Shown here piece after piece: positions 1 through 64,000 of a stretch of 64,000 nt of DNA (its first letter is position 1; each line of letters opens with the position of its first letter). The notes under the pieces were generated by a model. That model worked only from the letters and a program-made list of their open reading frames with translations, searched no databases and was not told the origin of the DNA. The stretch is from Candidatus Micrarchaeota archaeon (GTDB lineage: Archaea > Micrarchaeota > Micrarchaeia > Anstonellales > Anstonellaceae): the NCBI GenBank assembly GCA_964581105.1, contig CAZOMB010000004.1, forward strand, positions 672 through 64,671, written 5' to 3'. The translations under genes were made by a program, and so were the position numbers.

Positions 1-677
1 CCTTTTTTCCCAATAAGAAGATGAAAGCCCTCTCTTTCCATTGAAAAGCTTTTTCCAAGCCTGCCCTTTTCAATTTGCCTGCAAAGAATATTGATTGCCC
101 TTGGCTCAATCAAATAAGCGCCAGTATTGAAAAGCCCTGTGCCCTTGCCCTGCTTTTCAAGAAACTGCTTTACCCTCATTGATTTTCCCAGCTTTATTTG
201 CCCTTTTCCAATTAGCGAGCCTTTCATTGCAAAAATCGTTGCAAGCGCTTTTTTCCTTTTATGGAACTTCAGGAACTTTTCTAAATCAAGGTCAATATAT
301 GTATCCCCATTCAGAACAAGGCATGTTTTCCTTATCTTTTGCCTTGCCATTGCAAGAGCGCCCCCTGTGCCAAGAGGCTTACTTTCCCTTGAATAGCTTA
401 TTCTCATTCCCCACTTTTTCCCTGTGCCGCAGTATTTTTTGATATCCTTGTGCCTGTATCCTGTGAGAAGCACTGCCTGTTTTATTCCTATTTTTGACAG
501 CTTTTCAAGCAAATGCCCCAAAAAAGGCCTTTTGCCTATTTTCACAAGGGGCTTTGGCACCTTGTAAGTGATGGGCCTTAGGCGCTTTCCAAAGCCGCCT
601 GCCAGTATTGCTGCCATTGCCTTATGCGAAGGTTTTTTTTCGCTTGCCAGAAGATTACCTCTTCCTAAAAGCAGCAT
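1..677 (-). CDS. Sugar-1-phosphate nucleotidyltransferase (NDP-sugar pyrophosphorylase). It is partial: the C-terminus lies beyond the window start. An alternative start is at 617.
   Basis: My own minus-strand translation gives ...MAAILAGGFGKRLRPITYKVPKPLVKIGKRPFL..., which carries the G-x-G-x-R-L-x-P nucleotidyltransferase signature. The frame stays open to position 1. This ORF is not in the supplied track. Confidence 0.6.
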   Translation of the reverse strand, partial: MLLLGRGNLLASEKKPSHKAMAAILAGGFGKRLRPITYKVPKPLVKIGKRPFLGHLLEKLSKIGIKQAVLLTGYRHKDIKKYCGTGKKWGMRISYSRESKPLGTGGALAMARQKIRKTCLVLNGDTYIDLDLEKFLKFHKRKKALATIFAMKGSLIGKGQIKLGKSMRVKQFLEKQGKGTGLFNTGAYLIEPRAINILCRQIEKGRLGKSFSMEREGFHLLIGKK

Positions 678-726
678 TAGTAACTTATTAAACTTGATGA
701 TTTGTAATAGTCAAGAGGCTTTGTAG

Positions 727-2367
727 ATGATTGATGAAAAGGAGCTTGCAAGCCCAAAGGAAATAGCAAAGGGCACAGCCTTTAGCCTTGCAGGAACCAT
801 GGTTTTCAAGCTGTTTTCCTTTCTTTACATAATATATATTGCGCGCGCAGTTTCACAAGGAGATATTGGCCTTTTTTGGCTTGCACTTGGGATAGTTGGG
901 CTTATAGGCGCATGGAGGGACATTGGCCTTCCTGCTGCCCTGACAAGGTATGTGCCTTTTTATGAGAGCAAAAAGCAGGCAGGAAAAATACTCGGGCTTT
1001 TGTACTCGTCATACATTGTAACTATTGCAACAGGCCTGCTTCTCACTGCATTGATGTGGCTTGGGGCTGAGCATATTGGTGCATTTTACCAAAACCCGCA
1101 GCTGGCAGATGCAATAAGGCTGATTTCATCATTCATGCTTCTTGAGACTGTTTTCAGGGTCAATGTCAGCTATTTGCAAGGAAGGGCAGACATAAAGTCA
1201 ATGCAGCTTTCGACAAACATACAAAATGTGCTGCGCTTTGCAATAACTGTCCTGTTTTTCCAGGTTTACGGAGTTTCGCTCTTCACCCTTATTGCAGCAT
1301 TCCTGAGCTCTTACCTTATTGCAATACTTGTTTCTGCGATTTTTGTGCACAGGAAGGTAACAGATTTGCCAAAAAGCAAGGCAACACTTTCCGCAAATGA
1401 GCTTATCAGTGAAATTGCGCCTTTTGGGCTTATGCTAAGCGCTTTGCAGCTTCTTTGGACAATCAGCTCTTATGCTGACAGGGTCATCCTTGGCTATTTA
1501 ATCCCCCCTCTTGAAGCAAGCTCTGCAGTTGCAATTTATTCAATGGCAGCGGCGCTTGCAATAAACATAATGGTATTTCCCGGGGCTGTTGGCTCTATTT
1601 TCATGCCAGTAATCTCCCGCATGTTTGGAAAAAATGACCTTGACTCAATGAGAAAGACGATGGGAACAGCGCAACGCTGGGTGCTTTTGCTCACTATTCC
1701 TGTTGCAATTGTAATGGTTGCATTTTCAGGGGAGATGATTTCCACCTTTTACGGAAGCGCATATTCCCCAGGCTCGATGGTAATGGCAATAATGGTGCTT
1801 GGCTTGCTTTGCTCTGCATTTGTTTATGCAATAATGCTGACCCTTGCAGGCATGAGGCTTGTAAAACTTGAGCTTAAGGTTGCCCTGATTGCAGGCATAA
1901 GCAATGTTGTGCTTGACTTTTTGCTTATACCCTATTTTGGCATTGAGGGCGCTGCAGCAGCATTTGCAATAAGCCTTTCCATATCTGCCATTCTCTTTAG
2001 CCATTATGGGTGGAAAGTCATAAAGTTCAGGACCCCGCCGGGCATTTATAGATTGTTTGCTGCAGGCGCAATAACCCTTGTTGCAGTATTGCTGCTAAAG
2101 CCAGCATTTGCATATGCTGCAACCCAGCTTCCTGCAATACAAATACAAGGGCTGCAGCAGTATTTTGCAAAAATACTTTACCTCGCACTTCTTGGAGTGG
2201 TTTCCCTGCTCTCGTCAATTGTTTTTGCTGCCCTTGCAATTGCCTTCAAGTGCTTTGAGGAACAGGATGCCACACTTGCGAAAAAGTTCTGCAAAAAGGC
2301 AAGAATCCCGAAGTTTGCAGCCAAACTTATTGAAACAGCGCTTCTGAAAGGGGTTGCAAATAAATAG
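727..2367 (+). CDS. Polysaccharide/oligosaccharide flippase, MOP (Wzx/RfbX-like) superfamily membrane protein
   Basis: It is a 546-aa polytopic membrane protein with about 12-14 hydrophobic helices. It lies in a locus of sugar-activation and glycosyltransfer genes. Confidence 0.55.
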   Translation: MIDEKELASPKEIAKGTAFSLAGTMVFKLFSFLYIIYIARAVSQGDIGLFWLALGIVGLIGAWRDIGLPAALTRYVPFYESKKQAGKILGLLYSSYIVTIATGLLLTALMWLGAEHIGAFYQNPQLADAIRLISSFMLLETVFRVNVSYLQGRADIKSMQLSTNIQNVLRFAITVLFFQVYGVSLFTLIAAFLSSYLIAILVSAIFVHRKVTDLPKSKATLSANELISEIAPFGLMLSALQLLWTISSYADRVILGYLIPPLEASSAVAIYSMAAALAINIMVFPGAVGSIFMPVISRMFGKNDLDSMRKTMGTAQRWVLLLTIPVAIVMVAFSGEMISTFYGSAYSPGSMVMAIMVLGLLCSAFVYAIMLTLAGMRLVKLELKVALIAGISNVVLDFLLIPYFGIEGAAAAFAISLSISAILFSHYGWKVIKFRTPPGIYRLFAAGAITLVAVLLLKPAFAYAATQLPAIQIQGLQQYFAKILYLALLGVVSLLSSIVFAALAIAFKCFEEQDATLAKKFCKKARIPKFAAKLIETALLKGVANK

Positions 2368-2413
2368 CAAAGGCAAGCGCACTATATTTATAACATTGCA
2401 CAAAACCTGTTAC

Positions 2414-3778
2414 ATGGCTTTATTTGGAACGAATGGGGTGCGCGGAAAGCTTGATGTTCTCACCCCCGGCCTTGCATTTGACCTTGCTTCTTCATTTGCC
2501 AGCCTGCAAAAGGGAAAAGAGCTTGTTTTGGCAATGGACATGAGAAAAACAAGTTCAATGATGCACTCTGCTGCAAAGGCAGGGATTCTTTCAGCTGGAA
2601 AAGATGTTCTTGACTTGGGGCTTGCCTCATCCCCTGTTTCTGAATACTTTCTTTCAAAAAGCCCTGCCTGCGGGCTGATAATAGTAACTGCATCTCACAA
2701 TGCCCCTGAATGGAATGCCCTGAAGTTTGTTGATGAAAACGGGGTTGCAATTTCACGCGAAAGAGGAGTTGTGATAGAAAAAATGGCGCTTGCAAAAAAC
2801 TATTCAAAAGCAGGGTGGAAAACCGTTGGAAAAACATCTGCTTGCAGCACAGCAACGCATGACCACTCATCAGCAGTGCTAAAGGCGGTTGATTCAGAAA
2901 AAATAAGGAAAAAAAACCTGAAAATTGCACTTGACTTTGGCAATGGCACCTCTGTCCTTTCAAAAAAGGTATTTGAGTCTCTTGGCTGTGAAATAGTTTT
3001 GCTCAATGGCAAGCTTGACGGAACTTTTCCAGGAAGGCCATCAGAGCCATCTGAGCAGAATGTACAGGAACTTTGCAAAGAGGTTGCCAAAGAATCTGCT
3101 GATTTTGGGGTTGCATGGGACGGCGACTCTGACAGGGTAATATTTGTTGACGAAAAGGGAAAATGGATTGTTGGTGACAAGGGGTTTGCAATATCTGCCA
3201 AAAAAGCATGCAAAGAAGATAAGGGAAAGGAAAAATTTGTTGTCACAACAGTTGCAACCAGCAGGGCAGTTGAAGAGGCATGCAAACCCTTTGGGGCAAA
3301 GACAGTTTATACAAAAGTAGGTGCCCCATATTTATCAGAAAAAATGCATGAACTGGGAAAAAAGGCAGCAAGCGGAGGAGAAGAGGTAGGTGGAATAATC
3401 TGGCCTGGCTTTTCAATTGCAAAGGACGGGATATTTGCAGCTGCAAAAATTGCTGAAATGGTCTGCGATTCCCCTCTTTCACAGCTTGTTTCAGAGCTTC
3501 CAATTTACTATAACTCAAAATGCGTGCTAAAAGTTTCACCAGAAAAAAAGAATGTGGTCCTTTTGGCTGCACAAAACCATGCAAAGCAGATGAAGGGCAA
3601 AATAACCTCAGTTGACGGAGTAAGGATAGATACTGATGGAGGATGGGCAATTGTCCGAGCCTCTGGAACTGAAAATGCCATAAGAATATTTGCAGAAGCC
3701 AAAACAATAAAGGCTTCTGAAAAACTGATGCAAGAATTCAAAAAAGTTGCTGAAGAGGAGCTCAGCAAATCCCCTTAG
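2414..3778 (+). CDS. Phosphohexomutase (phosphoglucosamine mutase / phosphomannomutase, GlmM/ManB family)
   Basis: The motif TASHNAPEWNALKF is the phosphoserine loop of alpha-D-phosphohexomutases. GVAWDGDSDR is the metal-binding loop. The N-terminus FGTNGVRG is typical. The likely start is the internal Met at 2414 rather than 2354. Confidence 0.85.
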   Translation: MALFGTNGVRGKLDVLTPGLAFDLASSFASLQKGKELVLAMDMRKTSSMMHSAAKAGILSAGKDVLDLGLASSPVSEYFLSKSPACGLIIVTASHNAPEWNALKFVDENGVAISRERGVVIEKMALAKNYSKAGWKTVGKTSACSTATHDHSSAVLKAVDSEKIRKKNLKIALDFGNGTSVLSKKVFESLGCEIVLLNGKLDGTFPGRPSEPSEQNVQELCKEVAKESADFGVAWDGDSDRVIFVDEKGKWIVGDKGFAISAKKACKEDKGKEKFVVTTVATSRAVEEACKPFGAKTVYTKVGAPYLSEKMHELGKKAASGGEEVGGIIWPGFSIAKDGIFAAAKIAEMVCDSPLSQLVSELPIYYNSKCVLKVSPEKKNVVLLAAQNHAKQMKGKITSVDGVRIDTDGGWAIVRASGTENAIRIFAEAKTIKASEKLMQEFKKVAEEELSKSP

Positions 3779-4127
3779 GGCTTTTGAGTTCAACCTCTTT
3801 TTCCCCAGCGCCAATTTCTTTTTCAAGATTTTGGGCTTTTGTTGATGCATATTCACACAGCTTTCCCTGTTCAACACTCTTTATAATCTCTGAAACATCT
3901 AGGGGCATGTCGAAAAATCTGCCAGCATTTTCTCCCTTATTTGCAAGCCCAATTCTTCTCAGGGCGAGTATTGCCATTTTTGCGTCTTGCTCAACATCTT
4001 CGCTGTCCCTCTGCTCAAGATTTCTTTTTGCTATGTTTTTCAGTATTCTTGCAACCTGGGCTTTTTTCTGGCTAATTGTTTTGTTTATCATAAAAATCAC
4101 TTCCTCTTCAGCAAAAAGAAGAAGCAC
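3762..4127 (-). CDS. Hypothetical small protein
   Basis: It is a 121-aa ORF that overlaps the next gene by 20 nt in operon-like fashion. I recognise no motif in it. Confidence 0.3.
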   Translation of the reverse strand: MLLLFAEEEVIFMINKTISQKKAQVARILKNIAKRNLEQRDSEDVEQDAKMAILALRRIGLANKGENAGRFFDMPLDVSEIIKSVEQGKLCEYASTKAQNLEKEIGAGEKEVELKSPKGIC

Positions 4128-4548
4128 TTGCAGAGGTAAGCGATTGTTTTTCTCCTGTCAGGATTTCAAAGTGCTTAAACTCCTCAGAGACCTTAAAGAC
4201 GAACATTGAAAAGTTCAAAACAATGGAGTGATTCTCATCCAAAACATCGCTTCCATTGTTCTTTGCATAGGTTTGTGCATCTTTGATTTTTACTTCAACA
4301 GAAGCACAAAGCTCTTCTAGGTCATGCCCTGCTGTTTTGACAAGTGCCCCGCCAGATATGTGCTTTTTCACCTTTGGAATTGCCCCATCACGGAGGATTT
4401 CTTTCAACTCTTCAGCGTAACCTATGAAATCCTTTATGCTAACTCTTGAGCCAAGCTTATCCTGAATTTCATACAGTTTTTGGATATGCGGCCTAAATTT
4501 GAATGCACCGTTTTTGCTGAACGGACTGATTTTGTTTTTGGTTTTCAT
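4108..4548 (-). CDS. Hypothetical protein
   Basis: It is a 146-aa ORF with coding-like composition. I recognise no motif in it. Confidence 0.35.
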   Translation of the reverse strand: MKTKNKISPFSKNGAFKFRPHIQKLYEIQDKLGSRVSIKDFIGYAEELKEILRDGAIPKVKKHISGGALVKTAGHDLEELCASVEVKIKDAQTYAKNNGSDVLDENHSIVLNFSMFVFKVSEEFKHFEILTGEKQSLTSASASSFC

Positions 4549-4611
4549 ACTATCACTATTTTCATGTGCTTAATGGTTGAAGCATATGATATGACCTCTT
4601 TTTAAACATTA

Positions 4612-5127
4612 TTGCACAGAAATATACATATGCTCAGATACCTTGAAGAGCACTTTGCAGGCCAGAGGGCAAAGCTGAAGGTTATTGCCTCTCTTCTTAG
4701 GCTTGGGATAAGGGTTGACATCAAGGGAAAGCTTTATTGCGACCAAATAGAGCTTGCTCCAGCAAAGGTTGCAAGAGCCCTTGAAGTGGACAGAAGGGTT
4801 GTTATAGAAACTGCAAAGGAAATTGCAGGCAATGAAAACCTAATGAAGGTATTTGAAGGAATGACCCCTATTGCCAATGTCTCACGCGCTGCAAAGCTGC
4901 TTGGCCATGATGTAATAGAAATCAATGCTGACCCAAATTCCATAGGAGTCGTAAAAAAGGTCTCATCTGTTCTTGCAAAAAACGGAGTAAAGATAAGGCA
5001 GATTATTGCTGATGACCCTGACTTATACCCAGAACCAAAGCTTAGCATAGTTGTTGAGGGAAAACTGCCCCAAAAGGCGCTGTCTTCGCTTCGTGAACTG
5101 AAGCTCCAGGCAATTTCACTTAAATAG
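4612..5127 (+). CDS. Putative ACT-domain regulator (COG2150-like: HTH plus ACT)
   Basis: The N-terminal segment looks like a helix-turn-helix (VARALEVDRRVV). The C-terminal region has a Gly-rich ACT-like fold pattern (VVKKVSSVLAKNGVKIRQI). Confidence 0.45.
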   Translation: MHRNIHMLRYLEEHFAGQRAKLKVIASLLRLGIRVDIKGKLYCDQIELAPAKVARALEVDRRVVIETAKEIAGNENLMKVFEGMTPIANVSRAAKLLGHDVIEINADPNSIGVVKKVSSVLAKNGVKIRQIIADDPDLYPEPKLSIVVEGKLPQKALSSLRELKLQAISLK

Positions 5128-5148
5128 CTTATCAGGCATAGTGGTTTT

Positions 5149-5853
5149 ATGACAAAAGCAATTGTACTTTGTGGAGGCATGGGCACAAGGCTGCGCCCAT
5201 ATACATATACAATGCCAAAGCCAATGCTACCAATAGGGAAAAAGCCAATACTCGAATATGTACTTAACAACATCAAAAGGGCAGGCATAACAGAGGTTTA
5301 CCTTACTGTTGGCTACCTTCATGAGCAGATAGAAAAATATTTTGGCAATGGGAAAAAGCTTGGCATGAAGATACACTATTCTGTTGAAAAGAAAAGCATG
5401 GGCACAGCAGGCTCAATACTGCCCCTAAAAGGCAATTTCACTGGCACATTTGTTGTGAAAATGGGAGACCACTTCTCAAATGCAGACATAAGAAAGATTG
5501 TTGACTTCCACAAAAAGAAAGGAGGGATTGCAACAGTTGCGCTGAACAAGAAAGGCGTCCCCATTGAGTACGGGGTTGCAGACATGAAAAATAATCAGAT
5601 TGTTCGCTTTCGGGAAAAGCCAATAATAGAAAACCTGGTAAACGCTGGAATCTATGTGCTTGAGCCAAAAATATTCAATTACATAAAAGAGGGAGAGGAC
5701 TTTGCGCGTGACGTTTTCCCAAGGCTTTTGGAAAAAAGGGAAAAGGTCTTTGGATTTGTTTTCTCAGACTATTGGCTTGACATTGGAAGGACCACAGACT
5801 ATGAGCAGATAAACCATCTTATGAGCATAATTGACCTGAAAAAAAAGGGATAG
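5149..5853 (+). CDS. Sugar-1-phosphate nucleotidyltransferase (glucose/mannose-1-P NDP-transferase family)
   Basis: AIVLCGGMGTRLRPYTYTMPKPMLPIGKKPILEY is the canonical G-G-x-G-T-R-L signature. The body has a Rossmann-like nucleotidyltransferase fold. Confidence 0.8.
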   Translation: MTKAIVLCGGMGTRLRPYTYTMPKPMLPIGKKPILEYVLNNIKRAGITEVYLTVGYLHEQIEKYFGNGKKLGMKIHYSVEKKSMGTAGSILPLKGNFTGTFVVKMGDHFSNADIRKIVDFHKKKGGIATVALNKKGVPIEYGVADMKNNQIVRFREKPIIENLVNAGIYVLEPKIFNYIKEGEDFARDVFPRLLEKREKVFGFVFSDYWLDIGRTTDYEQINHLMSIIDLKKKG

Positions 5854-5887
5854 GTTTAAAACAACTTTTGCCAGAATCTGCAACTGT

Positions 5888-6448
5888 GTGGTTCTAATGG
5901 TAAATCCTGCTTTGAAAGACCAAAGAGAAATCAGATGCGGCAGCCATCCAACAGTCTTGGCAAAGACTTTCAAGAAATTCAAACTCATGACCTTTAAAGG
6001 AAAATATGCAACTGACGAAAGCCTCACAACATTTAACTTTAGATTAATATTTGATCAAAACTATGGATTTGAGAGCCAGTATGACTCTGATCGCGTCCTT
6101 CTTTTGCTTGGCAAAAGGGATAAAATGCTGATAAAAGGAGGTATTGAAAAAATGAACAAGACTGCGCCTATTCCGAAAGGGGCGAGAAAACTTCTTCTTA
6201 GGGGGAGATGCTATCAGGCAAAAGGAATAGGAAAACTTTATGTTTTCGAGTATTCTGATGATTTTGATAAGATGTTCATGCAAGCTGGAAAAAGGAATGG
6301 AAACCCGCATATAATTGTCAATGATTGTCTTATTGTTCCGACAAGCCAAAAGGCAAGCAATTATGCAGATGGACTTGGCAACTTGCTGACAAACGGGACG
6401 ATTAATGAATTTTTTGTTTCTGCCCTGCCCTCAATGCAAAAGGCATGA
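5888..6448 (+). CDS. Hypothetical protein
   Basis: It is a 186-aa ORF. The start is uncertain and no motif is recognised. Confidence 0.3.
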   Translation: MVLMVNPALKDQREIRCGSHPTVLAKTFKKFKLMTFKGKYATDESLTTFNFRLIFDQNYGFESQYDSDRVLLLLGKRDKMLIKGGIEKMNKTAPIPKGARKLLLRGRCYQAKGIGKLYVFEYSDDFDKMFMQAGKRNGNPHIIVNDCLIVPTSQKASNYADGLGNLLTNGTINEFFVSALPSMQKA

Positions 6449-6463
6449 ATTAGGCTAGATTCT

Positions 6464-8065
6464 TCATCTGTAACAGCCAATATTGTATATGTCAAGTGAA
6501 ACGTCCTTTTTCCTCTCAAGCTCGCCGGCTATCTGCGAAAGCAATGACTTTTTTATTTGTGAATATTTTGAAGGCTCAATTGGAGCATTTCCTATTGCGC
6601 GCTTCAGGTTTTTTGCATTAAAGCAAAACATTGCATCCTGCATGTTTTCGCAGTTGTGGGAAAAGTAAATGTCAGAGCTTTTTTCGCATGAATCGACTTC
6701 AAATGCCCTGGTAAGCCTGTTTGAGTAAAAGGCCCTCATGCAAAATGATGACTCCCATGTTGCGCATGAGCCAAACATGTTTTCAGAGTGCCTTGCCCAC
6801 CAGCTGTATGCACATTTTTTCGAATAAACCACTGCTGATGCCTTGTAGCAGCTTTCTGAGTAGTGGTAGTTTGAACAGTCAATCAGGTTTATGTTTTCCC
6901 CTACCTGGTTGTCAAGGCTGATAAAGCATACCCTGTTCAGCACGTTTGCAAGAACACCAAGGTCAAGCGAGACAGACTCTGCCTTTTCAGTACCTATAGC
7001 CAGCTTTCCGACCTTTTCAAGCTCACCCTCTGTTGCAGCCCTGTCTTTTACATTATAGCTCTTAAATATGGGGGCCAAGTAGCCAGTAAAAAGAACCTGC
7101 TGGTTGCTAAAAGCTGATTTTGCAGCCATATCAACATACACATGCTTTAGCAGGAATTTTGAATAAGAGTCTATTCCTGACAGTTCCCTCCCAAGCAAAA
7201 GAGAGCTTGTCCTTGAAAATGCCTTTTCTATTGGCAGGGTGCTTTTGCCCTCTTGCTTTTGCCCTGTGCCCTCAAGCTTTGTTTCCATTGGCAAATCTGA
7301 GCAGCTTTGCACAATGTCAAAAAGAGAGAATATACTTTTGCCTTTTTCAAGCTTCAAAGCCATTTCAGAGAGAAGCCTTGCTTTTATTGCAAGGTATTTT
7401 TCCTTTGGCATCTCCTGGTTTCCTATTGCATACTGTTTGTTCCTTGCACCAAAGCAAAACATGCAGTTTTGGCAGTTCTGGCACCTGTTGCAATAATAGC
7501 AGTCAGACAGGTTTGCACAGCTGTGGCACTCAAAGCAGCGCATGTTCTTGTACCCGTCTGAGCAGCGCATTATGTGCGATGAATTGCCATCCCCATAAGT
7601 GCCAAACTCATACTCGCTGCTCCTTATGAATTTTGAGTAGGCAATGTGCTTTGAGTCTGAAACTATTGCAGAGCCAAAAACATAGTGGCTGTCAATGACA
7701 TTTGCAGAAGCCTCAATGAATTTTGAATTTCCCAAAATTACATTGCCAGTATAGCAGAGCCTCTCTTTCAGCGCGCCTAAAATTGAATCTATGTCCTTTG
7801 CCTCGTTTAAGCAAATAGGCTGGAATTTTTTCTCAAAATCAAGCTCTTCAAAGCTTGCAAAGCAAGCCCCTTTGCAATAGTCATTTATTCCAAGGCAGAC
7901 TTTTTTTCCTGAAGAGGCTGATTTTTCCTCTCTCAGAGAGCCGGTGTGCTCTGAAAGCCACCCCTCATAATCAGTAAGCTCGCCTAGCTCCTTTCCAAAA
8001 ACAACCCTGCAGGTTGACTTGAATGTCCTGTTTATTGCATCATATGCTGCTCCCATGTTTACCAA
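6464..8065 (-). CDS. Cysteine-rich protein of unknown function with an internal duplication
   Basis: It is a 533-aa protein whose two halves each end in the same motif, MFCFGARNKQYAIGNQ and MFCFNAKNLKRAIGNAP. A dense CxxCxxC run is present (RCFECHSCANLSDCYYCNRCQNCQNCMFC). The flanking sequence has an 8-residue Ser/aromatic periodicity suggestive of a beta-solenoid. Confidence 0.5.
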   Translation of the reverse strand: MVNMGAAYDAINRTFKSTCRVVFGKELGELTDYEGWLSEHTGSLREEKSASSGKKVCLGINDYCKGACFASFEELDFEKKFQPICLNEAKDIDSILGALKERLCYTGNVILGNSKFIEASANVIDSHYVFGSAIVSDSKHIAYSKFIRSSEYEFGTYGDGNSSHIMRCSDGYKNMRCFECHSCANLSDCYYCNRCQNCQNCMFCFGARNKQYAIGNQEMPKEKYLAIKARLLSEMALKLEKGKSIFSLFDIVQSCSDLPMETKLEGTGQKQEGKSTLPIEKAFSRTSSLLLGRELSGIDSYSKFLLKHVYVDMAAKSAFSNQQVLFTGYLAPIFKSYNVKDRAATEGELEKVGKLAIGTEKAESVSLDLGVLANVLNRVCFISLDNQVGENINLIDCSNYHYSESCYKASAVVYSKKCAYSWWARHSENMFGSCATWESSFCMRAFYSNRLTRAFEVDSCEKSSDIYFSHNCENMQDAMFCFNAKNLKRAIGNAPIEPSKYSQIKKSLLSQIAGELERKKDVSLDIYNIGCYR

Positions 8066-8119
8066 TAGAATATGGAATGGGCAGAATAAAATAATAACAT
8101 GGGCATATGCCCTGTTTGC

Positions 8120-8803
8120 TCAGAATTTTTTCTTTAAAAAATCGCGCAAAGCATAAGGCAGGAGCTTTGCCTCAGCCCTTCTCAGCCTTTCCTGCAGGCT
8201 TCTTCTGCTTACCTTTGACACCTTGGCAAGATCCTGGAGGGTTGAACCACGGGGCCATGAATAGTAGTTGTTCATAAGCGCAACCCTGAGGGCTTCTGCC
8301 TGCTTTTTGGTTATGCTTGGAGAATCCCTTTTTCTTGAAAAGTCGCCAATTCTCATGACTTTTACGTCGCCTATGCATGAAAGCTCATTGAGCATTTTCT
8401 GTATGTTTTTCGGGTCCTCTGCAACAAGGTTGTACACCTCATAGCCTGCCTTTGCAAACACAGGGGAGGTTTGTGTCACCTTGTTCTTGAGCACAGCATC
8501 ATAAGTAGAGCTTGTACCCTTAAAGCGAAGAAGTATGAGTGCATTGTTGTGCCCTTTCTCAAGCACGTGCATTCTTTTTGTTGCCTTGTCTTTTTTGACA
8601 TGGTTTAGGTATTCTTCAAGCTCAGAAGGGGAGTTGGCTCCTATTTCCCACATAAGGCTGTAGTCAAGGCTGGCTGGCTTTTTGGAAAGGTAAACAACTG
8701 GGCTAATCTGCTCAAGCGTAATTCCTGGAAATTTTTCTGAGGATAGGCTTGTCTGGCAGTCATGGTGAAAGACACCAATTGTTGCTGCTTTTATTTTCCC
8801 CAT
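8120..8803 (-). CDS. Transcriptional regulator with a C-terminal HTH_10 (bacterio-opsin-activator-type) domain
   Basis: The C-terminal sequence TKKQAEALRVALMNNYYSWPRGSTLQDLAKVSKVSRRSLQERLRRAEAKLL matches the HTH_10 pattern. A TATA-like TTTATATA sits about 25 nt upstream on the minus strand. Confidence 0.6.
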   Translation of the reverse strand: MGKIKAATIGVFHHDCQTSLSSEKFPGITLEQISPVVYLSKKPASLDYSLMWEIGANSPSELEEYLNHVKKDKATKRMHVLEKGHNNALILLRFKGTSSTYDAVLKNKVTQTSPVFAKAGYEVYNLVAEDPKNIQKMLNELSCIGDVKVMRIGDFSRKRDSPSITKKQAEALRVALMNNYYSWPRGSTLQDLAKVSKVSRRSLQERLRRAEAKLLPYALRDFLKKKF

Positions 8804-8841
8804 GATATTCTATTATTTATTACAGTATATAAAGGTTGCTC

Positions 8842-9735
8842 TTATTGTCTTTCTGACAGGATTTCTCGCAAACCCTCTTCAAATTCTATTTTTGGGTAAT
8901 AGCCAAGTTTTTGGCCTGCAAGCGAGATGTCTGGAATGCTCCTTTTTATTTCGCCTTTTCTTTGTGGCATGAATTTTGGGTTTGCTTCCTTGCTTGATAT
9001 TGCTGACATTTTCTCAAGAAGAGACAGCACTGAAATTTCCATGCCTGCACCAATGTTCAAAGGAAAATCAAAGCCCCCTCTTTGCAAGGAAAGTGAAAAA
9101 GCGTTTGCAACATCTTTTGCATGCACAAAATCCCTTGTCTGGCTGCCATCCCCGAAAATAATTGGCTGCCTGTTTGAGGAAATTGCATCTGTGAACTTTG
9201 TGATGACCCCAGAGTAAGGGCTTCCTGCGCTTTGCCCTTTCCCATAGACATTGAAAAGCCTCAATGCGTTGTTTTTCATGCCATAAAGCTTGTTATACAA
9301 AAGAACATATCTTTCAGCACAAAGCTTTGACAAGCCATAAGGTGAAGAAGGCTCAGTAGGATGGTCCTCAGAAATAGGGATTTGTACTGGCTCCCCATAA
9401 ACAGCTGCAGATGATGCATATGAGACTTTTTCTATTCCTGCTGACTTTGCAGCCTCAAGAACATTTAATGTGCCTTGCACATTGACCTGAAAATCTGAAA
9501 AAGGGTCTTCAACTGAAGCATTTACATCAACAAGCGCAGCCAAGTGGATTATTGCCTCAGCCCCTGGAACAAGCCTTGCCAGCCTTGCAACATCAAGGAC
9601 AGAAGCCCTGACAAACTCAGCCTTTACCCCAAAAGGGGGAGGCGCAATGTCAATTATCCTGACAGAATGCCCCTGCTCAGCAAGATGGTTGCATACATAA
9701 GCGCCAACAAAGCCAGAGCCACCTGTTACAACAAT
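8842..9735 (-). CDS. NAD-dependent nucleotide-sugar epimerase/dehydratase (GalE/UDP-glucose 4-epimerase-like SDR)
   Basis: MIVVTGGSGFVGAYV is the Rossmann GxxGxxG motif. YGxSK-type catalytic residues are present. The likely start is the internal Met at 9735. Confidence 0.85.
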   Translation of the reverse strand: MVVTGGSGFVGAYVCNHLAEQGHSVRIIDIAPPPFGVKAEFVRASVLDVARLARLVPGAEAIIHLAALVDVNASVEDPFSDFQVNVQGTLNVLEAAKSAGIEKVSYASSAAVYGEPVQIPISEDHPTEPSSPYGLSKLCAERYVLLYNKLYGMKNNALRLFNVYGKGQSAGSPYSGVITKFTDAISSNRQPIIFGDGSQTRDFVHAKDVANAFSLSLQRGGFDFPLNIGAGMEISVLSLLEKMSAISSKEANPKFMPQRKGEIKRSIPDISLAGQKLGYYPKIEFEEGLREILSERQ

Positions 9736-9749
9736 CATAAAACCAAGCC

Positions 9750-10736
9750 CTAATTGAATATCCCACTGTATAGGATAATCACAAGCAAAGCACATAATCC
9801 TTGTGCTACAATGAATGTAAGCACCAGTTTTTGCTCAGAAACTCCATTGTAAGCTTTCATGACAAGCTGGGCAGCCCCCCTTACTTTCCCTCCAGGCGCA
9901 TAAAGCTTTCCATTCTTTAGCCTTCCCCACCAGTTCTTGCTTGGGAAGCGGTTCCATGCTTTGATTGCAAAGTCAATTAAGTAAGGGATTACAAGTATTG
10001 CGCCAGCAGCCTCAAGGTTTCCTATTATGACTGTTGCTGCAAGGCTTGTGCCAATTGCAAGAGTTCCGATGTCACCCATGAAAACCTTTGCAGGGAACCA
10101 GTTGAAGCGCAAAAAAGCCAGCAAAGCGCCGAGCATTGCAGCAGAGAAAATTGCCATTTCAACTGAGCCGTTTGCAAGGGAAAGCAAGAGCGTTGCAGCA
10201 AAAATCACTGCCCCCATGCCTGCCTCCATTCCATTAAAGCCTGCCAGCATGTTTGTAAGGTTGGCAGAAACAGTGACCCCAAGCGGTATTAGCACAACAA
10301 TGTAAATTATGCCAAAGTCAACAAGCCCAATAAACGGTATGCTTATTGCAGTGCTTCCTGCAGCTGAAACCGCAACCAAAGGAAGGGCAGCAACCATTGG
10401 CAAAATTGTTTTCACATCCTTTCTCATTGTAAAAAGGTCGTCAAAAGTCCCGATAAGTGCAACAATCATTATTGTGAGCATTGCTGCAAGGACTTCAATC
10501 AGCTCAAACTCATAGCAAAAAAAGGTGTTAAATGCTATTGCAAGCAAAAGAGCCGCAATTACTCCCATTATTATGCCAAGCCCTCCCATTTCAGCTGCAG
10601 AGGGCCTGTTCCTTTTGTTGACATCCCTGCCAGTCATGCCTGCTGCAAAAAGTTTTCTTATCAAAAAAGGCATTGAAAGCAGAGTAACAGCAAGTGAGGC
10701 AAGGAAAATTGCTGCAACAAACTGCAAATCAGCCAT
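9750..10736 (-). CDS. UDP-GlcNAc:dolichyl-phosphate GlcNAc-1-P transferase-like (MraY/WecA/AglH family)
   Basis: It is a polytopic membrane protein carrying FDDLFTM and NMLAGFNGMEAGMG, which resemble the conserved cytoplasmic-loop motifs of the MraY/WecA/AglH polyprenyl-phosphate hexose-1-P transferases. Confidence 0.75.
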   Translation of the reverse strand: MADLQFVAAIFLASLAVTLLSMPFLIRKLFAAGMTGRDVNKRNRPSAAEMGGLGIIMGVIAALLLAIAFNTFFCYEFELIEVLAAMLTIMIVALIGTFDDLFTMRKDVKTILPMVAALPLVAVSAAGSTAISIPFIGLVDFGIIYIVVLIPLGVTVSANLTNMLAGFNGMEAGMGAVIFAATLLLSLANGSVEMAIFSAAMLGALLAFLRFNWFPAKVFMGDIGTLAIGTSLAATVIIGNLEAAGAILVIPYLIDFAIKAWNRFPSKNWWGRLKNGKLYAPGGKVRGAAQLVMKAYNGVSEQKLVLTFIVAQGLCALLVIILYSGIFN

Positions 10737-12460
10737 TATTCCACCCGGTAAACTGACACATCCCCAAATTCTGATACAAGTTCCATGCTAGAATCCTCTC
10801 CTGCATATATGCTAATAAAGTGGGGCGGCACTGTTCCTGAACCAAGCACAACAAGCCTGTTGCCTTTTTCCCAGTATGCCTTTTCTGAAGAGAGCATAAT
10901 CATGCTTGGGATTGGGATTGATGCATATGCCCTTCCAAATGAGTCAAGCGCAACTCCGTCTGAAAGCGCAAAAGAGCCGTCAACAGCAATTTCGCGCGAC
11001 ACAATCCTGCCTGACTTGGAAACAAAAAACGCAAACTCAGCCTCCTGGTTTGTGTAATTTCCCGCATAGGCATATGTTTCAAAACCAGTGTCTGCGCTTG
11101 ACATTCCATCAATCTCTGATGCAGAAACAATGGCATGGCTTTGCGCCTTTAGGTTTGGCTTGCCTGAAATAAGGTAAGATGAAAACCCCTGTTCACTGTT
11201 GAATTTGGCTGATGGAATGTAAAAGCCTGCAGCGTCCTGCCTGTCAAGCATGCTCAGGCTCTGAACTTTTTCATTTGAAAGGGAAAGCAGCGCATCTGTC
11301 AGGTCTTTGCCAGCATAAACAGGGTAAAACTCTTTTTGAGGCGGGAGCTGGTAAAAAACAGAGAAAAACAGGGAAAATGAAACAATGGCAAGGGCAAGCA
11401 ACGGGAAAAAGAATTTTGCATTGAGGCTGTAAAAGTGCATTACCAAAGGAGCAAGCACTGCTGTGACAGCTGCTATTGCAAGGGCCTGCTGCGCCTGGGC
11501 AGCAAGGCTTGCAATCCCTGCAATTGCAAAAAAGGAAAGTAAATAAGAGCCAATAAGGTATGCTGATTTTGGAAGATTTGAAGAACATGCCTTTGAAATC
11601 CCTTCTGCAGCTGCAAGCACAAGAAGCAATGCTCCAGCAAGAGGCAAAAAGCCTGAAACTATTATGCCTGCTGCAAAAAGGAGCAAATACTCGATTCGCG
11701 AACCAGAAAAAAAGAAAAATGCCGCGCAAACAGAGGCTGCTGCAAGCAAAAATGGAACAAGGACCAGGGATGACTGCAAAGTTTGGATGCTGAAAAACGG
11801 CAATGCCTCTGAAGAGAAAAATGCACCTGCGGCAAATGCAATGAAAACAATTGCAAAGCCGGCAATTTTTTCCCTTTTTCCCTTAAAATCAGGAACAGCA
11901 AATGCTATTGCAACTGCCATGCCTGCAAGCGCAAATGCTGCGTTTGTAAATGAAGCTAAAGCAGCAAAAATTATGCAAATGGCAAGCTGCAGGATATTGT
12001 TAGTCTTGATAAACCTGCAAAAGAAAAACAGGAATGCAGAGAAAAACAGTGCTGCAAGCTGGGCGCTTGAGTAAACCCCTGGCAAAAATGACAGTGACAC
12101 CAATGAAAATGCAAAGAGAATGGATGAAAATACTGAAATTCTTGTGCCAAACCCAAGAGAGAGCAGGGAAAAGTAAAGCAAAACTGCTGCCAAGCCAAGA
12201 GCAATTGAAGGGAAAACCAAAAGAAATGCTGCTATTGTTTCTGGCGAGGAGGCTGGCGTTCCTGAAACTGCTGCAAAAAGAGATTCAGCTGAGGCTGCGG
12301 CCTGTATGTAAAATGGCGCGCTTTCCCCTTGCAACGAATTGTAAATCTGCGTTGCAGCAGAAAACTGGGGCAACGTGCTTTTTTCCGGAAAGTGCCATAC
12401 CCCTAATGCTGCAAAAAAAACAATTAGCACTGCCAAAACTTGCTCTTTTTGAAATTCCAT
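10736..12460 (-). CDS. GT-C fold membrane glycosyltransferase (ArnT/PMT_2-like), putative
   Basis: It is a 574-aa protein with more than 10 TM helices. I found no WWDYG, so it is probably not AglB/STT3. It sits next to the AglH-like gene. Confidence 0.45.
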   Translation of the reverse strand: MEFQKEQVLAVLIVFFAALGVWHFPEKSTLPQFSAATQIYNSLQGESAPFYIQAAASAESLFAAVSGTPASSPETIAAFLLVFPSIALGLAAVLLYFSLLSLGFGTRISVFSSILFAFSLVSLSFLPGVYSSAQLAALFFSAFLFFFCRFIKTNNILQLAICIIFAALASFTNAAFALAGMAVAIAFAVPDFKGKREKIAGFAIVFIAFAAGAFFSSEALPFFSIQTLQSSLVLVPFLLAAASVCAAFFFFSGSRIEYLLLFAAGIIVSGFLPLAGALLLVLAAAEGISKACSSNLPKSAYLIGSYLLSFFAIAGIASLAAQAQQALAIAAVTAVLAPLVMHFYSLNAKFFFPLLALAIVSFSLFFSVFYQLPPQKEFYPVYAGKDLTDALLSLSNEKVQSLSMLDRQDAAGFYIPSAKFNSEQGFSSYLISGKPNLKAQSHAIVSASEIDGMSSADTGFETYAYAGNYTNQEAEFAFFVSKSGRIVSREIAVDGSFALSDGVALDSFGRAYASIPIPSMIMLSSEKAYWEKGNRLVVLGSGTVPPHFISIYAGEDSSMELVSEFGDVSVYRVE

Positions 12461-12464
12461 AAGC

Positions 12465-13727
12465 CTAACCCTGCATTTGCTTTAATATTTCTTGCGCCCT
12501 TTTGATTGATATCTGCTTTTCTTGTGCCATTTTTGCTGCAACTTTGTCCACCTGCTTTGCTTTTGCTCCTGCTGCAATTGCAATGTTTCTTGCATGAAGC
12601 GCCATGTGCCCCTTTTGTATTCCTTCTGCTGAAAGCGCCCTCACTGCAGCAAAATTCTGAGCAAGCCCGACTGACGCAATCACACAGGCAAGCTCTTGCG
12701 CTGACTTTACATTGAGGATTGATAGGGCTGCCTGTGCTGATGCAAGAGACTTTGTTGCGCCTCCAATTGTTGCAACTGCAAGAGGAAGCTCTATTTGCCC
12801 TTGCAAATCGCCGTTGTCAAGCTTTTTGTATGTTGTGAGAGAGCCATACTTTCCTTTTATTGCAGCATATGCATGTGCGCCTGCCTCAACTGCCCTCCAG
12901 TCATTGCCAGTTGCAACACATATTGCATCAATGCCATTCATTGCCCCTTTGTTATGGGTGCATGCCCTGAATTTGTCAGCATCTGCAAATGCCCATGCAT
13001 CCAAAATGCCCTCAACAGCGTCTTTTCCAATTGTTTCGCCTTTCCATACTGCTGTTGCTTTTGCAAGCCTCATTGTAGCAAGGTTTGTGATTATCCTAAG
13101 CCTTGCCTTTGCATTGCAAATCTTTTCTATGAATGGCGAAATCCCCTCAAGAATAGTATTCACAGTATTTGCGCCCATTGAGTCTTTTACATCAACATGC
13201 AAATGAGCAACAACCATTTTGCCCCTTTTGGTATGAATTGCCCTTGCCTCAAAGCCCCTCAATCCTCCCCCATAGCTTGCAATATTTGCAGCAAAAGGCT
13301 CTGCTTGCTTTAATATTTGCTCTTTTTTCAAGTTAAGCTCTTTTGCAGCCTGATTAGCATCCTCAAGGCCAACAATCTGTATCTGGCCAGTCATAATTGG
13401 CTTGTCAGCTGTTGCAACAAACCCACCTGTGTCCCTGCACAGCTTTGCAGCATAAGAGGCTGCTGCAACAACTGACGGCTCTTCTATTGCCATTGGAATT
13501 AGCATTTCTTTTTTGTTCACAATAAAATTTGTTGCAACTGAAAAAGGAAGGCAATGGAATGCTATGGCATTTTCAGTCATCCTGTCTGCAATCTGAAAGT
13601 CAAGAGGGTTGTTTGCCTCAAGAACTTTTCTTTGCTCAGCTGAAAGAGAGGCAAAGTCAGATACTGCCGCTAATCTCTTTTGCCTGTCAAGCTTGTAAAA
13701 GCCGGGCATTGCAGAAGTTTTTGCCAT
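12465..13727 (-). CDS. hmgA: Hydroxymethylglutaryl-CoA reductase (class II-like, about 420 aa)
   Basis: ENAIAFHCLPFSVATNF, DSMGANTVNT and GTIGG-like motifs identify HMG-CoA reductase. The likely start is the Met at 13727, which avoids overlap with the upstream gene. Confidence 0.9.
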   Translation of the reverse strand: MAKTSAMPGFYKLDRQKRLAAVSDFASLSAEQRKVLEANNPLDFQIADRMTENAIAFHCLPFSVATNFIVNKKEMLIPMAIEEPSVVAAASYAAKLCRDTGGFVATADKPIMTGQIQIVGLEDANQAAKELNLKKEQILKQAEPFAANIASYGGGLRGFEARAIHTKRGKMVVAHLHVDVKDSMGANTVNTILEGISPFIEKICNAKARLRIITNLATMRLAKATAVWKGETIGKDAVEGILDAWAFADADKFRACTHNKGAMNGIDAICVATGNDWRAVEAGAHAYAAIKGKYGSLTTYKKLDNGDLQGQIELPLAVATIGGATKSLASAQAALSILNVKSAQELACVIASVGLAQNFAAVRALSAEGIQKGHMALHARNIAIAAGAKAKQVDKVAAKMAQEKQISIKRAQEILKQMQG

Positions 13728-13731
13728 AAAC

Positions 13732-14589
13732 TCACTTTTTGTTTGCCTCAATATAAGAAATCAGCTTGTAAACAAGCTTTGCTGCAGCAAAATCTGACAA
13801 AATGCTGCCAGGAATTGGGCAAAGCTCAACAACATCAAACCCAACAACCTGCCTTTTGCTTGAAACCTGCTTTAACAGACCAAGAACCTGCTGCCATTGC
13901 AATCCACCAGGCTCAGGAGTGCCTACTCCTGGCACAACTGAGGGGTCAAATGCATCCAAGTCAATTGTAATGTATACTTTTTTCTTTAGCTTTTCTATTA
14001 CTTTTGCTTCATCAAAATCAATGCCAAAAACATCCAATACCTTTTCCTTTATCTCCTGCCCCTCTTCCTCTGAAAAGCTGCGAACCCCGACTGAAACTGC
14101 ATGAAGCTTTTCCCTGCACCTTCCCATAACGCAGGCATGGCTGTATTTTGTGCCATCATACTCTTTTCTCATGTCTGCGTGCGCATCAATGTGAAGAACT
14201 GAAATCTCCTTGTCCTTTTCTGCAAATGCTTCAAATGCTCCTATTGAAACAGAATGCTCGCCCCCTAAAAGAACAGGGATTTTGCCCTCACTTAGGACTG
14301 CTTTGACTGCTTGCTTTACATATTCACAGTTTTTTTCAGCAGAGCCTCTGTTTACTTCAAGCTCATCAGCAGTATAAATGCCAGCTTCTGAAAAATCTGC
14401 CTTTAAGTCAGTGTTCCATGTCTCAACCTGGTGTGATGCCTGCATTATTGCCTCAGGCCCATGCCTTGTGCCAGTTCTGTAAGAGCATGTTGAGTCATAA
14501 GGGCATGAAAGGACAACATATTTTGCCTTTTGCAGATTATTGTCCATGCCAAGAAATGTTCTAGGAAGGCCAATATGCTCTATGTCCAT
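13732..14589 (-). CDS. Agmatinase/arginase-family ureohydrolase
   Basis: GGEHSVSIG, HIDAHADM and SIDLDAFDPSVVPGVGTPEPGG are the Mn-binding motifs of the ureohydrolase family. Confidence 0.85.
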   Translation of the reverse strand: MDIEHIGLPRTFLGMDNNLQKAKYVVLSCPYDSTCSYRTGTRHGPEAIMQASHQVETWNTDLKADFSEAGIYTADELEVNRGSAEKNCEYVKQAVKAVLSEGKIPVLLGGEHSVSIGAFEAFAEKDKEISVLHIDAHADMRKEYDGTKYSHACVMGRCREKLHAVSVGVRSFSEEEGQEIKEKVLDVFGIDFDEAKVIEKLKKKVYITIDLDAFDPSVVPGVGTPEPGGLQWQQVLGLLKQVSSKRQVVGFDVVELCPIPGSILSDFAAAKLVYKLISYIEANKK

Positions 14590-14609
14590 GCTTTTCACCA
14601 TCCACACAA

Positions 14610-15530
14610 TTGGGAAAAAAAAGGGAAAACAGTGCTTTTAAAGCCACCGCTTCTATAATTTGGAATATGGGAAAACTGTTTGCATATGCAAGGCTTTTTC
14701 GGATAGAGCATGCTGTTCTTCTGGCAGTTGCAGTGCTGCTCTCTGAAGCACTGGTATCAAATGCCTATGAGATTCCTTTTCCTGCACTCTCAATTGTCTT
14801 GCTCTCATTGGCAGTGCCTGTATTCATAGAAATGGCTTCATTTTCTTTGAACGATTATCTTGACATAAAATCAGACAAGGAGAACAAGAGAAATGACCGG
14901 CCCCTTGTAACAGGGCAGATAAGCCCGAAGAATGCCATTTATGCCTCAGGGGCATTTTATTTGCTTGGCATTTTAGCTGCAGTTCCATTGCCAGCAGCAG
15001 CACTTTTCATAGCCATTGTTTTTGCAGCACTATCAATTGCCTATAACTACAAGCTCAAGGAAATGCCCCTTATAGGCAACCTTTACATTGCCTTATCAAT
15101 GGCAATCCCATTCATATTTGGGAACCTCGTAGTGTCTGACTCTATTTACCTGCCCTTGCTTGCAATTGCAGGAGTTGCACTTGTGGCAGGGCTTGGAAGA
15201 GAAATAATAAAGTCAGCAGAGGATGTGAAAGGGGATGTTTTGCACAGGAAAGCAAAAACATTGCCAGCGATAATTGGAACAAAGAGCTCTTGCTATGCTG
15301 CTGTAGCCTGCTATTTTGTTCTTGTGCCTATTTGCCTGCTTCCTTTCTCATATGGACTGCCAATAAACATTTTAGCAGCTGGCCTTGTGCTTCTTTCAGC
15401 AATCTCATTTGCAGCAATTGGCATAATGATTGCAAAAAGCCATGAGCAGAAAACCCTTAAGGCAGCAAGAAAAGCCTCATTGCTTGGCCTTGCAGTTGGC
15501 CTTGCAGGCTATGCTGCAAGCCTGATTTAA
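14610..15530 (+). CDS. UbiA-family prenyltransferase (digeranylgeranylglyceryl phosphate synthase-like)
   Basis: It is a polytopic membrane protein with NDYLDIKSDKENKRNDRP, the UbiA Asp-rich motif. It is adjacent to hmgA. The start may instead be the internal Met at 14667. Confidence 0.7.
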   Translation: MGKKRENSAFKATASIIWNMGKLFAYARLFRIEHAVLLAVAVLLSEALVSNAYEIPFPALSIVLLSLAVPVFIEMASFSLNDYLDIKSDKENKRNDRPLVTGQISPKNAIYASGAFYLLGILAAVPLPAAALFIAIVFAALSIAYNYKLKEMPLIGNLYIALSMAIPFIFGNLVVSDSIYLPLLAIAGVALVAGLGREIIKSAEDVKGDVLHRKAKTLPAIIGTKSSCYAAVACYFVLVPICLLPFSYGLPINILAAGLVLLSAISFAAIGIMIAKSHEQKTLKAARKASLLGLAVGLAGYAASLI

Positions 15531-15538
15531 TTCCTGCG

Positions 15539-16417
15539 TTACTTTTTCCTTATCTGCTCAAAAATCTCATCAGTGCTTATCTGTTCCTCAAAATCAGCCT
15601 GCTTCTTCTTTGATGCGCCAAAATACCAGTGCGGGTATTTCTTTATTCTCATAAGAATGAATGCAGCATAGGTAATAGCAAGGAAAAGAGGTAAAAGAAG
15701 GCTGGGAAATGCTGAGACAAAAGGCTGGAGAAAAACTGAGAGCAAGAGGGATGCGATGTAAACCAAGCCGATGCAGACTATTGCTATAAAACCAAATATC
15801 ATGTCATCTTTGCCTTTAGAGGTCCTAATTCTCGAGGCAATAGAACTGCCTATGAAAAGAGATGCAAAAAGCCTGAAAAAGTCTACTCCCTCAATATCAG
15901 AAATGTGCAACGCAAGGAAAGAAAAAATGAACAGCACTATAAAGCCTGAAAGGCTGGCTGAAATAAGCCTGTCTGCATATTTGTTCCACATGCTCCCTCC
16001 TGTGAAGAGATTCACGCTTGAACGGGGATTTTTAGCCACTTGGTAAAGTGAAACAATGAAAACAATTGCCCCTATAGGAGACAAAAGGTTTGTTCTTGTA
16101 GGCTCATCAAAGCCCCAATACATACTTGCCACAAGAGCAACCGATATAAGGAAAATTACAAAAACAAAGCCACTCAAAACCAGTCCAAAAAGGGCAGTCA
16201 CAGGCGAGCGCTTGTTTATGCTTTGTGCAATCCCGTTCAAAAAATAAACCAGAACCAAAAGGCCTAGTGCAATCACTGAAATTGAGACATAGGTGAAAAT
16301 AGGCATTGCGGTAAAGCTTGCAATGCCCAAATCCCCTGCGGCTGCTGCGTAGATTGAAAGAAGCGCCAAAATCCCAAGATAGGCAAGCTCCCATGAAAAG
16401 CGCTTTTGATTTACCAC
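15539..16417 (-). CDS. Integral membrane protein, unknown function
   Basis: It is a 292-aa protein with about 8 hydrophobic helices. Confidence 0.4.
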   Translation of the reverse strand: MVNQKRFSWELAYLGILALLSIYAAAAGDLGIASFTAMPIFTYVSISVIALGLLVLVYFLNGIAQSINKRSPVTALFGLVLSGFVFVIFLISVALVASMYWGFDEPTRTNLLSPIGAIVFIVSLYQVAKNPRSSVNLFTGGSMWNKYADRLISASLSGFIVLFIFSFLALHISDIEGVDFFRLFASLFIGSSIASRIRTSKGKDDMIFGFIAIVCIGLVYIASLLLSVFLQPFVSAFPSLLLPLFLAITYAAFILMRIKKYPHWYFGASKKKQADFEEQISTDEIFEQIRKK

Positions 16418-16479
16418 AAGCTGAAATAAGCCTGATTTGGTTTTAAAGATTTGCTACAAATTGTCAAACTGGTGGGAGA

Positions 16480-17349
16480 ATGCAGGTAATTACCAACACA
16501 GACCTGAAGCTCAAGCCATTTTCAAGAGGAAAAGTGAGGGAAACCTATGAGCTTGAGGATGGCAGCCTTCTCATGGTTGCAACTGACAGGCTCTCAGCAT
16601 TTGACGTTGTTTTTTCAGAAGGAATACCATACAAAGGAAAAGTGCTTACAGAGCTTTCCTTGTTCTGGTTCGAGAAACTCAAGGGCATTGTTGAGAATCA
16701 CCTTGTTTCATCAAATGTCCCAGAAGGATTGGCTGATTATCTTCAAGGAAGGAGCATGGTGGTGAAAAAGGCTGCGCCAATTATGCTTGAGTGCGTTGTT
16801 CGGGGCTATTTGGCAGGCTCTGGGCTAAAGGAGTACAATAAAAAAGGAACGGTTTGCGGCATAAAACTGCCTGCAGGGCTTCAAAACTCAAGCAAGCTGC
16901 CAGAGCCTATTTTTACCCCAAGCTCAAAAGCCACTGAAGGCCATGACATTAATTTGACTGAAGAGCAGGCAAAAAAAGAAGTAGGGGAAGAAACCTATGA
17001 AAAGCTAAAGCAACTGTCACTTAAAATCTACTCGACAGCAGCTGACTATGCAAAAGAAAAGGGGATAATTTTGGCAGACACAAAGTTTGAGTTTGGCATG
17101 CATGAGGATAAAATAATTTTGATTGATGAAGTATTGACTCCTGACTCAAGCAGGTATTGGCCTGCAAAAGAATATGAGGTTGGGAAAAACCAGCCTTCAT
17201 TTGACAAGCAGATTGTAAGGGATTATCTTGAAGGAACAGGTTGGAACAAATTGCCCCCAGCCCCAGCCCTTCCAAAAGAGGTAATAGAGAAAACTTCTAA
17301 AAAATACATGGAGGTTTATGAGCTTTTAACAGGAAAGAAATTTGAGTGA
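16480..17349 (+). CDS. purC: Phosphoribosylaminoimidazole-succinocarboxamide (SAICAR) synthase
   Basis: RGKVRETYELEDGSLLMVATDRLSAFD is the N-terminal PurC signature. Confidence 0.9.
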   Translation: MQVITNTDLKLKPFSRGKVRETYELEDGSLLMVATDRLSAFDVVFSEGIPYKGKVLTELSLFWFEKLKGIVENHLVSSNVPEGLADYLQGRSMVVKKAAPIMLECVVRGYLAGSGLKEYNKKGTVCGIKLPAGLQNSSKLPEPIFTPSSKATEGHDINLTEEQAKKEVGEETYEKLKQLSLKIYSTAADYAKEKGIILADTKFEFGMHEDKIILIDEVLTPDSSRYWPAKEYEVGKNQPSFDKQIVRDYLEGTGWNKLPPAPALPKEVIEKTSKKYMEVYELLTGKKFE

Positions 17350-17358
17350 GGTGTTTTT

Positions 17359-17784
17359 ATGGAACAAGTATTGATTTTGCTTGGGAGTAAATCAGATATG
17401 CCAATAGCAGAAAAAACAAAGCAAAAGCTTGACGAGCTTGGCATAGAAAATAAAGTTGAAATTGCCTCTGCGCACAGGACACCTGACTTGCTTGAAAAGC
17501 TGATTAAGCAAAGCAACGCAAAAGTGTTTATTGGAATAGCCGGGCTTTCGGCTGCTTTGCCAGGGGCAATAGCCTCAAAAACCAGCAAGCCAGTAATAGG
17601 AGTGCCTGTGAATGTGAAATTAGATGGGCTTGACGCTCTTCTTTCCACAATGCAAATGCCCCCAGGAGTGCCGGTTGCAACAGTGGGGATTGACAATGGA
17701 AAGAATGCAGCAATTTTAGCTGCCAGGATTCTTGCCCTGACCGACAAAAAGCTTGCTGAAAAGCTGACAACAACCCACGCCTAA
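17359..17784 (+). CDS. purE: N5-CAIR mutase / AIR carboxylase catalytic subunit
   Basis: [14 protein letters not shown]...[12 protein letters not shown] is the PurE signature. Confidence 0.9.
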
Positions 17785-17795
17785 AGGCGTGGGCT
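17775..17795 (+). terminator. Perfect 8-bp stem-loop (CCCACGCC-TAAA-GGCGTGGG) at the purE stop, the first of several hairpins followed by an oligo-T run
   Basis: The inverted repeat is visible directly. A T-rich tract lies at 17933-17950. Confidence 0.35.
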
Positions 17796-17939
17796 TAATT
17801 GTGCATTGAATGATAATGGGACATTCACGCCTTTACCCCCCTCTTTCTGCTTGCGGCAGAAAGGGGTGCACTGTTCGGTGCGCCGAACAGTTGCGCTGCA
17901 TAAAAGCAGGGGCTTCGGGCGTGGGTTGTTGGTGATTTT

Positions 17940-18503
17940 TTGTTTTTCCCTGAAATTCTCAAAAAGTGCAAAAGAGGCCCGCAAGTGGTCCTGCCAAAAG
18001 ACATAGGGGTAATACTTGCTTTTTCAGGTGTTGGGAAAAATTCCCTTGTAATTGATGCGGGGGCAGGGTCTGGCTGGCTTGCAATAGCACTTGCAAACAC
18101 TGCAAAAAAGGTTGTCACTTATGAGTGGAGAGAGGAGTTTGCCTCTCTTTGCGAAAAAAATGCAAAGCGCGCTGGTGTTGAAAAGACCCTTTTAGTGAAA
18201 AGAAAGGATGCTTTTAAGGGATTTGAAGAAAAAAATGCTGATTTGGTCACTCTTGACATGGCAGATTCTGACAAACTGGTAAAACATGCATACAAAGCAC
18301 TGAAAAAAGGAGGCATGGTATTTGGCTATTTGCCGCATGTCGGGCAGGCGCAAAGGTTTTTTTCTGCATGCGAAAAGTCTGGGTTTGAAAAAATACATAT
18401 GGTTGAAAGCATTATGAGAAACTATCTTGTAAGAGATGTTGGAATAAGGCCTGAAAACACTGGGCTTACTCATACAGCTTATATTGTTTTTGCAGCAAAG
18501 TAA
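17940..18503 (+). CDS. SAM-dependent methyltransferase, tRNA (m1A) methyltransferase TrmI/Gcd14-like
   Basis: VIDAGAGSGWLAIALA is SAM-binding motif I. The overall layout resembles TrmI (COG2519). Confidence 0.65.
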   Translation: MFFPEILKKCKRGPQVVLPKDIGVILAFSGVGKNSLVIDAGAGSGWLAIALANTAKKVVTYEWREEFASLCEKNAKRAGVEKTLLVKRKDAFKGFEEKNADLVTLDMADSDKLVKHAYKALKKGGMVFGYLPHVGQAQRFFSACEKSGFEKIHMVESIMRNYLVRDVGIRPENTGLTHTAYIVFAAK

Positions 18504-18526
18504 ACAAAACACTTGGAGGTGTATAA

Positions 18527-19513
18527 ATGAAAGGAATGATAATCGTTCTTCTGCTTGCAGGGGCGCTGCTTTTTGCTGGGTGCATAATGCCAGTTTCACA
18601 GCCAGTAGTGCCAGAGCAGGAGGAACAAGAGGAACAAATGCCAGAACAAGTTGAAGAGGAGCAAGAAATGCCAGAGCAAGAGGAAGAAGCTGAAGAGGAA
18701 GCTCCTGTAGAAGAAGAGGAGGAAGAGCAGCAAGTGCAAGAAGATGGGTGCACAGTCGAGTTTCAGAAAGACTCATCAAACACATATTATGTAATGGTAA
18801 AAACAGAGTCTGAAAAGGAGCTGACAGTAACCTGCCCGAATGAAAAGCCTGCTGAAAAGAGAGGAGAACTTTTCTTTTGCACGCAGCTTTACATTGAAAA
18901 CCCTGCAATAGCATACCTTGACGGAGTTGAATGTGACAGGGCCCAGTTTTCAGATGCTCTACAGACACAAACAGAGCCAACTGGCCAAAGCTGCACTGTA
19001 ACGCTTGCTCCAGCAAGGATAACTGCTGGTGAAACCAGCGTTGTCACAGTAAAGGCATACATAGGGGATACAACCTCAGAAGTAAGCTATTTGTGCGGAA
19101 ATGAGGAGTCAACTGAAACAGGAAGCGGCCTATTAGACACTGGAAAAATATGCCAGTTTGACGAGCCTGGGACAATTGAAGTATATGCAAAGCTTGACGG
19201 AGAGATTTGCGCAACTGAGCTTTTGGAAGTATTTGCTGAGTCAAAGGGCTGCTCTGTTTATGGGAGCGAATCTTCAGAGGTTTCAGGAAAATACACATAT
19301 ACTGCAATAGTTGCTGGCAGGGGTTATAGTGGAAATGATGACCTTGCCTACAAGTGCTATGATGTTCCTTATGCAATAAAGGTAAGGGACATTCCAAACT
19401 CCACTGACTTTGTGACAACCATTGAGTGCAGCTCACGCGACGGGCCAATGGAAGAGAATGTTGATGTAACAGTCGGCGGAGACTATTGTGGGCAGCTAAA
19501 AGTCCAAAGCTAG
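18527..19513 (+). CDS. Secreted/lipoprotein with an acidic E/Q-rich low-complexity linker and a Cys-containing domain
   Basis: A signal peptide and lipobox-like LLFAGC are present. A PEQEEQEEQMPEQVEEEQEMPEQEEEAEEEAPVEEEEEEQQ tract follows. A T-rich terminator comes after the stop. Confidence 0.5.
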   Translation: MKGMIIVLLLAGALLFAGCIMPVSQPVVPEQEEQEEQMPEQVEEEQEMPEQEEEAEEEAPVEEEEEEQQVQEDGCTVEFQKDSSNTYYVMVKTESEKELTVTCPNEKPAEKRGELFFCTQLYIENPAIAYLDGVECDRAQFSDALQTQTEPTGQSCTVTLAPARITAGETSVVTVKAYIGDTTSEVSYLCGNEESTETGSGLLDTGKICQFDEPGTIEVYAKLDGEICATELLEVFAESKGCSVYGSESSEVSGKYTYTAIVAGRGYSGNDDLAYKCYDVPYAIKVRDIPNSTDFVTTIECSSRDGPMEENVDVTVGGDYCGQLKVQS

Positions 19514-19592
19514 CCCCTTTTTTTCTTTTTCTTTTCTTTTTTCCCTTAAAGACAACGAATATAAACCAGTTGCACCAAGAAATTACCAATGA

Positions 19593-22271
19593 ATGAAAAC
19601 CTTGTTTTTGAAGGTGGTTTGCATGAAGTGGTTTAGTATAATAGTTATAGTAGCTTTGGCTTCGTCTTTGGCATTTGCAGGAGCATATCCTGCTGTTGCT
19701 GCAAGCTATGAAGCATTTTCTGCAGACACCTATAGATTAGCAAGCTCTGAAGGGGATGTTGCCTGTGCTCCGACCGCTTCTGGGGACTGGCTATATGAAG
19801 GGGCAAAGCTCATTGAAATAAGAGCAGGAGAAGCGATTTTCGGAGGCCCTGATGACGTTATGACTGGAGATGATTATTTTGACAAAGTGTATTTTGACCC
19901 AATTGGATTGACAGTAAACGGCCAAGTACTAAATGGCCAGTATTACCAGGATCCGAACGTAAACAACTGGAAGCCAAGAGTATTCTGGAAAGTACCGGGA
20001 AGGGATTGCTATAACTGGAACCACTTTAGCATTAATACTCGAATTGGGGTGCCTGTGCTTGGAACCCCATTGCAAGGAGCATCATCAGGCATTACATACG
20101 CCAATCAGGCATCATTCCCTAGTTTGCCTCTTGGCAATTATCTAGTTGTAAATGAATACATTGGAGGACACGAAGGAATGGCATCAACATGGGTTCCCTA
20201 TATCGCAGAAAATCCATCTTATTCAACACATCGCTTTAAGCTAGAATCCCCTATCTCGCAAGTTTATTACTGGTCAGCTATCAATGCAGCTCACACATCA
20301 TATGAGCCTACTCTTGTAACTGAAAGGGGAAGCAAGTGGACCTCAATTTCAACTACAGATGTTTCAATGCTGCTTGCAAAACAGGTGGCAGAGCCAAGCT
20401 TCACATTTTCACAGGAAGGCTTATCAGGCACGCATGTTTTTTCTACTTTGATTACAGATACTCTTGACAGGACAACAAAAAACAGGCAAAACACACTTGT
20501 TGAAGATGAGTGGCGAGCAGAAATGAGTTCTCCAGATACAAATGGTTTAATAACTTCTCCATTAAGGGCAGTTGAAGGCAATACTGCAAAAGCAAAAAAT
20601 CTATACAGAATTGGTGAAACAGAGTTTCTTGGATTTGCTGATTATACAATGGAAGACCCACAAGCATCAGTGACATATACTGAAAAGCAAAGCTTTTGGG
20701 CAGGCTCAAGCCCAAACGGAGTTGCCTATGATTCTGACGTGGGAATCAGGGATGTTGCAGTAAATAAGTACACTGGGATTGCCTATAGCTCAAAGGTTGA
20801 TGGCAATGATTATGGAATCCCTGTTTGCACAGGCGACCTTTCACCTGGAGATGACTGGGCCTCTTGCCCTGAAAACTCAAACTCAAGAACAGAAAACCAC
20901 AGGGTAAAGATAATGCACTTTGGCTCTGAGTGGATAATAAGCAAAATGCAAAACCCAGAAACTGCTCTTGCAAGCTCTGTTTCTGTTGTGAATGGCGGCT
21001 TAGTAAATCTTGCAAAAGAGAGTGCATATGATATACTGAATGAAGGAGGCCAGGGACTTGCTGGGGGATATTATACTCTAAAGCTTGCAGGGGTGTTGCC
21101 TGACAATATTGCAGTTATTGACTTGTATAACCCTGACAACCAGCTTGTTGGCCAAATACAGGTTTCTGCTGGCACCACCTACACATTTACTTATGGGCAG
21201 GAGAGCATCAAAATGCATGTTTACAGCACAAATGCTGTCACTATATATGATGTGCCTGGCTGGGCAGAAGTAGGAGTTTACTCTGAAGAGATAGGGCTTT
21301 CAGACGGGTCACGATACAACCATGTCCCATCAACACACAAGGACAAAAACTTCAGGATTTCCCTTCTTTGGAAAAACAGGGATTATACTGGGGCTGAATC
21401 AAGCACAACTCCAGACTGCCTGCGTGAAATTGTTGTTTACCATGACTATTTAGATGGAAAAACAAAAAAAGGAGAAGAAAAGCACATGCTTGAAAGCTCC
21501 CCAACATTCACTTTGAGGTTTGACGGCATTGAACCTGATGTTTCTCCAATGTCTCCAGAACTACCAGTGTATGCCAACAACACAACAAACAGCAATACAT
21601 TGACAGTGCTTCCAAGCCCAGCAAATGCAGGCACTACATTTGACTCTGCGTATAATTTGCCATATGGAGCAGTTGTGCCAATAGGAGTTTCCTCAAACCC
21701 TGGCTATTCGTTTGCAGGCTGGAAGAGCAGCACAGGAAACTGCCCAACAATACTTAGCCCTGCTTTTGGCTGGGCTGCAGTAATTACCCCTGATTATGGC
21801 AACCAATGCTTGATTTGGGGAAAGTTCAACAGAGTTGGCACAAAACAAAGCTCAAACAATACAACGCAGATAGGGCCTGCAAGTGGAAGAGAACCATGCC
21901 CAATACTCGGATATACGCATTATGACTGCGAAGTTGCAGGAGGCGAATGGACTGATTCCAATAACTGCTACCACAAATGCGTTAAAAAGCCAACTCCGTC
22001 TTCCATTGGAGTTGCTAAAGACAAGGAAAAAGAGGGCTCAAAAACAAGCACAGGAAGTGCATCTGAGGCAGCGCCTTCAACTGGTGCTGCGCCTTCCGGG
22101 GAAAAGGGAGGCGAAACAACTTCAACAGGAAGCGCCTCTGCCTCAAGCGGCTCATCAGAATCATCTGTAGACGTATCAGATGTTGCAGGTGCAATGGTTG
22201 ATGTTGAAACAGACACCTATGCCAAACTGATGAATATACTTGGCATATATGTTGAGCAGTACCAGGAGTAA
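19593..22271 (+). CDS. Large secreted surface protein, paralog of the 43472-46255 S-layer candidate
   Basis: It has a signal peptide. Its blocks YEAFSADTYRLASSEGDVAC...FWKVPGRDCYNWNHFS and TLITDTLDRT...GNDYGIPVCTGDL...GSEWIISKM align with the 927-aa protein but in the opposite domain order. The C-terminus is Ser/Thr/Gly-rich. Confidence 0.6.
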   Translation: MKTLFLKVVCMKWFSIIVIVALASSLAFAGAYPAVAASYEAFSADTYRLASSEGDVACAPTASGDWLYEGAKLIEIRAGEAIFGGPDDVMTGDDYFDKVYFDPIGLTVNGQVLNGQYYQDPNVNNWKPRVFWKVPGRDCYNWNHFSINTRIGVPVLGTPLQGASSGITYANQASFPSLPLGNYLVVNEYIGGHEGMASTWVPYIAENPSYSTHRFKLESPISQVYYWSAINAAHTSYEPTLVTERGSKWTSISTTDVSMLLAKQVAEPSFTFSQEGLSGTHVFSTLITDTLDRTTKNRQNTLVEDEWRAEMSSPDTNGLITSPLRAVEGNTAKAKNLYRIGETEFLGFADYTMEDPQASVTYTEKQSFWAGSSPNGVAYDSDVGIRDVAVNKYTGIAYSSKVDGNDYGIPVCTGDLSPGDDWASCPENSNSRTENHRVKIMHFGSEWIISKMQNPETALASSVSVVNGGLVNLAKESAYDILNEGGQGLAGGYYTLKLAGVLPDNIAVIDLYNPDNQLVGQIQVSAGTTYTFTYGQESIKMHVYSTNAVTIYDVPGWAEVGVYSEEIGLSDGSRYNHVPSTHKDKNFRISLLWKNRDYTGAESSTTPDCLREIVVYHDYLDGKTKKGEEKHMLESSPTFTLRFDGIEPDVSPMSPELPVYANNTTNSNTLTVLPSPANAGTTFDSAYNLPYGAVVPIGVSSNPGYSFAGWKSSTGNCPTILSPAFGWAAVITPDYGNQCLIWGKFNRVGTKQSSNNTTQIGPASGREPCPILGYTHYDCEVAGGEWTDSNNCYHKCVKKPTPSSIGVAKDKEKEGSKTSTGSASEAAPSTGAAPSGEKGGETTSTGSASASSGSSESSVDVSDVAGAMVDVETDTYAKLMNILGIYVEQYQE

Positions 22272-22323
22272 AACAAAGCCTTAAAATACTGTTCCAGCAT
22301 ATTCGGCACTCACAGTGATACAT

Positions 22324-22812
22324 ATGTCAAAAGTTAGCATACCTGCAATTGTAGAAGGGGGAAAAGCTTCAGCAGGCCCTCCTTTGGGACCAGCATTAGG
22401 GCCACTTGGAGTTGACATAAGCGGAATAATTGATGAAGTGAATAAAAAGACTGCAAACTTTGCCGGATTGAAAGTGCCTGTAAAAGTAATAGTTGACAAG
22501 CAAACAAAAAAATTCGAGATAGAGGTTGGCAGCCCTTCAACTGGCGAGCTTTTGAAAAAAGAGCTTGGAGTTGAAAAGGGGAGAAAAGGAGGCGCTGAGG
22601 AGCCAAAAGTGATTGGAGACCTGAAACTTGAGCAGATAGTGAAAGTTGCAAAAATGAAAATGGACGGCTCATTGGTAAAAAACCTGAAAAACGGGGCAAA
22701 GGAAGTTTTAGGCACATGCGTTTCATTGGGAATAACTGTTGAGGGAAAAGACGCCAAAAAGCTGATAGCAGAAGTTAACGAAGGCCAGCATGATTCAGTG
22801 CTTTCAGGCTAG
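22324..22812 (+). CDS. rpl11: 50S ribosomal protein uL11
   Basis: GGKASAGPPLGPALGPLGV...LGTCVSLGITVEGKD is the archaeal L11 signature. Confidence 0.9.
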   Translation: MSKVSIPAIVEGGKASAGPPLGPALGPLGVDISGIIDEVNKKTANFAGLKVPVKVIVDKQTKKFEIEVGSPSTGELLKKELGVEKGRKGGAEEPKVIGDLKLEQIVKVAKMKMDGSLVKNLKNGAKEVLGTCVSLGITVEGKDAKKLIAEVNEGQHDSVLSG

Positions 22813-22853
22813 GTTTTAAATACTCTTTTTGTGAATGCACATGAGGTAGTCAA

Positions 22854-24458
22854 ATGAGAGTCCTAATAGTTTGTTTGCTGCTTTTTTTGGCACCAATTTC
22901 ATTTGCAGGGGTTGAGTGGAGCTATTTGGCAACAGACTCAATAAACGGAAAAGTTGCAGTTGCCCAAAGCAGGGCGATTTTCACTTCTTATGACAACAAT
23001 GTTTATGCTGTAATGCTCCAAACAGGCACAATCTCATGGACCTATGACACTGGGGAAAAAATAATACTTGAGCCTGTGCTTGCAGATTCAAAAACAGTTG
23101 CAGTAGCAACAGAAACAGGCTCACTTATTTTCCTGAATGCCCAGGATGGCAGGAAAAAGCTGTCAATAGAAACCAGAAAACCGCCCCACTCAATCGCAGC
23201 AAGCTCTGGAATGGTTTTCCTTGCCTCAGAAAAAACAATAATGGCATTTGATTCATCAGGAGAATCAAAATGGAATGCAAGCTTTTCTGACATGCCAGGG
23301 CAAATAGGCACAAGCAATGAAGTTCTGTATGTCACTTCTGGGGGAAAAATGTATTGCATTGCAGCAAGCAGCGGGACAACAAAATGGATTTCAGCTTCTG
23401 AGGACTCTTTTCTTTCAAAGCCTGTTGAATACACTGGCACAGTTTACTTTGGGGCAACTGACCAGCGGCTTTATGCACTTGACCATTCGAGCGGAAAAGT
23501 GCGCTGGAGCTTTAAGACTGGTGGCTGGATCCTTTCAACCCCTGTGCAATCAGGAAATGCGATTTACTTTGGCTCAAATGACGGGTACCTTTACTCAATA
23601 ACAAAAGCAGGCCAGCTGCGCTTCAGGTTCAAGACAGGTGACGGCATATGGGGGGAGCCTTTGATACAAAATGATTTGGTGGTATTTGGCTCAAATGACG
23701 GCAACTTGTATGGAATTGACGCAAACACTGGGGAAGAGGCATGGTCATTTTCAGCAGGAGGAAGAATAGGCCCTCCTGTTGAGCACAATAATGCATTTTT
23801 GTTTGGAACAAGCAAAGGAAGGGTTTACCATCTTTCACCATCGCCAATCTGCAGCTTTACCTGGCCCTCAACAGGCGATGCTGTTGGAGACTGGCCACTT
23901 GATGTTGAGGGAAAGGCACGCTCTGATTCTGGAATATCAAAAGTCGAAATAAGGGTTGACAAAGGGGTTTGGGTGCCTGCTTATGGAGAGCAGGAGTGGC
24001 ATGCAAGCGCTGACTTTGCAGGCCTTGCCCAAGGAGCAGTAAAAGTTGAATGCAGGGCAACTGACAAATCAGGAAAAACTGAAACAGGGGATTATGCCTC
24101 AATAATACTTGTAAAAACAGAAAATGTACCTTTGCAGAAAATGTTTGTTTCAGCCCCATATGAGGTTGAGCCAAATGAGAGCTTTGAGCTTGGGATAAAG
24201 GACAGCAGGGGAAAGGATTTGCACAATGTTTTGCTGAAGATAGGGGAAACTGAAAAGCCTGGTGACAGCCCGTTTTTGATTACCCTTGGCAAAAGCGGTG
24301 AAGTGAAAATTGTGCTTGAAAAGCCTGGCTTTGGGCCTGAAGAGGCCATTATAAAGGGAAAAGGAGGGATTGACTTCACTCTTGTTCTTGGTGTATTGGT
24401 TGTCCTCATAATCGCAGGCGCTGCCTATATTGTGCTTGTGAAAAACAAAGGCACATAA
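22854..24458 (+). CDS. Secreted PQQ-like beta-propeller repeat protein with a C-terminal TM anchor
   Basis: It has a signal peptide. Repeated YAxD/GxxxW/F motifs (e.g. LYGIDANTGEEAWSF) are typical of PQQ/BamB-type propellers. The C-terminal hydrophobic helix is LVLGVLVVLIIAGAAYIVLV. Confidence 0.7.
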   Translation: MRVLIVCLLLFLAPISFAGVEWSYLATDSINGKVAVAQSRAIFTSYDNNVYAVMLQTGTISWTYDTGEKIILEPVLADSKTVAVATETGSLIFLNAQDGRKKLSIETRKPPHSIAASSGMVFLASEKTIMAFDSSGESKWNASFSDMPGQIGTSNEVLYVTSGGKMYCIAASSGTTKWISASEDSFLSKPVEYTGTVYFGATDQRLYALDHSSGKVRWSFKTGGWILSTPVQSGNAIYFGSNDGYLYSITKAGQLRFRFKTGDGIWGEPLIQNDLVVFGSNDGNLYGIDANTGEEAWSFSAGGRIGPPVEHNNAFLFGTSKGRVYHLSPSPICSFTWPSTGDAVGDWPLDVEGKARSDSGISKVEIRVDKGVWVPAYGEQEWHASADFAGLAQGAVKVECRATDKSGKTETGDYASIILVKTENVPLQKMFVSAPYEVEPNESFELGIKDSRGKDLHNVLLKIGETEKPGDSPFLITLGKSGEVKIVLEKPGFGPEEAIIKGKGGIDFTLVLGVLVVLIIAGAAYIVLVKNKGT

Positions 24459-24518
24459 CTAACATTTCCCTACTTTCTACCACAACATTTATATACTGTT
24501 TTACCAATAAGTGAGAAT

Positions 24519-25100
24519 ATGGCAACAAAGCTAACCATGGAAGAGATAAACGGCATGCTCAAAAGAAAGAGATTTACGAACAGCCTCAGCAAAAAGGAAA
24601 GAAGGGACCTTTTTCATCAAAAATTCCTGCGTGAAAGAGAGGGCCGTGATAAAAGGCTGTCAAAAATAACTGACTCCGGCACTACTACTAAACCAGCAGA
24701 ACTCACACTTTTCAAAATCAGCAGTGAAGGAATCAGAAACTTTGAAAATGAAGAACTGGTCAGAAAACTTGAAGAGAAAATAATTGCTGTTAAAAAGAAA
24801 ATCAAGAGCTTGTCACTGTTTGAAAGTGTTGATTTTGAGAATGGCAAAAATGGCATTGAGACAACAGTCCAGCTTCTTGACTGGATAATGGACATGGCTC
24901 ATGAGGAAGACTTTAATGGAATTGTCAGGCTCTTTGAAGACCTTCATAGCATAGTCATTGATTATAATTGGAGCAAAAAAAACCATCCTGAGATATTTTT
25001 TGCTGCAAACCAGTTTAAGAGAGACCCTGAGCTAAATAACATTTACTCTCAAGTGCTTATATGGCAAAACAGACATGTAAGGAGTAAAAAATCTGCTTAA
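24519..25100 (+). CDS. Hypothetical protein
   Basis: It is a 193-aa charged protein. It is convergent with spt5 and overlaps its stop by 4 nt. Confidence 0.4.
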   Translation: MATKLTMEEINGMLKRKRFTNSLSKKERRDLFHQKFLREREGRDKRLSKITDSGTTTKPAELTLFKISSEGIRNFENEELVRKLEEKIIAVKKKIKSLSLFESVDFENGKNGIETTVQLLDWIMDMAHEEDFNGIVRLFEDLHSIVIDYNWSKKNHPEIFFAANQFKRDPELNNIYSQVLIWQNRHVRSKKSA

Positions 25101-25555
25101 TTCTGCACATCTTTTGCCTTTTGGAATACTTTCAATGTATTTGCCTTTACTGTGACAGGTATTGGCACTGCAACTTCAGTAAGCTCAACTGTGACCTCGT
25201 CCTTGTTTGTGTCGATTTTTATTACCTTTGCCTTTTCACCTTTGAATGGGCCTGACACAAGCTCAACAACATCGCCTTTTGAGATTGAAAGCACAGCAGG
25301 CTTTGCTGCCTCAATCATGCTGCCAATGTCCTTTATGTCCATTGGCTTGTCAAGAACGCCCTTTATGTGCGGTATTCTCAACCCTGCCTGGCGCACAGAA
25401 ACCTCATCCTGGCCCTCAACTATCAAATAGCCCTTCAAATCCTCAAAATATGCTATTGAGATTATCTTCAGGCTTTCCTTTTTTGCCTTTTTTGCCAGCA
25501 TGTCAAGCACGACCTTTTCCTGGCCTGCTGTTACCCTGTATACATAAATCATCAA
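25097..25555 (-). CDS. spt5: Transcription elongation factor Spt5 (NusG homolog)
   Basis: An NGN domain is followed by a KOW motif (ISKGDVVELVSGPFKGEKAKV). It sits immediately downstream of secE and ftsZ. Confidence 0.85.
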   Translation of the reverse strand: MMIYVYRVTAGQEKVVLDMLAKKAKKESLKIISIAYFEDLKGYLIVEGQDEVSVRQAGLRIPHIKGVLDKPMDIKDIGSMIEAAKPAVLSISKGDVVELVSGPFKGEKAKVIKIDTNKDEVTVELTEVAVPIPVTVKANTLKVFQKAKDVQN

Positions 25556-25560
25556 AGCAC

Positions 25561-25725
25561 CTAAATCAGGTTGAATATTACTGAAAGCACCATGCCAAAC
25601 AAGCCAACCAAAATCACGCCAAGCCCCGTTATCTGCACTATTTTCTCAAACTCCTTTTGCCTTGGCCTTGCAGCAACATTCATAACCCTGATTGACTGCT
25701 TTATGAAACCTACTGCGTCAAACAT
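25561..25725 (-). CDS. secE: Preprotein translocase subunit SecE (Sec61 gamma), 54 aa. It is absent from the ORF track because it is shorter than 60 aa.
   Basis: My translation is MFDAVGFIKQSIRVMNVAARPRQKEFEKIVQITGLGVILVGLFGMVLSVIFNLI. It has a KPxxxEF element plus a single C-terminal TM, as in archaeal SecE. It starts 6 nt after the ftsZ stop and ends 5 nt before the spt5 start. Confidence 0.7.
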   Translation of the reverse strand: MFDAVGFIKQSIRVMNVAARPRQKEFEKIVQITGLGVILVGLFGMVLSVIFNLI

Positions 25726-25730
25726 TCAAA

Positions 25731-26834
25731 TTACCCCAATAAATCAAGGTCAAGCTCCTCAGCCTGCCCTGCTAATTGTGAAGCTTCCTTTTTCAGCTCA
25801 TAATGCGGGAATTTTGCCCCAGCAAGGACTGCCAAAACCTTGATTGAGCTCTTTTTTGCGCTTTTCTCAATCCTTGCGCCCCAAATAATGTGAGATGACG
25901 GGTCAATCCTCTTTGAGACTTCGCTCACAATAAGCTCAGCCTCCTTTAATGTCATGTCCTCCCCGCCAACAACATTGATAAGTGCCCTGCTTGCTGAAGT
26001 GACGTCAACATCCAAAAGAGGCGAATTCATTGCAGTGTCAACAGCAATAAGTGCCCGCTGGTCTGGCTTTGCCTCAACTGAAGCCTCTCCCATGCCAACA
26101 ACAGCACAGCCTGCTGCTGACAGGATTGTCCGCAAATCTGCAAAGTCAAGGTTCACAAGGCCTGCTTTTGTCACAAGCTCTGCAATCCCTTTTACAGCGC
26201 CTGCCAATACTTCGTCAGAAACCTTGAATGCTGTGTTAAGCGGAAGGTCTGGCACTATTGAGAGCAATTTGTCATTTGGTATTACAACCACTGTATCTGC
26301 ATGCTTTCTCAGTTTCTCAAGGCCTTCAAGCGCATTTTGCATCCTTATCTTCCCTTCAGATGAAAAAGGCAGGGTAACAACAGCTATTGTAAGCGCGCCT
26401 GCTGTTTTTGCATTTTCTGCTATTATGTGCGCGCTTCCTGTCCCTGTTCCTCCGCCCATTCCACAGGTAATGAAAAGCATCATTGAGTCTGACACTGCAT
26501 TTTTTATCTCAGAAGCCGACTCTTTTGCAGCAGCCTCCCCAAGCTGCGGGTTTGAGCCTGCGCCCATTCCTTTGGTTGTTTTTTTGCCAAGCAGTACTTT
26601 TTTGTCTGCCCTCATTTTCACCAAATGCTGAACATCAGTATTCATTGCAACCAATGTTACGCCGTCTATTTTCATCTCATGAAGCCTGCTCATTGTATTG
26701 CAGCCAGAGCCGCCAGCGCCAACAACAAATATGCGAGGCTTTGATGACTCTATGAACTTGAGTAGCTCCTCATCTTCCTTTGAGACAGTGACCCCTTCAG
26801 GGATCTGCTTTTCAACATTGTTCATGCTTGCCAT
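25731..26834 (-). CDS. ftsZ: Cell division GTPase FtsZ
   Basis: VVGAGGSGCNT and GMGGGTGTGSAHIIAE are the tubulin/FtsZ signatures. Confidence 0.9.
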   Translation of the reverse strand: MASMNNVEKQIPEGVTVSKEDEELLKFIESSKPRIFVVGAGGSGCNTMSRLHEMKIDGVTLVAMNTDVQHLVKMRADKKVLLGKKTTKGMGAGSNPQLGEAAAKESASEIKNAVSDSMMLFITCGMGGGTGTGSAHIIAENAKTAGALTIAVVTLPFSSEGKIRMQNALEGLEKLRKHADTVVVIPNDKLLSIVPDLPLNTAFKVSDEVLAGAVKGIAELVTKAGLVNLDFADLRTILSAAGCAVVGMGEASVEAKPDQRALIAVDTAMNSPLLDVDVTSASRALINVVGGEDMTLKEAELIVSEVSKRIDPSSHIIWGARIEKSAKKSSIKVLAVLAGAKFPHYELKKEASQLAGQAEELDLDLLG

Positions 26835-26903
26835 AGATATTCACGCGCATGCTAAGTATATTTCATTTCACCCCGAATATGCGTGCGAAAATTTATAATG
26901 GGG

Positions 26904-28457
26904 TCAGGCAATGCTTGAAAGCACTGTTTTTTCAAGGTCAACAGGCTCCCAGCCCTTTAATGCCTTTATTGCAAAATCAAGCTTTGACTCAGAGTCAGAA
27001 AATATCTCAAAAAGAGGGTCGCCTTTTTTCACCTTGTCCCCTCTTTCGCACTGCAAAAGAACACCTGCCGACTTGTCCCTTGGAGCGCCGGCAGCTCTTG
27101 CTATTTTTGAAATCATTTTGTTGTCAATGTGAAATACCCTGCCGGTTTTCCTTGCAACAACTTCATATTTGTGCTTTGCAATCGGAAGGTCAGCAATCTT
27201 CACATTTGGCTTGCCCCCCTGGAGCTCAACTATTTGCCTGAATTTTTGCAGCGCTTTTCCTGATGAGAGTATTCCTGACGCAACCTCAAAGCCCCTGCCC
27301 TTTTTGACTTTTCTTGAAAGCTCCAAAAGAGAGCCAGCAAGCTGGCATGACTTTATCCTAAGGTCATGCGGCCCCCCGTTGTTAAGAACAGTAAGAACAT
27401 CCATGCATTCAAGTGACGGGCCTATGCCAAACCCAACAGGCTCGCTGCCGTCTGTAAGCAGGACCTCTATTTTCATGCCAAGCTGCTTTCCTATTGAAAT
27501 AAAGTCATGGGCAAGTTCTTTTGCCTCTTTTTGGCCAGCTATTTTTGCACCTCTTCCAATTGGGATGTCAATAATAACATATTGTGCCTCTACGCTTTTT
27601 TTCTTTGCCAAAATTGAGGCAAGCATTACTCCTCTTGGGTCAAGCGAAAGCGGGTTTCTTATTTTTATGAGCTTGTCATCTGCTGATGCCAGCTTCAGCG
27701 CCCCTCCCCAAACCATGCACCCATGTGATTTTTTCACTATGCTCCTCATTTCATCCAGCTTAAATGAAACAGAGCAGATTGTTTCCAATGTGTCTGCTGT
27801 GCCTGATGCTGAGGTAATTGACCTGCTTGATGTTTTTGGTATGTATAGGCCAGCAGCAGCAATTATTGGCACAACAACCATGGTTGTCCTGTTTCCTGCA
27901 ACCCCTCCAATACAGTGCTTGTCGCATATTGGCTTTTTTCCAAGCTGCAAGGTTTGCCCTGTTGCAACAAGGCTTTTTGTAAGCCCAACAACTTCCTCAT
28001 CAGTCATGCCCCTTATGTACAAAGAGGTAATGAATGACGCAAGCTCTGCCTCTGACAGCCTGTTTTGCATAAGCTCGCGCATCACTGTTTCTATTTCCCA
28101 TTTTGAAAGTATGTGGCCATCCATTTTCTTTTTGATGAATTCGATTGATGAAGGCCGCTGCATGTGCTTTATTTCAATTCTCCCGTCCCCTTCAAGCCCG
28201 AGCTCAGCGCACACTTCTGAAAAAAGGCCGATTTCCCCTCTTTTCACCAAGTCATTGGACAAATCCAGTGTTGCAACTATCTGCTTGGTTCCTGCCTGAA
28301 GTATTACCCTGTGCGAGGCATAAAGGTCGTTTTCATGTGCCTCATCCTCATTAAGGACAACTATTTTGCCGCCTGCAATTAAGTCAAAGCACTTTGCTGT
28401 GCATATGAACTTCTTGTATTCCCAAACCTTTTCCTTTAGAGGAATCTGGCCTGCCAT
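26904..28457 (-). CDS. AMP phosphorylase / thymidine phosphorylase family protein
   Basis: It is 517 aa. DKHCIGGVAGNRTTMVV corresponds to the phosphate-binding region of pyrimidine-nucleoside phosphorylases. Archaeal AMP phosphorylases are about 500 aa with an extra N-domain. Confidence 0.8.
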   Translation of the reverse strand: MAGQIPLKEKVWEYKKFICTAKCFDLIAGGKIVVLNEDEAHENDLYASHRVILQAGTKQIVATLDLSNDLVKRGEIGLFSEVCAELGLEGDGRIEIKHMQRPSSIEFIKKKMDGHILSKWEIETVMRELMQNRLSEAELASFITSLYIRGMTDEEVVGLTKSLVATGQTLQLGKKPICDKHCIGGVAGNRTTMVVVPIIAAAGLYIPKTSSRSITSASGTADTLETICSVSFKLDEMRSIVKKSHGCMVWGGALKLASADDKLIKIRNPLSLDPRGVMLASILAKKKSVEAQYVIIDIPIGRGAKIAGQKEAKELAHDFISIGKQLGMKIEVLLTDGSEPVGFGIGPSLECMDVLTVLNNGGPHDLRIKSCQLAGSLLELSRKVKKGRGFEVASGILSSGKALQKFRQIVELQGGKPNVKIADLPIAKHKYEVVARKTGRVFHIDNKMISKIARAAGAPRDKSAGVLLQCERGDKVKKGDPLFEIFSDSESKLDFAIKALKGWEPVDLEKTVLSSIA

Positions 28458-28518
28458 GCTCTTTGCTATCCTTGTGAAATTTATAAAGCCAAAGCTCGGG
28501 CTAAGGGAAATTTAGATT

Positions 28519-28640
28519 GTGTCAGCAGCAACGTGCTTTCCCGCTCACAGAGCAGTACAGGCAGTGTCGTGAGAGGGCTTAACTTCCGAGTTCGGAATGG
28601 GTTCGGGTGTTTCCCCTCTCCTATGACCGCTGACAGGCAG
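28519..28640 (-). rRNA. 5S ribosomal RNA, about 122 nt, stand-alone
   Basis: The minus-strand sequence is CUGCCUGUCAGCGG...CCGAACUCGGAAGUUAAGCCCUC...GCUGCUGACA. It has the conserved loop C/helix III core CCGAAC...GGAAGUUAAGC. Helix I is formed by UGUCAGC/GCUGACA. An AAATAAAAA TATA-like box sits about 25 nt upstream at 28655-28672. Confidence 0.8.
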
Positions 28641-28695
28641 AATATGCTGGCAACTTGTTTTTATTTGTTTGCCTGGAGCAGTAATTTTTTGGACA

Positions 28696-28908
28696 TTACT
28701 CCAACTCGGACTTTTCCATTCCAACGGTTTTGATTATATGGCGCACAAGGCCGCGCTTTAGCTCCTTATGCAAAGGAATAGTGACTGGCGGCAGCTCCCT
28801 ATGGACAAGATTTACATGGCTTCCTTTCCTGCTTCGCACAACAAAGCCCTTGTACTTGATAAGAATTTTTGCCAGCTTCTCTCCGGAAACAACTGGAAGC
28901 TTAGGCAC
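28696..28908 (-). CDS. hicA: HicA-family toxin (YcfA-like mRNA interferase)
   Basis: MPKLPVVSGEKLAKILIKYKGFVVRSRKGSHVNLVH matches the HicA/YcfA pattern (...KGSHxxxxH...). It overlaps the upstream hicB by 8 nt. Confidence 0.75.
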   Translation of the reverse strand: MPKLPVVSGEKLAKILIKYKGFVVRSRKGSHVNLVHRELPPVTIPLHKELKRGLVRHIIKTVGMEKSELE

Positions 28909-29134
28909 TTAAAGACACCGTTGCTACCTGCAACTTTCCAGAATTTGCTGGTGTTTTGCGGTAGGAGCCAAGCGACTCAAGGTGCAGAAGAAGAGCCTCT
29001 TTTATGTTCTTGAGGGCACCCTTTTTGGTTTGTGCCTGGGAAAAACAGCCGGGAAGGGAAGGCACTTCTACCCAATAGCCTCCTTCGTCAGCCTTGTGCA
29101 AAACCACTTTCACATTGATTTTCTTGCCTGGCAT
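28901..29134 (-). CDS. hicB: HicB-family antitoxin (UPF0150)
   Basis: VVLHKADEGGYWVEVPSLPGCFSQAQTKKGALKNIKEALLLHLE matches the HicB N-terminal domain (...GGYxxxxPxLPGCxxxGxTxEEALxNxxEAI). Confidence 0.75.
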   Translation of the reverse strand: MPGKKINVKVVLHKADEGGYWVEVPSLPGCFSQAQTKKGALKNIKEALLLHLESLGSYRKTPANSGKLQVATVSLSA

Positions 29135-29273
29135 GCATTAGCTTTTGCTGCCTGAGTTTTTATACTTAAGCACAGTAACGTGCCGGTGAACATTAAGGAT
29201 GTCCTGAAAAACCTATCTCGTTGCCCATACAAAACCTTAATAAGCACAGCCAGAGAATTGCATTTGTGAGACT

Positions 29274-30080
29274 ATGATTAACGTGAAACATTATTCCTAC
29301 GGTGCCGGAGCCCTTGCAGTGCTTGGGGCAATGGGCGCATTTGTTGGAGGCACAGGGATTATTACCCTGATTTCTGGGTTTCTTTGCCTTGTTGGGGCAA
29401 TTGGCGCAGTTGCAATTTACAAATATGGCTACTTTATTGTGCCATTGCTTACTCAAAAGGGGAACATAGTACAGATAATAGAGGGCGGCTATGAAATACC
29501 GCCAACAAATGATGTTGTGCTCAAGAATGTTGGGGGAATTTACTATGCCTCAAAGTATTTGGGGGTCAGGATATATGAGTCTGCATCTGAAAAGACTGCT
29601 GAGGAAAATATTGTTTACTCTGAATATTTTGAAAGGGCAATATCATCAGTAAAGTACGTGACAAAATTCGCATTCATGGTTTACATGAAAGATGTAAGCT
29701 CTCACAGGAACAGGATTGAAACAAAGCATGCAGAGGCGCAACTCCGGCTTGCAAGGGAAAGGGACAAGCCAGACCCAGATGTATTGAAACTTGACAGGTT
29801 TGAAAAAGAAGTTGCAATGTGGGAAAACCAGATAAACAAGCTGACACGGGGCATAAAGCCAATGGGAGTCCTCTCCTATGTAATGACAACTGCAGTAGGG
29901 GTGAGCAAAGAGGCTGCAATGGCAGGCGCTGCTGCACAGGCAAAAGAGCTCAAGGCAACAATTGCAAATGCCCTGAATGTGCAGGTTGATGTGCTTACTG
30001 GAGATGAGATGCTGCGCTGCTTTCAGTGGGAAACAATGATACCTCCAACACCTGCAGAGATGGAGCAGGCAGTGCTCTGA
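29274..30080 (+). CDS. Membrane protein with two N-terminal TM helices plus a soluble domain. It is the first gene of the ATPase cluster.
   Basis: GAGALAVLGAMGAFVGGTGIITLISGFLCLVGAIGAVAIY is hydrophobic. It is followed by about 200 aa of soluble sequence. No motif is recognised. Confidence 0.45.
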   Translation: MINVKHYSYGAGALAVLGAMGAFVGGTGIITLISGFLCLVGAIGAVAIYKYGYFIVPLLTQKGNIVQIIEGGYEIPPTNDVVLKNVGGIYYASKYLGVRIYESASEKTAEENIVYSEYFERAISSVKYVTKFAFMVYMKDVSSHRNRIETKHAEAQLRLARERDKPDPDVLKLDRFEKEVAMWENQINKLTRGIKPMGVLSYVMTTAVGVSKEAAMAGAAAQAKELKATIANALNVQVDVLTGDEMLRCFQWETMIPPTPAEMEQAVL

Positions 30081-30091
30081 AGAGTGATACA

Positions 30092-31699
30092 ATGGGGCGC
30101 CTAAGTCTTTCTGGAATTGACAATGTGGATTTGGCAAGGCGGAACATATTTGTCCGCCCTCCAGAGCCTCCAGAAGACGTGCTAATGGCAGACCCGACAA
30201 ATGCAATATATGTTGGCAGGACAAAAATTTTCCATGTTCCTTTTTACTGGACTTTTCAAAAAACTACAAACCCGCACATATGCGTTGTTGGGATAACTGG
30301 CTCAGGAAAATCCTATTTTGTGAAAACATTCCTTACCAGGGCATCATATGTATGGGGAACAAATGCTTTCATAATTGACTGGGCAGGCGAATACAAGGAA
30401 TGGGTAAAGCAGGTAGGGGGAAAAGTAATCTCATTGGGCAGGGGCTCGTCAATAAACCTTCTGGATACTGGGGGCATGAAGCCAAATGACAGGATAAAAC
30501 AAGTGATGAGGACCTTGGATATTTTGACAGACATTGGAAGGTATCCAGAACAAAGAAGGCTGACAGAAATAGCAATTGAAAAGTCATATGTAAAGGCAAA
30601 ATTCAAGCTTGACTCAAAAATGCATGTGGACGGGCTTGGAAGGCCCTTAAGGCCGCCAACCCTGAAAGACGTGCAAAAGCACCTTGAGGACATGAGCGAG
30701 GCAGGCGGCTATGAGTTTCCTGCAGAGCTTGAAAATGCTATTTACAGGCTAAAGCAGTTTACAAGGGAAGGGGAGGACTTTTTTGCCAAGCACTCTACAA
30801 TTGATTTGGAAAAGTTAACAAGAGGGGGATTGGTTGACCTTGACTTGTCAGGATTGCCAGATGAGACTTTCAGGGGCCTGGCAGCTCTATCAATGCTTCA
30901 ATTCATAAAGGAAAAGATGAGGGAAGAGGGCTGGTCATCAACAAAAGGCCTGAAGCTCATGGTTGTGCTTGACGAGGCATGGAAAATTGCAAAAGATGAC
31001 AACTCTGATGCTGTAATGATTGTAAGGGAAGGAAGAAAATACCAGTTTGGTCTTATAGTTGCATCACAAAACCCAACAGACATATCTGAGGCGATTTTCT
31101 CAAACGTTGGGACAACTTTCATATTCAGGGTCAAGTTTGAAAGGTTTTTGGACTATTTGCAGAGCACTCTGAATTTCTCAGATTATATGAGGGGCGAAAT
31201 TGCAAAGTTTGGAGTGGGGCAGGCTGCTGTTAACATGGCATTTCAGACAACCTCTGACTTTTCTGACACTTTCCTTGTTGACAGGATAGAAGGAGAAGAG
31301 CCAATGCAGGAGTTTTTCCTTGACATGGAAAATGTGCTTACACAAGAGGAGCTTGCAATGGAAGGGTCCCAGCACGCAGTTTCATTTGAAAAGGACGAGC
31401 TTAAGAAAAAGCTGCGCTCATATGGCATGAGTGAGGAGCATTCTGATGAAATAGTGAGGCTGTTTGCAAAAAAGGGAAGAAGGATGGGGATTTCGCCCTT
31501 TGTAGTCCTGCTTTCCCGCTATGGGATTGCAAGGAAAAACATTTCAGCATTCTTAAAGGAGCTTGGGCTTGAGGACAATACCACTATAACCGTGCTCTCA
31601 AAGGCAAAAGAGCTTGAGATACTGCTTGGCAATGATGACATTTCAGATTACATAATAAACCCTGCTGGAGGGAAAAAAACAAAAAGAGGAAGGAGATAG
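30092..31699 (+). CDS. FtsK-HerA superfamily ATPase (HerA/VirB4/DUF87-like) with a C-terminal about 90-aa extension
   Basis: The Walker A motif is VVGITGSGKS at about 30288. Walker B is KLMVVLDEAWK. LIVASQNPTDI is the typical HerA/VirB4 arginine-finger region. The likely start is MGRLSL at 30092. Confidence 0.7.
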   Translation: MGRLSLSGIDNVDLARRNIFVRPPEPPEDVLMADPTNAIYVGRTKIFHVPFYWTFQKTTNPHICVVGITGSGKSYFVKTFLTRASYVWGTNAFIIDWAGEYKEWVKQVGGKVISLGRGSSINLLDTGGMKPNDRIKQVMRTLDILTDIGRYPEQRRLTEIAIEKSYVKAKFKLDSKMHVDGLGRPLRPPTLKDVQKHLEDMSEAGGYEFPAELENAIYRLKQFTREGEDFFAKHSTIDLEKLTRGGLVDLDLSGLPDETFRGLAALSMLQFIKEKMREEGWSSTKGLKLMVVLDEAWKIAKDDNSDAVMIVREGRKYQFGLIVASQNPTDISEAIFSNVGTTFIFRVKFERFLDYLQSTLNFSDYMRGEIAKFGVGQAAVNMAFQTTSDFSDTFLVDRIEGEEPMQEFFLDMENVLTQEELAMEGSQHAVSFEKDELKKKLRSYGMSEEHSDEIVRLFAKKGRRMGISPFVVLLSRYGIARKNISAFLKELGLEDNTTITVLSKAKELEILLGNDDISDYIINPAGGKKTKRGRR

Positions 31700-31702
31700 A
31701 AA

Positions 31703-31999
31703 ATGGCAAAAACGCTTTTCTTTGCAAAAGAGGAACTGAGAAAAAGGCTGAGGATGTTTGGCCTTGATGAGGTGCATGTGGCAGACGTGACAGGAGTGTT
31801 TGACAGGAACAACAGGCACATTGACGTTGTTTCATTCGTTATAATGATGGAGCGCTATGGAGTGCAGCGCTCAGACATCTCATCATTCCTGCATGACGTT
31901 GGGATTGATGAGAGCACAATGATAAATATATTTTCCAAGGCAGACTTCACCCGCCTTGGGGTAGGAAACAGGGAAGTCACGCAAGTGGTGCTTGCGTAA
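31703..31999 (+). CDS. Small protein homologous to the C-terminal extension of the upstream ATPase
   Basis: FAKEELRKRLRMFGLDEVHV...FVIMMERYGVQRSDISSFLHDVGIDESTMINIFSKA aligns with the ATPase tail FEKDELKKKLRSYGMSEEHS...VVLLSRYGIARKNISAFLKELGLEDNTTITVLSKA. Confidence 0.5.
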   Translation: MAKTLFFAKEELRKRLRMFGLDEVHVADVTGVFDRNNRHIDVVSFVIMMERYGVQRSDISSFLHDVGIDESTMINIFSKADFTRLGVGNREVTQVVLA

Positions 32000-32005
32000 A
32001 GAGGT

Positions 32006-32392
32006 GTGAAAATGGCAAAGGTATGCATAATTTCAGGGGAAAGGGTGCAAAAAGGCTACCCAGTGGCTGATGACTTTGTTATAAGGTCAATAAGGTCAGT
32101 GAAAAAAAGGCTTGGCATTGCAAAAAACAATACTTTGGTGGTGTCGCATGAAAAGCTTGAAGAGTACAGGAAAAAGAGGGAAAAATACGAAAAAGACCTT
32201 GTCATGCACATAGTTCTAGCCGGCTTTGTTCTTGTGCTGTTTGTGCTTTTGCCAATCTTCACAACAGGATTTTCAATAACAGCGCTTTTGCTTGGGATTG
32301 TGCTTGCAGCAATGATTGTAGGGCTTTCAGTGTTTTCCCATTGCCCAAGGATTGAGGCAAAGGGAATAGGAAAGAAAAAGAGGAAGAGGTAG
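32006..32392 (+). CDS. Small 2-TM membrane protein
   Basis: The hydrophobic hairpin is HIVLAGFVLVLFVLLPIFTTGFSITALLLGIVLAAMIVGLSVF. The tail is basic. Confidence 0.4.
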   Translation: MKMAKVCIISGERVQKGYPVADDFVIRSIRSVKKRLGIAKNNTLVVSHEKLEEYRKKREKYEKDLVMHIVLAGFVLVLFVLLPIFTTGFSITALLLGIVLAAMIVGLSVFSHCPRIEAKGIGKKKRKR

Positions 32393-32395
32393 CAA

Positions 32396-33169
32396 ATGGT
32401 CAGAATAAAACTGCCGCAAAAAGGGGGCAAGTCAAGGACTTCAAAGGCTCCGCCAAGGCCTACAAAGCCAACTGTGAGCGGCTTTAGGGTGCATGGCAAA
32501 AGGCAGGCCAACCCAAAAGAGCTTTCCAAAAAGCTTTCTGAGCTGTCATTCCTTGAGATGAGCGTTGAGGGGGATTCCCTTGCAGTGCTGAATGTGGAGT
32601 CAAGGGACATACAAAAAAATCCGTATCTGTTCTCAATAGTTTACTTTAGGCCTGCAATGATAGAGGCAACCTATACATGCCTTGCAAACATGAGCCCGAA
32701 AAAAAGAAGGATAGATGTTTTGCGGCATTTTCTCAACCTGATGACAATAACAGAAGATTGCTATGAAATTGAGATACGCGAAGTTTACCAGCTTCTTGAG
32801 GCTGCGGTTGCGCACATGACCCAGTATGTTTCTGTTGACTATGACCGGCTTTTTTCTCTTTATGACAATTTGCAGACAGAATTTTCCAGCCTGAAGAAAA
32901 AGGCTGCCGAGGCAACTGAGGCAAACGCATCGCTTTCAAAAGAAAATTATGAGCTCAAGAGCAAAAATGACGAGCTCACCCTTAAGCTTGAGTCCCTTGA
33001 AACCTTTTCAGACTCTGTGCTTTCTGTCAAAATACAGGAATGGCTCTCAGAACACAAGGGCGAGATAAATATTGCTGACTTTTCCAAGGTATACAATGTC
33101 CCTGAGACACGGGTCGAGCAGATTCTCAACAAGCTTGTGACTGAAGGCTATATTGAGACAAAAGGCTAG
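32396..33169 (+). CDS. Coiled-coil protein with a C-terminal winged-helix-like domain
   Basis: A heptad-like segment is LQTEFSSLKKKAAEATEANASLSKENYELKSKNDELTLKLESLE. The C-terminal sequence is FSKVYNVPETRVEQILNKLVTEGYIE. Confidence 0.45.
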   Translation: MVRIKLPQKGGKSRTSKAPPRPTKPTVSGFRVHGKRQANPKELSKKLSELSFLEMSVEGDSLAVLNVESRDIQKNPYLFSIVYFRPAMIEATYTCLANMSPKKRRIDVLRHFLNLMTITEDCYEIEIREVYQLLEAAVAHMTQYVSVDYDRLFSLYDNLQTEFSSLKKKAAEATEANASLSKENYELKSKNDELTLKLESLETFSDSVLSVKIQEWLSEHKGEINIADFSKVYNVPETRVEQILNKLVTEGYIETKG

Positions 33170-35786
33170 GCACAAACCAAAGGTTATTCGCATGGTTGAA
33201 AAGGACAAGCTTCTCAAGCTGAAAATTTCAAAAAACGCATATGTTTTCGACGTGAGGAGAAAGTACAATGCAAAAAGGAGCTTTAGGGTGAAAAAAAAGC
33301 CTGACACGCCTTTTGATGACTTGAAGGGAACTGCCCTTTCTCTTTTAAAGAAAAAAAAGCAGGAGAAAAAGCAAGAAAAAAAGCCAAAAGCCCCACTCGG
33401 GGCAAAGCTGCCTGAAAGCCCAAAATCTGCAATTGCAAAGACAGCTGCGATTGTTGTCCTTATTTTCATTTTACTTGGCGCTGCATTTGTATGGCTAATG
33501 CTCCAAGGGCCTGGTGCAGGGCCAGAGGAAATTGAAGCGCCTGATGTTTTCTCAGGGTCATTCGGCTATTCAATAGAGCAGTCAATGGTCCTGTCTTCCA
33601 GCCAAGAGGATGAACTTTCTAGGTCTGCCTATTTTTTGGTTGACTTTGATGCAAGGAACCTTGGCGGGCTTAACTTTTCTGCATCTGTTTTCTCGCAAAA
33701 GCCCTCAGTCCAGGTATTTTTGCTTGACTATGCAAGGGACAGCGCTGACTCCTACCCTGTTTTCAGGAGGAATTTGATTGACAAGCTTAAAGAGAATGGG
33801 ATTTCTGTGAATGAGATAGACATTGAGGCGCTTTCTTCTTTGCCAGGAGGCGCCCTGGTTGTTGTGCCAACAGGCTATTTGCCAAAAGAGCTTTTGGGAA
33901 TTGGCAGCCAGCTTGACTTCAAAAAGCTTCTTTCGAGAGGGGTAACAATAGTTTACATTGGAAGGGAATTTGACTCGCTTGCCCTTGACCAGGCAGGCTC
34001 AGCAATCCCTGTTTCTTATAATGAGCTTTTGTTTGCAAAATCAAAGCCAGAGTCAGAGGATGGGTTTGGGCTGTATGACGCCCAGTATGTTGTTGGCCAG
34101 ATTGCAGGAAGAAATGACATTGACCTGGCTTTTTTTGGCAAAATATATGGCTCTGTTTCAGTCATAGGAAACAAAAACGGCTCTATTTTGTTCCTTCCCC
34201 AGTCGCTTGACGGAGGCTGGAGAACAGACGGCAAGGCAGCTGCACAAGATGTTGTAAGGCTTATAACAGAGGAAAGATGGCTTTCGCTTATTGCCTATGC
34301 CTCAAAGGAGATTGACCTTGAGGAAGAGCAATCAGGCATGGTGTCACTTTACTCAACCAGTTTTCCCAGTGACTCTGCGTATGTGAAATTCACTGCAAAA
34401 GCGCTTGACCTTGAGGGTAATGAAAGAAGCTCAACAGAAGTTCTCAAGCTAAAGAAAGTCCAGAAAGGGGAAATGACCCAGCCTGAGCCTGAGGCAGTCC
34501 CATATTACCTTTCAGGAGAGAGGACCAGGTTTAACATAGAGCTTAGGGAAACAGACCCCACGCCTGTAAAGCTTTATATCAGCATGTACAAGGACGGAAC
34601 TGAGCTTCAGCGCTCTGACCTTGAGCTTGGCCTTACAAACCCAACAATAGACAAGTCAGTTGATTTTCAGGTAAATGCAGAGCCAGGAAATTACACTGCA
34701 TATGTGGTAAACTCAAAAGGCAAAATATATGCTGCAACAAGGCTGGATGTTATTGACCTGCAAATATACACAAACAGCAGCGACTGGCAGCAAGGGAAGT
34801 TCACTTTCCTTCTTTCTGCAGCAGGAAAGCCTGTTGTTCCGCGCAGCCTTTCAATCTCCCTGGATGGGAAAGGGAAAAGGCAATACACCCCCTCTTCATT
34901 CGCATACTCAGGAACAAGCACTGCCATAACTTATGAATATGCAGGGGAGATAAAGCCTGGCTTGCATGAATTCATTTTTACTGCAGGCGACTGGAGCAAA
35001 AAATATGAGCAGGATTATTTTGCTGCCAAAAACTTTTGGGAAAACCCTGTTGTTATTTTTCTTGCAATTGTCTCGTTGGCTGTTTTTGGAATAGGCCTTA
35101 GCCTAAGAAGGCCAGAAGTCCTGAGATATGGGCTTGATGTTCCGGACTTTCCCCCTCTTTCAACAATAAAAATACCTGTGAAAAAGGAAACTGTGCTCGA
35201 TATACTTGACACTGTTAATGCCTCTTACTCATGGAAATGGATGCCGCTTGGCACTGATGAGATAAAAAAAGGCTTTAGAAAGCTGACTTACAACGGCAAG
35301 CCCATCCTAATAGGGGACTTTAACCTTGACATGGTGCTTGTCAAGCTTCGGGATGCCGGGCTTGTTAAAGAGGAGCTTGGCTATTGGGGCAGGGCTGAAT
35401 GGGAAAAGCAAAGCAACCATTCAATGCATTACCTTGCAATGTACAGGATTTTGCGCAATGTATTTGTGAACAATGCTGTGAAATTCTCAAAGCTGGATGC
35501 AATGAATGACTGTGACATAAAGGCAATTGTAGGGAAAGAAAGGCTGTATCTCCACATAATGGAAGAGCCAAAGGAAAGGGTTGTGCACAGGGCGCTTGCA
35601 ACCTCTGGCAAGGGCAAGACACTCATAGTATTCAGGTCAAAAGATGAGGCATCCTCCTTCCGCTCTTCTCTTACCTCAACCTCAAGGCTTGCTGTCGGGC
35701 TTAAGATGGAGGTCAACAGCAGGAACATATTGCTGCTTCCTGTGAAAAGAGGGGTTTCCGGGTATTTGAGGGGCCTTTCAAGGTAG
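33153..35786 (+). CDS. Large bitopic membrane protein of 877 aa. It has a basic N-terminus, TM1, an extracytoplasmic domain of about 470 aa, TM2 and a C-terminal cytoplasmic domain of about 230 aa.
   Basis: The hydrophobic helices are AAIVVLIFILLGAAFVWLML and VVIFLAIVSLAVFGIGLSL. It overlaps the upstream gene, which suggests translational coupling. Confidence 0.5.
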   Translation: MRQKARHKPKVIRMVEKDKLLKLKISKNAYVFDVRRKYNAKRSFRVKKKPDTPFDDLKGTALSLLKKKKQEKKQEKKPKAPLGAKLPESPKSAIAKTAAIVVLIFILLGAAFVWLMLQGPGAGPEEIEAPDVFSGSFGYSIEQSMVLSSSQEDELSRSAYFLVDFDARNLGGLNFSASVFSQKPSVQVFLLDYARDSADSYPVFRRNLIDKLKENGISVNEIDIEALSSLPGGALVVVPTGYLPKELLGIGSQLDFKKLLSRGVTIVYIGREFDSLALDQAGSAIPVSYNELLFAKSKPESEDGFGLYDAQYVVGQIAGRNDIDLAFFGKIYGSVSVIGNKNGSILFLPQSLDGGWRTDGKAAAQDVVRLITEERWLSLIAYASKEIDLEEEQSGMVSLYSTSFPSDSAYVKFTAKALDLEGNERSSTEVLKLKKVQKGEMTQPEPEAVPYYLSGERTRFNIELRETDPTPVKLYISMYKDGTELQRSDLELGLTNPTIDKSVDFQVNAEPGNYTAYVVNSKGKIYAATRLDVIDLQIYTNSSDWQQGKFTFLLSAAGKPVVPRSLSISLDGKGKRQYTPSSFAYSGTSTAITYEYAGEIKPGLHEFIFTAGDWSKKYEQDYFAAKNFWENPVVIFLAIVSLAVFGIGLSLRRPEVLRYGLDVPDFPPLSTIKIPVKKETVLDILDTVNASYSWKWMPLGTDEIKKGFRKLTYNGKPILIGDFNLDMVLVKLRDAGLVKEELGYWGRAEWEKQSNHSMHYLAMYRILRNVFVNNAVKFSKLDAMNDCDIKAIVGKERLYLHIMEEPKERVVHRALATSGKGKTLIVFRSKDEASSFRSSLTSTSRLAVGLKMEVNSRNILLLPVKRGVSGYLRGLSR

Positions 35787-35825
35787 CTTTTTTAAACCTC
35801 AAAAGAGCTTTCAGACTGACTGTTT

Positions 35826-37010
35826 ATGCGAATAGCAATGCTTGGGTGGGAGTTTCCCCCATTCATATCTGGGGGCCTTGGTGTCCACTGCTTTGAGCTT
35901 ACAAAGGCGCTTTGCGAGAAAGGCGCGCAAATAGATTTTTTCATGCCTGTGTCAGGCAAGAAAATAAGCTCGCCACACAAGGGGCTGCGGATAGTGGAGG
36001 TTGCAAAAACAGTGCTTAAGCCATATATGTTTTTCTCGAAAACCGGGAAAAGGGCAGGCTATGGCAAGAACCTTGTGAATGCAGTAAAGGAATACTGGTC
36101 ACATTGCATTTCCTCAGTCCTTGCCTATTCACAGGAAAACAGGTATGACATCATACATGCGCATGACTGGCTTGCCTCAAGGGCAGGAATAGAGCTTAAG
36201 CAAAAGCTCTCAATCCCCCTAGTACAGACTTTCCATTCAACTGAATTTGACAGAACCAGCTGGCCTTGGCAATACATTCTTGACATTGAAAGGTCTGCAA
36301 CTGAAAATGCTGACCTGATAATAGCAGTGAGCAAAAGGACCGGCGACCAGGTAGAAAGGCTTGGCGCGCAAAAGCAAAGAATAAGGGTTGTTTACAATGG
36401 GGTTGACCGGGAGAAATTTTCCTCTTCCCAGGTTGAAAAACTTGGAAGCTTTAGGAAAAAAAGGAAAATAGTCCTGTTTTTGGGAAGGTTAACAGAGCAA
36501 AAAGGGCCTGTGCAGTTCCTTCATGCAGCAAAAAGGGTGCTTGCAAAAGAGCCTGACACCCTGTTTGTAATTGCAGGCAAAGGCGAGCTTCTCCCCCTTC
36601 TGATAAATATGAGCCTTGGCATGGGAATTTCAAAAAATGTACGTTTCCTAGGGTATATACCTGATGAGGAGCAGAGGAAAATATACAAGGTTGCAGACGT
36701 TTATGTAATGCCCTCAACTTCAGAGCCTTTTGGCATAACTGCACTTGAGGCAATGAGCAGTGGAGTGCCAGTAATAATATCAAAAACCTCTGGAGTTGCT
36801 GAAATAGTAAAGTCTGCAATAAAGGTTGACTTTTGGGATATAAACTCAATGGCTGACAAAATACTTGCCCTGCTTAAGTACAGGCCCCTTGCAAAAACAA
36901 TGGCAGGCATGTCATTAGGCGAGGCTGGAAAATGGACATGGGAAAGGACAGCTGCTGAGACATTGAAGGTGTATGAGGAAGCGATAAATAGTAGGAAGAG
37001 CAATAATTAA
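35826..37010 (+). CDS. Glycosyltransferase family 4/5 (glycogen-synthase-like, GT-B)
   Basis: The N-terminal IAMLGWEFPPF..GGLG is glycogen/starch-synthase-like. SEPFGITALEAM is the EX7E motif. Confidence 0.7.
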   Translation: MRIAMLGWEFPPFISGGLGVHCFELTKALCEKGAQIDFFMPVSGKKISSPHKGLRIVEVAKTVLKPYMFFSKTGKRAGYGKNLVNAVKEYWSHCISSVLAYSQENRYDIIHAHDWLASRAGIELKQKLSIPLVQTFHSTEFDRTSWPWQYILDIERSATENADLIIAVSKRTGDQVERLGAQKQRIRVVYNGVDREKFSSSQVEKLGSFRKKRKIVLFLGRLTEQKGPVQFLHAAKRVLAKEPDTLFVIAGKGELLPLLINMSLGMGISKNVRFLGYIPDEEQRKIYKVADVYVMPSTSEPFGITALEAMSSGVPVIISKTSGVAEIVKSAIKVDFWDINSMADKILALLKYRPLAKTMAGMSLGEAGKWTWERTAAETLKVYEEAINSRKSNN

Positions 37011-37011
37011 C

Positions 37012-38202
37012 TTGGTGAGATGCTTGCAAGTCTGCATATATTTCCAGGTCCATCAGCCAATGAGGCTTTCCTTATTCTCAATGTTTTCTGACAATGGGGA
37101 CTCTGGAGGGGCTTATTTTGACAAAGATTTGAACAGCAAAATAATGCAAAAGGTTGCTGAAAAGTGCTATATCCCTGCAAATCAGCTCATGCTTGAGCTT
37201 TTGGAAAACCACCCTGACTTTAAGATAAGCTATTCACTGACAGGGGTATTTATTGAGCAGTGCAAGCAGTTTGCGCCGCAAGTTTTGGAGTCTTTTGCTT
37301 CCCTTGCAAAAACAGGCAAAGTAGAGTTTTTGTCAGAGACCTATTATCACTCGCTTTCATACCTGTTTTCAGACAAGGACGAGTTTTTGGAGCAAATAAA
37401 GCTTCACAGCAAGGAAATCTCCTCATTTGCAAAGCCCTCAAAAGTATTCAGGAATACTGAGGCAATGTTTTCAAATGACATTGCCTATTTGGTTGAAAGG
37501 CTTGGGTATGAAGGCATACTTGCAGAAGGGCTTGAGCACATACTTGGCTGGCGCTCGCCAAACTACCTCTATACTGTGAATGGCTGCGAAAAAATCAAAG
37601 CCCTGCTTCGCCACTTCAAGCTTTCAGATGACATTGGCTACAGATTTTCTGCAAAATGGTGGAATGAACACCCGCTTACTGCAGACAAGTATGCGCGCTG
37701 GCTGTCAACCCTTCAGGGAGACTGTGTGAACATATTCATGGACTATGAGACATTTGGCGAGCACCACTGGAAAGACACAGGGATATTTGAGTTTTTAAGG
37801 CACTTGCCAACTGAGGTCGAAAAGCACAAGGATTTGCGGTTTGCAACCCCAACTGAGCTTGTGAAAAACATAGGGCCAAGGGATGACATAGATGTGCCCA
37901 ATTTGACCTCATGGGCAGACATGGAAAGGGACACATCTGCATGGCTTGGCAATGAAATGCAGAAAAACGCGTTTTCAGAGCTTGAAGCGCTTGGCGAAAA
38001 GGTAAAAGAGGCAAAGCATGATGGCTTGATGAGGACTTGGAGGATGCTTGGCAATTCAGACCATTTTTACTATATGTGCACAAAGTCATTGTCAGACCAG
38101 GATGTCCACAATTACTTTTCGCCCTATGACTCGCCTTTTGATGCCTACATAAACTACATGAACATATTGAATGATTTTCGGGAAAAAATTGGGAAAGTCT
38201 AA
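37012..38202 (+). CDS. Glycoside hydrolase family 57 protein
   Basis: The N-terminal CIYFQVHQPMR is the GH57 HQP motif. Its size and the adjacent GT are consistent with alpha-glucan metabolism. Confidence 0.6.
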   Translation: MVRCLQVCIYFQVHQPMRLSLFSMFSDNGDSGGAYFDKDLNSKIMQKVAEKCYIPANQLMLELLENHPDFKISYSLTGVFIEQCKQFAPQVLESFASLAKTGKVEFLSETYYHSLSYLFSDKDEFLEQIKLHSKEISSFAKPSKVFRNTEAMFSNDIAYLVERLGYEGILAEGLEHILGWRSPNYLYTVNGCEKIKALLRHFKLSDDIGYRFSAKWWNEHPLTADKYARWLSTLQGDCVNIFMDYETFGEHHWKDTGIFEFLRHLPTEVEKHKDLRFATPTELVKNIGPRDDIDVPNLTSWADMERDTSAWLGNEMQKNAFSELEALGEKVKEAKHDGLMRTWRMLGNSDHFYYMCTKSLSDQDVHNYFSPYDSPFDAYINYMNILNDFREKIGKV

Positions 38203-39206
38203 AGGCCACTCAGGTCAAATGCATCGTTCTTCTTGCCTATGCGGTAATTTCCAAAATTAGTGTTAATCTCCATATTAGTGCCTTTATGGTTTGAAGACAA
38301 ATAAAGCCGACCATTGCTCAGAACAAATTCTCTTTGCAAAAACCCAGTTCTAAGAGCAACTCTCACGTCTGATGAGACTGCAAAATCATTTGTGTGGGTG
38401 AGGAAACTAAAGCTCTCTGGCTCAATTGTTCCAAGATAAAAATCTTTACACGCTTCGTCAAACGAGTAACCGTACTCAGCCAGCCTGCTTTTAAGGTGCC
38501 AAAGATGCGGTGTTTCATCCAAGCCAGGGACCTGCTTGCCATTAAGGGAAAGTAAAAAGCCATATTCATTTCTTGGCCGTCCGTCAATATCTGTAATCGC
38601 AAAGACAAAATCCCCTATTTTGCCGTGCTTTTTGTGCCATACCTCATAGTTGCACTCTGATTCTGTGCTGGTTGTTTTGTTCAAGTAAGTCCGGCTGCCC
38701 CCAAGAAGAAGGTAATCTGCCTCAAAGTCAGCAATCTTCTTTATCTCATGAATTGAGTCTTCTGGGGCAAAAAAACCAATGTGCTCAAGCGCAAATGTGA
38801 CAAGCGATGAACTGTTTGATTTGACCACAGGCCCAGGCTCGATGCTTCTTTTCTCCATATATTTAAGCCAACTGGACAGGGATTCATACTGGTTTTCAAA
38901 AAGGCTGTCATTCTGAAGATATTCGAGGATGTGCAGGCCTATGCGCATTAATTGATCATCCTGATAACTTATTGACAGGCTATCAACAAGCTTTTGCTTT
39001 TCTTTTGCAAACCTTGGCTCTGTGCTTAGCGGATTTTTTTGCATGAAGTCAAGCAGCTCCTTGGAGTTGTTAAGTATCCTCTGCCTTGCATCTGACAAAC
39101 GCCTGGATACTGCAGTGCATGAGCCCCTAATCTGCCCTAATGCCTGCTTTCTTTCTTCTGGTGTACTGAATTTTGATGACATAACAATCAATCCCTTTTG
39201 TAGCAA
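38199..39206 (-). CDS. Hypothetical protein (335 aa) in a low-GC islet
   Basis: I recognise no motif. It overlaps the upstream gene by 19 nt. Confidence 0.4.
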   Translation of the reverse strand: MLQKGLIVMSSKFSTPEERKQALGQIRGSCTAVSRRLSDARQRILNNSKELLDFMQKNPLSTEPRFAKEKQKLVDSLSISYQDDQLMRIGLHILEYLQNDSLFENQYESLSSWLKYMEKRSIEPGPVVKSNSSSLVTFALEHIGFFAPEDSIHEIKKIADFEADYLLLGGSRTYLNKTTSTESECNYEVWHKKHGKIGDFVFAITDIDGRPRNEYGFLLSLNGKQVPGLDETPHLWHLKSRLAEYGYSFDEACKDFYLGTIEPESFSFLTHTNDFAVSSDVRVALRTGFLQREFVLSNGRLYLSSNHKGTNMEINTNFGNYRIGKKNDAFDLSGL

Positions 39207-40294
39207 CTCCTTGTAAGCTCTGATGATTTTTCTCCATTTTCATAAAGCCAAAGCTCGTTATTTCCAGGCTCAAGCCTTACTGAAAAATCCCCACTCTCAT
39301 CCTTAAGCTCAATTTTTGCTGAAGGCACTATTTTAAGGGAGCCAGCATCAGGCCATGACTCAATTGAAAACTGGAAAGCATCCGGCTTAACATCTTTCAT
39401 GTCAACGCAAAGGGCTTCATGGGTATAGCGTTTGACTCCCGGGGCTTTTGCTGATTTTAGAGGTATGCCCTGCTTCAGGTTTTTGTAGAGCAGCTCAAGG
39501 TCAAGCCTTGCTGTTTCAAGAAACAGCCGTAAAATAGCTTGGCAGTGCATACCCAATTTCTCAACCTGCAAGCCAGATACTTTCAGGTTAAAATCAAGTG
39601 TTTGAGCATCAATTATTTCTTTGCCCTTCTCATGAATAAGCTCATAAGAAAGAAGAGGCATTTTCAAAAGCCTGTCGGTTTCTTTCTTATTCTCGCAGGC
39701 AATCTTATGGGTTTGTACCCTTATCTCTCCAACTCTGTCCTTGAGTTCTTCGGAAAATATTCTATAAGTTTTCGCAGTTGGTCTGGCTGGAGGAGGAAAT
39801 ATCCAATCCACATGAAGGTCAATTGGAAGGAACAGCCTACTTGTGAAACTGAAAACATAGTTCATTGCTTCATCTCCAGCCCCATAATATGCAAGAAGAG
39901 GAAGGAGAGACTTGTTCTTTTTCATCAAATAATCGTTTTTTGCATCTGCAAAATAGCTTGGCTGGACTTTCTGGACATTCTCTTTATCTCCATGTATTGC
40001 TTTTCCAAAAATAGATACTTTCTGCAAATCATCGCTTGTTTTGACAACATGGTAAGAATAAGACAACCAATGCCTAGCCTCAAACTCAAAAGCCCTGAAG
40101 TTGCGCACCATCCTTTTATTGTCTTCTGATTTGGCACTACCTTCATCCAGGAAACTTCCTTTGACACACCTGTCAATAGCAAGAGTTCTGCCTAATTCTT
40201 CATCTACTCTTTTCTTAAGAACTCCAAAAGCTTGCCTAGTTTCTTCCACGTCTTTTGCTGCCTTATTCCTAATGTTTTCCAATACTTTTTGCAT
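39188..40294 (-). CDS. Hypothetical protein (368 aa) in a low-GC islet
   Basis: I recognise no motif. Composition is AT-richer than the neighbours. Confidence 0.4.
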   Translation of the reverse strand: MQKVLENIRNKAAKDVEETRQAFGVLKKRVDEELGRTLAIDRCVKGSFLDEGSAKSEDNKRMVRNFRAFEFEARHWLSYSYHVVKTSDDLQKVSIFGKAIHGDKENVQKVQPSYFADAKNDYLMKKNKSLLPLLAYYGAGDEAMNYVFSFTSRLFLPIDLHVDWIFPPPARPTAKTYRIFSEELKDRVGEIRVQTHKIACENKKETDRLLKMPLLSYELIHEKGKEIIDAQTLDFNLKVSGLQVEKLGMHCQAILRLFLETARLDLELLYKNLKQGIPLKSAKAPGVKRYTHEALCVDMKDVKPDAFQFSIESWPDAGSLKIVPSAKIELKDESGDFSVRLEPGNNELWLYENGEKSSELTRSCYKRD

Positions 40295-40412
40295 GGGGAA
40301 AATATGCTCTCTTCCCTTTTTAAATGTAATGCTGTTCCACTAATAACCACTACTATAATCTTATGCCAAACCCAAGCATTAGCAGTAAGTATATAATCCT
40401 CTTTTCCGATTT

Positions 40413-43118
40413 GTGAGCATGGCAGCAGCAAGGCAGGTAAAAGGCATGGGCAGGCAGAAAATGCTTGCAATGGTGCAAATGCTCAAAAGCGATGAAAACC
40501 TCGGGGATGCACTGCTGGTTGCGCTTGGCACGCTTTTCCTGCTTTCATCATTCATTTTTTATCCCCTTTATCTGGTGCCAGTGCTTGCTGCAATAACAGG
40601 CGCAATTGCTTACAAAAAGCCGCCATTAGGGACAATTGCTGCAATGTTCATAGCATTTCCAGCAGTTGCATATCAGGCGCCTGTTCTTGCCTGGGTATTT
40701 ACCCTGGCAATAGCAATAACCTTGTTTGAGGCATGGAACCATTGGAGCACAATCTCATTTTTGCAAATAGCAATACTTGCGCCGTTTGCCGCCTTTCCAT
40801 TTTCTCTGCTTTCCGGCTTTTTGTTCTTGGCCTTGGGAATTGCTGCCTTAAGGTTTGGAAGCAGTCACAGCTTTGCAGTCTCATTGCCAGCAATTTTTGT
40901 TGTTCTTTTGCTCTCTTCAGTATGGATGCAGCCAACAGAATCTTTCATAACAATATCAAACCAGTACTTGTCGCTTTATTCGCCAGCAATGGCCCAGCTT
41001 CAGAACAGCGCTTTGCCAGAGGTTGGGATTTTTGAGATGGCACCAGCAGCAGGAGGGGCAATTGCATCGATTTTCAGTGCGCAAAGCATAATTGCAGTTT
41101 CCCCTGCCCTTGGAAAACTTGTGAGCAATGCCTATCTTCTGATTTTCCAGGACTATGCAATTATCCAGCTGCTGGTATGGGCTGTTGCACTTTTTGTTTG
41201 CGCATTTTTGCCTGCAAGGCTTGACAGAGAGTACAAGCAGTCAATCTCATGCCTTGCCCTGTTCCTTGTGCCAATAACAAACTTTTTTGTTGCGCCTGCT
41301 TTTAACAACCCGTTTGACAGCATTTCATTTGCCTATTGCGCAGCATCAGTTGCAATAGTATTTGCAATGGAGCACTATGGCTTCAAGCTGAGCAGGGAAA
41401 GGATTGTGATGAGAAGGCAAAAGCAAAAGGCATTTGGAAAGTTTGGCATCCAAGACCTTGGAGATTCAGCAGGAGTTGAGTCGCTTGAGGATGTTGGGGG
41501 CTATAAGGACGTAAAAACAGAGCTGCAGGAGGCAATAATATCCCCAATAAAGAAAAAAGAGCTTGCCTATACATATGGGATAAAGCCCCCAAACGGAATT
41601 TTGCTTTTTGGCCCGCCTGGCACAGGAAAAACTTTGCTGATGAAAGCCCTTGCAAAGGAGCTGAATATTGGGTTTTATTATGTCAAGTGCTCTGACCTTT
41701 TGTCAGAGTGGTACGGGGAAAGCGAAAAAAACCTTTCAGAGGTATTTGCAAGCGCAAGAAAGAATGCGCCTTGCGTGCTTTTTTTTGATGAGATAGATTC
41801 CATTGGAAAAAAGAGAGACTCTTACACTTCTGACGACGTAGCCCCAAGAATAATGAGTGTGCTGCTGCAAGAGCTTGACGGATTTAGGGAAAAGAAAAAG
41901 ACTGTGATAACTATAGGGGCAACAAACATACCTGACCAGCTGGACCCTGCCTTGATGAGGCCTGGCAGGTTTGACAAGATAATTTACATGCCATTGCCAG
42001 ATGAGGCAGCAAGAAAAGCAATCTTTAAGGTGCATTTGAAAAAGCTGCCAGTTGACCAGGACCTTGACTTTGCAAAGCTGGCTGCAAAAACAAAAAGATA
42101 TTCTGGGGCAGACATAAAAAATATCTGCACAGAGGCAACCCGCCTTGCTGCAAAAGAGGCAGTAAAATCAGACGTTGTTGTGCCTGTGTCAATGAAACAC
42201 ATTCTTTCAACAATAAAAAAGCTCAAGCCTTCTGTCTCGCTATCCTCAATTGAGACTTACAAGAAGTTTAGGATGGATTATGAAAGAAGAAGCGAGGCAC
42301 AGGAAAAAAGCCCTGATGCAAAAGGAGTGCGCTGGGAAGATGTTGCAGGCCTTAAAGAGGTCAGAAGAGAGCTGCTTGAATCTATTGAGATTCCTCTTCT
42401 CCACGAGGACTTGATGAAAGACATGGATGTCCAGCCAAGCAAAGGATTGCTTCTTTTTGGCCCGCCTGGCTGCGGAAAAACAATGATAGTAAAGGCAGCT
42501 GCAAATGAGCTTAATGCAAACTTTCTCACAATATCAGGCGCAGAGCTTATGAAAGACAGGAGCAAAAGTCCCTCAGCCCATGTAAAGGAGATATTTAACA
42601 GGGCAAGAGAATCAGCGCCAGCCCTGATTTTCATTGACGAAATAGAAGCCTTGGCACCAAGCAGGGACCAGTACAGGGGGGGAATCCTTACTGAGCTTTT
42701 GCAGGAGCTTGACGGGATAAATGAGCTGAAAAATGTGCTTCTTGTCGGCGCAACAAACAAGCCAGGCACACTTGATGCTGCAATTTTAAGGCCTGGCAGG
42801 TTTGACAAGATAATTTACATACCGCCTCCAGACGAGCCTGCAAGGAAAAAGATATTTACAATAAATTTGGCAAAATTCCTGAAAGCAGTGAGCCTTGACA
42901 GGCTGGCAAAAGCAAGCGAGGGCTTTTCAGGCGCTGACATTGCCTCTGTATGCCAAAAGGCAAAAATGCAGATGGTAAGAAACAGGTTGAGAGGAAAGCC
43001 CTCAGCACTGAAAACAGCAGACGTAATAAGGATAATTGAAAAGAGAAGGCCATCAATAACGCAAAAGGCCTTGAGAAACTATTTTGCATTCATGCAGGAA
43101 TATGGCGAAAGAAAGTAA
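40413..43118 (+). CDS. Membrane-anchored Cdc48/VCP-like double-AAA ATPase (N-terminal polytopic domain, then D1 and D2 AAA modules)
   Basis: About 330 aa carrying 8-10 hydrophobic helices come first. [14 protein letters not shown]...[12 protein letters not shown] is D1 and [14 protein letters not shown]...[10 protein letters not shown] is D2. Both have second-region-of-homology arginines (PGRFDKIIY twice). Confidence 0.8.
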
Positions 43119-43262
43119 GCTATTATAGCTTTGTTATAAGTTTGCTTTTTTCAGGGGAAATAAGGCGAGGAAAACAGAAATTGACTTTATTTGCCTTTTT
43201 TAACAACCAAACTTCGTCAGTTTTATGGTGATTAATACTGGCATTGTCGATATTAAACCTTT

Positions 43263-43305
43263 TATTTATAAACTATTTTTTAAAAAACTCATAAAAATTT
43301 ATAAA
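43263..43305 (+). promoter_or_regulatory. Two TTTATAAAC TATA-like boxes in an AT-rich leader upstream of the S-layer candidate
   Basis: ttttatttataaac and aaatttataaacat are visible. A leader of about 170 nt precedes the start codon. Confidence 0.4.
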
Positions 43306-43471
43306 CATAGCTCAAGACATCCTTCCTGCCTTCCTATGAGGGGCGCTTGACCACGCTCTGAGGTTAAGGGGTATGAAAAAGAAAAATTGAATGAAATCGA
43401 TACAGGGCAAAAAATACATGTCGTCGATAAATTTTGTACCATGCCCTGAAAGACGACATTGAGGTGAAAAA

Positions 43472-46255
43472 ATGAAAGGGATAAACGTAAAGAAAATTGC
43501 GGCCCTTGCCGGCACGGGTATCCTTTTGGGAGCCAGCTTAGGTTTCGCCGATGTAGTATATGGCGACACCCAGGTTGTTGACCAGAATGGACAACCGACA
43601 GTAAAGGTTTATGTCGGCAGCGCAGCAGCAATCTCTGACGGTGTGGCAGCAGCCAACATCGCAGCAAAGATTGCAAACGAGGCATATATGAGCTCGACTC
43701 TGACTGCCTCAGTGAGCGGAGACCCGACCTGCACAGTCGGATCTGACGTTGGTGGAACTGGAACTTGCGAACTCGTTGAGAGCAGCAAGACAGTTACTCT
43801 TGAAGTAACCCTGCCAGGAAGCATTGCAGGAACCCACCAGTTTAAGACGCTCATAACAGACACGGTTGACAGGACCCTGCAAAACAGGAATGCCACAAGG
43901 TCTGAGGACAACTATACCTCAACCATGGGCTCTTCTGACACGTCAGGTGCACTTACTTCACCGCTTAGGGCGGTAGAAGGAGACACTGCAAGGGCAAAGA
44001 ACCTTTACAAGATTGGTTCTGGCCAATTCACTGGCTTTGCTGACTACTCTATGGTAGACACACAGGCAGTGAGCACCACGTACACTGAAGAGCAGAACTT
44101 TTGGGTTGGCTCTACTGTGGGCGGTGTTAAGTATGATTCCTCTTCAGCATATAGGGACATCATAGTTAACAAGTTCAGAGCAATGGCCTATAACCTGAAG
44201 TTCACTGGTAATGACTATGGTATTCCAGTGTGCACTGGAGACCTTAACTCAACCCTATCTGACGACTGGACGAGTTGCGCAACTGACTCCAACTCAAGGA
44301 CTGACAGGCACAGGCTTAAGCTTAAGTTCCTGGGTTCTGAGTGGATAATCAGTGAAATGAATGACCCTGTCCTCACAATGAGGAGCCAGGTCAATGCAAC
44401 CAGCGGAGGAACTGTCAAGCTTGCCAAAGAGGCAAAGTATGGCATTGTCCAGGTCGGAGGAGTGCTCGACGCAGGAACATTCCAGATCAGGCTGTCAGAC
44501 ATTTCAGTCGCAGTCGGAGCTGCAAATGTGCACCCTGCAATCATTGACGTGCTCGACGCCAACGAGGCAGTCGTAGGACAGATTCAGGTCGACCCAGGCT
44601 CTACCTATACTTTCACTCAGAGCGGAACTGGCAACACAGTGAAGATTCACGTGTATAAGACTGCGCCAGGTTTCACACTGAACGCAAAGTGGGCAGAGAT
44701 GGCAATCTACTCTGATGAGGTTACCCTTAAGGATGGCCAGAGATACAACCTTGTTTCATCCACTGACACTGACAAGAACTTTAAGGTGTCTTTGATTTGG
44801 AAGAACAGGGACTTTACTGGCTCAACAGGAGGAAACGACTCATCTGCAGACTCACTTCGTGAGATCGTTGTGTATAACATTGACGGTCTTGACAGCAAAG
44901 TGGCTGCAGGAGATGTTGTAAACTTCCTTGAGGCAGCACCAACATTTAAGCTGACCTACAATGGGCTTGACCTTACTGACGACGACTACCAGCCTCTTAC
45001 ATATGACGCTCTGTCACCAGACACATACCGTGTTGCAACCACCACAGGTGATGTTGCATGCGGCGCAACAAGTGCTGCTGACTGGTCATATGCAGACGCC
45101 AAGTGGGTTGAGATAAAGACTGGCGGAGTCCAGCTTCTCGGAGGAAGTGGCACCAACCTTATCAATGGTGGCTACTTGCTTGAGAAGGTTTACTTTGACC
45201 CAATCGGTAGATACAACAACAGCAGCTCAACCTTTAATGGGACCTTTAACCAGAGCGTGCGGAAGGAGATGTGGAACCCCACTATCTTCTGGAAGGTTTC
45301 AGGAAGGGACTGCTATAACTGGAACAGCTTTAGCTACGAAGGTGCAGCATACACAACCACTGACTCAAACGCAGTTAGGTTTGAGACAGCCGGCGACAAC
45401 ACTGCTGCACTTGGTGGAATCTTCTTCACCAACAATTCAACCCTTACGACAACTGCCTCTGATACGGCAAGTTTCCAGGGAGCAATTGTTCTGAAAGAAG
45501 ACGCTGGCTACTATGGATTGACCAGCAACAACGCAGTGTACACTGCTATACCGTATATTGCAAACGGAAGCAGCAGCACAAGCGGAACCAACCCCTTCAG
45601 GTTTAGGACTGCGGACTCATCTACTCAGCAGGCATATTACAACTCGCTTGCTGGCGGTATCTGGTTCACAGGCTATGAGCCAACATTTGTAAGTGAGAGG
45701 GGATCAAAGGTTACCAGCGTTGGAACCACTGACGCAGACTTCAAGGTTGCAAAGAGAGTCGGACTCGCGGAGTTCAACTTTGCCTTTGCAGACACCTCAG
45801 CCGCAACCGGCGGAGAGGAATATGTGCTTGGAGTTGGCGACAGCAAAGTGTTTGGTGGCGTGACTGTATTGGTCAAGGCCATTGACGCTGATTGCGGAAG
45901 CTGCTCAGTTCTCGGCCCAGGCGGAACACCTGCATGCACTGTTGACACAACAGACCTTACTGCTGTGATTAACCCGAACAACGCGGCATCTGTTGAGGTA
46001 ACTGAACCTTACAAGCTGACCTCTAACATGGTCATGCTTGACACAGATGGCCCAAGCGCTGGCGTGGCAATTACAGTCGGTGGACCTGCTGTCAACACAA
46101 TGACTGCAGACGCTCTCCAAGACTCAAGTGTTGACTTCAACGTTGACACTGTAGTCGTTAAGGAGGTCGGCAACAAGATAGTTGTTGCAGGACTGACTGC
46201 TGAGGACACTTTGACTGCTGCAGACCAGTTTATTGCTGGTGTGAAGAGGCAGTAA
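43472..46255 (+). CDS. Major cell-surface (S-layer candidate) protein, 927 aa
   Basis: It has a signal peptide. Codon usage is strongly NNC/NNG-biased (GAC, AAC, AAG, TTC, TAC), unlike the rest of the window. It has a long leader and strong promoter. A hairpin plus oligo-T terminator follows. A paralog lies at 19593-22271. Confidence 0.6.
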   Translation: MKGINVKKIAALAGTGILLGASLGFADVVYGDTQVVDQNGQPTVKVYVGSAAAISDGVAAANIAAKIANEAYMSSTLTASVSGDPTCTVGSDVGGTGTCELVESSKTVTLEVTLPGSIAGTHQFKTLITDTVDRTLQNRNATRSEDNYTSTMGSSDTSGALTSPLRAVEGDTARAKNLYKIGSGQFTGFADYSMVDTQAVSTTYTEEQNFWVGSTVGGVKYDSSSAYRDIIVNKFRAMAYNLKFTGNDYGIPVCTGDLNSTLSDDWTSCATDSNSRTDRHRLKLKFLGSEWIISEMNDPVLTMRSQVNATSGGTVKLAKEAKYGIVQVGGVLDAGTFQIRLSDISVAVGAANVHPAIIDVLDANEAVVGQIQVDPGSTYTFTQSGTGNTVKIHVYKTAPGFTLNAKWAEMAIYSDEVTLKDGQRYNLVSSTDTDKNFKVSLIWKNRDFTGSTGGNDSSADSLREIVVYNIDGLDSKVAAGDVVNFLEAAPTFKLTYNGLDLTDDDYQPLTYDALSPDTYRVATTTGDVACGATSAADWSYADAKWVEIKTGGVQLLGGSGTNLINGGYLLEKVYFDPIGRYNNSSSTFNGTFNQSVRKEMWNPTIFWKVSGRDCYNWNSFSYEGAAYTTTDSNAVRFETAGDNTAALGGIFFTNNSTLTTTASDTASFQGAIVLKEDAGYYGLTSNNAVYTAIPYIANGSSSTSGTNPFRFRTADSSTQQAYYNSLAGGIWFTGYEPTFVSERGSKVTSVGTTDADFKVAKRVGLAEFNFAFADTSAATGGEEYVLGVGDSKVFGGVTVLVKAIDADCGSCSVLGPGGTPACTVDTTDLTAVINPNNAASVEVTEPYKLTSNMVMLDTDGPSAGVAITVGGPAVNTMTADALQDSSVDFNVDTVVVKEVGNKIVVAGLTAEDTLTAADQFIAGVKRQ

Positions 46256-46267
46256 AGGTAGCCAAAC

Positions 46268-46313
46268 GGGAAAGTGAAAGCTTTCCCACCCTTTTTTCTT
46301 TTTCTGTTTTTTT
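46268..46313 (+). terminator. Hairpin (GGGAAAG...CTTTCCC) followed by a T-tract (CTTTTTTCTTTTTCTGTTTTTTT)
   Basis: This is visible directly downstream of the 927-aa gene. Confidence 0.5.
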
Positions 46314-46423
46314 ACAATTCTTAGCAAGAGCCCTGCCAAAACTAATACTTATATAAATTCTGGGAGGCGAAATTTAGGTAGCGCGCTTGCTGCGACCAAA
46401 AGCGCGCATAAGGTGGTGCTTGA

Positions 46424-48529
46424 ATGAGAATTTTTGCTTTGATGCTTTGCTTTGTGCTGCTCTTGCAGCCTACTTTTTCAGCTGAGTTTTCAATAGACCC
46501 TTACCTTTACTCAGGTGAAACTGCGTCAATGGTTGAGACTACTATATTTACTTCAAACAACAGCACTGCAAAACTTCTGAAAATTGACAATGAGGAAATA
46601 ATGCTTGTTGTTGACGACAAGATAATTGAGGACAGGGGGCAGATAAAGGGGCTGATAACAGAATACTATAAAAAGAACTTTTATGCGTCTGACGAGGAGC
46701 TTAAAGAGCTCAAAGGGTTTGCAGACGACTTTAATGACAGCAGGAATTACAAGACAAGGTATGGGCCTGTAGAATATGTTTGCTATACTTCTGGCACGTT
46801 TCTTGCGCATATTCCCTGCCATGACATGGGAAGCTGCATACAGACTGCGTCCACTTATTGCGCTATAACAGGTGCACAAGGCTGCATTGTTGACCTTCTT
46901 GCCACCCATATACTTGAGTACAAGAATGACCTGGACAAGCTGAACAGTGCATATGAAAAATTTGACATTGCTTACACCACCTTTTCCCCTGAGACTGCTT
47001 CATTATCCCTTGACAATATGGACGATGCGTTTAATGAAATGAAAGACGCTGCAGACAGCATTGCAGACAGCAAGCTGCGGTTCCCTGAGACCACATCTTG
47101 CATGGACTGCATAGGCGTGTGCCCTGAGGCGCATTTTGATTATGGGGCAATAAGCTCAGGAAAGAGCAAGGTTGCCCAGCTAAGGGAAAAAATAGGCCCT
47201 CTTGCAAGCCTTGGGACTGCTGTTGACAGGATTTTGCTTTCAACAGAGGAGAGGATAAAATACAGGGAAGGCGAGGAAAAAGCCCTGATTTTTGAGCCAA
47301 AATACGAGGCTGTGAAAACAAAATTTGAGGATTTGAAGGCACAGGCAGTTGAAGCAAAGGCACTTGTTGCAGACAAGAGCTTTGTTGACAGCGCTGATTT
47401 GTTTTTGGACAAGGCTGAAGAGCTTGAGCAAAGGGTTTTGGCGCGCGATTTTGATGGGTTTAACCCCCTGCTCTCAAGCTATGAGACTGCTGGCTGGACT
47501 TTGGCTGCAAAAATAAACAATTCCACTTCTGCCTATAAGACGGCATTTGAAACCCAGGATGATGCAGGAGACAAAGTGCTGCTTGCCCAGTGGGGAGTCA
47601 ACAGGCTTTCGCCAGCATCTGTTGACTCATACAACTCTCTTGCAAAGAGAAAAAATACTCTTGACTCTGATTTTGACCCCCCAATGACCTCTGCCCAGTA
47701 TTATGCGCTTTCATCGAATTATGATGACCTTGCCTCAGATGCACAGGCATTTGTAGCAGCTTCAGGAGGAATACAAGACTCAATATTTGGGGCAGGCAAT
47801 GCAATCTCAAGGGATGCCATTGACGGCACAATGACCTTGGCTTCAAATATTATGCCTGTGTCATTCAAGACAAGAAAAGAATATGCACCATATATACTGC
47901 CATTTGTCATTGCTGTTGTTGACCTTTCTTTGCTTTCAGTCGGCCTGCTGGCATTTGCAGCCGTGTTTTACTATTTCCATGGGTTTTTCAAAAGCAAGCT
48001 TGCAGTATCAGGCTGGGCAATTTCAATGCTTGCATTTGTCTTCATAATGCTCATAGGCTCTGCAGGCATTTACGCAGTTGTGTTCAGCACTGAGAGTTAC
48101 ACTGATTTTGTTGACTTTATGGGCACAGTAAAGGCTTCTAACAGCGTTGCAGTCATAGTTGACGAGAGTGGCGTGCCGTCAGGGGCTTCTGACTCAATGA
48201 AAGCATGCGCAGGCCAGATACAGGACCAGCTTGATGAGCTTGACAAGCAAACATTGAAGTATTATATCAACACAAACAAGTGCACATCAATAATCCCAAA
48301 GCCTTCTGCAAACAATTCAAGTGAAACTGTATATGAAACTCTTCATAACCTGGTTGCAGAAGACTGCCTTGACTCAATACCCGACATCCCTGTGATTGAG
48401 CTTAGGTACTCAAGCGAGAACAAGGTGCCAAGCTTCACAACAGTTGTCACACAGCAGGCAATCTTTAAAGGCAATGCTGCCTATTATGACAAAGCGCCTA
48501 TGTGCGACCCTGCAAATGTATTGAATTAG
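46424..48529 (+). CDS. Secreted protein with two C-proximal TM helices, unknown function
   Basis: It has a signal peptide (MRIFALMLCFVLLLQPTFSA) and hydrophobic helices around aa 490-560. Confidence 0.45.
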   Translation: MRIFALMLCFVLLLQPTFSAEFSIDPYLYSGETASMVETTIFTSNNSTAKLLKIDNEEIMLVVDDKIIEDRGQIKGLITEYYKKNFYASDEELKELKGFADDFNDSRNYKTRYGPVEYVCYTSGTFLAHIPCHDMGSCIQTASTYCAITGAQGCIVDLLATHILEYKNDLDKLNSAYEKFDIAYTTFSPETASLSLDNMDDAFNEMKDAADSIADSKLRFPETTSCMDCIGVCPEAHFDYGAISSGKSKVAQLREKIGPLASLGTAVDRILLSTEERIKYREGEEKALIFEPKYEAVKTKFEDLKAQAVEAKALVADKSFVDSADLFLDKAEELEQRVLARDFDGFNPLLSSYETAGWTLAAKINNSTSAYKTAFETQDDAGDKVLLAQWGVNRLSPASVDSYNSLAKRKNTLDSDFDPPMTSAQYYALSSNYDDLASDAQAFVAASGGIQDSIFGAGNAISRDAIDGTMTLASNIMPVSFKTRKEYAPYILPFVIAVVDLSLLSVGLLAFAAVFYYFHGFFKSKLAVSGWAISMLAFVFIMLIGSAGIYAVVFSTESYTDFVDFMGTVKASNSVAVIVDESGVPSGASDSMKACAGQIQDQLDELDKQTLKYYINTNKCTSIIPKPSANNSSETVYETLHNLVAEDCLDSIPDIPVIELRYSSENKVPSFTTVVTQQAIFKGNAAYYDKAPMCDPANVLN

Positions 48530-48538
48530 GGGATTTTT

Positions 48539-49009
48539 ATGAAGCTTAAAGAAAAGGACAAGTTAGCCTTGTTTGCGCTTATTGGAGTGCTTGCAATTGC
48601 AGCAGGAGCATATGTGCTGCTTTTCTCAGAAGAGCCGGACAATCCTTCTGACATTGACGGCTTTGTCTCTTCTGTTATGCGCTCAAGCTCTGTTTCCCTG
48701 TTTTTTGATGTCAGAGGGGCAGATGCTGACTCTTCAAGGCTGATTTACCAGTGCGGGGTTGACCTTGTAGGCGGCAAGCTGCTTGGGGCAAAGACAATAA
48801 ACACATATGCATGCGATGATAAGGGATGCCTTTCAGCAAGCTCTGCTGCAAACGGGAGCAATTCTTTGACATATGAGCAGGTGAAAAACAATCTCAAAAA
48901 AGAGCCATATGTCCTGATAGCTAAAGGCACTCCTGAAACCAAATTCTTTGAAAGGCATATGGAAATCTACATAGACCAGAGCTTTATCTCAACCTGCAAG
49001 CTTGGCTAA
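48539..49009 (+). CDS. Small N-terminally anchored protein, unknown function
   Basis: A single TM is present (LALFALIGVLAIAAGAYVLLF). Confidence 0.4.
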   Translation: MKLKEKDKLALFALIGVLAIAAGAYVLLFSEEPDNPSDIDGFVSSVMRSSSVSLFFDVRGADADSSRLIYQCGVDLVGGKLLGAKTINTYACDDKGCLSASSAANGSNSLTYEQVKNNLKKEPYVLIAKGTPETKFFERHMEIYIDQSFISTCKLG

Positions 49010-49048
49010 GCAACAACTATCTTAATCCTTGCCCCCCACTTATTTTGC

Positions 49049-50128
49049 ATGGACATAGAGGGAAAACTAGCTCTTGTGAGGAAAAAGCCTGTTTGCGAGA
49101 TAGTCACAGAAACAGAGCTGCAAGAGCTTTTTGAGGCAAATTCCCATCCAAAGCACTATATTGGATTTGAAATCTCAGGAAATTTGCATTTAGGAAGCGG
49201 GCTTGTTACTTCCCTTATTCTAAAGGACTTTATTGCAGCAGGAATAAGGCCAACAATACTTTTGGCAGATTATCATGCATGGATAAACAAGAAAATGGGT
49301 GGGGATTTAGAGAAAATACAAAACATTGCAAAAGGCTATTTCAAGTCAGCATTTGTCTCCCTTGGCCTTCCTGAGAATAAGGTAAACTATGTTCTTGCCT
49401 CTGAGCTTTACAAAAAGCTTGGCAATGACTACTGGAAAGAAGTGTTGGCCGTATCAAAGTCAACTACTATGAAAAGGATGCTACGCTGCACAACAATAAT
49501 GGGACGGACGAAAAAAGAGTCTGTTGACTGCTCTTCTGTGCTTTACCCTGCAATGCAGACAGCTGACATTTTTGCTCTTGGAATTGACATTGCGCATTCT
49601 GGCATTGACCAGAGAAAAGTGCACATGCTTGCAAGGGAAGCAGCTGAAAAGCAAAAGAAAAAGAAAGTGGTTGCAATACACCACAAGTTGCTTATGGGCC
49701 TTTTAGGGCCGCAAAAGATGGGCTTTGAGGAAAATGAAAAGCAGGACATTGAAATATCCTCAAAAATGAGCAAAAGCAGGCCAGAGTCAATAATATGCAT
49801 ACATGATTCTGAAAAAGAGATTCAAGACAAGCTGAAAAAAGCCTATTGCCCTGAAAAGCAGGCTGAAAACAACCCTGTGCTTGAGATGTGCGACAATTTC
49901 CTGCTCAGGGACGAAAAATCCTCTCTTAAAATTGAAAGGCCCTCAAAATTCGGGGGAAACGTTGAGTTTTCCTCTTACAATGAGCTTGAAAAGGCGTATT
50001 TGTCAGGAAAGCTCCACCCAGCTGACCTGAAAGGGGCTGTAACAAAGTCAATTACCAAAATGCTAGAGCCGTCAAGAAAATATTTTGAACAGCACAAACA
50101 GCTGCTTTCTGGGCTGCAGCAAAAATAG
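49049..50128 (+). CDS. tyrS: Tyrosyl-tRNA synthetase (archaeal type)
   Basis: YIGFEISGNLHLGSG is the HIGH-class motif and KMSKS is present. The C-terminal half (RKVHMLAREAAEK...KAYCPEKQAENNPVLEMCDNF...PSKFGGNVEFSSYNELE) is strongly similar to M. jannaschii TyrRS. Confidence 0.85.
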   Translation: MDIEGKLALVRKKPVCEIVTETELQELFEANSHPKHYIGFEISGNLHLGSGLVTSLILKDFIAAGIRPTILLADYHAWINKKMGGDLEKIQNIAKGYFKSAFVSLGLPENKVNYVLASELYKKLGNDYWKEVLAVSKSTTMKRMLRCTTIMGRTKKESVDCSSVLYPAMQTADIFALGIDIAHSGIDQRKVHMLAREAAEKQKKKKVVAIHHKLLMGLLGPQKMGFEENEKQDIEISSKMSKSRPESIICIHDSEKEIQDKLKKAYCPEKQAENNPVLEMCDNFLLRDEKSSLKIERPSKFGGNVEFSSYNELEKAYLSGKLHPADLKGAVTKSITKMLEPSRKYFEQHKQLLSGLQQK

Positions 50129-50135
50129 GGAAAAA

Positions 50136-51887
50136 ATGGGCAAGATAAGTCTTTTTGCACTGATGCTTTTGCTTTTTGCTAGCCATGCTTTTGCAGCCTG
50201 CCCGCAAGAAACAAGGGAAATATATGTTGCAGCAGTCACAGGCGAAAACTCAGGGGGCATATTCCAGCTTGAGGTTGAAGTAAAGCCAGGGGACGGCTCA
50301 ATATACACGTCAATAGTGCCAAGGACAGGCTTTTCCACGCAAGAATCAGAGCAAATGGCAGTTGACTATGCATTTGGCAAAACAAGCATAACAAAGCAAG
50401 AATGCGATGTTCTCTTCAGGGTAAAGGGGAATTTTGGGGATAATGTGATTAATGGCCCGTCCGCAGGCGGGGCAATGGCAGCTGCAACAACTGCTGCGCT
50501 TCTTAACAAGAGCATAAGGCAGGATGTTGTTATGACAGGCACTGTTTCGCCTGAAGGCAATGTTGGCGAGGTTGGAGGGGTAATTGAAAAGTCAATAGCA
50601 GCAGCTGATGCTGGCGCAAAATATATACTTGTGCCAAAGCTCAAGATTTACGAGGCATTGCTTCTTTCATCAATTTCACAGGACCATGGGTTCAATGCTT
50701 TGGAAGTTTCAAGCATTGAAGAGGCCGAAAAAGTGCTTTTTTCAGATTATGATGATGAGTTTTCAACCAAATTTTCCCCAGAAAGTGGCCCAATCCCGGC
50801 AAACCTTGAGCCAATAGCCAAAGACTCAGACATTTCCCGGTTTTCCCTTGTAGCGCAAGAAGTTGTAAACAGGCTCAAGCAAAAAACAAGTGAAATGCTC
50901 TCAGAAAATGTTAGTAGCCAGAGCATAGAGGGATTAAAGCATTATTTTGAGGAAGAAATATCAAAGTATGACAAGCTGATTATAATGGGCTATCCATTCA
51001 CAGCAGCAAACTCTGCTTTTTTGCTTTCAATTGACGCAGAATATGTGATAATAGGCAATGCAGATGTTGACCTTGACGGAAGCATTGAAGAGGTGTCAGG
51101 CTGCATCTCATCGCTTAACCCTTCTGAAAAGACTTATGAAAATTTCCATTGGGCCATTGGCTCTGACCTAAGAAGGCTTTGGGCACAGGAAAAGCTGCAA
51201 GGCACTGTTGAGAGTCGGCCTGCGCAAGGAGGCTATACCACTTTAAGGGACCTTCTTTTTGCCTATAGCTGGTGCTCAATATCAGATGACCTTGCAGGCC
51301 AGGCAGAAACAATAGGCGGAGAAAAAGCAAATGAATCGCTTTTATACTCTCTTGCACAGGAAAAGCTTGAGGAAGCCCATGAGGCGGTTTCAACAGCCTC
51401 AATGCTAAATTATGATGCCCTGTGGCATTACTCAAATGCTCTTTCTGCAAATGAGACTGGCCTTTATGGCGCAGCAATTTATGAGTCAACATATGCCAGC
51501 ACAATGCAGAGGATTTCAAGCACATCTTCTGAAAACCTGAGCATGGCTGCAGAAAAGCTTGCTTCTGGGAAGAGGAAAAGCCTTTGGGGAAAAATATATT
51601 TTGGCCAGGGAAAATACCTTTACTCGGAAGATAAGGAAAATGCTGCTTCCCCAACTGACAGCTACCGGATATTCAAATACTCTTATGAGCTTGACAAAGT
51701 GGCAAGAGAGATTGACGAAGAACTTTTAAAGGGCAAAAAGCAAACAATTCAACCAATACCAGCAGTTGAAGAGCAGGAGGCACCAAGCGAGGAAGATATT
51801 CTTGTGTCGGCATTCCTTGCAGCCTCTGTTGCAGTGCTTGGGATTGCAATTGCGTACAGGATTTTAAGAAGAAAGAGGAGTGATTGA
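50136..51887 (+). CDS. Extracytoplasmic Lon-like (S16) peptidase-domain protein without an ATPase module. It has a signal peptide and a C-terminal TM.
   Basis: VINGPSAGGAMAAATTAALLNKSIRQDVVMTGTVSPEGNVGEVGGVIEKSIAAADAGAKYILVPK matches the Lon proteolytic domain (Ser in GPSAG, downstream Lys). The signal peptide is MGKISLFALMLLLFASHAFA. The C-terminal helix is LAASVAVLGIAIAYRIL. Confidence 0.65.
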   Translation: MGKISLFALMLLLFASHAFAACPQETREIYVAAVTGENSGGIFQLEVEVKPGDGSIYTSIVPRTGFSTQESEQMAVDYAFGKTSITKQECDVLFRVKGNFGDNVINGPSAGGAMAAATTAALLNKSIRQDVVMTGTVSPEGNVGEVGGVIEKSIAAADAGAKYILVPKLKIYEALLLSSISQDHGFNALEVSSIEEAEKVLFSDYDDEFSTKFSPESGPIPANLEPIAKDSDISRFSLVAQEVVNRLKQKTSEMLSENVSSQSIEGLKHYFEEEISKYDKLIIMGYPFTAANSAFLLSIDAEYVIIGNADVDLDGSIEEVSGCISSLNPSEKTYENFHWAIGSDLRRLWAQEKLQGTVESRPAQGGYTTLRDLLFAYSWCSISDDLAGQAETIGGEKANESLLYSLAQEKLEEAHEAVSTASMLNYDALWHYSNALSANETGLYGAAIYESTYASTMQRISSTSSENLSMAAEKLASGKRKSLWGKIYFGQGKYLYSEDKENAASPTDSYRIFKYSYELDKVAREIDEELLKGKKQTIQPIPAVEEQEAPSEEDILVSAFLAASVAVLGIAIAYRILRRKRSD

Positions 51888-53126
51888 ATGGAACCCCTTG
51901 AAATGCGGGCAAGAGCTTATGCAGGCCATTACCCAAAGGTAAAAAAAGTGGCACTTTCTTACTCAGGCGGCCTTGATTCGGTTGTAGCCGGCAGTCTGCT
52001 TGCAATGTCAGGCTTTGAGGTTTTGCCGATTGTTGTTGACCTTGGGCAAAAAAGCGACTTTAAAAGGATTGAAAAAAATGCAAGGAAAATGTTTGGCTCA
52101 TGCTCAGTTGTTGACACAAAAGAGCATTTTGCAGAGAATATTTTGAGGGGAATAAAGGCAAGCTGCAATATTGAGGGCCATGTAAATGTCAGTGGAATGG
52201 CAAGGCCTGCGCTTGCCAGGGCGCTTGCAGAAGAGGCAAGGAAAAGCAAATGCAATGCAATTGCCCATGGCTCTCCAGGAACAGGGAATGACCATTTGAC
52301 AATGGAAAATGCCCTGAGAGTACTTGCCCCTGAAATGAGGATAATGGCCCCTGTAAGGGACTTGGACATGAAAAGGGATGAGGCGCTTGAGTTTGCAAAA
52401 AAACACAAGCTTGCAACCAACCTTCCAAGGGCAAAACAGTTTTCTTCTGATGAGAACCTTTTTGCGAGGATAATAAGGCAGGGAATATCGCTTGACCCTA
52501 CTTCCCCATTGCCAGAAGGTGTATACAAGTGGACAAATGAGCCAAAAAAGGCGCCCTCAAAGGGAGTAAACCTTGAGGTTGAGTTTTCAAACGGGATACC
52601 GGTAATGGTAAAAGTCGAAGGCAAAAAGTTTTCTGGCACTGTTGCGCTCATTGAAAAGCTCAATGAAATAGGCGGAAAGCATGCAGTTGGCAGGATAGAT
52701 GCAATGGATGACAAAGTAGCAGGGCTTAAGATAAGGGAAGTATATGAATGCCCTGCTGCCCTCATACTGCTGACTGCGCACAAAAAGCTTGAGAGCATTG
52801 TGCTTACTGCAAAAGAGCTTGACATAAAGCACCAGGTTGACTGCTGGTGGAACAGAGTAGTGCATGACGGCGGCTGGTATACTAGGCTTCGCCGCTCTTT
52901 GGATGCATTGATAGACCAGATAGAAAAGCCTGTTGACGGTGTTGTGAGCCTGCAGCTTCACAAAGGCGCAATAATTGTCAGGGGAAGGAAGAGCAGACAT
53001 GCCTTGTATGACCAGAGGCTTTCAGCAAGGGACAGGAACGGGGTATTTTCGCAAAAAGAGGCAAGGCATTTTGCAAAGCTTTACAGCCTTCAGGACAATA
53101 TAGCATACATGATTGACAGCGACTGA
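51888..53126 (+). CDS. argG: Argininosuccinate synthase
   Basis: ALSYSGGLDS is the PP-loop. HGSPGTGNDHLTMEN corresponds to the GxTGKGNDQxRFE motif. The C-terminal half aligns well with bacterial ArgG (LNEIGGKHAVGRIDAMDDKVAGLKIREVYE). Confidence 0.85.
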   Translation: MEPLEMRARAYAGHYPKVKKVALSYSGGLDSVVAGSLLAMSGFEVLPIVVDLGQKSDFKRIEKNARKMFGSCSVVDTKEHFAENILRGIKASCNIEGHVNVSGMARPALARALAEEARKSKCNAIAHGSPGTGNDHLTMENALRVLAPEMRIMAPVRDLDMKRDEALEFAKKHKLATNLPRAKQFSSDENLFARIIRQGISLDPTSPLPEGVYKWTNEPKKAPSKGVNLEVEFSNGIPVMVKVEGKKFSGTVALIEKLNEIGGKHAVGRIDAMDDKVAGLKIREVYECPAALILLTAHKKLESIVLTAKELDIKHQVDCWWNRVVHDGGWYTRLRRSLDALIDQIEKPVDGVVSLQLHKGAIIVRGRKSRHALYDQRLSARDRNGVFSQKEARHFAKLYSLQDNIAYMIDSD

Positions 53127-53281
53127 GGAATGCTTTAAATAACCTTTTGGGCAGAAACGAAATAGAAAACACTTAGAGAAAATAATAAAGGTGAAAAAAT
53201 GGAGCACAAAACATGTGGGGAAGAAAATACAGACGAAACCCATGTGAAAGTTGATTTCAAAAACAAAAAAAGGAAAAACAG

Positions 53282-53848
53282 GTGGTTAACTTGAAGGCAG
53301 ATGAAGCACTCCAAAAGCTAAAAGATGGGAACTGGCGCTATGTTAATGACAAGATGAAAGAAAGAGACTTTAAAGAAGAGAGAGAAAAAGTGCTTGACGG
53401 ACAGCAACCATATGCAACAATACTAACATGCTCAGATTCAAGAGTTGTTCCACACTATATATTTGACGAAGGGTTAGGGAATCTTTTTGAGGTTATGAAC
53501 GCTGGAAATGTCGCTGACAAAGACGCTCTTGGGTCAATGGAATACGCGGCAGGACACTTGAACACCCCTCTGCTTGTTGTACTAGGCCATGAAAAATGCG
53601 GAGCAGTGACTGCTGCTTGCTCTGGCGCAAAGGTAGAGGGAAACCTCGAGGAAACAATGAAAAAGTTAAAAAAGCCAGTGGAAATTGCAAAAGGAGATGT
53701 CAACTCTGCCATTCGGGAGAATATATTTCATGTAATAGATGAAATAAGGAAGGAAAGCCCAAAACTTGCCAAGCTTGAAACAGATGAAAAGCTGAAAATA
53801 GTTGGGGCGCATTATTCCCTTATGACCGGAGAAGTGGAGTTTTTCTAG
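53282..53848 (+). CDS. Beta-class carbonic anhydrase
   Basis: CSDSRV ... HEKCGAV are the Zn ligands (Cys, His, Cys). The start is GTG. Confidence 0.8.
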   Translation: MVNLKADEALQKLKDGNWRYVNDKMKERDFKEEREKVLDGQQPYATILTCSDSRVVPHYIFDEGLGNLFEVMNAGNVADKDALGSMEYAAGHLNTPLLVVLGHEKCGAVTAACSGAKVEGNLEETMKKLKKPVEIAKGDVNSAIRENIFHVIDEIRKESPKLAKLETDEKLKIVGAHYSLMTGEVEFF

Positions 53849-53898
53849 CCTGCCTTAATTTAAAGCTAAAACACCCTAGTGTAAAGAAGGTTTTTCGC

Positions 53899-55593
53899 AT
53901 GAAAGAATCAACAAAGCTCAAGTATGAGCTCAAAAAGCAGCTTGCCCATTTGCGCGGCATGAAAGGCAGTGGAACTGAGCTGATATCAGTTTACATACCT
54001 GCAAACCAGGCAGTGCATGAGACCTCAAGCAAGCTTAAGGGGGAATCAGGCCAGGCATCAAACATAAAGAGCAAAAGCACAAGGAAAAATGTAGGAGACG
54101 CGCTTGAGAAGATAATTCATCATTTGAAAAGCTATGGAAACAAGGCGCCAAGCACAGGGGTTGCAATATTTTGCGGCAATGTTTCTGACAGCCCTGCAAA
54201 AACAGACATTTCTCTTTTCACTGTGTTTCCCCCTGAGCCGTTGGGAGTCCAGCTTTACCGCTGTGACTCTCGCTTTTTCTTGGAGCCGCTTGAAAGGATG
54301 CTGGAATCAGACGAAACATACGGGCTTGTAGTGCTTGACGGAAGGGAATGCACAATTGCAGAGCTTCGGGGGACAGTTGTCAGGACATTGCACAGGCTAA
54401 ACTCCACTGCGCATGCAAAAATCCGGAAGGGAGGACAATGCCTTGCGCCTGATACTCTTGTTCAGACTTCAGATGGTGAGCTGGTACCTGTTTCTGAGGT
54501 TGTCCCGGGAATTAAAATAAAAGGAGCAGATTTGTCAAAGCTTAAGATATGCGATTGGGAGTGTTCCGACAAATTCAAAACAAAGTCAAAAAAAGCATAT
54601 AGGATAGCTGTTCAGAACTCAAAGATGGAAATTGTCGCAACTGCATGGCATCGGTTCTTTACAGTCGGAAAAAAAGGCATTGAAGAAATCTATGCAAAAA
54701 ACTTGAAGATAGGAAGTGTTCTACTTATTGCCAGAAAAGCGTTCAAGAATGACCCTGACACAAAGCATGGTGAGCCATCTGAAAAAATGCTCAAAAAATG
54801 GCTGTCTGAAGACATTGGAGTGGCAAGAGTGGCAAAACTAATACCAATAGAAGGAGAAAAAGAATATATTGACCTTACTGTGCCAAATGCATTCAACTTT
54901 GTGGCAAATGGCTTTATTGTGCACAACAGCGCCCGCAGATATGAGAGACTGATTGAAGAGTCAATTGAAAAGTATTACAAAAGGGTGGGAGTGTCAATGG
55001 ACAGGTATTTTGTTAACAAGGTAAAAGGAGTGATAGTTGGAGGCCCTGGCCCCACAAAGGAGAATTTTGTGAAAATGTCGCCATTTAATTACCAGATAAA
55101 AGTGCTTGGAGTGGTTGACACTGGCTATACTGATGACTATGGGGTAAGGGAGGTAATGGCAAAAAGCAAGGACATTATAGCAGAGCAGGCTGCAATAAAG
55201 GAAAAAGCGCTTGTTGAAAGGTTCATAAAAGAAGTTGTGTCAAACGGGCTTGCCACTTATGGGGAAAAAGAAGTAAGGCAAGCCTTAAAGGTAAAAAAGG
55301 CATCAAAGCTGCTTGTATCAGAAGGCTTGGAATACAAGAGGGCAAAGCTTGTTGATACTACTACAAAAGAAGTTCATTATGCAACCACAAAAAGCCCTTC
55401 TGAGCTTGAGGAAAAAATAAAGAAAATTGGCGGCACAGTAAAAGTTGAGGAGCAAATACCGCTTATTGATGACTTGATTGCCCTTGCTGAGGAAAAGAAC
55501 ATTGAAGTAATTGTAATTTCCCCTGACACTGCAGAAGGAGCGCAATTTTTAGGCTCATTTTACGGCATAGGCGCATTTTTGAGGTACCGCTAG
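53899..55593 (+). CDS. prf1: Peptide chain release factor aRF1 precursor interrupted by a mini-intein
   Basis: The N-terminal GSGTELISVYIP and the GGQ motif are present. The C-terminus ...FLGSFYGIGAFLRYR is typical aRF1. The extein lengths sum to about 401 aa. Confidence 0.85.
   Translation: MKESTKLKYELKKQLAHLRGMKGSGTELISVYIPANQAVHETSSKLKGESGQASNIKSKSTRKNVGDALEKIIHHLKSYGNKAPSTGVAIFCGNVSDSPAKTDISLFTVFPPEPLGVQLYRCDSRFFLEPLERMLESDETYGLVVLDGRECTIAELRGTVVRTLHRLNSTAHAKIRKGGQCLAPDTLVQTSDGELVPVSEVVPGIKIKGADLSKLKICDWECSDKFKTKSKKAYRIAVQNSKMEIVATAWHRFFTVGKKGIEEIYAKNLKIGSVLLIARKAFKNDPDTKHGEPSEKMLKKWLSEDIGVARVAKLIPIEGEKEYIDLTVPNAFNFVANGFIVHNSARRYERLIEESIEKYYKRVGVSMDRYFVNKVKGVIVGGPGPTKENFVKMSPFNYQIKVLGVVDTGYTDDYGVREVMAKSKDIIAEQAAIKEKALVERFIKEVVSNGLATYGEKEVRQALKVKKASKLLVSEGLEYKRAKLVDTTTKEVHYATTKSPSELEEKIKKIGGTVKVEEQIPLIDDLIALAEEKNIEVIVISPDTAEGAQFLGSFYGIGAFLRYR
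54439..54927 (+). mobile_element. Mini-intein (163 aa) inserted directly after the GGQ motif of aRF1
   Basis: In KIRKGGQ|CLAPDTLV... the intein starts with Cys (block A). VATAWHRFF is block B TxxH. It ends ...NFVANGFIVHN|SARRYERL, with HN plus a +1 Ser (block G). There is no homing-endonuclease domain. Confidence 0.75.
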
Positions 55594-56546
55594 CGTTTCC
55601 CAAGAGAAGTAGGCATGTTAAGCCCAGTGAAAATTGCCATTGCCTGAAGCTTGCCTGCAAAGCTTTCTTCCATCCTTGCGCCATAAATTACATTTGCATG
55701 CGGGTCTATCTGCTCTGTCAAAAGCTCTCCTGCCCTTGTTGCATCGCCAAGCGTCAGGTCAGCACCGCCTGTAATATGCAAAAGAACGCCTTTTGAGCCT
55801 TCTATGTCAACGTCAAGCAGCCTGTTTTTCAGAGTGTTTTTCACCAAATCATCCACCCTTCCAACGCCAGCTGCCTCGCCAACTGCAATCATTGAAATTC
55901 CTCCCCCTTGTGCAACTGTCCTGACATCCATATAATCCAGATTCAGAAGGGATGGCTCAAGTATGGTTTTTGAAATGCATCTTACAGCCCTTGCCATTAT
56001 CTCGTCAAGAAGCTCAAATGACTTTTCAATTGGCATGTTAGGCGCATACTCTAAAAGGCGGTTGTTGTCAATAAGCACAAGTGTGTCTGCAACTTTTTTC
56101 AGGTTTTCAATTCCTTGCTGAGCCTTTTGCAGCCTTGCCCTTTCAATTGTAAAAGGATAAGTTACAAATGCTATTACTATTGCGCCCTGCTCTTTTGCTA
56201 TTTGGGCAATAACCGGAGATGCGCCTGTTCCAGTTCCGCCCCCCATTCCGCATGTTATGAAAACAAGGTCTTTGTCAGACAGTATTTCCTGTATTTTCCT
56301 TTTTGAAGAGGTTGCTGCCTTTGCTGCAACCTCAGGAAAGCCCCCAGCCCCAAGGCCTCTTGTGACTGCCCCTCCGATAAGGCAGCGCTTTGCCTTTTCA
56401 GAAACAATGTTAAGGTGCTTTTTGTCTGTATTAAACGCTGCAAGCTCTGTTTTTCCAACTCCCATCCTGACTAGCCTGTTTATTGTGTTGCAGCCTGCTC
56501 CTCCAACTCCTGCTACTGCGATTGCTGGCTTGCCTTCCTCATCCAT
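55590..56546 (-). CDS. FtsZ/tubulin-family GTPase (second paralog, FtsZ2/CetZ-like, 318 aa)
   Basis: AVAGVGGAGCNT and GMGGGTGTGASPVIAQ are the tubulin/FtsZ signatures. Confidence 0.8.
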   Translation of the reverse strand: MDEEGKPAIAVAGVGGAGCNTINRLVRMGVGKTELAAFNTDKKHLNIVSEKAKRCLIGGAVTRGLGAGGFPEVAAKAATSSKRKIQEILSDKDLVFITCGMGGGTGTGASPVIAQIAKEQGAIVIAFVTYPFTIERARLQKAQQGIENLKKVADTLVLIDNNRLLEYAPNMPIEKSFELLDEIMARAVRCISKTILEPSLLNLDYMDVRTVAQGGGISMIAVGEAAGVGRVDDLVKNTLKNRLLDVDIEGSKGVLLHITGGADLTLGDATRAGELLTEQIDPHANVIYGARMEESFAGKLQAMAIFTGLNMPTSLGKR

Positions 56547-56593
56547 TCTCCCACCTAGGGAAAAAGAACAGACAAACTATAAAAATCAGGTGC

Positions 56594-57142
56594 TCAGGCT
56601 TTTCGCATGTTTGGGAATGGGGAAGGGCCTATTGAGCTTGCCTTTACATCAGGGACAAGGTCGGAAATGCCAATAAGGGCAGCATTCTTTCTCTTTTCAG
56701 CAAGGTTAAGAAAGTCCATATGCTGATAGTCTTCCAGCTGCTTCTTAAGGCCTTGTGCAATCTTGTCAAACAATGAAACGTCATAATAAGCCTGCGCCCT
56801 CTTTGTGTCAGGGTTAAGCATCCTTTTGTTGTAATCAGAAATGCGAAGCACATATTTGTATGCCTTGTCCTCCAAGAGCCAAAAACTGACAACAGGCCCA
56901 GGGAACTGCCCGCTCTTTTTAGCCATTAATAGGATGTGCTCAGAATGCTCTGACTTATCATAAAGCTTTGCTGCAAATTTGCAGTTCTTGTTTTTGAAAT
57001 TAAAGTAAAAAGAATAATAGTTGGAAATTGTTTCCATGAGCTCGTGCTTTAATTTTGCTTTTGGCTCGCCTGAAGCATACTCAAGAAGCTTTAGCTTGTA
57101 GGAAACCTCTTTGTTAGGAGGTTTCATATGAACTTTACTCAT
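56594..57142 (-). CDS. Hypothetical protein
   Basis: It is a 182-aa ORF. A TATA-like TTTATAT overlaps the first ATG, so the true start may be the Met at 57127 on a leaderless transcript. Confidence 0.4.
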   Translation of the reverse strand: MSKVHMKPPNKEVSYKLKLLEYASGEPKAKLKHELMETISNYYSFYFNFKNKNCKFAAKLYDKSEHSEHILLMAKKSGQFPGPVVSFWLLEDKAYKYVLRISDYNKRMLNPDTKRAQAYYDVSLFDKIAQGLKKQLEDYQHMDFLNLAEKRKNAALIGISDLVPDVKASSIGPSPFPNMRKA

Positions 57143-57204
57143 ATAAACACACCAACCAATTTACTACAACATACAGTATTTAAAGGTTGTGCTTCAGAAT
57201 TGCT

Positions 57205-57474
57205 GACGGCAGGATAGGTCAGGAGAGTAGGGGCCTCCTTTACTACAAATCCCCTTTGGTAGGGCCGAATGTCCGGCAGAGTCTCAGGTGAGGCTGCAAG
57301 GCTCAGGCTTTAAGCGTCGACGTTTTGCCTTGCCGGACGGTTCATTGTGCCAAACGGGTCAGGCCGGAAGGAGCAGCCCTACGCATTCTGTCCCGTGCTG
57401 GCAAGTACCAAGACTGAGCAGCGGTCTGATTCACCTTGCATTTTTGTCTTTGGCCCTCTGGAAATCCTGCCGCA
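57205..57474 (+). ncRNA. Signal recognition particle RNA (7S RNA), about 270 nt
   Basis: GGGUCAGGCCGGAAGGAGCAGCC matches the universally conserved SRP helix 8 region (GGUCAGGUCCGGAAGGAAGCAGCC). The 5' CGGCAGGAU (57207-15) pairs with the 3' AUCCUGCCG (57464-72) to form helix 1. GCUGCAAGG pairs with CCUUGCA in helix 5. A TATTTAAAGG box lies at 57177-86, about 25 nt upstream. Confidence 0.7.
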
Positions 57475-57516
57475 CACTAACTAGTTTTGAAAAAAAGAAA
57501 GAAAAAAGAAAAAAAA

Positions 57517-58206
57517 TCAGTAGGGCATCTGAGGCATTCCTCCCATTGCCCCTAAGCCCATTCCTGCAAGCATTACTGCCAATGCAGCTGCAAGCATTGC
57601 TGCAAGAACTATTGCAACCACTATTGGAAGCAGTATTACTATTGCAGCTTTTATTGACGAGAGCTTGTGCACGCCTTTAATCAGCCTATAGTATGAGTAA
57701 AGTGCATACAGGGCGACAAGCAGTGCAATTAAGCTAAATGCCCAGCCAATGAATGGTATTGCTGCAAGCACTGTCAGAGGCGCATCAATCAGCGTATATC
57801 CCCCGAAAACCAAACTAATTCCAAGCGTCTGTTCCATAAAGCCTCCTTTTGCGCCAAGCACTTTTGCAATCACAAACAAAATTGCTGAGCCTATGAAAGC
57901 AGCGATTACCAGGAATATTGGGGTTACTATTACTCCGGGAAGCATGAACATTGCTGTTGTCATCCCTCCGCTGATAATAGTAGCAATGAAAGAAGCAGCC
58001 CAAATCACCACGCCTGCAATGGCAAGGTGCACTATTATTTTTCCAGCATTAGAATCCTTCTTGTTTGCGTCAAACTCCTTCATAGGATTAAAGTATGCAG
58101 AAGCCCAAGTCATAAACCTGGATTTGCACACAGGCATGTTTGACATAATTCCCATCACAAAGTCTTCTACAGGCGCAAGAGCACCTGATTTTGTCTTACC
58201 TGCCAA
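57517..58206 (-). CDS. Yip1-domain-like integral membrane protein
   Basis: It has 5 TM helices after a soluble N-terminus and a Gly/Ala/Met-rich C-terminus. A T-rich terminator follows on the minus strand. Confidence 0.45.
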   Translation of the reverse strand: MAGKTKSGALAPVEDFVMGIMSNMPVCKSRFMTWASAYFNPMKEFDANKKDSNAGKIIVHLAIAGVVIWAASFIATIISGGMTTAMFMLPGVIVTPIFLVIAAFIGSAILFVIAKVLGAKGGFMEQTLGISLVFGGYTLIDAPLTVLAAIPFIGWAFSLIALLVALYALYSYYRLIKGVHKLSSIKAAIVILLPIVVAIVLAAMLAAALAVMLAGMGLGAMGGMPQMPY

Positions 58207-58221
58207 TAAACCACCTCAACT

Positions 58222-58434
58222 TTATTTTCGGAATTTTTCAGAATAGCATTTTTTGCAAAAGCTGTGCACAAAGCCTGAATTGTCAATGTGCTGCTTTTGG
58301 GTTTGCTTGCTAAGCTCTGTTTTGCATATTTCACATGCAAGGTAATTGTTGTACATTTTTGCCCCTCTGCCACAAATCAGCCCAAAAGGGCTTAGAGGTA
58401 TTTTTCGGCAAACAAATAAAAGCTTGCTTTCCAC
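58222..58434 (-). CDS. Small zinc-ribbon protein. The likely start is the internal Met at about 58356.
   Basis: Two Cys pairs are present (CEICK ... CKKCY). Confidence 0.35.
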   Translation of the reverse strand: MESKLLFVCRKIPLSPFGLICGRGAKMYNNYLACEICKTELSKQTQKQHIDNSGFVHSFCKKCYSEKFRK

Positions 58435-58449
58435 CTAAAAGCCTTGTGC

Positions 58450-58592
58450 TGGGGTCGCATAGCCCGGTTAGTGCGGCAGGTTGCTAACCTGTTGGGGATT
58501 TTCCCCTCGCGAGTTCAACGAAGCTTTTTCGGTTTGCCTAAAAAGCTTCAGCAAAAACCAGAAAAGCTCGAACAAATCTCGCCCCCGGCGCT
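58450..58592 (+). tRNA. tRNA-Ser (anticodon GCU) with a 57-nt non-canonical intron in the T-loop (58521-58577)
   Basis: The acceptor GCUGGGG/CCCCGGC has one G.U pair. The D-stem is GCAU/GUGC with a GG-containing loop. The anticodon stem is GCAGG/CCUGU with loop UUGCUAA. A 16-nt variable arm carries a GGGGA-UUU-UCCCC hairpin (class II). The T-stem GCGAG/CUCGC encloses a TTCAAAT loop only after removing the 57-nt insert, which itself forms a 10-bp hairpin (GAAGCUUUUU/AAAAAGCUUC). The discriminator is G and an oligo-T follows. Confidence 0.7.
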
Positions 58593-58702
58593 TTCTTTTT
58601 TGAAAGCGACGGACCAGTGGAGTGAAGCTCCAGTAGGGCCGGCGTTTTTTTTCAAAAGAAATATAAGCATGCCCATATAACAAAAATAGGAGGCTTGATT
58701 AC

Positions 58703-59032
58703 TTGGGAAAAATTGCATTCATACTTTCCGCAGCCCTTTTGCTGAATGTCCTGGCAGCAGCTACAATGCTTACCTCTGTCCAGGAAGCAGTTTCAGAGAT
58801 GTGCATAAGCCTGAAAAGCCTTTTGCCAGTGGTTGCAATGACAATGCTTATCCTCGGCGGGGTAATTTATGCTGCTGGGCAGATGATGGGTGCTGAGACA
58901 AGGGCAAGGGGAAATGTGTGGGCAACTGCCTGCTTAACAGGGGCATTGATTGCAATCCTCATAGTAATAGTCGCACAGCCTGTTCTTCAGATGATTTACG
59001 GTGACCTTGGCACAGTTGCCTGCGAGCTTTAG
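58703..59032 (+). CDS. Small secreted 2-TM protein, VirB2/TrbC-pilin-like architecture (paralog 1)
   Basis: A signal-like N-terminus is followed by two hydrophobic helices separated by the conserved loop AAGQMMGAETRARGNVWATA. Confidence 0.5.
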   Translation: MGKIAFILSAALLLNVLAAATMLTSVQEAVSEMCISLKSLLPVVAMTMLILGGVIYAAGQMMGAETRARGNVWATACLTGALIAILIVIVAQPVLQMIYGDLGTVACEL

Positions 59033-59100
59033 GGGAGCCGGCTCCAGTGCAGTTTAAAAAGATTAGCAACATTATTTTCTATAACAGATAAAGGAGGGAT

Positions 59101-59454
59101 TTGATGAGAAAATTAATGGTATTTGTGATGTTTGCAATGCTGGCAGCAACAGTTTTTGCCCAGACAGTTCCAACAAGTAGGATCTACGATGCAGCTGAGG
59201 CCTTGTACTGCGGACTTCGAGACGTCCTCCCAGTAATTGCAATGCTTATGATAATCGTTGCAGGAGTGATTTATGCTGCTGGGCAGATGATGGGTGCTGA
59301 GACAAGGGCAAGGGCAAATGTATGGGCAACTGCTGCTCTTACAGGAGCATTGATTGCAATACTGATTGTTGTAATTGCACCTTCTGTGTTCAGCATAATT
59401 TACGGAACAGGTTGGGAAGTGCCACCATGTTCTGGAATAACTTCAAGAAACTAG
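59101..59454 (+). CDS. Small secreted 2-TM protein, VirB2/TrbC-pilin-like architecture (paralog 2)
   Basis: It shares VIYAAGQMMGAETRARANVWATAALTGALIAILIV nearly identically with paralog 1. Confidence 0.5.
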   Translation: MMRKLMVFVMFAMLAATVFAQTVPTSRIYDAAEALYCGLRDVLPVIAMLMIIVAGVIYAAGQMMGAETRARANVWATAALTGALIAILIVVIAPSVFSIIYGTGWEVPPCSGITSRN

Positions 59455-59540
59455 GACCTATAAGTGGCCTTTTTCTTTTTTTCTATTTTTTCTTTTTACC
59501 TCTTCGTTATCCTTAAAAGGGTTGCCAGAGCATTCTGCTC

Positions 59541-60284
59541 ATGGCAATAGAGTTTCACTTGACTGCAAAGCCTAAGCTGAAAAAGCCTGTTCTTGTTGAG
59601 GGATTCCCAGGCTTAGGGCTTGTTGGCACTATTTCTGCCAGTTATCTTGTTGAAAAATTAAAGATGCAGCCCTTAGGGTATATTACAGGGGACAAATTCC
59701 CGCCATTGGCAGCAGTGCATGGCTATGTGCCTCTTTTCCCTGCAAGGATGTATTTTTCAAAAAAGCATAACCTCATAGTATTCATATCTGAGTTTGTCAT
59801 ACCAATAGGCGCAGTAAATGAGCTTGCAGACAAAATATATGATTTTGCAAAAAAGAACAAGGTTGGGAAAATAATCTCGCTTGGCGGCATAACAATCAAA
59901 GGGGTGCAGGACAAAGTATATGAAATCTCCTCAATTCCTGAGCTTACGAAAAAGCTTGAGAAAAGTGTTGGAGTAAAGCCAATAAAAGAAGGCGCAACTA
60001 CAGGGGTGACTGGCGTTCTTCTTGCAAAAGGCGCAATTGACAAATACCCTGTTATCTCGCTTCTTGCAGAGTCGCAAAAGGGATATATGGACCCAAAGGC
60101 AGCTGCAATGGTAATAGAAGCACTTAAAAAAATAGTCAAGTTTGACATTGATACCAAAGCTCTTGAAAATGAGGCAAAAATAATTGACAACAAGGTAAAG
60201 GACATAATGAGCAAGGCAAAGGCAGCGCACACTGAATACAAGAAAGTTGACGATGAAACAAGCTTAGGCTCAATGTATGGCTGA
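59541..60284 (+). CDS. PAC2-family proteasome assembly chaperone (PbaA/PbaB-like) with a C-terminal HbYX motif
   Basis: The N-terminal VLVEGFPGLGLVGTIS is a PAC2 hallmark. The C-terminus ...GSMYG is a hydrophobic-Tyr-X motif. Confidence 0.6.
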   Translation: MAIEFHLTAKPKLKKPVLVEGFPGLGLVGTISASYLVEKLKMQPLGYITGDKFPPLAAVHGYVPLFPARMYFSKKHNLIVFISEFVIPIGAVNELADKIYDFAKKNKVGKIISLGGITIKGVQDKVYEISSIPELTKKLEKSVGVKPIKEGATTGVTGVLLAKGAIDKYPVISLLAESQKGYMDPKAAAMVIEALKKIVKFDIDTKALENEAKIIDNKVKDIMSKAKAAHTEYKKVDDETSLGSMYG

Positions 60285-60347
60285 TTTTCCTGTAGAAAGC
60301 GTTTAAATTGTGCTGTTAGTGAAGCTAAGCCTAAAAGAGGTGTTTTT

Positions 60348-60950
60348 ATGGAACAGTACAAACTGCCTGACTTGCCTTATGAGTACAATGCTTTAGAGCC
60401 ATATATAGACGAGGAAACAATGAAGCTGCACCATGGCAAGCACCATGCAGCATATGTAAATGGATTGAATTCTGCCCTTGCAAAGCTTGAGGAGGCCAGA
60501 GAAAAAGGGGATTTTTCCAATATACAGGCTTTGACAAGGCTTTTGGCATTTCATGGGTCTGGCCATATAATGCACTGCCTTTTTTGGGAGAGCATGTGTG
60601 CTGCATCAAAAAGCAAAGAGCCAACTAATGGAGCGCTATTTGAAGCGCTTGTGCGTGACTTTAGCTCCTTGGAATCCTTTAAGAAACAGTTTTCCGCAGC
60701 TGCAGCAGCAGTTGAAGGAAGCGGATGGGCTGCCCTTGCATATGAGCCCAAGGCAAAAAAGCTGATTATCCTTCAGATTGAAAACCATCAAAAGCAGGTT
60801 TTCCAGGGAAGCGTGCCATTGCTTGTGCTTGACGTATGGGAACATAGTTATTATGTCAAATACCAGAACAGGCGGCCTGAATATATCAAAAACTGGTGGA
60901 ATGTAGTGAACTGGGAAAAAATAGAAAAAAGCCTGCAAAGCCAGGTTTAG
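60348..60950 (+). CDS. sod: Fe/Mn superoxide dismutase
   Basis: LPDLPYEYNALEPYIDEETMKLHHGKHHAAYVNGLN is the SOD N-terminal signature. DVWEHSYY is the C-terminal metal-binding motif. Confidence 0.9.
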   Translation: MEQYKLPDLPYEYNALEPYIDEETMKLHHGKHHAAYVNGLNSALAKLEEAREKGDFSNIQALTRLLAFHGSGHIMHCLFWESMCAASKSKEPTNGALFEALVRDFSSLESFKKQFSAAAAAVEGSGWAALAYEPKAKKLIILQIENHQKQVFQGSVPLLVLDVWEHSYYVKYQNRRPEYIKNWWNVVNWEKIEKSLQSQV

Positions 60951-60953
60951 GCT

Positions 60954-63776
60954 TTAGCAGACTTGTTCTGGGTCTGGGCACACAGGGTTTTGGCCTGGGC
61001 AGTCTGAGCATGGGTACTCGTCTTTCCATGCAGTTACTGGTCCAATGCAGCAGCAGCCATATGTGACCTGATTCATGCCGATTGAATAATACATGCTGTC
61101 AGTTTCAGCATATTTGCAGGTAGTATAGCACTGCTCTTCTGTCAATGCATTAAGCGCATCTTCAAGGTCTTGGTCTATTTTTGCCTCGCATGCCAGCCTG
61201 TCATTTTCGCCTTGTGCATATGAGTCAAGAGCATATGCAGAGCATTCTGCTGCGCAGTTTACAGGCACTGGGTCGCAGGCATCTCCTATTCCATCACTGT
61301 CTCGGTCACCTTGGCCTGGGTTGTAATCTCCTGGGCAGTTGTCATAGTCATCGCATACATTGTCCTCATCAGTGTCAATGCATACGCACAGGCAGTTTTC
61401 GCACACTTCATCCTGCATACAGTCTGAAGTCTCTTCGCACTCTTCACCGCCGTAGATTATGCCGTCGCCGCAATAAAGCTCATAATTGCACTCTGTGCAG
61501 TCAGCTGAGCAGCTGCCTTGTATTGTCTGGCCCTGCATTTGCATTATGCAGTCTGCATCGCTTTCACATGCCTCGCCTGACTCCAGTATTTGGTTGCCGC
61601 ACTCTGCTGCAGGAAGCTCACATGTGCAATACTCGCTGCAATATGCTTCTGCGCTGCACAAGCCAGTGTCATTGCCGTCGCACTCCTCTGTGCCTTCCCT
61701 GACCCCGTTTCCGCACTCTTGCACTGCTTCCTGGCACTGGTAATCATATGTGCATAAGTCCTGCCCAGTGCCTGATATGTTCACGCAGGCGCCGTTCAGG
61801 CATTCTTTGTGATAATTGACTGTTTCATTCGCCTGCTTTTTTGTGCATGTGCATGAGCTTGCATGGCACTCATAAGCTGCTCCTGTCATCCTGTCACAGT
61901 CATCTATGCAGGTCATTGTGCCAAGCTTGAAGTTGTTTATGTCTGTTTGTATTACTTCCCCTGTATTGTCTGCGCAGCTCACTTCCTCTCTCTTTGTGCA
62001 TGTGCATGAGCTTGCATAGCACTCATAAGCAGAGCCAAGCTGCTTTACACAGTCATCCTTGCAGGTCATTTTGCTTGCGTCAAAGTCATTTACATCTGTT
62101 TCAATCACTTTTGCAGTATGCTCTGCGCAGCTCACTGGCTCTTCTTCTGGCTTTTTGGTACAGGTGCATGAACCAGTGTTGCACTCATACTCATCTCCAA
62201 GAACGCTCTTGCAGTCATCTTTGCAGATTTGCGGCGGCTTAAAAGTATTCTTGTCTGTTGCATCAACTTTTTGTGTATTTGTTGCGCAGCTTATTGTTTC
62301 ATTCTTAGGAGTTTCGTTCTGTGGTGGTGTTTCATTTTTTGGGGGCTGCTCTTCCTTTCTGCAAACGCATGGAGGTATTATGCATTTCTCAGCCGGGTCT
62401 AAGCAAGGAATGCCAACTTCGCATTCCTCAAACCATTCAAGCACCTTGTTGCCGCACCATGCTTCCTCCTGAGGATAGCACATGCAGTCAAGCCAGCATA
62501 TGTCGGCTGCGTTTGGGCATGGGATTCCGACTTCGCACTGCTCAGGCGGCTGCAGCACCTTGTCCCCGCAATATGGGCCTGGCTTTCTAAGCTCGCGAAG
62601 CGGGCTGACTGCTGGGTTTCTTTCATATGAATTCATCAGAAGAGGGTCAAGCTGTGCTGGGGCTGACCACATTCCTGCCTCAAGGTATGAGTAATATATC
62701 TCTCCAGGGGGAATTGTCTGGCCCCACCATACAACAAGGCCAATTGACCTGTCTTTTATGAATACTAGCGACGGCCTGTCATCAGAATCAGAAAGCCCTG
62801 ATGAGACCAAAGCCTCTGCTGCAGGCGAATTAACGTCAGGCTGGTGGAATATGTCCTTGCCTTTTGCAAATGCGCTGTTTGCCTTTTCAGAAGCAGAGTA
62901 ATAAACGTCTGGCATTGCTCCGCTTGCAAATTTGCTTGGTGTTGCTCCAAGCTTCACAGAGTAAACAGTGCCAGAGTCAGGGTAAACTGCTGTTGTTTCC
63001 TTTTTTGTCTTTGCTGCTGCAATTCCTGTCCTTTGGTCTGTTGGCACATTGTTGTCAACAACAGCTGAGCCTGAGACTGCAACTGCATTTGACCATGCGT
63101 TTACTGCATATACTGCTGCATGCGCACCTTTGTTGCTTGTGAAAACAAGGTAATAGCCTCCATCATACTCGCTGTATGTGAGTTCAGGCAGGGAAACTTT
63201 TTCCACTTCGCCAATGTCTATCTTTTTTGGCAATGTCCAGTCTTTGCTGCTTACATAATAGGAATAGTAAAGCTCCTTGTTATTTCTCACCCATACTGCA
63301 AGTGCGTCTCCTGATGGGCCCACTGCAACTGTTGGGTCAGTGCCAATTGCGCTTTCCTTTATTTTTGCAGGAGGGTACCAGGCGTCATTTTGCCATATTG
63401 AATAGTAAATCATGCTCTGGCTGCTGTGCTCTTTTGACCAGACTGCAACCGCTGTCTTAAGATTTGAGGATACGTCAGGGTCATGGTCATTTCCAAAGTC
63501 AACTGCAATTGGCTTTGAGGTCTTGCCTGTGCTTGTATACCATGCTTTTGCGTCATGGTCCCAAAGGGAATACCAGATGTCAAATGTCTCATCCTTGTGC
63601 TGCCATACTGCTATTGCATCAGGAGACCTATCCTCTGAAACCTGAAGATATGGGCACCCTGACAAAAAAACAAAAGCAAGCACAGCAGAAATTAGAATTA
63701 TACCCTTGGCATACAAGCAAAACCACCCCGCACGAGATAGATTGAATGACAAAACCTTAAAAAGCCTGTGCTGCAT
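60954..63776 (-). CDS. Large secreted/lipoprotein-like Cys-rich surface protein with a W-rich repeat domain, tandem Cys-rich repeats and a TSP3-like Ca-binding repeat
   Basis: The N-terminus has a TM/lipobox-like LSGC. Three AVW...YYS.W...AW units follow. Three tandem copies of about 50 aa follow the pattern SCA..T..V..TD.N.F......C.DDC....G..YEC...SCTCTK. The motif CGNKVLEWFEECEVGIPC appears twice. DNCPGDYNPGQGDRDSDGIGDACDP is thrombospondin-type-3-like. Confidence 0.6.
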   Translation of the reverse strand: MQHRLFKVLSFNLSRAGWFCLYAKGIILISAVLAFVFLSGCPYLQVSEDRSPDAIAVWQHKDETFDIWYSLWDHDAKAWYTSTGKTSKPIAVDFGNDHDPDVSSNLKTAVAVWSKEHSSQSMIYYSIWQNDAWYPPAKIKESAIGTDPTVAVGPSGDALAVWVRNNKELYYSYYVSSKDWTLPKKIDIGEVEKVSLPELTYSEYDGGYYLVFTSNKGAHAAVYAVNAWSNAVAVSGSAVVDNNVPTDQRTGIAAAKTKKETTAVYPDSGTVYSVKLGATPSKFASGAMPDVYYSASEKANSAFAKGKDIFHQPDVNSPAAEALVSSGLSDSDDRPSLVFIKDRSIGLVVWWGQTIPPGEIYYSYLEAGMWSAPAQLDPLLMNSYERNPAVSPLRELRKPGPYCGDKVLQPPEQCEVGIPCPNAADICWLDCMCYPQEEAWCGNKVLEWFEECEVGIPCLDPAEKCIIPPCVCRKEEQPPKNETPPQNETPKNETISCATNTQKVDATDKNTFKPPQICKDDCKSVLGDEYECNTGSCTCTKKPEEEPVSCAEHTAKVIETDVNDFDASKMTCKDDCVKQLGSAYECYASSCTCTKREEVSCADNTGEVIQTDINNFKLGTMTCIDDCDRMTGAAYECHASSCTCTKKQANETVNYHKECLNGACVNISGTGQDLCTYDYQCQEAVQECGNGVREGTEECDGNDTGLCSAEAYCSEYCTCELPAAECGNQILESGEACESDADCIMQMQGQTIQGSCSADCTECNYELYCGDGIIYGGEECEETSDCMQDEVCENCLCVCIDTDEDNVCDDYDNCPGDYNPGQGDRDSDGIGDACDPVPVNCAAECSAYALDSYAQGENDRLACEAKIDQDLEDALNALTEEQCYTTCKYAETDSMYYSIGMNQVTYGCCCIGPVTAWKDEYPCSDCPGQNPVCPDPEQVC
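61830..62295 (-). repeat. Three tandem coding repeats of about 150 bp inside the 940-aa gene
   Basis: There is DNA-level repetition, e.g. tgtgcatgtgcatgagcttgcat(g/a)gcactcataagc at about 61845 and about 61998. Coordinates are approximate. Confidence 0.6.
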
Positions 63777-63780
63777 GTAG

Positions 63781-64000
63781 TTGATTCAGGGTGAGTGCTT
63801 GTCATTTGCAAGAGGGGCTGCAATTACCATTGCAGCAATACTGATTGTCCTGATACTAATAGCTGGCTATTTGGGGTTTATACCTGGGCTTTCTGACATA
63901 ATGGGCTCTGGCCCCCGTGACCTTGGAATTTCCTATAATGAAGGGGATTATTTGAACAGCCTTGCAAAAGTGCCTGGTCACTCTGTGTCAAATGCAGAGC
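63781..64000 (+). CDS. Membrane protein, 5' partial view (it continues beyond the window end)
   Basis: The frame is open from the TAG at 63778 to the window end. It encodes the hydrophobic segment AAITIAAILIVLILIAGYLGFIPGL. The start is uncertain (TTG 63781/63799 or ATG at about 63898). Confidence 0.3.
   Translation, partial: MIQGECLSFARGAAITIAAILIVLILIAGYLGFIPGLSDIMGSGPRDLGISYNEGDYLNSLAKVPGHSVSNAE

Follow-up and report, generated by a model that had tools for sequence, protein, structure and literature searches.

A probable bulge-helix-bulge intron in the T-loop of a tRNA-Ser(GCU) gene of Micrarchaeota

Genes and features at the locus

A class-II tRNA-Ser(GCU) gene whose exons are interrupted in the T-loop is present on the plus strand of the 64-kb stretch of DNA that was analyzed (the window). 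The gene was delineated by reading of the sequence at positions 58300–58750, and its elements are listed in Table 1 together with the other features of the window. The exons display the conserved tRNA nucleotides U8, A14, G18G19, U33, A37, T54-T55-C56, A58 and G73, and the long variable arm, the Ser anticodon, G73 and the tertiary nucleotides are those of a class-II tRNA-Ser. An earlier sequence-only reading had described a complete class-II tRNA-Ser(GCU) with a 16-nt variable arm, and all of these elements are found in the sequence. The gene itself was thus correctly recognized, however its position was given as 58450–58592, which is 2 nt off.

Table 1. Elements of the interrupted tRNA-Ser(GCU) gene and other features of the window. 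The bulge-helix-bulge (BHB) elements and cuts are predicted.
Feature	Position	Strand	Sequence or remarks
tRNA-Ser(GCU) gene	58448–58590	+	class II
5′ exon	58448–58518	+	71 nt; tRNA positions 1–58, acceptor 5′ strand to T-loop U54–A58; aligns with intron-less orthologues
Acceptor, 5′ strand	58448–58454	+	GCUGGGG; pairs with CCCCGGC at 58583–58589
U8	58455	+	U
D-arm	58457–58474	+	GCAU/GUGC, loop AGCCCGGUUA, G18G19 present
Anticodon stem	58476–58480 / 58488–58492	+	GCAGG/CCUGU
Anticodon loop	58481–58487	+	UUGCUAA
Anticodon	58483–58485	+	GCU (Ser); from sequence reading and ARAGORN
Variable arm	58493–58508	+	16 nt
T-stem, 5′ strand	58509–58513	+	GCGAG; partner CUCGC at 58578–58582
BHB central helix, 5′ strand	58513–58516	+	GUUC (G53–C56); 4/4 pairs with 58570–58573
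T-loop start	58514–58518	+	UUCAA
5′ bulge	58517–58519	+	AAC; predicted cut after A58518
Insert	58519–58575	+	57 nt; between tRNA positions 58 and 59
Inner helix h′, 5′ strand	58520–58528	+	A58522 bulged; part of MFE fold; alternative partner 58540–58549
Inner helix h′, 3′ strand	58562–58569	+	9-bp helix with 58520–58528
BHB central helix, 3′ strand	58570–58573	+	GAAC
3′ bulge	58574–58576	+	AAA; predicted cut after A58575
T-loop end	58576–58577	+	AU (A59, U60)
3′ exon	58576–58590	+	15 nt; A59, U60, CUCGC, CCCCGGC, G73
T-stem, 3′ strand	58578–58582	+	CUCGC
Acceptor, 3′ strand	58583–58589	+	CCCCGGC
Discriminator	58590	+	G (G73); CCA not encoded
T-run	58592–58602	+	CTTTCTTTTTT, just 3′ of the discriminator
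Structured trailer	58591–58652	+	two hairpins, then a tRNA 3′ end copy, then a T8 run; direct repeat D2, inverted repeat I3
GCD14/TrmI-family tRNA methyltransferase	17940–18503	+	Pfam E = 1e-19
FtsZ paralogue	25731–26834	−	
5S rRNA gene	28520–28634	−	stand-alone; 78 bits
aRF1 gene	53899–55593	+	with mini-intein
FtsZ paralogue	55590–56546	−	
Archaeal SRP RNA (RF01857)	57207–57472	+	92.5 bits; E = 1.7e-19
TrbC/VirB2-like pilin genes	58703–59454	+	two small genes in tandem

The interruption hides the gene from standard scanners, as had been anticipated. ARAGORN reports 0 tRNAs in the raw 64-kb window, and the Rfam search of the locus gives a partial tRNA match at positions 58448–58511 that scores 25.2 bits and is below the gathering score of 29. 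After deletion of the 57 nt, ARAGORN returns a tRNA-Ser(gct) of 87 nt, a length that includes one surplus 3′ nucleotide; the spliced product in silico is 86 nt. Removal of a 57-nt insert therefore does restore the cloverleaf, as the earlier reading had it. The predicted exon junction after splicing is ...GAGUUCAA/AUCUCGCC.... The identical precursor sequence is found in the ENA assembly and in the Logan assembly of another run, i.e. in independent assemblies.

The oligo-T tract that had been noted after the discriminator is presumed to be an archaeal transcription terminator, and a run of at least four T residues is found within 20 nt downstream of the gene in 51 of 71 orthologues. On the 5′ side, a TATA-like sequence, AAATAAAAG, is at −34 to −26 of the tRNA gene and is a plausible promoter. 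A position-fixed TATA box was not seen among 71 orthologue upstream regions, which makes the promoter assignment weak.

Several neighboring features may be recorded here. The SRP RNA match, roughly 1 kb from the tRNA gene on its 5′ side, overlaps a spurious open reading frame and is slightly below the gathering score of 96.5 bits. In the gene for the peptide-chain release factor aRF1, a mini-intein of some 150 aa (Pfam Intein_splicing match) is inserted directly after the catalytic GGQ motif, ...KGGQ/CLAPD...VHN/SARRYERL. The two pilin-like genes are just downstream of the tRNA gene, and arrays of such genes are present in relatives, e.g. at locus L017.

The T-loop insert and its boundaries

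In the archaeal BHB rule, as formulated for introns at position 37/38, four helix nucleotides on each strand are followed by a 3-nt bulge that is cut after its second nucleotide. When the rule is applied to registers 56/57 to 60/61 of the tRNA, register 58/59 alone gives 4/4 central pairs, 3-nt bulges and the consensus T-loop. The intron is thus placed at positions 58519–58575. Registers 56/57, 57/58, 59/60 and 60/61, among them the one that corresponds to removal of 58521–58577, were rejected because no more than one of the four central-helix pairs forms or the T-loop departs from the consensus. The earlier proposal that the insert is between T-loop positions 58 and 59 agrees with the BHB register. 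That proposal was made to depend on a BHB-like motif at the junctions, and such a motif is present, i.e. a GUUC/GAAC helix with the bulges AAC and AAA.

The intron starts with CGAAGC, ends with GAACAA and is flanked by exons of 71 nt and 15 nt; its removal leaves a T-loop of UUCAAAU. Deletions of positions 58517–58573, 58518–58574 and 58519–58575 are sequence-equivalent, and all give TTCAAAT. The TTCAAAT loop had been predicted before, however from splicing out positions 58521–58577, a deletion that gives TTCAACG; removal of 58519–58575 is needed.

The BHB core consists of a 4-bp helix between two 3-nt bulges on opposite strands, and both predicted splice sites fall within these bulges. In a strict hBHBh′ motif the core is stabilized by the flanking helices h and h′. 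Here h′ has 9 bp and one bulged A, and the outer helix h has 2 bp (A58512-U58577 and G58511-C58578, i.e. A52-U60 and G51-C61 in tRNA numbering) and requires re-pairing of the T-stem. The BHB rule was cross-checked on 21 orthologous introns, where the predicted cut restores the T-loop TTCAAAT in 21/21. One of these, L091, permits a single register from the sequence alone, and that register agrees with the BHB-defined cut.

Self-splicing introns of group I and group II, which have a ribozyme core of hundreds of nucleotides, were considered and rejected: the insert is 57 nt and has no match to an Rfam intron family at E ≤ 10. At the same threshold, the Rfam search of the locus gave noise only (mir-3167, SQ1002) besides the partial tRNA, with no sRNA family in the intron, and inspection of the intron by eye found no C/D-box motif.

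The MFE fold of the T-arm plus intron has a free energy of −20.6 kcal/mol (z = −3.0 versus shuffled sequences). In this fold the T-stem is intact, the intron helix I2 is formed, and UUCAA (5 nt) and AACAAAU (7 nt) are single-stranded. The BHB conformer is above the MFE by 2–4 kcal/mol in the context of the T-arm and by 6.6 kcal/mol in the whole precursor; its formation breaks the G53-C61 pair and shifts the T-stem register. The insert also contains a 10–13-bp inverted repeat, hairpin I1, at positions 58520–58532 / 58537–58549. This is the 10-bp hairpin of the earlier reading. It is present, but it competes with h′, the pairing that closes the canonical BHB, and if I1 forms the 5′ bulge stays unclosed. 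The 3′ part of the intron is an internal duplication, D1 (AAAAGCTTCAGCAAA / AAAAGCTCGAACAAA), and the duplicated copy supplies h′ and GAAC.

The GCD14/TrmI family, of which a member is encoded in the window, methylates A58 and in archaea also A57. Since the predicted 5′ cut is made directly after A58, its modification would presumably come after splicing.

Orthologous genes and their introns

Relatives were found by a genome scan with a 5′-exon-only pattern and by a metagenome scan limited to T-loops not followed by A. The scan patterns left everything 3′ of GAGTTCAA unconstrained; as only the 5′ exon was constrained, the conserved 3′ end of the introns is not an ascertainment artefact. A homologue search with the neighboring Yip1 protein gave five proteins, too few for use.

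About 76 micrarchaeal tRNA-Ser(GCU) orthologues were collected, and nearly all of their records are labelled Candidatus Micrarchaeota, Micrarchaeia, Anstonellaceae or Bilamarchaeaceae. By these labels and by synteny, the host of the window gene belongs to Micrarchaeota (DPANN) and is probably Anstonellaceae-like. The majority are uninterrupted and read GAGTTCAAATCTC across exactly the 58/59 junction. The spliced window tRNA has 87%–91% identity to intron-less orthologues, the differences being mostly in the variable arm. The T-loop is TTCAAAT in 83/83 uninterrupted tRNA-Ser genes of the genome scan, including all intron-less micrarchaeal orthologues. ARAGORN identifies tRNA-Ser(gct) in each of ten uninterrupted orthologues tested and misses 15 of 17 interrupted ones. 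Standard tools would list the AGY-decoding tRNA-Ser(GCU) of the present genome as missing, and this would skew estimates of completeness and decoding for DPANN MAGs.

The same T-loop carries 21 distinct introns in the collected genes, 15 at position 58/59 and six at 59/60. Those at 58/59 are 18–182 nt long and have unrelated interiors. In these an invariant GUUC is opposite GAAC (11 introns), GAAU, GAGC, GGAC or AAAC; the variants are wobble-compatible, and 4/4 central-helix pairs are formed in 14 of the 15. The introns at 59/60 have UUCA opposite UGAA, UGGA, UGAC or UGUC, and their outer helix is the intact 5-bp T-stem.

Three further loci, in a Nanoarchaeota-labelled MAG and in groundwater metagenome contigs (L047, L123 and L145), have tRNA-Ser(GCU)-like genes in which the T-loop insert belongs to the CCCTTTTCTTT...AAAGAAAAGG hairpin family. 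In these genes the 3′ acceptor strand is not matched by the 5′ acceptor or D region, which may reflect a second intron or a rearrangement.

Searches by tblastn with the neighboring proteins show a conserved order in many loci, in which tRNA-Ser is placed between Yip1 and an array of pilin-like genes and FtsZ is on the far side of Yip1. By its position, the window gene is thus orthologous to the intron-less genes and no stray copy. An intron at 58/59 is present in all four of the loci that are closest to the window in FtsZ identity (65%–73%). These are L065 (identity 73%, intron of 20 nt), L025 from Anstonellaceae (71%, 182 nt), L168 (68%, 85 nt) and L107 (65%, 18 nt). Within this sub-clade the intron thus keeps its position, whereas its interior can change freely.

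Clear homology (z = 10) was found between the window intron and the 42-nt intron of L024. The hairpin that they have in common differs by a compensatory change, UUUUU/AAAAA versus UUUCUUU/AAAGAAA. No other copy of the window intron was found in the window or in the collected loci. L024 has the same exons as L080 and L093, which are intron-less. Similarly, the exon type with the GGTCCAGTGC D-arm is found in an intron-less state (L013, L037 and L077), with introns at 58/59 (L010, L143, L161 and L172) and with introns at 59/60 (L052 and L071). The presence of the same exons in three intron states indicates that intron turnover is fast relative to exon change.

Trailer and duplications of the tRNA 3′ end

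The tRNA gene is followed by a structured trailer. The first hairpin takes in the last bases of the tRNA (58585–58595 / 58602–58612), and the tRNA 3′ end is repeated as CCGGCG at 58639–58644, after the second hairpin and ahead of the T8 run. At least eight orthologous loci (L105, L051, L013, L127, L143, L182, L102 and L017) have a trailer of the same architecture whose sequence differs. The last 6 nt of the tRNA are repeated within 110 nt in 12 of 73 orthologues, compared with about two expected.

Longer copies of the tRNA 3′ end, of 11–16 nt, are found 36–95 nt downstream of the intron-less genes L094, L022, L032, L030, L031 and L008. Some are in tandem, with a period of 80 nt in L094 and 47 nt in L030, and the copies in L094 and L022 begin at T-loop nucleotides 58–60, the same place as the introns. 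These longer copies may represent proto-introns, or they may have been left behind by recombination. The L052 intron and the inter-repeat spacer of L094 display a similarity that is only marginal (z = 3.8, p about 0.01) and thus does not establish that introns arose from trailer duplications. The tRNA 3′ end was also considered as a viral attP site; a scan of IMG/VR gave 18 matches, all of them chance matches inside unrelated sequence, and this candidate was rejected.

Throughout Micrarchaeota, the T-loop of tRNA-Ser(GCU) could be a hot spot for the repeated gain, loss and replacement of BHB introns in the neighboring registers 58/59 and 59/60. This turnover might have a mechanistic link to the 3′-end duplications that start at T-loop nucleotides 58–60 and to the structured trailer, features that accompany the gene in many of these genomes. 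This is put forward as a tentative suggestion, which we consider rather unlikely. It is based on the finding that genomes with 100% identical exons differ in whether the intron is absent, at 58/59 or at 59/60, and that a homologous intron is present in divergent host tRNAs (the window gene and L024). Tandem duplication or a small mobile element that makes proto-introns could provide the link to the duplications and the trailer. If the suggestion is true, the set of orthologues would provide a series of natural snapshots that show how tRNA introns are born. The 21 introns at two adjacent sites, present or absent among identical exons, constitute the kind of series that reviews of tRNA-intron evolution have requested (PMC4033280).

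Predicted splicing and alternative explanations

The sequence at 58448–58590 is very probably a functional, syntenic tRNA-Ser(GCU) gene of Micrarchaeota (DPANN) with a 57-nt BHB intron at position 58/59, as judged by comparative sequence evidence. It is not a chance resemblance, since it has 87%–91% identity to intron-less orthologues and the identical locus is found in independent assemblies.

For this genome we infer the following cleavage and ligation steps, together with the enzymes that would perform them. The gene would be transcribed as a precursor of about 143 nt. The T-arm region would then refold such that G53–C56 (GUUC) pairs with the intron GAAC, creating the bulges AA/C and AA/A, flanked by the 9-bp intron helix and the 2-bp outer helix. 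The archaeal tRNA-splicing endonuclease would cut after positions 58518 and 58575, the second nucleotide of each bulge, and a ligase of the RtcB type would join the exons to give the 86-nt tRNA with the T-loop UUCAAAU, with CCA added afterwards. No splicing endonuclease or ligase gene was found in a Pfam scan of 20 unassigned open reading frames of the window, and tblastn with an approximate M. jannaschii EndA query gave no match in the window or in 180 loci, though with so weak a probe this does not argue for absence of the gene.

A different explanation is that the gene is a pseudogene, i.e. a tRNA-Ser(GCU) killed by a 57-bp insertion that is never removed, for example the footprint of a mobile element, with a working copy elsewhere. 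Failure of the scanners to recognize the gene fits this explanation, as does the fact that the BHB is not the MFE fold. The genome beyond the 64-kb window could hold a second, intact tRNA-Ser(GCU), and the partial 3′-end duplications near orthologues show that the locus is recombinationally active. However the exons are intact and orthologue-like, and the gene occupies the syntenic slot of the intron-less gene in other genomes. In addition, the closest relatives share the site of the insert, the GAAC-type helix and the 3-nt bulges in spite of unrelated interiors. A conserved BHB core with variable interiors is what is expected under selection for splicing and not under decay, and a pseudogene is therefore considered very unlikely. 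An artefact, be it a chimeric assembly or a cloverleaf formed by chance in non-coding DNA, has a negligible probability: although the contig comes from a metagenome assembly, the ENA and Logan assemblies have the same precursor, dozens of orthologues display the same exons, and synteny is conserved.

The insert may also be a real intron that is removed in another register, i.e. at 59/60 (58520–58576, giving UUCAACU), as 58521–58577 (giving UUCAACG), or through a relaxed motif in the MFE fold with an intact T-stem. Position 59/60 is the published T-loop site of ARMAN-2 (PMC3239211) and is used by six orthologous introns, and the MFE fold keeps the T-stem and has 5-nt and 7-nt single strands beside the intron helix. 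In the window, however, registers 59/60 and 60/61 give 1/4 central-helix pairs, and the T-loops that would result are absent from all orthologues; TTCAAAT is the T-loop of the 83/83 uninterrupted tRNA-Ser genes of the genome scan. Another register is thus considered slightly less probable even than a pseudogene, and excision of the BHB intron at 58/59 is the preferred reading.

Comparison with known tRNA introns

It is established that D-loops, T-loops and acceptor stems can harbor BHB introns (PMC3241643, PMC6379350). The intron predicted here resembles the canonical intron at 37/38, which has a strict hBHBh′ motif, in its 3-4-3 core and in the predicted cut after the second bulge nucleotide of each strand, and it would presumably be processed by the same pathway of endonuclease and RtcB. 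Unlike the canonical intron, it is in the T-loop and has a 2-bp outer helix that competes with the mature T-stem.

Thermoproteales and other Crenarchaeota have non-canonical and multiple tRNA introns, (αβ)2 endonucleases and rapid intron gain, for which intron transposition has been proposed (PMC4033280, PMC4090602). The micrarchaeal introns are similar to these in being outside of 37/38, including in the T-loop, in having strict or relaxed BHB motifs, in their presence or absence among close relatives, and in the occurrence of intron families common to different host genes. They differ in that the hosts are DPANN archaea represented by mesophilic MAGs, and in that turnover is documented here at one hot spot of one tRNA, in two adjacent registers, in contrast to many positions in Crenarchaeota.

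The closest known case is in the same phylum. In ARMAN-2 (Ca. Micrarchaeum acidiphilum) 56% of tRNA genes are disrupted, and T-loop introns are found in tRNA-Cys(GCA) at 59/60 and in tRNA-Pro(GGG) at 53/54 and 59/60 (PMC3239211). The earlier statement that non-canonical tRNA introns occur in DPANN lineages is thus in line with T-loop introns already documented in Micrarchaeota. The three-unit ε2 endonuclease of ARMAN-2 has broad specificity and cleaves strict and relaxed motifs in vitro, including that of a 59/60 intron (Fujishima et al. 2011, PMC3239211); its structure is 4FZ2 (PMC3488258). As in ARMAN-2, the window gene encodes a pre-tRNA with a T-loop intron and a BHB-type junction motif that is missed by standard scanners, and the 59/60 site of ARMAN-2 is shared by six of the orthologous tRNA-Ser introns. 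Unlike ARMAN-2, the host here is tRNA-Ser(GCU), the site is 58/59, i.e. one nucleotide upstream, and the intron is 57 nt in length compared with 13 nt in tRNA-Cys. Furthermore, the predicted central helix of the window intron recruits G53 of the T-stem and would force the T-stem to re-pair.

On all sequence-level criteria the window intron matches the ARMAN-2 kind. T-loop introns were already known in Micrarchaeota, and the novelty is the location in tRNA-Ser at 58/59, without a new mechanism. The locus adds a 58/59 T-loop intron of tRNA-Ser to the small set of non-canonical introns documented in Micrarchaeota.
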